Below are positions 1 through 35,255 of a stretch of 35,255 nt of DNA, piece after piece. The stretch covers positions 1-35,255 of the forward strand of contig JAYSWN010000073.1 of the NCBI GenBank assembly GCA_043718025.1, written 5' to 3'. This DNA is from Pseudomonadota bacterium (GTDB taxonomy: Bacteria; Bdellovibrionota; FAC87; UBA2466). The notes beneath the pieces are model-generated. The model ran no database searches. It was not told the origin of the DNA and saw nothing but the letters and a program-made list of their open reading frames with translations. Position numbers and translations under genes: made by a program. Position 1 is the stretch's first letter. The number at the start of each line of letters is the position of its first letter.

Positions 1-958
1 CGTCGCCATTAAGGGGCCCCTTAGCACGCCCGTGGGCGGTGGCATTCGCTCGCTTAACGTGGCGCTTCGCCGGCTGCTTGACCTGCACTCATGCATTCGG
101 CCGGTGCGTTATTTTGCCGGCGTTCCGGGCCCGATGAAGGCTCCAGAAAAAGTGAACATGGTGATCTTCCGCGAAAACACCGAAGACGTTTACGCCGGAA
201 TCGAATGGAAAGCCGAATCGCCGGAAGCCAACGAAGTGATTGCCTTCTTGAACAACAAAATGGGGTCCAAAATCCGCGCCAACTCCGGCATCGGCATAAA
301 GCCGATGAGTGCTTTCGGTACCAAACGAGTGGTTCGCCAGGCGATACAATACGCCATCAAGAAAAATTTGCCGAGTGTGACGCTGGTACACAAAGGCAAT
401 ATTATGAAGTTTACCGAAGGAGCCTTTCGCGACTGGGGCTACGAACTCGCTAAGCAAGAGTTTGCCGACTTTACCATCACCGAAGACGAGGTTTACGCCA
501 ACCACGGGGGTAAGGCGCCCAAAAATAAAGTGGTGATCAAAGATCGCATCGCCGACAGCATGTTCCAGCAGGTGCTACTGCGTCCTGAAGAGTATTCGGT
601 CATCGCCACTCCAAATTTGAACGGCGACTATCTAAGTGATGCGGTTACGGCACAGGTTGGCGGACTGGGCATTGCTCCGGGCGCCAACATTGGTGACACG
701 GCGGCAGTGTTCGAGGCCACCCATGGCACCGCGCCGAAATACGCCGGGCTCGATAAAGTGAATCCTGGGTCGGTCATTCTTTCCGGCGTGCTGATGTTTG
801 AATATCTGGGTTGGAATGAACCTGGCGACCTCATCATCGAGGCGTTAGGAAAAACCATTCAAAAGAAAACTGTCACCTACGACTTTGCCCGTTTATTAGA
901 GGGGGCTAAGGAATTGAAGTGCTCGGAATTCGGTAACGCGATTATTTCCAACTTTTAA
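1..958 (+). CDS. icd: NADP-dependent isocitrate dehydrogenase (5' partial)
   Basis: The frame is open from position 2 ([20 protein letters not shown]). Motifs [40 protein letters not shown] and [13 protein letters not shown] are present. The true start lies upstream of the window. Confidence 0.97.
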
Positions 959-969
959 GAAAGGTTTTT

Positions 970-1911
970 ATGAAACGGGCAAAGATTACGATTGTTGGTT
1001 CAGGAAATGTAGGGGCAACCGCCGCTCACCTCATCGCGACCAAAGAATTAGGTGACGTCGTTTTGGTGGATATTGCCGAGGGCATTCCTCAGGGCAAGGG
1101 GCTAGATCTTCTCCAGTCGGGTCCGGTTGACGGATTTGATCTTCGCATCACCGGCACCAATGACTACGCCGATACAGAAAACTCAGATGTAGTCGTCATC
1201 ACCGCGGGAATCCCGCGAAAACCAGGCATGAGCCGCGATGACTTATTAAAAACCAACTCCAAAATTGTGGGAGAAGTGGCGGCGAAGGTTGCCAAGTTCT
1301 CCCCCAAAGCGGTGATGATCGTGGTGAGCAACCCCTTGGATGCGATGGCTTACGTGGCTAAAAAAGCATCAGGTTTTCCGCGTGAGCGGGTGATTGGCAT
1401 GGCGGGCGTTTTGGATACCGCGCGTTTCAAAACTTTTGTGGCCGAGGCGGCAAACGTGAGCGTGGAAGATGTAACGGGTTTCGTATATGGCGGCCACGGC
1501 GACACCATGGTGCCCATGACTCGCTTTTGTTCGATCGGCGGTGCCCCGCTTGAGTCATTTCTGTCCAAGGAAAAAATCGATCAAATTGTGGAGCGCACCA
1601 AGAATGGTGGCGCCGAAATTGTGAACTTTTTGAAGACCGGCTCGGCTTTTTACGCTCCGGCCTCATCCGTCGTGCAGATGGTGGAGTCGATCGTACGCGA
1701 TAAGAAACGCATTCTCCCCTGCGCCGTCTGGCTCACCGGCGAGTACGGCCACAAAGATATTTTTGTCGGCGTATTAGCCAAGCTCGGTAGCCAAGGCATG
1801 GAAAAAGTGGTGGAGCTCAACCTTAACGAAACCGAGAAAACGATGCTCAATAAATCGGCCGACTCGGTAAAACAGTTGATGCAAGTGATCGACACTCAGG
1901 GACAAGCATGA
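970..1911 (+). CDS. mdh: Malate dehydrogenase (LDH-like type)
   Basis: Motifs [47 protein letters not shown] and GSAFYAPA; lies in a TCA operon. Confidence 0.96.
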
Positions 1912-3107
1912 AAATTCACGAATACCAGGCAAAACAGATTTTTCGAGACTACGGCCTTCCGGTTCCGGAGGGCAAAGCCACTTTTAAAGCTGAGGAAGCG
2001 GTGAGCATTGCCGAATCACTCAAGTCAAAAGTGTGGGTAGTGAAAGCGCAAATTCACGCTGGCGGCCGCGGCAAAGGCGGCGGCGTGAAGGTAGCCAAGT
2101 CAATCGATGAGGTGCGCAAGTTCGCCGCGTCGATCATGGGCATGAATCTGGTCACCATACAGACGGGGCCTGAAGGCAAAGAGGTGAAGCGCCTTTTGAT
2201 CGAGCAGGGCGTCGACATCGATACCGAATCTTATCTCGCGGTCACTTTAGACCGCGCGGCATCGCAAGTGGTGATCATGGCCAGCTCGGCCGGCGGCATG
2301 GACATCGAAGAGGTGGCGCACAACACGCCGGAAAAAATCTTTAAGGAGTGGGTACACCCCACGTTAGGGCTTCGCGATTACCAATGCCGCGCCTTGGCCG
2401 GGAAAATGGGCTACAGCGGCGACACGGCCAAGCAGTTCGTCACCTTCGTGAAAACACTGGTGAAGATGTACATGGAATTGGACTGCAGCCTGGTGGAAAT
2501 CAACCCCTTGGTAAAAACCAAGCAGGGCAACCTGATGGCTTTGGATGCCAAAGTGGATTTCGACGACAACGGCATGTTTCGCCACCCCAAGTTAAATGAG
2601 CTTCGTGACACCAACGAAGAAGATCCGAGCGAAACTGCGGCAAAGAAATTTGACCTGAGTTACATCAGCCTCGATGGCACGATTGGCTGCATGGTAAACG
2701 GCGCCGGATTGGCGATGGCCACGATGGATATCATCAAACTTGAAGGCGGAAGTCCGGCCAACTTTTTGGATGTTGGCGGTGGAGCCACCGAACAAAAGGT
2801 AAAAGAGGCCTTTAAAATTATTCTCCAAGACCCCAAGGTGAAGGCCATTCTGGTGAATATCTTTGGCGGCATCATGAAGTGCGACGTGATTGCCACCGGG
2901 GTGATTGCCGCTGCCCGCGAATTAAATCTCTCGGTGCCGCTGGTGGTGCGCCTTGAAGGGACGAATGTGGAAAAAGGCAAACAGCTGCTCGCCGAGTCGG
3001 GCCTTAAGATCGTTTCTGCCAACGGCATGAAAGATGCGGCCGTAAAAGTAGTTGCCGCGGCGGATGCCAACCGCGCCCCTGGATCGTCGAACAAGGAAGC
3101 ACGCTAA
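1908..3107 (+). CDS. sucC: Succinyl-CoA synthetase beta subunit
   Basis: Motifs [40 protein letters not shown] and [14 protein letters not shown] overlap with mdh. Confidence 0.98.
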
Positions 3108-3979
3108 TGAGCATTCTCGTAAATAAAAACACCAAATTAATTACCCAGGGCATCACCGGCCAAGCCGGCGCTTTTCACAGCAAAATGTGCAAAGAGTACG
3201 GCACTCAAGTGGTGGGCGGCGTCACTCCCGGCAAAGGCGGCGAAAACGTGGAAGGCATTCCGGTGTTTAACTCGGTTGCCGAAGCGGTGACCAAGACCGG
3301 CGCCAACGCCACCATGATTTTCGTACCGCCGCCGTTTGCGGCCGATGCGATCATCGAAGCTGCGCAAGCGGGCATCAAAGTGATCTGCTGTATCACCGAA
3401 GGCATTCCGGTGAACGACATGATTGCGGTTAAAGAGTTTTTAAAAACCTCTTCGAGCTATCTCATCGGGCCTAACTGTCCCGGTATCATCACCCCCGGCG
3501 AATGCAAAATTGGGATCATGCCCGGTTATATTCACAAACCAGGTAAAGTCGGCTTGGTGAGTCGTAGCGGAACGTTAACCTACGAAGCGGTTCATCAGAT
3601 GTCGGTGCGGGGGATTGGACAATCTACCTGCGTAGGCATCGGTGGCGACCCGATTCCGGGCCTTTCTTTCCTCGATACGCTAAAACTCTTTGAAGCAGAT
3701 CCTGCCACCGAAGCCGTAGTGATGATCGGGGAGATTGGTGGCACGGCGGAAGAGACCGCGGCAGAGTACATCAAAGCCCACATGAAGAAGCCGGTGATTG
3801 GCTTTATCGGTGGGCAGACCGCGCCTCCCGGCAAACGCATGGGCCATGCTGGTGCCATTGTGAGCGGCGGCAGCGGAAAAGCCTCGGACAAAATTGCGGC
3901 GATGGAAGACGCCGGCGTGCACATGGCGATGAGCCCGGCGCTCATCGGCGATGTGGTAGCCAAAGTATTGGGTCTTTAA
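3107..3979 (+). CDS. sucD: Succinyl-CoA synthetase alpha subunit
   Basis: Motifs [27 protein letters not shown] and the phospho-His motif [13 protein letters not shown] overlap with sucC. Confidence 0.98.
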
Positions 3980-4003
3980 TTTAAACAATTCAGGAGTATG
4001 AAA

Positions 4004-4414
4004 ATGGAAAAAACATTTGCGATTATCAAGCCGAATGCAGTGAAGCGAAAATGGTGCGGAAAGATTCTCACCATGATTGAAGACGGTGGGTTTAATTTGG
4101 TGGCGGCTCGTTTTACAACCTTGAGCCGTGCCAAAGCGGAAGGTTTTTACGCTGAACACAGCGCTCGTCCTTTCTTCGGTAGCTTGGTCTCTTTTATGAC
4201 CAGCGGCCCGGTTCTGTTACTGGCGCTAGAGCGTGAAAATGCCGTTGAAGAGTGGCGTAAATTAATGGGCGCGACCGATCCGGCAAAGGCAGCTCCGGCT
4301 ACGGTACGAAAACTCTACGGCGAGAGCTTAGAGGCCAACAGCACGCATGGTTCTGACAGTGCCGCTTCGGCAGCACGCGAGCTTAATTTTTTCTTTGAAG
4401 GCGAAATCAAGTAA
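4004..4414 (+). CDS. ndk: Nucleoside diphosphate kinase
   Basis: Motifs EKTFAIIKP, FYAEH, FMTSGP, MGATDP and NSTHGSDS. ATG 4004 is preferred over 3998 because AGGAG (3992-3996) lies 7 nt upstream of it. Confidence 0.96.
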   Translation: MEKTFAIIKPNAVKRKWCGKILTMIEDGGFNLVAARFTTLSRAKAEGFYAEHSARPFFGSLVSFMTSGPVLLLALERENAVEEWRKLMGATDPAKAAPATVRKLYGESLEANSTHGSDSAASAARELNFFFEGEIK

Positions 4415-4442
4415 TTTCTACTTATTGAAAAATGCATTCATG

Positions 4443-4475
4443 AAGGCGGCTTGAGGTTCAAGCCGCCTTTTTTTT
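4443..4475 (+). terminator. Intrinsic terminator of the TCA/ndk operon
   Basis: Hairpin AAGGCGGCTTGA-GGT-TCAAGCCGCCTT followed by a T run; it overlaps the stop codon of the convergent kinase gene. Confidence 0.85.
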
Positions 4476-6113
4476 GCCTACCGCGAAGGAAGGGGGAACG
4501 GCGATGCTCTCTACCTGAATCCGCTTTTTCTTTGCCGTCTCAAGGGCTTTCTCAAAATCTAGACGCATGATGGGGGTTTCTAAGAAACCGTCGAAGGCAA
4601 AGTCTTCATAATCTACCGGACTGGGCCCTTTTTTCTCAAGAGCCAGAAAGACCGGAACCATTCGCCCCACCGGGTCACTCTTAATGGCGTTAAGCACGTC
4701 GGTTTCAGAGACTTTTTTGGTATCGGCGGTCAAAATAATGACGTCGGTGCGTTGATAGTAGGCTTGGGTAAGTACATCAACTCCGCTCTCCACAAATTTA
4801 AGCTCGTAACCCCAACGTTGTAGAATTTCGAAATTATGTTCACGCCGATCTAACGAGGGCTCTACGATTAAGACCCGATTTGTTTTATCGGGTTGAGCTT
4901 CGGGAAACGCGCCGCTAATGACATGAGGAAACAACACGAAAAAAGTTGAACCCTTACCCTCTTGGCTTTCCACCCAAATGTTTCCGTCGTGCAGCGTAGA
5001 AATTTGTTTGGCCACGGTTAGCCCCAAGCCGCGCCCCTCAGCACGCGAGTAATCTTTGATTTGGGTAAATCGGTCAAAAATGCGCTGCATCTCTCGATCG
5101 GGCATGCCACGCCCTTCGTCTTTTATGCTGATCACCATCATCGGAAAAGGGGGATCCGATTTTCGACGCCCGGTAAAGGGTTCCACATCGAGAAAAATAT
5201 TTTTCCCAGATTCGGTGAACTTTAATGCGTTAACGAACAAGTTTTGCAAGAGCTGCTGGACCCGCTCTTTATCGATCAGCGCTTTCCAGTGCTGATACGA
5301 ATTGTGGTAATGAAAAGTCACTCCCTTTTGTTCGGCCTGAAATTTGTAGTCCTGATAAAAATTTTGTAGCAAGTCGTGAACGCCGATCAGTTCGTAGCGG
5401 GGCTTAAAACCTTGTTCAAACGCCATCACGTCTAAGAGGTCACTTACCAAATTGATAGCGTGCTCGGTTTGTCGTTTGGCGCGGGCTAAAAGCTCTTGAT
5501 GCATGGGAGGCAAGGCAGATTCTTTTTCTTCCTTTTTTAAAATTAAAGAAAGGCTCGACTGGATCAGTCCCAATGGCGAACGAATATCATGAGCACAGAT
5601 GCCCAAAAATTCTTCGCGCTTTTTCATGCTGCCTTCGTTGCGAGAGATGATCGAGGCCTGTTCTTTAAGCTGGGCTTCCACCACGTGATTTTGCAGACAT
5701 TGGCGGGCGCGCATGCCTACGCGAGTGCGAATCTCGTCTGCTGAATCCCCTACCGAAAGAAAATCATCAACGCCGTAGGTCGAGGTCGGAAAGAGATCTT
5801 TCTGATTTTTTGAGTCTTCCACGAAAAAGATGGGAACTTCCCCATTTTCTTGGCGCGAGACTTTAATCAGCTGTTCCATCCATTGGGGGTCAGTTTCGCA
5901 AGTGAAGACCGCCTTAACCTGCTTGGGAATGTGCGTAGCAAACCAGGGCGGCGTGGGATAGTTGCCGCGACCGGTACCAACGAGCTCGCAGTGAAAGCCT
6001 GCGTCCACCAATCGTTCCAAAAACGTGCCGAAACGACTTTCAATCGTAGCCACCGCCGTTTTAATTTCATCGCGAATAACCCACACGATGGCGGGCGAGT
6101 TGGTATCCGACAC
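4458..6113 (-). CDS. Cytoplasmic sensor histidine kinase (HisKA + HATPase_c) with degenerate receiver-like domains at both ends
   Basis: H box AHDIRSPL, N box NLFVNALKFT, G1 DEGRGM, F box IFDRF, G2 GRGLGL. No TM segment. AAGGAG lies upstream of the GTG start. Confidence 0.9.
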   Translation of the reverse strand: MSDTNSPAIVWVIRDEIKTAVATIESRFGTFLERLVDAGFHCELVGTGRGNYPTPPWFATHIPKQVKAVFTCETDPQWMEQLIKVSRQENGEVPIFFVEDSKNQKDLFPTSTYGVDDFLSVGDSADEIRTRVGMRARQCLQNHVVEAQLKEQASIISRNEGSMKKREEFLGICAHDIRSPLGLIQSSLSLILKKEEKESALPPMHQELLARAKRQTEHAINLVSDLLDVMAFEQGFKPRYELIGVHDLLQNFYQDYKFQAEQKGVTFHYHNSYQHWKALIDKERVQQLLQNLFVNALKFTESGKNIFLDVEPFTGRRKSDPPFPMMVISIKDEGRGMPDREMQRIFDRFTQIKDYSRAEGRGLGLTVAKQISTLHDGNIWVESQEGKGSTFFVLFPHVISGAFPEAQPDKTNRVLIVEPSLDRREHNFEILQRWGYELKFVESGVDVLTQAYYQRTDVIILTADTKKVSETDVLNAIKSDPVGRMVPVFLALEKKGPSPVDYEDFAFDGFLETPIMRLDFEKALETAKKKRIQVESIAVPPSFAVGKKKAA

Positions 6114-6163
6114 AAACGCTCCTTATGGTACGTATCGGACTAATCGTGTGTTTTGCTTAACAT

Positions 6164-6901
6164 TCAGGCTTTTTCGAGGCCGATGCGCCGCACGGCTGCT
6201 CGAATGCGGTGCAAATGAAACCACCAGCCGAGCCACGTGGGGAGGCCAAAAAATTTTAGTACGTGAGGCAGCCGCCTTAAGCCATCCGCAAAACCGATGG
6301 ACGGGCAGCCCTCGGCCAACCCTATTTTTGTACCCGTAATCGAGCGCGCAGCCGCAAAGGCGTAAAAATCGGTGGCCCTCCAGATTTTTTGTTCCACGAC
6401 GCGCTCGTAGACCACGGCGGCTAAATTTGGTCGCATTACGAGATTGGCGGTGGTCAACTCTCCCTTCTCAAGGAGGGCCGGCGATCGGCCGTCCGGTGGC
6501 AATATCCTTCCCCCCACCGTGAACGGCACTAAAAGGAGATCGGGAAAAGCGTGCAAACGAAGTTGAGCTTCGATGAGACCCAGCGCCTTTGGCCCAAACC
6601 AGTCGTCATCGTCCCAAAAGACGAGGTAATCAGGGGGATTCGCCTGCGCTAGAAAATAGCGGGCGCCGCATAAGCGGCCGGAGGCACCGTAATCGTCATT
6701 TTTTTTAGAGGTATTTAAAAAAATGATTCGGGAGTCTTCCCTAGTCAAATTTTCGGTTTGCAAAGTACGATCGGGCCCATCGTGAATGATTGCCCAACGC
6801 CATTGACCCAGTTGCTGACCGAGCAGCCTCGAATACAATCGACGCACCAGACGGGGCCTACGGTAGGTAGGTGTCACCACTCCAAAAGAGAGAGGCCTCA
6901 T
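6164..6901 (-). CDS. Glycosyltransferase family 2
   Basis: Motifs VVTPTYRR, IIHDG and YLVFWDDDD. Start is likely ATG 6901 (ATGA overlap with the upstream GT) rather than 6937. Confidence 0.8.
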   Translation of the reverse strand: MRPLSFGVVTPTYRRPRLVRRLYSRLLGQQLGQWRWAIIHDGPDRTLQTENLTREDSRIIFLNTSKKNDDYGASGRLCGARYFLAQANPPDYLVFWDDDDWFGPKALGLIEAQLRLHAFPDLLLVPFTVGGRILPPDGRSPALLEKGELTTANLVMRPNLAAVVYERVVEQKIWRATDFYAFAAARSITGTKIGLAEGCPSIGFADGLRRLPHVLKFFGLPTWLGWWFHLHRIRAAVRRIGLEKA

Positions 6902-7929
6902 GCGTTTCGCAACTCGGGTGTGGTCTTCGTCCCCCAAATATAATGCTCAATGGCAACACTGCCGGGGTAAAGCTTTACACCGCAGGCCCGATTCGGGGGC
7001 GAACTCCGCAGTCGGGCCACAAAGAATCTTGGTAAGTTATAAATCGTAGCGGCCCAAGCGCAAAAAATCGCCAACGCCTGCGGAAGACGGCGCCAATGAG
7101 TTAGCGCGTAGAGAAAAGCCGCAACCTCAAGCACGCCCCGACCCGGCAGAGCGCCGGCCAACTCTTTAAGAGTCCAGTTCTTCAATAAAAAAATGAGGTT
7201 GTTGCGGTGATTCAAGAATTGTTTGCGAAAGCTGCCACTGGGCAATGACCAGCCATTGAGGTGATAGACCAACGATTTCGGTACATAGCGCACCCGAAAA
7301 CCTCGCTGCTGCAGGCGCCAACAGAGATCGACGTCCTCCATCTGCATAAAATAGCCTTCATCAAATCCATTCAACTCCAAAAATAGGGCACGATGAATCA
7401 ACAGGGCGGCTCCGGTACCCCAAACCACATCCCGTTCTGAATCGTATTGCCCTCGGTCGACTTCACGAGATTCAAAAAGCCTACCCTTGGCGAAAGGATA
7501 ACCGAAGCTATCCATCTCTCCTCCGGCCGCAGAGTGATCAAATTGAATTCGATTGATGCCGCAAAGAACCTTAGGAACGCACACCCCTATGGTTTCGTCG
7601 CCATCGCAAACCGAAAATAACGAATCAAGCCAACCGTTCGTCACCACGACGTCATCGTTTAGAAAAAGAAGGTGCTTAGTACTCGCAAGCCTTGCCCCCC
7701 GATTGCAACTGGCCGCGTAGCCGCTCCCACTAATCGAAGCTTCCACGACCAAACGAGGGTATTTTTTCAGTTGCCATGCAAATGGGGACTTTTGCGGACG
7801 GTCGTCGACCACGACCAGGTTGAAGCCAATACTATTTTCCACAGAGTACAGAGACTCTAACAAGAACTCCAACTTGCCCGGACGATAATGGGGCACCACG
7901 ATGGTTAATCGGGGATTAAGCACGAGCAC
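6898..7929 (-). CDS. Glycosyltransferase family 2 (WbbL/rhamnosyltransferase-like)
   Basis: Motifs IVVPHY, VVVDD, GYAASCNRG, LLFLNDD, GAALLI and GFDEGYFMQMEDVDLCWR. Confidence 0.92.
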   Translation of the reverse strand: MLVLNPRLTIVVPHYRPGKLEFLLESLYSVENSIGFNLVVVDDRPQKSPFAWQLKKYPRLVVEASISGSGYAASCNRGARLASTKHLLFLNDDVVVTNGWLDSLFSVCDGDETIGVCVPKVLCGINRIQFDHSAAGGEMDSFGYPFAKGRLFESREVDRGQYDSERDVVWGTGAALLIHRALFLELNGFDEGYFMQMEDVDLCWRLQQRGFRVRYVPKSLVYHLNGWSLPSGSFRKQFLNHRNNLIFLLKNWTLKELAGALPGRGVLEVAAFLYALTHWRRLPQALAIFCAWAATIYNLPRFFVARLRSSPPNRACGVKLYPGSVAIEHYIWGTKTTPELRNA

Positions 7930-9217
7930 GAGCCCGTGCCCAGCCCTTAGGCATTTTCAATGTCAACGCTTCCAACCGCTCTACCCAAAAGCCCGCGAAG
8001 ATCACGGCAACACTAGGAATTGCCGGAACCAAAAATCGTGTACTTGAATCAACAATGAGTTGCGGCAATAGAATTAGTAGCAGAGGGAAAAGAAGAACCA
8101 GCGCCGAAGGACCTCGCGCGCTGACGGAGAAACAGAAAATAGTGCCAAAAAAGAAGAGCGCGACAAACCGACGGGCGAATTCGTAGTCAACCTTGGCAAA
8201 TTGCACGAAACGCGTAGTCCAAATCGATTCCGTAAACCAAACGTCAGGCTGCACCCCCGTAAAAACCTGCGCCCGGCGCCAAAGTAATTTTAAGTAATTA
8301 CTGGGCTGTTGAAAGACAAATGCCAACCCGTGAACCCCCAACTCTTTCTTTGTCAGTCGAACTGCATTAAATCCCTTTGAGTTCTCCGACAGCCCATGCA
8401 AAAAAGTGAGGGAGGTCACATTCTGAGCAAAAATAAAAATTTTTCCACGCCGAAGGGAATAGAGCACTTGCATCGGCGCACAGAGCAAAAGAAAGGCGCC
8501 TAGAAACCGTAGCGCCTCGCCCTTAAATTGAGTTCTACGAGAAATCGCAAGCACCAGCAAAAAAAAGGGGACGAACAAACCAAAATGCACGCGGAAAATA
8601 ATCAGCACTCCGACGAGGGCTCCCGCCGCTACTAAAATGGCGTGCCGACGCCGCGGTGCCTTTGCAAGTTGTCTTTCGAAACGGAACAGCAGCAGGAATA
8701 AGAAAGTTACGAGGGTACACAGAAAGGCCGCAATGGCCTCGTATTGAACCAATGAAATGTAGCTTGAGTACAAACGGGAACTGGCCACGATCGCGGTGGC
8801 TAACGCCGCCCCCGGTAGGCTGCGAAAAACTAAATGAGAAGTACACCCCACCAGACAAAGGGTGGCCAACCACAAATAGAAATTGATTCGGGTGAAAGAG
8901 GGTTTAAACCCAACTTCTCCCGACCGCCTCATTATCCACGACGCCAAGACTTGCGTACCGACGCTATGGTATCCATCGTCGGTGTATAGCCAATCACCGT
9001 TTTTCACCATTTTTTGGGCGCCCAGGAAGTGAGATCTCTCATCGATAATCGGCGGCTTCAATTTGGAAAATTGGCCAGAAACACTCCGCACTTCACTGAA
9101 TATCAACAAGGTCGACGTACAAAGGGTGAGACCGAAAACCATCCATCTAAATTCGTTGAATAGGCGTGCCATCGGTGCGGACATTCTATGCTGTCTGTCA
9201 TCGAGGTGCCAATTCAA
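7916..9217 (-). CDS. Polytopic membrane protein, probable GT-C fold glycosyltransferase (ArnT/PMT-like)
   Basis: About 9-10 hydrophobic segments; 'DE' in the first external loop (IIDERSHF); C-terminal TRFLVPAIP; adjacent to GT2 genes. The start codon is uncertain. Confidence 0.6.
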   Translation of the reverse strand: MNWHLDDRQHRMSAPMARLFNEFRWMVFGLTLCTSTLLIFSEVRSVSGQFSKLKPPIIDERSHFLGAQKMVKNGDWLYTDDGYHSVGTQVLASWIMRRSGEVGFKPSFTRINFYLWLATLCLVGCTSHLVFRSLPGAALATAIVASSRLYSSYISLVQYEAIAAFLCTLVTFLFLLLFRFERQLAKAPRRRHAILVAAGALVGVLIIFRVHFGLFVPFFLLVLAISRRTQFKGEALRFLGAFLLLCAPMQVLYSLRRGKIFIFAQNVTSLTFLHGLSENSKGFNAVRLTKKELGVHGLAFVFQQPSNYLKLLWRRAQVFTGVQPDVWFTESIWTTRFVQFAKVDYEFARRFVALFFFGTIFCFSVSARGPSALVLLFPLLLILLPQLIVDSSTRFLVPAIPSVAVIFAGFWVERLEALTLKMPKGWARARARA

Positions 9218-9223
9218 AAGCGG

Positions 9224-10540
9224 CTATGCTTTTCCACCCGTCTTTTGATACGCCTCGTCTAGCTTCTTTAGATAACGGTGAGTTCTGACGTCGAGCGTTT
9301 TCTCTGGTGGTGCCTCCGCTTTAACGCTGTCGTATATTTTCTTAATCGTGGCTTTGTCGGGAATGGTGGCCAAGATATCGATTAGCAATACCGCCGACCT
9401 AATTTTGTTGTCGCCGTAAGACAGGTCAAAGGCCTTATACGCCGAAGTGGTCGCCTGCAGATAATTCTTGGCCCGGTAAAGGAGCGATGCTTTCCAGAAG
9501 TAGAAGGTAAATTCTTTTGGAAATTTAGCGGCGTATTCATCGGCCAACGCCATAGCCTCGTCAAGCTCACCGGCCTGTTCTAGCGCGTAAATTCGTTCGA
9601 TGGTGAAACCGCGAGCCACCTTGCCCGCGGTAACTTCCTTTGCGGCCTGAGAAAAGAGTGCCGCGGCGTCTTTCCAGGCAATTTTGGCCTCGGTGGTCTT
9701 TCCTGACTTAGTGAGTAGCTCGGCACGCAGGAGAGCTAGGTCAGTTCGCGTCAGACCCACTGCATCCATAGTGGGGCTTACGCTGGTGGCCGGATAATTT
9801 TTTAATACCAGTTCGACCAACTCTATCTTTGGTTTTAACCCTTTTGCCTCCTCGAAACTGTCGAGATATTCGTTACCCCAAACGTAGGCCATCGGCGCCT
9901 GCGGATTTTCGAGCATGAGCCTTTCTTGCATATTACGCTTTAAGTCAGGCATCTTTTCCTGCTCTAAAAAAAAGGTGTTGGCGATCTGCTGTTCGGCCGA
10001 CCCCACGGTGGTTTTAGGCTGTAGCTTTTCAAAGGCGGTCGTGGCGCAGGCAATCTCTTTGCGTTCGCTGCAGGAGATCGCGCAGCGCATGAGATCGGCG
10101 GTGGAGTTAGACTCGCACGCCTTCTTGAAATCTACCCCTTTCGACTTAAGCACCATGTCCATGATGCGCACCATCTCTTTTTGAGTGCGGTAGCCGACCA
10201 CCCGATAAATTTCATCGCCCTTGTCGTTGGTGAAGATCAGCGTGGGGTAGCCGCCCACTTTATAGCGGTCTTTTATCTTCCAAGACGACTTAGCATCGGC
10301 ATCAATTTTCAGCAGAACAAAGGACTTGGCCTTGGTCAAAAAGGCCTCGGTCTCAAAGACCGTTTCATCGAGTTCGTTGCAGGGAGGACACCAAATCCCA
10401 TAAAAATCGATAAGCATCGGCTTTTTGGCTTTGGCCGAATCATTAAAGGCAATTTTTTCATCTTCCCAGAACCCCCCTTTGGAAGCCAAGGCTTGGTTCA
10501 AGCCAACATGCAGGCAAATCAACAACGTTAGGAATTTCAT
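9224..10540 (-). CDS. Exported thioredoxin-domain protein with TPR-like helical C-terminus
   Basis: Signal peptide, LIDFYGIWCPPC, cis-Pro motif GYPT, then helical repeats. Confidence 0.85.
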   Translation of the reverse strand: MKFLTLLICLHVGLNQALASKGGFWEDEKIAFNDSAKAKKPMLIDFYGIWCPPCNELDETVFETEAFLTKAKSFVLLKIDADAKSSWKIKDRYKVGGYPTLIFTNDKGDEIYRVVGYRTQKEMVRIMDMVLKSKGVDFKKACESNSTADLMRCAISCSERKEIACATTAFEKLQPKTTVGSAEQQIANTFFLEQEKMPDLKRNMQERLMLENPQAPMAYVWGNEYLDSFEEAKGLKPKIELVELVLKNYPATSVSPTMDAVGLTRTDLALLRAELLTKSGKTTEAKIAWKDAAALFSQAAKEVTAGKVARGFTIERIYALEQAGELDEAMALADEYAAKFPKEFTFYFWKASLLYRAKNYLQATTSAYKAFDLSYGDNKIRSAVLLIDILATIPDKATIKKIYDSVKAEAPPEKTLDVRTHRYLKKLDEAYQKTGGKA

Positions 10541-10651
10541 TCCCTACTTTTACGCCCGTTAGGCCGGGGATTCAAATCAGGTGAATTTCAAAAAAAACTG
10601 CGGTACACCTCCTGCACGTAGGTTAAAGAATGGACCACGCAGAATTTTCTG

Positions 10652-10725
10652 GGGCGGTTAGCTCAGCTGGATAGAGCACTTGGCTTCGAACCAAGGGGTC
10701 AGGGGTTCGAATCCCTTACCGCCCA
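10652..10725 (+). tRNA. tRNA-Arg (anticodon TCG); CCA not encoded
   Basis: Acceptor stem GGGCGGT/ACCGCCC; D arm GCTC-AGCTGGATA-GAGC containing A20; anticodon arm CTTGG-CTTCGAA-CCAAG with TCG at 10686-10688; T arm AGGGG-TTCGAAT-CCCTT; discriminator A. Confidence 0.96.
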
Positions 10726-10750
10726 CTTTCCAAATCTCTCCTTATTAGAC

Positions 10751-10786
10751 AAAAAAACGCCCAATGAGCAGAGCTCACCGGGCGTT
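10751..10786 (-). terminator. Intrinsic terminator of the coiled-coil gene
   Basis: Minus strand reads AACGCCCGGTGAGC-TCT-GCTCATTGGGCGTT followed by a T run. Confidence 0.8.
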
Positions 10787-10816
10787 GTAAATTAAGATAA
10801 AGGCGAACTGTTTCGT

Positions 10817-11611
10817 TTAGTGAGTTTTTCGTCCGGGGAACACGCCCTTGAGTTCCGGCTTGGTCGCGGGCTGGTTATAACCAGAGCACTTGGCAAGTTC
10901 GGGACAGAGATTGTCCTTAGTGAACATCTTTTGAAATTTACCCTTCACGTAGGTCTCAAGCACGGTATCGGCGAGGACCGAATCGATAAGATCCAACTTA
11001 TCCTGAGCCGCCAACCCTTCTAGTTTTACTTGGTCCATGGTCTGTTGAAGTGACAGTTGGGCTAGAGCCTGACCGGCGGCGAGCATGATTTTGTCTTGCG
11101 CGTCCTTCAATAAACCACGAGCGGCGGATAGTTTTGCCTGAGACTCATCCAAAGCTTTCGTTAGCGGCGCCAATTCCTTATCTTTTTCGTTAATCGTCGC
11201 TCGAAACTTGGCAACTTGGTCACGAATCGTCTTCAGCTCAGCATCCCCCGAATCGTAAGCCTCTTTAGTAATTTTACCGTCCGTATAATCCTTCTCCAGA
11301 GCGGCCTGCTTCAATTTGAGTTCCTCTAGCTTTTTGGCTACCGGTGGCAAATCAGTGGTATTAATTCCGTGGACAATTTTACGTACCTTTTCCGCCTTTT
11401 CGGAAGAGTCGCCGAAAACCGCCAAATACTTTTCCAAATCGCCCTTTGCGGTCGTAATGCCTGATGACTCCAGCTTGTCCCGAAGCGCTTCGAGCATGTC
11501 ACGTGAAGTATGGTAAACCGGGCTCTTATCGGAAGGGGAGGCCGCGGATTTTTCCTGTGCGTTTACCGTAAATTGGCCAAAGCCAATCAACAGAATAAGG
11601 ATTCTGAGCAT
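10817..11611 (-). CDS. Secreted coiled-coil hypothetical protein
   Basis: GGAG precedes ATG 11611. Signal peptide ending VNA-Q, long Lys/Glu/Leu heptad helices and a C-terminal CPELAKC. Confidence 0.75.
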   Translation of the reverse strand: MLRILILLIGFGQFTVNAQEKSAASPSDKSPVYHTSRDMLEALRDKLESSGITTAKGDLEKYLAVFGDSSEKAEKVRKIVHGINTTDLPPVAKKLEELKLKQAALEKDYTDGKITKEAYDSGDAELKTIRDQVAKFRATINEKDKELAPLTKALDESQAKLSAARGLLKDAQDKIMLAAGQALAQLSLQQTMDQVKLEGLAAQDKLDLIDSVLADTVLETYVKGKFQKMFTKDNLCPELAKCSGYNQPATKPELKGVFPGRKTH

Positions 11612-11803
11612 TTTGAACTCCAAAGGTAAGGGTTATTGTCGATAAAGAGAGACCAGTATTATCGCACACGCTTCATCAACCCGGTAACGCAACGCGGCTC
11701 TGAAATGGCCCGTTATCGCAATGCTTCGTTCGCCCTTCGGGGCTCTCCCAAATCCTTATAGTTTCTGCGCCCTTCCACCGATAACGCTAGGTGGAGAGAA
11801 TGA

Positions 11804-12550
11804 ATGGCTAATGAATCAAAAGCGGTGGTCTATGCGCAGGGCGTTTGTAAAACCTATAAAATGGGCAAACATGACGTTGCGGCATTAAAAAATATTGATC
11901 TGACGATCGAACCTGGCGAGTTCATGGCCCTGGCGGGCACCTCGGGGAGCGGCAAAACCACCTTTTTAAATTTATTGGGCTGCCTAGACCGCCCGACCCG
12001 CGGCGAAATTTACATTGATGGCATTGCGGTGAATCCACTCACTAATGCCAAACTCTCTAAACTGCGGGCCAAAAAGATTGGCTACGTATTTCAGCACTTC
12101 AATTTGATTCCCACCCTTACCGCGTTAGAAAATGTCGAGTACCCGCTTCATTTGCTTCCCGATGCGCCAAAAAACCGCACCGAGCAAGCGAAAGAGGCCC
12201 TTCGGCAAGTGGGATTACTCAACTTTATTCACCACCGCCCTGCCCAGCTGAGCGGCGGCCAGCAACAGCGCGTGGCCATTGCCCGGGCCATCGTTAAAAA
12301 GCCGGCGCTAGTGCTGGCCGATGAACCGACGGCCGCTTTAGATCGAAAGACGGCGCAGGAGGTGCTGACCTTGATGCGCACCCTCAATCGAGAAAGTGGC
12401 ATTACCTTTGTGCTCTCTAGCCACGATTCGCTCGTTCTCAATTTTGCCGATCGCGTTTTTACATTAGTCGACGGCGAAGTGGCGAGCGATAACCGCCGGA
12501 ACACACGGCAAGAGACTAAAGACCAAAGCGAGGTCTCGCGTGTGGCTTAA
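11804..12550 (+). CDS. ABC transporter ATP-binding protein (LolD/MacB type)
   Basis: Walker A GTSGSGKT, signature LSGGQQQRVAIARA, Walker B VLADEPT and H-loop SSHD. Confidence 0.95.
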   Translation: MANESKAVVYAQGVCKTYKMGKHDVAALKNIDLTIEPGEFMALAGTSGSGKTTFLNLLGCLDRPTRGEIYIDGIAVNPLTNAKLSKLRAKKIGYVFQHFNLIPTLTALENVEYPLHLLPDAPKNRTEQAKEALRQVGLLNFIHHRPAQLSGGQQQRVAIARAIVKKPALVLADEPTAALDRKTAQEVLTLMRTLNRESGITFVLSSHDSLVLNFADRVFTLVDGEVASDNRRNTRQETKDQSEVSRVA

Positions 12551-13763
12551 ACTGAAAATGGCTTTTCGTAATACCTTTCGTAACCGCCGGCGTACGGCCC
12601 TGAACGTGCTGATGATTGCGGGCGGCGTAAGCACCATGCTGCTATTCGAAGGCTTGGTTCACCGCATGGTGGTTGGCTTGCGTGAAACCACCATTAAAAC
12701 GCAAACCGGTCACCTGCAGATCGCCAAGCAATCGTATTGGAAGAAAACTTCGAAAAGCCCTAAAGACACCCTGATTGGCAATTACGAAGCGCACCTTAAA
12801 AACATTAAGAAAAACCCGCACGTCACCTATGCCACCGGCCGGCTGAGCTTTTTTTGCCTTCTCACCAAAGGGGAACGGTCACTTAGCGCGCAGGGAATCA
12901 GCTTTGATCCAAAAGCGGAATACCGACGACAAAAATCGTTTAAGTTCATCGAGGGGCGTGGCCTTCACGCCGACAAAAAATTTGAAGTGGCGCTCGGTTC
13001 GGGCCTGGCAAAAAAATTAAAGATTCGGGCCGGCGACCAGGTGGTACTGCTCGGTCAGACTTACGACGGCGTGGTCAACGCACTCGAAATGAAAGTGACC
13101 GGCATCTTTCAAACGGCGATTTCTGAGTTTGATGACAACTCCTTCATCATCCCCCTCACATCCGCGCAAACCCTGCTAGACACGAAAGGCGTCGAGCAGA
13201 TCGTGGTGGGTTTGGATGACACCTCTTCCACCGGTAACGTTCGCAACGAGCTTAACCGTCGGCTAGACTTGGCGAGCATCGGAATCAGTATTCGCACCTG
13301 GTATTTTTTGGCGACCCTTTATCGCCAGGTGGCCGAGTTCAACCGAGTGCAAAACACCGCATTTAAATTCATCATCATGTCGCTGATTCTCTTGAGCATC
13401 ATGAATACAATCGGCAATTCGATTGCCGAACGAACGGGGGAAATTGGCACCGTACGGGCGATGGGTGAAAAGCCTTCGAGCTTAGTAATTCAGTTTTTGA
13501 TGGAGGGGCTCATTCTTGGCGTAATGGGAGCAATGGCAGGAATTATTTTAGGTACGGTCATGGGCCAAGTTGTAAATGCCATGAAAATACCGGTGATGAT
13601 GCCCGGAGCGAGCGCCTTCTTTTATCTAGAAATCGATTTTCTTTGGTCTTCGGTGAAAGAGGCCGCAGTAGTTTCTGTGGTATCGGCCGGCGTGGCGGCG
13701 GTAATACCCGCCATCCGCGCCTCGCGCATGAATATTATCGAGTCACTTCGTCGTTACGTTTGA
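12540..13763 (+). CDS. ABC transporter permease (LolC/E, FtsX-like)
   Basis: AFRNTFRNRRRT followed by TM1, a large periplasmic domain, ERTGEIGTVRAMG and three C-terminal TMs. Confidence 0.92.
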   Translation: MWLKLKMAFRNTFRNRRRTALNVLMIAGGVSTMLLFEGLVHRMVVGLRETTIKTQTGHLQIAKQSYWKKTSKSPKDTLIGNYEAHLKNIKKNPHVTYATGRLSFFCLLTKGERSLSAQGISFDPKAEYRRQKSFKFIEGRGLHADKKFEVALGSGLAKKLKIRAGDQVVLLGQTYDGVVNALEMKVTGIFQTAISEFDDNSFIIPLTSAQTLLDTKGVEQIVVGLDDTSSTGNVRNELNRRLDLASIGISIRTWYFLATLYRQVAEFNRVQNTAFKFIIMSLILLSIMNTIGNSIAERTGEIGTVRAMGEKPSSLVIQFLMEGLILGVMGAMAGIILGTVMGQVVNAMKIPVMMPGASAFFYLEIDFLWSSVKEAAVVSVVSAGVAAVIPAIRASRMNIIESLRRYV

Positions 13764-13764
13764 A

Positions 13765-15039
13765 TCACGTTCCCATCAAATAGCCTTTTAAAAGCACGTA
13801 GCCGCGACTGGCAGATTGAAAGCGGCCGAATTGGCTCTGCTCTCCTCCCAATAATATATCGGCGCCAAAGAGCAGCTCGATTCGGCTTGAAACCGGCACT
13901 AAGTAACGTAGCTGACTCAACGTGCTGCCATCGGTAGGCGCATAGCTAAAAATCACTTCAAAATTTTGGTCGCGGAAAACTGGCCCCGAGGCGTGCAACG
14001 TGACCAAAGGACGGTGGCGCGGCGTAACGGCCCCCGCGATCGATTGCGACAAATAATTTTCGGACACTTGGACGCCGAGGCGCCAGTTGGTCACTTTGGT
14101 GTAATCAACCCCCAACACGCCAACGAATTCGTTGGTGGTGTGGTTGGTATAGCTGCCCACATTAACCGCATCCACTTGCTTATCGAAACTGGCCAGCGCT
14201 TCGGCTCTCCATAAAAAGGGATCATACTCGGCGGTAGCGGTGGCGCCGAAGGTTTGAACGCGCGGGTGAAAACCCTCGAGTTGGGCTTCAAGCGGCGCGG
14301 GATTGGTTAGCGTAAAACGATAGTTAGCGGCTCGGTCATGATAATTGAAATAGAACAGCCCTAGATCGACTCCGTTTATCGCCGTAGTGCCGCGTAAACC
14401 GAATTCACCGTTTTCCAGGGCCAAGGGTAAGGTCCGCGAGTCGACCACGGTCAACTTTCCCGACGGAAAAAGGTTAGCGTAGTAGTTACCGAAATCGGTA
14501 CCTTGAGAGGGCGAACGATTGAAATACGGTTTAGGAATGTAGAGGAACTGAAGTGAGCCACCAGACAGCACATACTTTAAATTCACGATGGGCACGGTTA
14601 GACGCTGCTTGTTCATGTCGCCCAAGCCAAAGTCGCGCGTGTCTTTAGGATTTACCACGTCAGCAAAATAGAATCCGAAGGCCTCACCCCAAACCACCTG
14701 CTGATAACCTAACTTAGCGATTAGCGAAGGCGTTTTGTACTGAACGTACAGGTCGTTTATCGCCACCTCGCCGGAGTCATTTTTGGCCAGCGAAGCGTCG
14801 TAGCGCGGGTTGGTGACGAAAGCCACTTCGGCAAAGGCACGTACGCCCGCAATCGCGCTCCACTCGCCAAACTTTGCCTTCTGGTCGAACTCCAGCCAAT
14901 GGCGGTGCGAGGCGAGATCGCGCGGCGAAACTAAGTGATACGCCAACCGTGAATTCAACTCCATGCGGGTGTCGAATACCAACTGCGGAGCGGCAACGGC
15001 GGTCGTGGCAAAAAGGAAAAGAGCTAGGTGCTTAATCAC
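13765..15039 (-). CDS. Outer-membrane beta-barrel protein (DUF1302-like)
   Basis: GTG 15039 overlaps the upstream stop and gives the signal peptide (M)IKHLALFLFATTAVA. Motifs DLYV..LGYQQVVWG..DVVNP and alternating beta-strands. Confidence 0.7.
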   Translation of the reverse strand: MIKHLALFLFATTAVAAPQLVFDTRMELNSRLAYHLVSPRDLASHRHWLEFDQKAKFGEWSAIAGVRAFAEVAFVTNPRYDASLAKNDSGEVAINDLYVQYKTPSLIAKLGYQQVVWGEAFGFYFADVVNPKDTRDFGLGDMNKQRLTVPIVNLKYVLSGGSLQFLYIPKPYFNRSPSQGTDFGNYYANLFPSGKLTVVDSRTLPLALENGEFGLRGTTAINGVDLGLFYFNYHDRAANYRFTLTNPAPLEAQLEGFHPRVQTFGATATAEYDPFLWRAEALASFDKQVDAVNVGSYTNHTTNEFVGVLGVDYTKVTNWRLGVQVSENYLSQSIAGAVTPRHRPLVTLHASGPVFRDQNFEVIFSYAPTDGSTLSQLRYLVPVSSRIELLFGADILLGGEQSQFGRFQSASRGYVLLKGYLMGT

Positions 15040-15757
15040 CCAGTGATTCTTTGTTGAAGAATTTTTCATCCAGGTTTTCTTTTTTATAACCGTAGTACTT
15101 GAGGTGCGATTGCTTGTTGGGTTGCAAAGCATCTTTGATCACCAGCGCGGTCAAACGTGGCATGCCCATGACAACTTCCCGTTCGGAATACTCGCCGGTT
15201 TTAAGTAATTTACCCGACAGCGCAAAAAACTCGGCCTTGAGGGGGTAAAAGTCTTTTTCGGCGACCCACAGGCGCACTTTTCGGTAGGCCGCGGTTTTGT
15301 CTTTGGCCGTGAGAATAAGGCGGTAGTAGCTCACGCCTTTGAGTTTCTCGCGTTTTTCGAACTTAGCGACATAGTCGTTACTGAACTTGGCGCGGGCGAT
15401 GTCGCCATTGGCCACTTCGCCGGTCAGCCGCTGCTGCAGACCGACTCGGGTTGGGCGCTTTAAAGTGGGCAAATAGAGCCACAATGAGCCGGCCATCAAG
15501 AGCTTGCGGCCGGCCAAACGCTCGGGAAAGACCGTTTCCACCAGGGTGTACTTCATGTCCTTTGAGTGAACTTTATAGACATTTTCTTGAGCTAAAGCCG
15601 AGCCGTTGAAGTCTTTAACCCGCACATTGAACGAAAAGCTACCGTCCGGACCTCTTTTTTCATCTGCTTTGGTAACCACTTCCTGGGCCGTGAGGGAATA
15701 GGCCCGGGGCGAGCAAATGGCTAATAACAATAAGAAAAACGATAGTTTGGTGGTCAT
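15032..15757 (-). CDS. Outer-membrane lipoprotein-sorting protein (LolA-like)
   Basis: Signal peptide, then GRKLLM..LWLYLP..RP.R..QRLTGEVANGDI and EFFALSGKLLKT. Confidence 0.85.
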   Translation of the reverse strand: MTTKLSFFLLLLAICSPRAYSLTAQEVVTKADEKRGPDGSFSFNVRVKDFNGSALAQENVYKVHSKDMKYTLVETVFPERLAGRKLLMAGSLWLYLPTLKRPTRVGLQQRLTGEVANGDIARAKFSNDYVAKFEKREKLKGVSYYRLILTAKDKTAAYRKVRLWVAEKDFYPLKAEFFALSGKLLKTGEYSEREVVMGMPRLTALVIKDALQPNKQSHLKYYGYKKENLDEKFFNKESLGD

Positions 15758-15811
15758 GGCCGTTTCATAAATTGGGGGGTGGGGGGGGTACTAATTTATG
15801 GTACCACCAAA
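15746..15811. repeat. Nested inverted repeats around a G6-T-G8 tract
   Basis: Outer pair TTTGGTGGT (15746-54)/ACCACCAAA (15803-11); inner pair CATAAATT (15766-73)/AATTTATG (15793-800); G tract at 15774-15788. Confidence 0.7.
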
Positions 15812-15882
15812 TTGTTATGGCGCAGGCCGCAAAAAAATCTGCGCAAGGTTTGGCGTTCTGTTAAATTTAAAACTTAGCAAAG

Positions 15883-15958
15883 CGGTGGAACCCATGTGAG
15901 CAAGGGCTCAGAGCGGGTGTCCTCCGGTAAATAAGACCTCAGGAGGTCGATAGTCTCT
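15883..15958 (+). promoter_or_regulatory. Structured 5' leader of the RRM gene
   Basis: Long imperfect stem-loop at 15883-15926, and hairpin GACCT-CAGG-AGGTC (15935-48) overlapping the AGGAGG SD. Confidence 0.45.
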
Positions 15959-16366
15959 ATGGGCAAAAAATTATATGTGGGGAACCTTCCCTTTTCAGTA
16001 ACCGAAGGCACTTTGACAGATTGGTTCTCCCCATTTGGAAATGTGGAATCGGCTCGGCTAATTACAGATCGCGACACTGGTCGTTCGAAAGGATTCGGAT
16101 TCGTTGAATTCGGATCTGATGAAGATGCAGAACGCGCCATTAATGAGATGAACGGCAAGGAAATGGAAGGCCGTGCTCTTACCGTTAATGAAGCTCGTCC
16201 CCAAGAACCTCGTTCTGGCGGCGGCGGACGTGGCGGCGGTGGTGGCGGAGGCTACGGCGGCGGCGGTGGCGGAGGCTACGGCGGTGGTGGCGGCGGCGGT
16301 GGACGCGGCGGCCGCGGCGGAGATCGTGGTGGTCGTGGCGGCGGTGGCCGCGGCGGAGACCGATAG
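15959..16366 (+). CDS. RNA-binding protein: RRM domain with Gly/RGG-rich tail
   Basis: RNP2 LYVGNL, RNP1 KGFGFVEF, LTVNEARP, then a Gly/Arg/Tyr low-complexity tail. Confidence 0.96.
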   Translation: MGKKLYVGNLPFSVTEGTLTDWFSPFGNVESARLITDRDTGRSKGFGFVEFGSDEDAERAINEMNGKEMEGRALTVNEARPQEPRSGGGGRGGGGGGGYGGGGGGGYGGGGGGGGRGGRGGDRGGRGGGGRGGDR

Positions 16367-16387
16367 AACTCCCTAGTAATAATTTCA

Positions 16388-16426
16388 AGAGAGGCGATTC
16401 GGAAATCCGGATCGCCTCTTTTTTTT
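16388..16426 (+). terminator. Intrinsic terminator
   Basis: AGAGGCGATTCGG-AAAT-CCGGATCGCCTCT followed by a T run. Confidence 0.9.
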
Positions 16427-16510
16427 GCCAATTTGGAACCGGCCTCGTTTTGAAACCTCCCTATTTTCATATATTCGCCTGAAAAGCCGCATAACGACGC
16501 GAGTCGATGC

Positions 16511-16526
16511 TGGCATCGTCATTGCA
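16511..16526 (+). promoter_or_regulatory. Sigma54 (-24/-12) promoter candidate
   Basis: TGGCAT-CGTCA-TTGCA with exact GG-N10-GC spacing, about 50 nt upstream of the CDS. Confidence 0.65.
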
Positions 16527-16576
16527 CAAGGGTCAGGTCAAACAAGAGCCTCATTGAGAATGAGGTTCGTAAAAAC

Positions 16577-17230
16577 ATGAGGTTGAAGATGAAACATTTT
16601 TTCGCAGCAATTGCCCTGGTGCTCTCGAGCGTCTCGATGGCCACGTCGCCGATGTATCCCGGCCCTAACTACCAAAATATTGTGAACATTTCGGTTGGAT
16701 TTGGGACGTCGAATTCTTTGTACAACACTAATGAAGTGCTTCGCCCTTATCGTGGCGACCTACTCAAAGTTTCGGTTCCCGCCTCTTGCGGTTTTGTACA
16801 GATCGGCGCCCTCCAAGTTTGGGGTCGCACGTTGGAGACTAACCAGCGCCTACAACTTCCGCTGGCTTTGATCGGCACCGAGCCTTCTTTCGTCGGCACC
16901 TCGTGGACTTATCAAGTGAATGGAGGCCGCGCGGCTACCGTGCGCGATATTGGAATGCTCATCACCACCAATAGCCCCTACGGCTGCCAAGTGAGTTTTG
17001 AACAAGCCAATAGCAAAGGCGGCAACGATGAATGCAATGCCAATTACGCTTGCCCAATGCATGTCGACAACACGCGTTATTGCGAAGCCCGTTCTTTCGG
17101 CAACCTTCCTAGCTTTGTGGAAGACGCCCACATCGGCTCTGACAATAGCTGTGTGGTTTCTCAGCGTCTGAAGGGGCAAATTTGCCGCGCTGGTTACAAA
17201 CCGAGCCAGTTCCAGATTTCTTGCAACTAA
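16577..17230 (+). CDS. Secreted Cys-rich hypothetical protein
   Basis: Signal peptide (alternative start 16589), a beta-rich domain with 2 Cys and a C-terminal module with 6 Cys. Confidence 0.75.
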   Translation: MRLKMKHFFAAIALVLSSVSMATSPMYPGPNYQNIVNISVGFGTSNSLYNTNEVLRPYRGDLLKVSVPASCGFVQIGALQVWGRTLETNQRLQLPLALIGTEPSFVGTSWTYQVNGGRAATVRDIGMLITTNSPYGCQVSFEQANSKGGNDECNANYACPMHVDNTRYCEARSFGNLPSFVEDAHIGSDNSCVVSQRLKGQICRAGYKPSQFQISCN

Positions 17231-17264
17231 TCTTGCTTGAAACGGGTTGGGGAGATTAAGCCCT

Positions 17265-17301
17265 AGAGGGCCTACCGGCGACGGTAGGCCCTCTTCATTT
17301 T
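17265..17301 (+). terminator. Intrinsic terminator
   Basis: AGAGGGCCTACCG-GCGA-CGGTAGGCCCTCT-TCATTTT. Confidence 0.85.
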
Positions 17302-17451
17302 CAGTATCTAATTTTAATCAATATAATGCCTGTCGCCCCTAGGCACTTCGCGCTGCTATCCCGATAGGGTTCGCAATACCGCCACCGCCAGCCGCCAAAT
17401 TTATCGATAAGGGCCTTGTCCTAAAGGGCCGTGAGCGATTAGAGAAAAGAC

Positions 17452-18087
17452 ATGATTCAAAAAACTTTGGTGGTGGGCCCCTTCCAATGCAACTGCGCCA
17501 TTCTCGCGTGCGAAAAAACCAAAGAGGCCATTGTCATTGATCCGGGTGACGAGCCCGAGCGAATTCTTTCTGCCATTGAGGCCCAAGGGCTAAAAATAAA
17601 ATACTTACTGCACACCCACGCCCATCTTGATCACGTCGGCGCCACCCGAAAATTAAAAGAGGGCGGCCACGGCGATATTTGCCTGCACGCCGGCGACAAG
17701 ACCATTTACGACAACCTTCCCATGCAGGGGCAGATGTTTGGCCTGAAGATGGAACCCGGAGCTGCCATTGACCAGTTCTTAGAAGACGAACAAGAGCTCA
17801 CCTTTGGCGAGCATAAATTCAAAGTGATCCACACGCCGGGCCATAGCCCCGGTGGGGTCTGTTTTCAGGTGCAAGGCGGAGTCGAAAAAGAGCAGCTATT
17901 TTCGGGCGACACCCTTTTTCAGCTCAGCGTCGGACGTACCGATTTGTGGGGCGGCGACCAAGATCTGCTTTTTCGTTCGATTCGTAACCGCCTCTTCACC
18001 CTTGAAGGCGAAATGAAAGTGCACCCTGGCCACGGACCCAGTACGACCATTGGTTTCGAAAAAACCAAAAATCCATTCTTTAAATAA
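17452..18087 (+). CDS. MBL-fold metallo-hydrolase (glyoxalase II-like)
   Basis: Motifs THAHLDH, HTPGHSPG, FSGDTLF and PGHG. Confidence 0.93.
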   Translation: MIQKTLVVGPFQCNCAILACEKTKEAIVIDPGDEPERILSAIEAQGLKIKYLLHTHAHLDHVGATRKLKEGGHGDICLHAGDKTIYDNLPMQGQMFGLKMEPGAAIDQFLEDEQELTFGEHKFKVIHTPGHSPGGVCFQVQGGVEKEQLFSGDTLFQLSVGRTDLWGGDQDLLFRSIRNRLFTLEGEMKVHPGHGPSTTIGFEKTKNPFFK

Positions 18088-18094
18088 TTAGAAA

Positions 18095-18823
18095 TTAATT
18101 AATGCGAGCAACGTCGCGCTGCGAGTTGGGCGGAGTCCAAAACATTCGTGAGGGTTTTCCCGCCGACGGAAGTCCCATGGGCGAAGCAAACTGAACATTA
18201 GCGCGCGGAGCCGGCACCTCAATGGGCGAAGTAAGGTTGTCGGCGAGTTGGCGATCAATTTCGGCCGAAAGTTGGTGTTTGCGAAGCGCCGCCAAATTGC
18301 GGTTCACCGCAACGAAATACTTAAAGCGGTTTTCGAAACGGACGGCGTTGTAATAGGACCAGTAAGGCAACGTCTTTCCTTTCGAAAGGCGATCTTTCAA
18401 ATCTTTTAAAATCCAAGCGGCCATCATGAATGACTTGGCCGGATTGTGTAGGTCCGCAATTTTTGGATTCTTGAAATGTTTTTTAAAGGCACTTTGTTTG
18501 AGCCACATTTTACGAATTTGCGAAATGCCGTGCTCACCGGCACGACCTTCGGGAAGGTTTTCGCGAAACGCCGTTTCCTGTTGATGGATGGCTATAAGCA
18601 CTGCCGCATCAATATCGAATCGAGTGGCGGCCCGGTAAATTCCCAAGCCGTACTCCATCAATTTGGTTTCACCGAGGTAGGGCTGCACGGCCTTGATGGC
18701 GTGGGCAATCTTTACCACTTCGCCCAAAGTTTCATGGGTAAGGCGGTTGCCGTCGGCGTGCGAAAACCCGCTCACCAAAAACAGAAATGTAAGAAGTAAC
18801 TTAGCCACGTTGCCCTTAAACAT
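18095..18823 (-). CDS. Exported lytic transglycosylase (SLT-like) domain protein
   Basis: Signal peptide; motif I AIHQQETAF (catalytic Glu), motif II GISQI, motif III YYN. Confidence 0.7.
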   Translation of the reverse strand: MFKGNVAKLLLTFLFLVSGFSHADGNRLTHETLGEVVKIAHAIKAVQPYLGETKLMEYGLGIYRAATRFDIDAAVLIAIHQQETAFRENLPEGRAGEHGISQIRKMWLKQSAFKKHFKNPKIADLHNPAKSFMMAAWILKDLKDRLSKGKTLPYWSYYNAVRFENRFKYFVAVNRNLAALRKHQLSAEIDRQLADNLTSPIEVPAPRANVQFASPMGLPSAGKPSRMFWTPPNSQRDVARIN

Positions 18824-19055
18824 TGCAACGAGGGGGCCGACGAGTGGCCAAATAGCGATAGAAAATCAGCACCTTAAACCACGCCTGAGGCTAATCCCTG
18901 CCTGTACTCTAGACACCTCTCCCGAAATATTAAATTCACGTCGTGATATCAGTAGGTTACGACTGAATGAATACAGTCGGCAGTTTCGTAAAATGGGTTA
19001 GCCACTAAGTACCGAGAACAGTTGCTACTTCTGCGTATTCAGCCGCAGCCTCTGT

Positions 19056-20870
19056 TCAACGACTAGACAACTTTACCTTTAATGAGGTGCGCCGGTGCGT
19101 GACCGCCTTTACCGACACGTCGTCGTGGGCATTGGCGATTGCGGCGGTGTTAAACATTTCAATTCCGATGTTCAGCTCTTTTTGCGGAACGTGAATGATC
19201 GGAAAAAGTTTGGTAGCGGCGGCAGGAATCGTTAGTTCCCATTTTGCCGCGGAGGGGGCGCTGCGCTTTGGTAGACAACCCAAATGATAGCCGCGGTTTC
19301 TATTGGTATTGTAGCCGCTGATATCAATTCGAAGTGATTCACCGCCGGTGAAACTTGTGACCTTTAAATGAAAGTCTTTTCCCGGCATAAAGACCCCATC
19401 CGCCTTTACCTTGTAGGGAGCAACGCCAGAAGTTTTGAATTTGAAACTCCGCTCTTTGCGTTCTGTAGCTCCCACCAGGGTAAACTTTTCGGTTAAGCTC
19501 AGCCACTTGGCCAATTGAGCGTGAGCAAACCCGGGGCCGGTCATGTCGCGGAAGTAATTAGACGGAAGAAAAGAAAGCGCAGCTTCGCCCTCCTTTTTAA
19601 ATGAGAGCTCCTTAAGGCCGAAATCAAACCCATCGGGATCGGGGTAATCCACTCGCGCATTAAAATCGAACTGGCGTAAACGACATTCGCCAAACACTTC
19701 GTCACTAACCACCTGCGGGCTGCGAAACGAAACCGAGGCTTCAAGAAATTTTTTATCCAAGGTGTAAGCGGCGATTTCATCTTCATCGATGCGAATGTTG
19801 AGCGACTGCTTTATTGCGGCGCTTTGATCGATACCCTGAGGTAGTGGCTTAGTGGCAGCCAGTGGCTCCAATAACTCTGCCGAGAAAGGCGATAATGAAC
19901 TTGGGCCTTTGGCTCCGGGCACTGGATTCGGAAATCCCCGGTCGTCGGTTCGGGCGACCAACGTATCCCACTTCTTTACGCCGGTTTTGTCCATGGTAAG
20001 GCGCAGTACCCAACTGGTCCGGCTAAGTTCTTCTAATTCCCAACGACTTTCCCGGTGCATGTCGGCAAAATCGTCGAAAACGAAATTGCCTAGGCTATAA
20101 ACAATTAATTTGCCCTTGTAAGTTTCGCTACCCTCGGTGACGTGCGGGTGGCCGCCGATGACCACGTCGGCGCCGGCATCAATCATTTTACGGGCCAGGT
20201 TTTTTTGTCGGGCGTTAGGATGGGTGAGGTATTCCTCACCCCAGTGCATAAAAGTGAGCACAAGATCAACTTGCGATCGAACCGCACGAATGTCCTCTAT
20301 CACTTCTGCGTCTTCGCTCCACGCCACGCCCGCTTTAGTCTCGGTGGCTTCAAACGAACGGGGTCGAAATTCGTTGTAGCCCAGAATCGCAATTCTCAAA
20401 CCCTTCTTTTCCACAATCCAGGGTGCATGCGCCCGTTTCTTGTTCTCACCCGCGCCAAAGTAGTTCACCTTGGCGGATTTTAAGTTACCAAACATTTCGG
20501 TGAGGGCTTCGGGGCCAAAATCGACGGTGTGGTTGTTGGCGAGAGAAACGGCGTCAAAGTGTTTGGCGACGTACGAAAGTACCGCGGGGTCGGCGCGAAA
20601 CGTGTAGTGCTTTTCCGCGCGCAACCCGGAATCGGCGGCCACGCACTCCAAATTACCCACACGAATATCGGCGGCGGCTAAGACCGAGGCAAACCCGGCA
20701 AACGGGTCTTGGCCTTGGGCAATGAATTTGCCGGGCCGCCGCCCGAGAAGAATGTCACCTACAAATACCAGATCTACCGTTGGGGAAGGCCTGACCGCCT
20801 TAGCGGCGAGGCTATTCGGCGGACAAAGCAAGTACGCAAACCCTAAAATAAATAACATGGGGCGAATCAT
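19056..20870 (-). CDS. CapA (PGA_cap) family metallophosphoesterase with a C-terminal extension of about 280 aa
   Basis: Motifs VGDI, GNLE, SLANNH..DFG, HWG.EY, GGHPHV and YSLGNFVFD. Start is likely ATG 20870 (ORF track gives 20906). Confidence 0.88.
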   Translation of the reverse strand: MIRPMLFILGFAYLLCPPNSLAAKAVRPSPTVDLVFVGDILLGRRPGKFIAQGQDPFAGFASVLAAADIRVGNLECVAADSGLRAEKHYTFRADPAVLSYVAKHFDAVSLANNHTVDFGPEALTEMFGNLKSAKVNYFGAGENKKRAHAPWIVEKKGLRIAILGYNEFRPRSFEATETKAGVAWSEDAEVIEDIRAVRSQVDLVLTFMHWGEEYLTHPNARQKNLARKMIDAGADVVIGGHPHVTEGSETYKGKLIVYSLGNFVFDDFADMHRESRWELEELSRTSWVLRLTMDKTGVKKWDTLVARTDDRGFPNPVPGAKGPSSLSPFSAELLEPLAATKPLPQGIDQSAAIKQSLNIRIDEDEIAAYTLDKKFLEASVSFRSPQVVSDEVFGECRLRQFDFNARVDYPDPDGFDFGLKELSFKKEGEAALSFLPSNYFRDMTGPGFAHAQLAKWLSLTEKFTLVGATERKERSFKFKTSGVAPYKVKADGVFMPGKDFHLKVTSFTGGESLRIDISGYNTNRNRGYHLGCLPKRSAPSAAKWELTIPAAATKLFPIIHVPQKELNIGIEMFNTAAIANAHDDVSVKAVTHRRTSLKVKLSSR

Positions 20871-20916
20871 AACCTTCGTTTTGGCATTCACGGCTCGACC
20901 CGGCAAGCATCGGTAA

Positions 20917-21816
20917 CTAATGAACCATCTTCGAGCGGCTAAGCAACGCGGTACCCATTGCCGCTACAAAAATGAGCAACGCCCCCACCCATTGAATTGG
21001 ATTCATATGTTCGCCGAACAAAAGAAAAGCAAACAGCGCCGCAAATGGCCCCTCCAATAGTAAAAAAACGCTCACCACCGATGGCGAAATCACTTTTTGC
21101 GCCCGAATCTGAATCATAAATCCGATGAGCGAAGAGCCCACGGCTAAAAACACAATCCCGGCCGCCGCCAACGGCTGGATGGGAAACCAATGAATCGGTT
21201 CAAGTGGCACGGCGAGACAGAGCGGAATGAGCCCGGCCCAAAAACTTTGGAAGACATTAAATTGAAACGACGATCCCATCCTACCCGCCAGCGCCCCCAA
21301 ACTTATGATCTGAACGGCCGCACATAGGGAACAGGCAAGAGTCATGAGATCTCCCACGTTCCAATCTCCACTTTCGACTCCGGACATAAATCCCGTACCC
21401 AGCAAGGCCACAAAAACAAAAAGCAGGTGCCAGGGCCGAACCGACTGTTTTCGAAAGGTGGTCTCAAAGAGGGGAACAAACACAACGTAGAGGCAGGTGA
21501 TGAAACCACTTTTTGTAACGGTGGTGTATTTTAGTCCATACGTTTGAAAAATGAGTGAGGCCCCCAAAAAGAGTCCGGGGGTGGCGGCCAGATAGAACTG
21601 CGACAGGGGCGGCAGTTTAAAAGGCCGTCGGCCCCCAAAGAAAAATGGCAGCGCAACCACTACGACAACAAAAGAACGAATCGCTTGGATCCAGAGGGGA
21701 CCGTAACTCTCGAGCGCCCAACGCGTGGCCACGAATCCAAAACCCCACAGTGCCGAAGCAAAAAGCAACTCAAGAAGAATAAGTGGTCGCGAAGAATGTG
21801 ATGCTGGGTAAGCCAT
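20917..21816 (-). CDS. DMT/EamA family transporter
   Basis: About 10 TMs in two repeats; motifs LWGFGFV, QTYGLKYTT..SGFIT and LLEGPFAALFA. Confidence 0.92.
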   Translation of the reverse strand: MAYPASHSSRPLILLELLFASALWGFGFVATRWALESYGPLWIQAIRSFVVVVVALPFFFGGRRPFKLPPLSQFYLAATPGLFLGASLIFQTYGLKYTTVTKSGFITCLYVVFVPLFETTFRKQSVRPWHLLFVFVALLGTGFMSGVESGDWNVGDLMTLACSLCAAVQIISLGALAGRMGSSFQFNVFQSFWAGLIPLCLAVPLEPIHWFPIQPLAAAGIVFLAVGSSLIGFMIQIRAQKVISPSVVSVFLLLEGPFAALFAFLLFGEHMNPIQWVGALLIFVAAMGTALLSRSKMVH

Positions 21817-22115
21817 TTTGGTTGGCTAGGGTCTTACCCGTGATTGCGGTCGAGGAGAATAAGATTATTCCCGCTCCTTTTCCACGGGCTTGCGGGGCGT
21901 TGGCGGTGTTTCAAGTCATGAAAAAATCAGAGCCATTTCAAAGGTTAGGAAACCGCAAGCGACAATTCGCGGCACGGTGTCTAACGACCAACGTCTCTTG
22001 AGCCTAAATCCAAGCTAAATGGGGTGGTCCACTGACTGCATACACCGTTATAGCTTTTCCTTTATTGGGGGACCGATCCCCGTGAGGAAACGCGTTGGTG
22101 GGTAGGGACACGAGG

Positions 22116-22553
22116 ATGATTTTTACTAACTTATTGGAAAGCGAAGGCAACGCCGTGGACAGGGCCAGGCGTTTTGTGCTTTTTGTTTTTCCGCTTTTCG
22201 TCGCGATGGTAGTGGCGGCCACTTGGCCTTACCAGCCCACCGCCGAGGTTCGCATCGCGACCCCCGAAGAAAAAGAGACCGTGGTGGAGAGCCTTGGCCG
22301 TTTGCCTAGCTACTACCACCAGCTAGAAAAAGTAAGCGCGAGCCTTATCGATGACCTGGTCTTCGAACGTGTCACCATTCAAGTTCACAACCAAGCGGCC
22401 CCTACTGCCGAAGTTCACGAAGATACCCTGAGGTTGAGCGAAGGTTTCTTTGAAACCGATCCGCGATCGCAAGCTGAAGCCATTGCCGCCGCCATTGCCC
22501 CGCCCGACAAAAAATTAAAATCTAATTCTGAAATCGCTACCGTTGGCGAATAA
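22116..22553 (+). CDS. Membrane-anchored hypothetical protein
   Basis: One N-terminal TM followed by a small alpha/beta domain; fills the gap before the convergent sppA. The start codon is uncertain. Confidence 0.55.
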   Translation: MIFTNLLESEGNAVDRARRFVLFVFPLFVAMVVAATWPYQPTAEVRIATPEEKETVVESLGRLPSYYHQLEKVSASLIDDLVFERVTIQVHNQAAPTAEVHEDTLRLSEGFFETDPRSQAEAIAAAIAPPDKKLKSNSEIATVGE

Positions 22554-22554
22554 A

Positions 22555-24984
22555 TTACAGTTCCGGATTCCAATACAGAAACGGCTGGTCTTTAAGCACG
22601 CTCATCCATTGCAGTGTTCTTAAGCTCTCTTTTCCCATAACGTGAAGCAGCAGCTCACTCGTGAGATCGCTCTTTTCCATTTTAATGAGGCCCCCGCCTT
22701 CGAACATATCGAATAGGCCCGGCGATTCGGCCACCGAAAGAACCTCAAAATCACCCGGCGCATAGCCCACCTGAGTGGCGGCGTATTGAACCGCTTTATG
22801 AATGCCGCCAATCTCATCAACCAATTTATGCTTTAAAGCCTGACGTCCAATCCACACCCTTCCCTTCGCCACTTTATCTACTTCAATTTGCGAAAGCTTT
22901 CGCGCCTTGGCCACGAAACTGGTGAAACCGTCGTAATACTGATCGACCCGGCGACTCAGAAGTTTTCTTTCTTGATCGCTCCAAGCCCGGTCTTCGGAAT
23001 CGATGGCCGCAAAGGGACCACCGCCCAAAAACTCTTTGCGCAGTTCAATTTTCTTAAATAGGCCACCTAAATTAAACTTGCCCAAGAAAACGCCAATCGA
23101 TCCAGTTTGCGTAAGGTTGTCGGCAAAAATTCTGTCGGCCGGCGCCGAGATCATGTAGCCGCCACTGGCGGCAACGTCGCCCATTGAAATGACAACGAGC
23201 TTGTCTTTTTTAGCCCGCTCAACCATCGCCGCAATTTCATCGCTGGGTAAAATTTCGCCACCGGGGCTCGAAACCCGCAAGACAATGGCGCGCGTACGCC
23301 GATCCGACATTGCCCGCCTAAACTGCCTCTCGACCGAGTCGGGAGTGATGTGACTCTCGCCACCGAGAGAAAGCAACCGGCTCTTCTTTCGCAAAATATC
23401 CCCGTCGGCCACAATGACACTCACCCGCGGGGGTAAAGCGAGACGATCGCTTTCCATAAAGAGATCATCGATCATCACATAACTTTTGCGAATCTTTTCG
23501 CCCTCTTTTTGCCAACCGCTTACGGCGTCGACGAGCCCGTTAGCTTTTGCGTCTTCGGCGCCAAAAATCCCTTGCTCTACAATCGACTGCCATTTGGTGG
23601 CGTCGATACGTCGAGATTTCATCAGTAGTCTTTGTATTTCGGTTTCGGTGGCTTCGATCTGCTCGAGCGTGGCTCGGCGCGAGGAGTCCGAACTTTCTCG
23701 GCGCGTAAACATTTCGGGGGCCGACTTGTATTCGCCCTTAGCCAAAAACTGCCCCTCCACCCCCAATTTTTCTAAGGTGCCCTTTAAGAAATAGCGTTGC
23801 GACTTAAGCCCAAGAATTTTTAACTCGCCGGCCGATTCCATGTGCACGGTGGTTCCCGCCGAGGCGATCAGATATTCTTTGATGCCGGCATTGCCCAAAA
23901 AGACTTCAACTTTCTTGCCCGCCTGGCGCACTTTCCAAATGGCCTCAAATAACTCTTCGGCGGCGCCCAATCCCAAGGCAAAACTTTCGAGGCGAATCAC
24001 CACCGCGTCTACGCGCGTTTGTTTCTCGGCCATTTCCAGCTGTTGAATCACGTCGAGCAAGGATTGCCGGTCTTTGAGAAAAAGGCCGCCCCGGTACCCC
24101 ATTTCGTCGATCTGGTTATCTACCTTGAGCCGAAGCGCGGTGGGGGGATCCACCACTGACGAAGCGTATGGCTGGGTGTTGGCCTCAACCTGCACGGTGA
24201 CGCTGCGGGGGGCAGCCGCGTCGGGCTGAAATGACGAGGCCAGTTTGATATTGGCCAGCCGGAGCTGAATTCCCGCATTCCATTTAAATTGCTCGTGATA
24301 CCCGGCACGAACAAAAAGGCCCGGAATCACTTCCGCCTGGGCGTTGGCCTGGTAACTCAAGGTTTGTAAAAAGTTGGTGCTGGTGGTGTCGACGTCGGCC
24401 ATCAGGGTGACCCAGGGAAGGGGACGAAGCGTTGCCCCAAAAACAAATTGGACCGGAAGCACCGCGCCCGCCAATTGTGGACGGTTTAAGTCGTTGGCAA
24501 AAATACCGACGCTCCAAAGTTTTGAAGGCCTAATTTGCAGACCTAGTCCAACCGAATCGTAAGAACCCAAAGTCGCCACATCGGAGCGAACCAGAACGTA
24601 GCGCAATCCCAGGTAAACCATGGGGGGAAGGCTCGGCCACAGGGGAAAGGAGGGCAGCCCCAGGGCAAAACCAAAACGCTGCCGTTTTCCCGGTGCAAAT
24701 TGAATCTCTTCTAGACCTAAGCTAACCAGACCGTAGCCGAGGGTTACCGCAAAATCGTGAGACTGCACCCGGCTAAAGCCAAATGACTCAGAAAGAATTA
24801 AGCGCGACCCGTTTAGCTCAGAGTCAAAACCAATTGCCGCCGGGTTGGTCCATAAGTTTTGCGAACCGTGGGTGTGGGATACCGAGGTGCCAGGCTCTAC
24901 GTTGCCCACTAAGGGTTCGGCCATTCCCAGTTTCGTAACCAGGCAAAAAATTAAAATGAACCAAAGAAACGCGAAGTTTTTCAT
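22555..24984 (-). CDS. sppA: SppA (S49, 67K tandem-domain type) protease with an N-terminal outer-membrane beta-barrel
   Basis: ATG 24984 with AGGGG upstream gives a signal peptide. Catalytic Lys in GEYKSAPE; RVSSPGG; catalytic Ser in SMGDVAASGGY; TGSIGV; AKGRVWIG. About 260 aa of beta-strands carrying LWTNPAAIG precede the protease. Confidence 0.9.
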   Translation of the reverse strand: MKNFAFLWFILIFCLVTKLGMAEPLVGNVEPGTSVSHTHGSQNLWTNPAAIGFDSELNGSRLILSESFGFSRVQSHDFAVTLGYGLVSLGLEEIQFAPGKRQRFGFALGLPSFPLWPSLPPMVYLGLRYVLVRSDVATLGSYDSVGLGLQIRPSKLWSVGIFANDLNRPQLAGAVLPVQFVFGATLRPLPWVTLMADVDTTSTNFLQTLSYQANAQAEVIPGLFVRAGYHEQFKWNAGIQLRLANIKLASSFQPDAAAPRSVTVQVEANTQPYASSVVDPPTALRLKVDNQIDEMGYRGGLFLKDRQSLLDVIQQLEMAEKQTRVDAVVIRLESFALGLGAAEELFEAIWKVRQAGKKVEVFLGNAGIKEYLIASAGTTVHMESAGELKILGLKSQRYFLKGTLEKLGVEGQFLAKGEYKSAPEMFTRRESSDSSRRATLEQIEATETEIQRLLMKSRRIDATKWQSIVEQGIFGAEDAKANGLVDAVSGWQKEGEKIRKSYVMIDDLFMESDRLALPPRVSVIVADGDILRKKSRLLSLGGESHITPDSVERQFRRAMSDRRTRAIVLRVSSPGGEILPSDEIAAMVERAKKDKLVVISMGDVAASGGYMISAPADRIFADNLTQTGSIGVFLGKFNLGGLFKKIELRKEFLGGGPFAAIDSEDRAWSDQERKLLSRRVDQYYDGFTSFVAKARKLSQIEVDKVAKGRVWIGRQALKHKLVDEIGGIHKAVQYAATQVGYAPGDFEVLSVAESPGLFDMFEGGGLIKMEKSDLTSELLLHVMGKESLRTLQWMSVLKDQPFLYWNPEL

Positions 24985-25197
24985 GGAAAGGCCCCTAGCT
25001 CGAAAAGACCCGCAAAAGATAGCTAATCTCTCCTCGTCACGACAGTCATTTCTCGGGCTTTGAAAACGGCACAACAAGCGACCGACCGCGTTAGCGTCGT
25101 TTGCCCCCCAACTAGTAACGGCCGGATAAGATTCAACAATGGCGGTGGGGCCGGAGGCCCATTTGATCCCGGTGCTTAGTTTTGTTAAAGAGAGGGG

Positions 25198-25596
25198 ATG
25201 GCATTGGACCCACTCGAAAAAGATCACCTCCGGCAACAGATGGCCACCCGCATGGGCAGTTTTCTTGAAGGGGGCAAAACCGTGAGCTGCGTTAGCGGCC
25301 ACGTCTTTAATGAGCTTAGGCAGTGCGAGCTTTGCGGACGCGTGCATGCGGATGAGCTAATGGTAATCAAGAACCGGGCTCACAAAAAGATGATGGTATC
25401 GCTCGATTGCCTCAAAGAGATGGTGCGCTTTAGCGTGACCGACGTGGAAGACCTTCCCAAATGGCTGGAAAAGATCAAAACGCTTTGGGGAGAAGAGGGT
25501 CGCCGTAAGGAAGAAGAGACCAAGAAACGCGATGATGAACGGCGCCGCCTTGAAAAAAAGGTGATCGTGCGCAAGCGACCTAGGCTTCCCGCTTAA
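25198..25596 (+). CDS. Hypothetical protein with putative Zn-binding motif and charged C-terminal helix
   Basis: GAGAGGGG precedes the ATG; CELCG..H...VSLDC; immediately upstream of cinA. Confidence 0.7.
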   Translation: MALDPLEKDHLRQQMATRMGSFLEGGKTVSCVSGHVFNELRQCELCGRVHADELMVIKNRAHKKMMVSLDCLKEMVRFSVTDVEDLPKWLEKIKTLWGEEGRRKEEETKKRDDERRRLEKKVIVRKRPRLPA

Positions 25597-25623
25597 CGCC
25601 TATTCGATTAGGCTGCTGGCCTA

Positions 25624-26886
25624 ATGAGCTCCCTCAATTTTATTGAAACTTTGGCCATTGGTGACGAACTGCTCACCGGAAAAATAGCGGACACCAACTC
25701 CGCCTTTATTGCGGCTCGTCTTTTTGAACTGGGCATTCGGCTGCACCGCTCGAGTGTGGTCGCGGATGACGAAAGTGAAATCGTCGATGTGCTTGGCGCG
25801 GTGAGTAAACGTAGCCGGGTAGCGATCGTGTTTGGCGGTTTGGGGCCAACCTCGGATGACAAAACGGCCGAAGTGGTGACCAGGTTGATCGGTGGCTCGC
25901 TCACGGTGCACGAACCTTCTCGCCAAAGGCTCATTCGCTTCATGGCCGATCGTAAACGCGAGATCAACGCCACCGTTCTCAAACAAGTTAACTACCCCGA
26001 AAAAGCCGAACCCATTCTCAATCCCGAAGGGCTTGCCCCGGCGTTTACGGTGCAGTGGCAGGGCTGCCGTTTCTATTTCTTACCCGGTGTCCCCATTGAA
26101 ATGAAGGCGATCTGGACCTCGGCCATTCAAAGTCAGCTGGTGGAACTTCACAAAGAGACCGGAGCCGCGGGCGTGCTGCATCACGGCTGGCGGCTACTCG
26201 GAATTCCTGAATCCGAAGTGCAACGGCTGATGGATCCGGTGGAGGCCGCCCTGCCGCCGGGAGTTTGGCTTGGTTACCGCACCCATTTTCCTGAAAACCA
26301 TTTGGTGCTGTACGTCAGCTCCGCCAGCAAAGACGCGCCGCACCTGCTTGAGGCGTACACGCAAAAAATCACCCCCCTCGTTGCCCCTTTTCTCTACACC
26401 GAAGAAGAAAAAGACTTAGAAGTTCTCATTCACGACCTGCTTAAGGCCAAAAACAAAACACTCGCCCTGGCAGAGTCTTGCACCGGTGGTTTGGCAAGTT
26501 ACCGACTCACCAAGATTCCGGGTCTGTCCGCGCACTTTTGGGGAAGCGAGGTGGTGTATCAAATGGCCGCCAAGAACGCCGTGTTTGGCCTGGGGCTGAC
26601 GCGCGAAGAGCAAACCGTATCGGCAGACTGCTCGAAGCATTTGGCCGAGGCTTTGTTCAAAAAAAGCGGCTGCGATGTGGTAGCGGCGATCACCGGTTAC
26701 CTAGGGCCCGCTGGAGGCACTGAAGAAAACCCGCCCGGCACCCTCTACATTCACGTGAAAAGCAAAACTCATGGCGTGTCGAGTCGATTCAGCGTGATGG
26801 TGCGTGACCGAGAGCGGGCCCAATGGGGCGCCGCGACTTATCTTTTTTACGAAATAGTGAAGAGGCTTCGGAGTGAGGCCCAGTAG
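25624..26886 (+). CDS. cinA: CinA family protein (MocF/pyrophosphatase domain + PncC NMN-deamidase domain)
   Basis: Motifs IGDELLTG..DTN, GGLGPTSDDKT, LPGVP.EM, AESCTGG and ITGYLGPAGG. Confidence 0.92.
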   Translation: MSSLNFIETLAIGDELLTGKIADTNSAFIAARLFELGIRLHRSSVVADDESEIVDVLGAVSKRSRVAIVFGGLGPTSDDKTAEVVTRLIGGSLTVHEPSRQRLIRFMADRKREINATVLKQVNYPEKAEPILNPEGLAPAFTVQWQGCRFYFLPGVPIEMKAIWTSAIQSQLVELHKETGAAGVLHHGWRLLGIPESEVQRLMDPVEAALPPGVWLGYRTHFPENHLVLYVSSASKDAPHLLEAYTQKITPLVAPFLYTEEEKDLEVLIHDLLKAKNKTLALAESCTGGLASYRLTKIPGLSAHFWGSEVVYQMAAKNAVFGLGLTREEQTVSADCSKHLAEALFKKSGCDVVAAITGYLGPAGGTEENPPGTLYIHVKSKTHGVSSRFSVMVRDRERAQWGAATYLFYEIVKRLRSEAQ

Positions 26887-26890
26887 AAAT

Positions 26891-26930
26891 AAAAAAAGCC
26901 CCGTAGAAAGAGCTACTTTCTACGGGGCTT
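26891..26930 (-). terminator. Intrinsic terminator between convergent genes (probably bidirectional)
   Basis: Perfect 15-bp stem AAGCCCCGTAGAAAG-AGCTA-CTTTCTACGGGGCTT with an A run on the left. Confidence 0.9.
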
Positions 26931-26941
26931 AATTTTAAAAC

Positions 26942-27259
26942 TTACTCTTCGGTGTTGGAGTTGCCGTTAGCGGAACCAAAATGGCTTCCGATCGCTGCTC
27001 CGGCCACCGCACCTGCAGCGGCACCTACGAGACCCGAGCTAACCGCACGAAGGTTAGGCTTCATCTTGGTCGTAGACTTGCTGGTCCGAACCGAAGTGGT
27101 CCGGGTAGCTTTCTTGGCCGTTTTGCTTACCACTTTTTTGGCAGGCTTACGCGCCGTGACTTTTTTCTTAGTGGCCTTTTTTGCCGCTTTGCGTGCTGGT
27201 TTTTTTGCCGCTACTTTTTTCTTCGTAGCCTTTTTTGCTTTTGCTTTTTTCTTAGCCAT
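26942..27259 (-). CDS. Lys/Ala-rich histone H1-like protein with C-terminal glycine zipper
   Basis: Strong SD AAGGAGG; repeated KKATKKKV(A/T)A(K/R)KPA; C-terminal GLVGAAAGAVAGAAIG. Confidence 0.75.
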   Translation of the reverse strand: MAKKKAKAKKATKKKVAAKKPARKAAKKATKKKVTARKPAKKVVSKTAKKATRTTSVRTSKSTTKMKPNLRAVSSGLVGAAAGAVAGAAIGSHFGSANGNSNTEE

Positions 27260-27494
27260 TTCACCCCTCCTTGCGGGATTTACCGTCGGAAAACAGATTT
27301 TCCTCGACTACCACGCGCCATATTGACGCGCAATCGAAGACTTTTTGTTATTGCATAAAAAACGGAATCCGTTTATCCATAAATTGTCTAATTAAACTCT
27401 CACAACAATTTATTTGGTTTCAAGTTACTTAATCGTAAGAGAGTACAAACTTGAGATAGCGGGTTTTATGTTGGTCATCTCTTTTGGGGGGAAC

Positions 27495-27941
27495 ATGGCC
27501 AAAAAAACTAAGGCAGTAGTCCGTAAACCGGTAGTTGTTGCTAAAACGCACGCTAAGGCTCAAAAGGCCGAACTGGCGCCAAAGGCAAAACCTACCAAGG
27601 CGATCGTCGCCAATTCTTCTTCCAAGAAGGCGGAAGGCAAGAAGTTATCTTCAAAACTGTTAGAGGCGATTGAAAAACGCCAAAACGCTAAGGCAACAGG
27701 CCCGGGAAAACCAAGTCCTTTTGGTCGTCCTATGGGACGCCGCGGTCGTCGGCCCAAGCGTTTGGCGGAATACACTCCCACTAATGGCGAAGAGAACTCT
27801 TCCGATCAAATGGAAAATGAAAATCAAATGGAAGGGCTGGAATATGACACCGGCATCCGTTTGAAAGAGGTGAAAAACGAGGACATGTTCTCGATGGATC
27901 GCTTCGAAGATTACGACGAAGAGCTGAATTTTGACCGGTGA
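27495..27941 (+). CDS. Disordered protein: basic N-terminus, RGR motif, acidic C-terminus
   Basis: GGGGGG upstream of ATG 27495 (MAKKTK...); GRRGRRPKR; Asp/Glu-rich tail. Confidence 0.7.
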   Translation: MAKKTKAVVRKPVVVAKTHAKAQKAELAPKAKPTKAIVANSSSKKAEGKKLSSKLLEAIEKRQNAKATGPGKPSPFGRPMGRRGRRPKRLAEYTPTNGEENSSDQMENENQMEGLEYDTGIRLKEVKNEDMFSMDRFEDYDEELNFDR

Positions 27942-28011
27942 GCTCGCTCACCGATTGAAAGAGACATTAGTAGTTTCGTGGGACGGGAGTAAAGGGGTGG
28001 GCCAGCAATGG

Positions 28012-28749
28012 TTAGCCTACTTTGCTCCCGACTCGCAGTTTAATTGGCCAACTGACTTTTCTCTTGGTTCCCCACACTTTTTCGAGCTGCTTTTGCACCT
28101 CGGGGACCGGGCTGTGGCCGTTCTTTTTGATGTAGGCCTGCACCGCCGACCAGCTTTCCAGATAGCCCGCAAATTGGGTTAAGTCCCAAACCACTTCTAG
28201 CTCAAAGCTTGGTGCCTCAATTTCCCGGAAGGGAAACGGGATGGTTTGATACCCCTCGTCAATGAGCTGCCGCGCCGGATCCCAATAGCCAGCTAAGGTG
28301 TTGGCGTAAAAGGCTTGTTCGATCCGGTCGACTTCGGGGCCACTCTTGCAACTGCCGTAGCACCAGACCGCGAAGAGGCCTCCGGGCTTCAAGATGCGCT
28401 TAACCTCGGGGTAAAATTTATCGAGTTCAAACCAATGCAGCGCTTGCGCCACGGTTATCAAGTCGGCGCTCTGATCAGCCAGGCCAGGGTCTTCAGCGAC
28501 GGCGACCCGGTACTCGACATTGGCAAGCTTAGGCGCTTGTGAGAGCTGCTTGGCGCTGCCGTCAGTAGCAATCACCCGCGTAAAATACGGAGCTAAGCCG
28601 GAGGCCGCCTGGCCATTGCCGGTGCCACAATCCCACGCCAGGTCCCGCCCCGAAACCTGACTCACCAAGTACTTAAAAAGTTCGGGCGGATAGGTGGGAC
28701 GAAAGCTTCTGTAGGTAGCGGCTTGAGCTGAAAAGAGATCCTTTTGCAT
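28012..28749 (-). CDS. Class I SAM-dependent methyltransferase
   Basis: Motifs RPTYP, WDCGTGNGQ, DLITVAQALHWF and RILKPGG. Confidence 0.93.
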   Translation of the reverse strand: MQKDLFSAQAATYRSFRPTYPPELFKYLVSQVSGRDLAWDCGTGNGQAASGLAPYFTRVIATDGSAKQLSQAPKLANVEYRVAVAEDPGLADQSADLITVAQALHWFELDKFYPEVKRILKPGGLFAVWCYGSCKSGPEVDRIEQAFYANTLAGYWDPARQLIDEGYQTIPFPFREIEAPSFELEVVWDLTQFAGYLESWSAVQAYIKKNGHSPVPEVQKQLEKVWGTKRKVSWPIKLRVGSKVG

Positions 28750-28805
28750 CGGCTGCGGACCTTAGCCGAAAATGGCTAAAACGGGCAAGAAAGTGAGCCG
28801 GACCA

Positions 28806-29666
28806 TTAACCGAGCGTGGCGAGAGCTGGCAGTCCAAACGAAAGCACGACAAACAGCACCCAGTAAGCCAGGGCGGTTTCGTGAACGTCGTGCTCGAAAA
28901 TAGGGGCCGAGGAGCGCAGCAACTTCTTTTCGATCTGAATTTCGCTATGAATCCATTTTACGAATTCATCAAATTCGTGCTGTGCGTCGATCATCAACCC
29001 GAAGTAACGAACCCCATCGTTGAAGTTGGCCCACATGATTTTAGAGGGGAACATTTTTTCTTTTCCCGCCCAACGAATCGAAACCGAAATCGCATCGCCC
29101 GCCCCTTTGCGCTTCACAAAGGTTTCATGATGGCGGGTATCTAAGCCCACCGCCAAGCCGCCCGAAGAGAGATCGCGGATGCGGGCTGGCACGCGGTGCT
29201 CGGGACGTTCACCAGTTAGGCTGATTTCGTAATGAACTCGAATACGGCGGGTTTTGCGCCAAATTCGAAAGTCAGAAGTCAGCAGCGGAAAGAGAAAATC
29301 TTTATTACCGAAAAAGAAGCCAATGTAGCCCATGAAAGCAATGAGCACGTAGCGCGCTAAAGCCATGTCTAACGGGATCTCTTGGGCGTTCAAAACCGAG
29401 TGGGTAAAAAGGGCAACGCACTGCAATCCGTAAAGGGGAAGAAATAGATAGCGGCGGCGGGCAAGCGAGTAGGCGAGAAGCAAAGGAAACACCCAGTACG
29501 CCCCGAGAATCACAAAGGTGCGCCCCATCCCGTGATGCGCCGCAAAAGACCAGGGTTTTTGGATAAAGGTGAGCGAAAGAAAGGGCGTGAACAAAAACAA
29601 AAAGAACATCACCAGCACTGGCAGGGGCATGGATCGAAAAACGCGCTTGAAATGCATAGGTTTCAC
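28806..29666 (-). CDS. Membrane protein with PilZ (c-di-GMP-binding) domain
   Basis: Four N-terminal TMs, RxxxR (RKTRR), DxSxxG (DLSSGG) and a C-terminal TM. Confidence 0.8.
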   Translation of the reverse strand: MKPMHFKRVFRSMPLPVLVMFFLFLFTPFLSLTFIQKPWSFAAHHGMGRTFVILGAYWVFPLLLAYSLARRRYLFLPLYGLQCVALFTHSVLNAQEIPLDMALARYVLIAFMGYIGFFFGNKDFLFPLLTSDFRIWRKTRRIRVHYEISLTGERPEHRVPARIRDLSSGGLAVGLDTRHHETFVKRKGAGDAISVSIRWAGKEKMFPSKIMWANFNDGVRYFGLMIDAQHEFDEFVKWIHSEIQIEKKLLRSSAPIFEHDVHETALAYWVLFVVLSFGLPALATLG

Positions 29667-29756
29667 TTACGTTCCACTGGTTGCGGGTTGAAGGCTAAGA
29701 GAGCAAAAAAAAACGGGATAACTTATTGTATACAGCACCGCGTCAGACCACAAGAC

Positions 29757-30146
29757 TCAACTTAAGTCATTGAATTTACGTAGTTTTACTCCGCAGTAGG
29801 GGCAATCAACGGGGTCAGAAAGCCAGAATAAAACACCGGCGCCTGACTTAGAAGTGCGGAAGAGAATTTCGCCGCAATCGGGGCAGCGCCAATAGACAAA
29901 AGCGGTGACCAGGGAAAGGGCAAAGCCGCCCATTAACCCCAGCCAAACCAATCGCGGCGGGTAACCCGGAGCCTTTAAGAAGTGCCAAGCGTAGGCCACC
30001 CCGACGCAAAAAATGGTGGGGTAGGTGGCCCATTGAACGATCCGGCGGTTGGCGGCCCACGTTCCCCAAATGTGCTCTTGCTCCATTTTTGGAGACCATT
30101 TGGGAATCTGGCGGGTGTGGCGTTCTTTGCGGACGGGCATGCCCAA
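29757..30146 (-). CDS. Small two-TM protein with a CxxC...CxxC zinc ribbon
   Basis: Two TMs followed by WRCPDCG...CPYCG. The start codon is uncertain. Confidence 0.7.
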   Translation of the reverse strand: MGMPVRKERHTRQIPKWSPKMEQEHIWGTWAANRRIVQWATYPTIFCVGVAYAWHFLKAPGYPPRLVWLGLMGGFALSLVTAFVYWRCPDCGEILFRTSKSGAGVLFWLSDPVDCPYCGVKLRKFNDLS

Positions 30147-30214
30147 TTTTAACAGGCTAGCGAGCTGGCTGCTTAACGTTTACGGGCAGAGTGAATTGGG
30201 GCAAAGTTTTGCCC

Positions 30215-30964
30215 ATGATTTTCATTACCGGTGCAAGCAGCGGAATTGGCAGGGCCACGGCAACGGCCTTTGCAAAAATGGGTCGCCCCTTACTCTTGGT
30301 GGCGCGGCGTAAAGATCGGCTCGAGGCCCTGGCAAAAGAGCTGGCTGACGTTTTCAAAGTGGCGGTGGTGCCTTACGTGCTCGACGTTCGCAAACCAAGA
30401 GACATTGAGGCCTTCAGCGTCAGCCACGCCGATTACCTTGAACGGGTCGAGGTGCTCGTCAACAATGCCGGCCTAGCCAAGGGGTTCGATCCCTTTCAAA
30501 CGTCGAACCCAGAAGACTGGGAGGCGATGTGGGACACCAACGTAAAGGGGCTTCTCTACGTCACTCGCGTTTGTCTGCCGCATTTCTTAAAAGCTAAGCG
30601 TGGCCACATTATCAACCTGGGATCGGTAGCCGGTCGCTGGGTTTATCCGCGCGGCCACGTTTACAGCGCCACCAAGCGCGCGGTGAGCGCCCTTACCGAA
30701 GGGTTGCGCTTAGATCTACACGGCAGCGGTATCCGCGTTACAGAAATTGCACCGGGAATGGTGGAGACTGAGTTTTCAGAGGTGCGATTCGAAGATAAGG
30801 CCAAAGCCAAAACGGTTTATCAGGGGCTCACCCCATTATCGGCCGCCGATATTGCCGAAACCATCGTGTGGTGCGCAAATCGCCCCAGCCACGTCAACAT
30901 TCAAGAGCTGGTGATTTATCCCACCGATCAGGCTTCGCCCACGACCGTAAACCGAAAGGCATAA
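30215..30964 (+). CDS. SDR oxidoreductase (YdfG-like, NADP-dependent)
   Basis: Motifs TGASSGIG, ARR, NNAG, YSATK, PGMVETEFS and PSHVNI. Start at 30215 or 30191. Confidence 0.92.
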   Translation: MIFITGASSGIGRATATAFAKMGRPLLLVARRKDRLEALAKELADVFKVAVVPYVLDVRKPRDIEAFSVSHADYLERVEVLVNNAGLAKGFDPFQTSNPEDWEAMWDTNVKGLLYVTRVCLPHFLKAKRGHIINLGSVAGRWVYPRGHVYSATKRAVSALTEGLRLDLHGSGIRVTEIAPGMVETEFSEVRFEDKAKAKTVYQGLTPLSAADIAETIVWCANRPSHVNIQELVIYPTDQASPTTVNRKA

Positions 30965-30968
30965 GTTT

Positions 30969-31754
30969 ATGCCGTTACTCAAAACAGCGGGAGCCCAGGT
31001 CTTTTATGAAACTTGGGCGGCCGGGGATGGAGCGGCTTGGGTGGCACTGGTAAACGGCCATACCCGCACGCACGCTGATTTTGCCAGCCTAGCCGCCACT
31101 TTAAACCGCAAAGGCTATTCAGTGCTGGCGCTGGATAATCGGGGTTGCGGCAAGACGGTTACCGAACGAGCTTTTAGCTTGGATGAAATGGCTCAGGATG
31201 TAGAAAAACTCATTCAACAGCAGGCCGGTGGACTGGCGCACTTGGTGGGGTTTTCACTTGGCGGCGCAGTTTCGCTAAAGCTCGCCGCCCAACACCCAAA
31301 GAGCGTAAGGAGCCTCTGTTTGGTCTCTTCCACCACGACGTGGGAAGACTCTCTGCCCGACGCCATGGCGCCGGATTTTATCGCCCAGCTCGATCGCTTC
31401 TTTTCGGTGGCGTTTTTTAAAGCGCAGCAAAATTTTATTATTCACTTTGCCAAAGATCTCAGAAAACGCGCCGAAGAGCCACAAACGCGCCAGGGGGCGA
31501 TTTGGCAGCGAAAAGCGCTTGAAGCTCAAGAGCTGACGCCGCTTTTGCAACGGATTCACCTTCCTACGTTAGTAATTCACGGGGATGAAGACCGCGTGAT
31601 TGCGATCGCCCGAGCCATAACGATGCACCAAAACATTGCCGCCTCGAGGCTAGAGATTCTAAGCGGGGTGGGTCACTTGCCGCTGGTCGAATGCCCAGCG
31701 CGGCTCTACGACAAAATCGCTGACTTCATCAAACAGGTAGATAATACTCCGTGA
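30969..31754 (+). CDS. Alpha/beta hydrolase (PcaD-like)
   Basis: Motifs DNRGCG, nucleophile GFSLG, HGDED and GH. Confidence 0.9.
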   Translation: MPLLKTAGAQVFYETWAAGDGAAWVALVNGHTRTHADFASLAATLNRKGYSVLALDNRGCGKTVTERAFSLDEMAQDVEKLIQQQAGGLAHLVGFSLGGAVSLKLAAQHPKSVRSLCLVSSTTTWEDSLPDAMAPDFIAQLDRFFSVAFFKAQQNFIIHFAKDLRKRAEEPQTRQGAIWQRKALEAQELTPLLQRIHLPTLVIHGDEDRVIAIARAITMHQNIAASRLEILSGVGHLPLVECPARLYDKIADFIKQVDNTP

Positions 31755-31755
31755 A

Positions 31756-33036
31756 ATGAACGCAATCGTCAGTGACCTTCTTTCGTTTTTAGAAAAATCG
31801 CCCACCCCTTTTCACGCCGTCGCTAACCTTAAATCGCAACTTACGGCGGCGGGCTTTACTGAACTGCACGAGGCAGCAACGTGGAACAAAAATTTACCCG
31901 AAGCGGCTTTTGTTATTCGTGACGGCGCCATTGTGGCGTTTCGACGGGGCAAAGAGCCCTTAGAAAAAACGGGCTACCGTTTGACCGGTTCGCATACGGA
32001 TAGCCCGTGCCTAAAGGTAAAGCCTTGCGCACCAATTGAAGTGCACGGCTACGTAAAGTTAGGCGTCGAAGTTTACGGCGGCGTAATTTTGTCGACCTGG
32101 TTCGATCGCGACCTCTCTTTGGCGGGTCGAGTAAGCTACGTCGACCCAAGCGGCAAGGTGCAAACGGCGTTGGTCGATTTTAAACGGCCGGTGGCCACGC
32201 TTCCCAACTTGGCGATTCACCTCAATCGCGAGGTGAATGAAAACCGCACCATCAACAAACAGTGGGAGCTGCCGCCCTTGTTGTTTCAATGGCAAAAAGA
32301 TCACAAGCGCGGAGAGTTCGAGTTAGAAAAATTGCTGGCCGATGAACTGGCGGGGCAAAAAATTTCGATCAAAAAAGTTTTGGCCTTCGACCTGTCTTTT
32401 TACGACACCCAAAAGCCTGCGCTGGTCGGACTGAACCAAGAATTTATTGCCAGTAGCCGGCTCGATAATTTACTAAGCGTTTACATGGGGCTTAGGGCGC
32501 TAATCGAGGCTAGCCCTACGGCGACCTCGATTTTTGTAGCAAACGATCACGAAGAGGTGGGTAGCGAAAGTCTGTCGGGCGCCCAGGGAACTTTTTTGTC
32601 GACGGTACTGGAACGACTGGCCGGAAGCCGCGAAGGGTTTCATCGAGCCATCGCCCAGTCTACCTTCGTATCCACCGACAATGCTCACGGAGTGCATCCC
32701 AACTATCCGGAGAAACACGACCGGGATCACGCGCCACTTTTAAATCATGGGCCGGCGATTAAGGTGAATGCAAATCAGCGCTACGCCACCAATTGTGAAA
32801 CGGCGGCCCTTTTTACCCAAGCCTGTGCCAAAGCCGATGTGCCGGTTCAGCACTTTGTGGCCCGCAGTGACATGCCCTGCGGCAGCACCATTGGCCCTCT
32901 CACCGCCTCCAAGCTAGGGGTGAAAACCGTTGACGTTGGCGTTCCTACTTTTGCCATGCACTCTATTCGCGAGCTGGCTGGGGTGCGCGATCCGGAGTGG
33001 TTGCGTCTGGCATTAAAAGCTTTTTACGAGTCCTAA
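31756..33036 (+). CDS. apeB: M18 family (aspartyl) aminopeptidase
   Basis: Motifs SPTPFHAV, HTDSP, WFDRDL, RLDNL, DHEEVGS, DNAHGVHPNY and MHSIRE. Confidence 0.93.
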   Translation: MNAIVSDLLSFLEKSPTPFHAVANLKSQLTAAGFTELHEAATWNKNLPEAAFVIRDGAIVAFRRGKEPLEKTGYRLTGSHTDSPCLKVKPCAPIEVHGYVKLGVEVYGGVILSTWFDRDLSLAGRVSYVDPSGKVQTALVDFKRPVATLPNLAIHLNREVNENRTINKQWELPPLLFQWQKDHKRGEFELEKLLADELAGQKISIKKVLAFDLSFYDTQKPALVGLNQEFIASSRLDNLLSVYMGLRALIEASPTATSIFVANDHEEVGSESLSGAQGTFLSTVLERLAGSREGFHRAIAQSTFVSTDNAHGVHPNYPEKHDRDHAPLLNHGPAIKVNANQRYATNCETAALFTQACAKADVPVQHFVARSDMPCGSTIGPLTASKLGVKTVDVGVPTFAMHSIRELAGVRDPEWLRLALKAFYES

Positions 33037-33041
33037 ACAAA

Positions 33042-33434
33042 ATGAGTGAAGAAATTAAACCACGTTCGATTAATGTTTTGGGAACGCCACTTAAGGCGTG
33101 CTGCAACCGACTTAAAACCGGTTTTTTTCGCACTGGATCGTGCGAAACCAACGATGAAGACCATGGGTTGCACACCGTTTGCACTCGGGTAAACGAAGAA
33201 TTTCTCGAGTATTCGCGGTTGTCGGGAAATGACCTTTCTACGCCACGTCCCGAATATGGTTTTGCGGGTTTACAGCCCGGTGACTGTTGGTGCGTTTGCG
33301 CACTTCGCTGGAAACAGGCCTTCGACGCCGGCTACGCGGCCCCGATAAATTTAGAGGCGACTGAAGAGAGCACTCTCGAATACATTCCTCTTTCCGATCT
33401 GATGAAAAGTGCGATTCCCGAACAGCGCAACTAG
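33042..33434 (+). CDS. DUF2237 family protein
   Basis: Motifs NVLG..L..C, TGFFR.G.C, GNDLSTP.PE..F.GL.PGD.WC.CA.RW. Confidence 0.9.
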   Translation: MSEEIKPRSINVLGTPLKACCNRLKTGFFRTGSCETNDEDHGLHTVCTRVNEEFLEYSRLSGNDLSTPRPEYGFAGLQPGDCWCVCALRWKQAFDAGYAAPINLEATEESTLEYIPLSDLMKSAIPEQRN

Positions 33435-33489
33435 AAGCCAACGCGATAGCAGACCAGCTAGCTCATGATTCGCGTCGGCCTCCCGCCTT

Positions 33490-34368
33490 TTACGGAAGCT
33501 CTAAGTCTTTTACCTGAGAACCAGCAAAGGCCTGTGGATAAGAGGGCTTAATCGGCTGCCCTTCGATCAACATCTGTCGCCCCTTAATGTAGATCTTTTT
33601 TGCCTCTTCAAGCTTGTCCGGCGCCTCGGCCGTTTCCGCCAAGCCCTGAGCCTCATCGACGAGCTTTCGGCCCTCGGCGGTCAGTTTGGCGTTGCGTTCG
33701 CTCAGCGCCTTCTCTTTTTCGGTTACGCAAGTCGTAGTGTTTTTATACACCTCGGCCCAGCTCTTGGCCGTGGGCAGTGCCTCGATAAGGCAACCATCCC
33801 AATAGGTATAAACATGGTCAGAACGACATCCGAACGAAGGCCTATCGTAGCGAGCGGCAGTCATGACGATGCGATTTGATTTTTGCATCAGCTCGTCAAC
33901 AAATACTCCCGAGTAGCACGCCGAAATCAAAACTACCGTCGGCTGATCACCGCAAGTATCGGTAAGCATTTTATCTAGGTCGGCCGGCCGCAAGCCACTG
34001 TCGGGCTTGATGTAGGTAAAACCCTGTTTGCTACCGTGAGAGGTAACGTGAACGAGACAGGCATCACCTGATTTTGCCCCTAATTTTTCTAGAGAACGCT
34101 GAATGTTCTCGGGCGTGGTGCGCTCCACATTGCCGGTGATCTCGTCTGGATTTACTGAGAGTTCGCGAATGTTTTTGGCGTCGACGCCGCGTTTTTCTAA
34201 AATCTCTTTTATCTTTTTTCGGGCGTTGTCGAACGTCTTGATGCTGTCGTCGCCGCTAGCGAGCACCACTTTCCAATTCAACTTTGATTCGGCTTTGGCC
34301 GAAGTGCCTAAGGTAAGTGTGATTGCGAAGGCCACTAAGGTAAGTGCCCGCACGGTGTTATTCCCCAT
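33490..34368 (-). CDS. Secreted C13-family (clan CD) cysteine peptidase
   Basis: Signal peptide; His motif TSHGS; Cys motif ISACYSG; TAAR.DRPSFGC. SD GGAGG upstream. Confidence 0.88.
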   Translation of the reverse strand: MGNNTVRALTLVAFAITLTLGTSAKAESKLNWKVVLASGDDSIKTFDNARKKIKEILEKRGVDAKNIRELSVNPDEITGNVERTTPENIQRSLEKLGAKSGDACLVHVTSHGSKQGFTYIKPDSGLRPADLDKMLTDTCGDQPTVVLISACYSGVFVDELMQKSNRIVMTAARYDRPSFGCRSDHVYTYWDGCLIEALPTAKSWAEVYKNTTTCVTEKEKALSERNAKLTAEGRKLVDEAQGLAETAEAPDKLEEAKKIYIKGRQMLIEGQPIKPSYPQAFAGSQVKDLELP

Positions 34369-34579
34369 TTTTCCCCCTCCAGATCGAATTAACTTCCTGC
34401 TTGGTTGTCTATTTTGACCATACGGTAGGCCCTAAAACTGGCGGTAATTGAAATTGAGGCATCGGTAGAATTGCGCTGCCAAATGTTAACGCGGGGTTTA
34501 ACGACCCCTGACTCGCCCAACCCCCTTGGTGCTGTCTTAAAGTTGAACACTTTTTTCAGGGACTTAGCTTGAATTCATC

Positions 34580-34595
34580 GGGTATGCGGCTTGCA
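34580..34595 (+). promoter_or_regulatory. Sigma54 (-24/-12) promoter candidate
   Basis: GGGTAT-GCGGC-TTGCA with GG-N10-GC spacing, about 60 nt upstream of ATG 34658. Confidence 0.4.
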
Positions 34596-34657
34596 AACTC
34601 TAATGGTTCAACTACGTACAGCACCTTTAGAAACGGCACCTTTGAGGTTTCACCACT

Positions 34658-35255
34658 ATGCGACCCTCTGATACGGCGGAGACAAAAACGGTAGACATGG
34701 CACGGGTGTCGGCAAAGCTCCCGCGCGTGAATGGCCCAACCGAACTCCAGCTTCGCTACTCCCGCGAGTACCTCGACCGAAAGGCATCGCGCCCCCCCCA
34801 AAAAAGTGCCCTTCGCAAATTTTTTGAAATACTTGACCCCCGAGCGTGGACGCTGGCCTTCATTTTTTCTGCCCTCTTCACGTCGAGCCTGGGCCTGTTT
34901 CTCCATTCAACTTACCGCCGGCAGTCCAGTCTCTTTAAGGCCCCGCTTTTTCCCGTGCTCCAAGTCACCACCCAATTGCAGTGGGGACTGGCGATTTGCG
35001 TGGCACTCACGCTTCTCATTTTTCATTTTTTATTAAATTACCGCCGTCGTGGCCGTGGGGGACTGATCAAAGCCTACTGGTATGCGGCTTGGGCGTTTGC
35101 ATTTGGCTTTTTCTTTTTGCCCCAGGTGCACCGGCCGATTTCGCAACACCGTGCCAACCAAATTAATGAATACTGCTTTGTGAATAAGAAGAGTGAGAAA
35201 TGTAGCCGCTATCTTGCGTTGATTTACAAGGGTCAACGACCACGCGACGTGCTTC
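34658..35255 (+). CDS. Membrane hypothetical protein (3' partial; absent from the ORF track)
   Basis: Hand translation gives 199 open codons to the window end (MRPSDTAETK...RPRDVL) with three hydrophobic segments; GAGGT lies 9 nt upstream. Confidence 0.7.
   Translation, partial: MRPSDTAETKTVDMARVSAKLPRVNGPTELQLRYSREYLDRKASRPPQKSALRKFFEILDPRAWTLAFIFSALFTSSLGLFLHSTYRRQSSLFKAPLFPVLQVTTQLQWGLAICVALTLLIFHFLLNYRRRGRGGLIKAYWYAAWAFAFGFFFLPQVHRPISQHRANQINEYCFVNKKSEKCSRYLALIYKGQRPRDVL

Follow-up and report, generated by a model that had tools for sequence, protein, structure and literature searches.

Descriptions of ordinary SppA place the enzyme in the inner membrane. On the minus strand of a 35,255-nucleotide stretch of bacterial DNA (the window), a gene at 22555..24984 reads as an SppA protease joined to an N-terminal outer-membrane beta-barrel, as an earlier note made from the letters had proposed. 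Is this joining real, on which side of which membrane would the protease sit, and what would the barrel be for?

In the translation of the window the gene is a single open frame of 809 aa plus stop, and it contains every strand and catalytic motif quoted in the earlier note (SVSHTHGSQNLWTNPAAIG, FAVTLGYG, RFGFALG, VYLGLRY, VGLGLQIRP, WSVGIFAN, FVFGATLRP, LFVRAGY, WNAGIQLRL, YKSA and AASGGY). The mechanical open reading frame is longer (930 aa from 25347) and runs into a conserved gene of the opposite strand. We rejected this longer start and place the start at the ATG at 24984, because relatives begin there with a signal peptide. The stored gene call P0002, also of 930 aa, has 121 codons too many at its start (window 24985-25347, minus strand). 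Promoter and terminator scans at the gene gave matches at chance level only.

We also rejected a join of two genes by assembly, the danger that the earlier note had pointed out. Among the other database matches, 40 of 55 extend over 91-100% of the query, with identities of 37-78%, and in two of four sequencing runs, both possibly the source of the window DNA, a 4378-base contig crosses the stretch with no difference. The full-length relatives and the spanning contig exclude such an error, and the fusion is confirmed as a real, conserved joining of two known kinds of protein.

The C-terminal part is a tandem S49 protease of the SppA 67K-like kind (residues 283-753, 22726..24138; this and all following features of the gene lie on the minus strand). 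Pfam sees the S49 part alone, in two stretches (PF01343, 208.4 bits). TIGR00706 scores 232.6, above its cut-off of 155.45, and the 67K equivalog TIGR00705 scores 271.8, below its cut-off of 311.45. The modelled protease superimposes on E. coli SppA (protease IV, 67K, S49; PDB 3BF0 and 3BEZ) with Z 39.1, rmsd 2.8, 454 aligned residues and 28% identity, and the two share the tandem fold and the Lys and Ser motifs and have similar tail patterns. The putative catalytic residues Lys420 (YKSA, 23725..23727) and Ser607 (AASGGY, 23164..23166) align to the E. coli motifs and are present in 135 of 135 aligned relatives. The Ser-Lys dyad is intact, in agreement with the first reading. The C-terminal S49 domain also matches the 36K SppA of B. 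subtilis (PDB 3RST and 4KWB; Z 22.5, rmsd 1.8), but that enzyme is a single-domain octamer of a monoderm membrane, with an inhibitor, SppI, and no barrel. Behind the protease, C-terminal helices and a hydrophobic-Pro tail (22558..22725) are modelled at low confidence; the tail pattern occurs in 68 of 116 fusion or truncated sequences and in 48 of 75 ordinary ones.

The protein departs from E. coli SppA at its N terminus: E. coli SppA has an inner-membrane helix there, the fusion a signal predicted to be cleaved and then a barrel of 250 residues. In the superposition the soluble part of the E. coli enzyme, which starts at its residue 55, lines up with the model from residue 280 on, and the barrel occupies the place of the helix. 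The predicted Sec signal peptide covers residues 1-22 (24919..24984), with cleavage after LGMA as judged by eye; a hydrophobic signal core is found in 128 of 132 scorable relatives and a lipobox in 1 of 135. Outside the signal we detected no membrane helix in the query, where the best 19-residue hydropathy is 1.38, and the mature part has a window above 1.9 in 1 of 135 relatives.

Following the signal are an N-terminal tail and plug (residues 23-61, 24802..24918; a coil, then two helices in the models) that carry the NPA motif (residues 47-49, 24838..24846; N in 124, P in 133 and A in 128 of 135 sequences). The predicted 14-stranded outer-membrane beta-barrel comes next (residues 62-269, 24178..24801), and strand 14 is joined to the first strand of the protease by a linker (residues 270-282, 24139..24177) that has 12-14 residues in 123 of 135 sequences. 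The earlier note had suggested modelling the N-terminal region, and AlphaFold2 builds it as a 14-stranded barrel, not as a soluble non-barrel fold. The full protein (44 aligned sequences) reaches a mean pLDDT of 87.1 and a pTM of 0.85 with 14 strands at residues 62-269, and the domain alone (21 sequences) reaches 89.3 and 0.86 with the same strands.

We searched the modelled barrel domain against 48,161 representative chains. The best match is a type IX translocon chain that we take to be PorV (Z 25.3, rmsd 2.7, 240 aligned residues, 14% identity), followed by a FadL homologue (Z 24.7), TodX (23.0) and FadL (22.6). BAM-complex chains from three Bacteroidota match at Z 21.3-21.7; the next fold after these groups is OmpG (Z 16.8). 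With Foldseek alone an OmpG mutant came first, followed by two translocon chains that gave the best query TM-scores (0.66 and 0.70); these chains (PDB 6H3I chain F and 8GL6 chain F) are presumably PorV. No single match in the fold searches spanned both barrel and protease. By sequence, the barrel profile found only two chance-level matches among solved structures (E 0.13), and the first 280 residues of the query have no Pfam match (Toluene_X, PorV, UPF0164 and TraF_2 included). Among 21 relatives, Pfam gave three weak UPF0164, two weak TraF_2 and two OMP_b-brl matches, and Atlas neighbours at 0.90 carry Pfam families of this set. Over 135 relatives, alternate strand positions are hydrophobic in fractions of 0.58-0.96 versus 0.09-0.36 for the others, which are small or polar. 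The proposal of a 14-stranded FadL/PorV-type barrel with an NPA plug is thus borne out, as a prediction, by the folds, the fold searches and the conservation.

The strands also predict on which side the protease lies. Over 100 aligned sequences, turns after even strands are short (medians 2, 6, 5, 3, 2 and 2) and loops after odd strands have medians of 4, 3, 7, 14, 8, 3 and 8. In outer-membrane barrels the short-turn side is usually the periplasmic one. In the model and in relatives strand 14 exits on the short-turn side, and the C terminus is for this reason predicted to be in the periplasm. The even strand number and the short-turn side would place the protease in the periplasm, as first supposed. 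They speak against a barrel that exports or shows the protease outside the cell in the manner of an autotransporter or intimin, as do the plug that the lumen is predicted to hold and a 13-residue linker, too short to thread back. A secreted peptidase would suit predators and autotransporter barrels do occur lower in the fold list (Z 10-13), yet we consider such surface display highly improbable.

How widespread is the fusion? Searched against 1.84 billion representatives, a profile of the barrel matches 833 clusters at E <=0.001. In the best 150 of these, S49 with both catalytic residues is present in all 99 that have at least 700 aa; 16 shorter ones have a partial S49 and 35 have none, the latter being mostly fragments with a few stand-alone barrels. 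The full-length fusion is present in 18 of 20 genomes of the query's own family and in 2 of 3 other genomes of its order, and in none of 127 genomes sampled from the rest of its phylum. It is found in 79 of 100 Myxococcota genomes, by a hand count in which the phylum is that of an Archangium record and the match starts within the first 36 profile positions. Fusion-sized best frames occur in 31 of 31 Poribacteria (S49 present in 3 of 3 checked), and in the Bacteroidota in the wide sense the count is 4 of 81 (S49 in 4 of 4). With the Poribacteria as positive control, the barrel profile has no match in 122 monoderm genomes (61 Actinomycetota and 61 Chloroflexota). Among the groups searched, the fusion is restricted to diderms.

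Named carriers are available for 15 of 80 loci, two of them weak, and their labels include Bdellovibrionales, delta proteobacterium, Polyangiaceae, Kofleriaceae, Bradymonadia, TA06 and Poribacteria. By identity, the closest relatives with a name (45% and 42%) are labelled uncultured delta proteobacterium and Bdellovibrionales. Atlas clusters point to Cloacimonadota and Margulisiibacteriota as further leads. The earlier guess that long SppA proteins may exist in related lineages thus understated a large, multi-phylum family. One fusion (L054:5083-7893) lies in a record labelled cyanobacterium (Stenomitos), where transfer or mis-binning is possible. Our literature search, which covered subscription journals thinly, did not turn up any account of an SppA fused to a barrel.

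The protease domains of the fusions cluster strongly. In a FastTree of the protease part, one branch (support 88) has 114 of 115 fusions on one side and 74 of 75 ordinary sequences on the other, and the tree needs 3-4 changes of state versus about 60 after shuffling. IQ-TREE on 59 of 191 sequences gives 4 changes versus 19; deep nodes are weak in both trees, and one fusion (P0186) is placed near ordinary sequences. A single origin of the fusion would be compatible with these trees, as would several. One protein, L047 (5749-7608), nests among the fusions in both trees, yet where they have the barrel it has a membrane helix, with the spacing unchanged. The Enterobacterales label of its record looks doubtful.

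Stand-alone relatives of the barrel (L143:898-1716 and L144:3980-4789) stop at the linker. Each lies directly behind a DUF4097-like gene, a weak match in one of the two. We rejected a split pair of barrel gene and SppA gene, as the two stand-alone barrels seen in context adjoin no SppA. In the barrels closest to the fusion that lack SppA, the C-terminal domain is a different one, a helix-hairpin-helix that we take to be ComEA-like. Such proteins (L151:1201-2418, L152:1354-2508, L154:1321-2520 and P0162) were seen in the phylum Bacteroidota, and they are possibly an outer-membrane DNA-binding counterpart.

We favour, at about even chances, a reading in which a plugged FadL/PorV-type barrel replaces the SppA helix and anchors the protease under the outer membrane, where it would destroy incoming or shed amphipathic peptides. 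An anchor is favoured because the barrel stands at the helix position, is followed by a fixed 12-14 residues and is exchangeable for a helix (L047); because the surface loops are short and the plug lacks the first-helix motif of FadL and PorV; and because the closest barrels without SppA bear a different C-terminal domain.

The plug itself was compared with that of the FadL, TodX, TbuX and CymD channels, which are alike in their 14 strands, NPA and an N-terminal tail through the lumen (Z 22-25). The fusion barrel has about 250 residues versus 400-440 in these channels; its tail is shorter and without the first-helix motif, and its C terminus runs into the protease. This motif, which precedes NPA, has four loose matches in 135 relatives, and it is matched by two of three comparison barrels (the host's own FadL, L132, and P0162; P0177 was missed). 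From cleavage to NPA we predict 24 residues in the query; from the end of the hydrophobic core the median is 31 (132 sequences). Model residues 21-26 onward align to FadL residues 2-6 onward. Strand 3 is unbroken in the AlphaFold2 model and a lateral opening is not evident; in the fold search a kink-less FadL mutant scored Z 24.9 versus 22.7 for the wild type, and mutant and wild-type TodX tied.

Against a bare anchor, the NPA plug, the lumen glycines and the lumen charges E92, R103, D146 and D197 are conserved beyond what an anchor may need. The pair E92/R103 has its charges swapped in four stand-alone barrels, which supports the strand register. Arg-Pro turns at the predicted periplasmic rim are specific to the fusions (R152 in 126 and R187 in 113 of 135, versus one of four stand-alone barrels each) and fit a tight, possibly functional coupling of barrel and protease. 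When contacts between barrel and protease were sought by mutual information, invariant columns dominated the scan.

The earlier note had proposed import of hydrophobic or lipidated peptides coupled to proteolysis, or quality control of outer-membrane proteins. These conserved features would also suit the main rival reading, a coupled importer and protease, in which the lumen passes food or signal peptides, the plug moves and delivery is straight into the bowl. Such coupled import would further agree with the fixed linker, with a whole-chain pTM that implies a confident relative placement of the two domains in the model, and with the wide occurrence of the fusion in myxobacteria, which eat peptides. 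Transporters are among the FadL relatives, as a BAM paper describes. The plug without the first-helix motif, the unbroken strand 3, the short surface loops (medians 3-14) and the helix that can stand in for the barrel in L047 argue against it.

Expression in Myxococcus xanthus bears on the same point. The supplement of PMC9548883 lists three sppA genes of 2043, 2478 and 1818 bp; the 2478-bp gene, MXAN_2480, has the length of the fusion and is a probable copy of it. According to the data available from that study, its transcript is steady and not raised during predation (35-42 versus 49-63 at 2 h and 33-46 versus 38-47 at 6 h; PMC9548883), which also speaks against import. Taken together, we regard coupled import as rather unlikely. 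Also unlikely, in our estimate, is its bolder form, in which four plugged barrels over one bowl would feed outside peptides in. This would be a surface-gated protease that needs neither ATP nor TonB; nearly all myxobacteria and Poribacteria would have it, and in age it might equal the helix-anchored 67K SppA.

Returning to the anchor, might it hold the protease to a partner? PorV, the type IX shuttle, is the best fold match, and compared with it the fusion has a smaller barrel, short surface loops, a fused protease and a host without SprA. PorV-like cargo shuttling is unlikely because the host shows no type IX translocon: SprA (PF14349) matches in neither of two family genomes (92% and 98% complete) and in 3 of 3 Bacteroidota controls. 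Searches of the query's own genome for type IX cargo domains and UPF0164, run with no positive control alongside, were empty and carry no weight here.

As with BamG or PorV, the barrel could instead dock on an outer-membrane machine (BAM), bringing the protease to where stalled outer-membrane proteins gather. The three matching BAM chains and strands 13-14, which are less lipid-like than the others, are in keeping with such quality control. According to the available text of two papers (PMC12578637, PMC12611786), FadL-family barrels act as docking subunits in BAM, and in PorV and BamG the FadL-type fold serves without a known transport role; SppA is unmentioned in the same text. BamG shares the FadL-family fold and, unlike the fusion, has an extended N-terminal tail, large loops binding surface lipoproteins and no fused enzyme; the tail of the fusion is short. 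No bamA-like Pfam match was found among 33 window proteins scanned, and no bamA-like gene was recognised, without a Pfam scan, among the recurring neighbours. Together with the missing SprA and the description of E. coli-type SppA as acting on released peptides (PMC9360617, available text), this makes quality control on BAM decidedly unlikely.

We found no conserved neighbour that hints at a substrate in 21 family and order loci and 13 distant loci. In all 21 of the first set a small Cys-rich gene adjoins the fusion in back-to-back orientation, and in 20 of them cinA lies beyond it; this arrangement recurs in none of the 13 distant loci, and for this reason we rejected an operon partner and read the recurring neighbours as lineage synteny only. 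The Cys-rich neighbour (window 25198-25596, plus strand, 132 aa) has two Cys pairs and a weak Prok-RING_2 match (E 0.0045). In four loci (L125, L126, L128 and L130) a same-strand gene, presumably a glutamate racemase from its motif, lies 5-53 bases upstream of the fusion. Elsewhere in the window, an ABC ATPase and an FtsX/MacB permease face genes for a DUF1302 barrel and a LolA-like protein (11804-15757), a PGA_cap (CapA-like) domain is followed by about 280 residues without Pfam match (19056-20906, minus strand), and two more peptidases, an M18 aminopeptidase and a C13-family protein (31756-34368), are not among the recurring neighbours.

Besides the fusion, the host genome encodes a short SppA that has an N-terminal helix, and a FadL-family protein in a gene of its own. 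Another S49 gene is present in all 20 fusion-bearing relatives of the family and order and in 5 of 5 distant carriers. Could the fusion share the task of ordinary SppA, the breakdown of released signal peptides, but carry it out at the outer face of the periplasm? The presence of another SppA in every carrier checked makes this improbable. This housekeeping role would agree with active-site motifs that are those of ordinary SppA, with a comparison of 115 fused with 75 ordinary protease domains, which found only six strongly differing positions, and with the steady expression of MXAN_2480. E. coli SppA is described as cutting peptides released from the membrane (PMC9360617). Nevertheless a costly barrel, long kept in nearly all Myxococcota and Poribacteria, needs a reason related to the outer membrane.

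Our preferred reading, an anchor under the outer membrane, would work as follows. The protein would be exported via Sec and its signal cleaved, and the barrel would insert with both ends in the periplasm, as model and strand parity predict. Four chains may form the SppA bowl, as in the E. coli enzyme, and their four barrels would then be coplanar. Substrates, for instance antimicrobial peptides or pieces of outer-membrane proteins, would enter the bowl from the periplasm or the inner leaflet. The second, helix-anchored SppA, whose gene is present, may keep the signal-peptide job. SppA of B. subtilis is described as degrading subtilin and protecting against nisin and LP9 (PMC7568657). By analogy, we favour peptide defence or clean-up as the job of the fusion, the defence role being borrowed from this Gram-positive enzyme.

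The location can be compared with proteomic lists for M. xanthus. MXAN_2480 is absent from the available vesicle proteome supplement of PMC4158809, where the FadL MXAN_7040 has 74 entries, and from the main-text tables of PMC3222651, whose supplements list 228 predicted barrels. Its absence from these outer-membrane and vesicle lists counts against an outer-membrane location; vesicles might exclude a large periplasmic bowl, which would explain it.

If true, an outer-membrane-anchored SppA family would give entire phyla an extra proteolytic post in their envelope, and the FadL/PorV/BamG fold would gain a new use. The family is hidden in databases as ordinary SppA because the barrel has no Pfam match. 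The probable copy in the genetically tractable M. xanthus makes location, substrate and the choice between anchor and channel directly testable, and the family bears on the question of what SppA proteins really cut.
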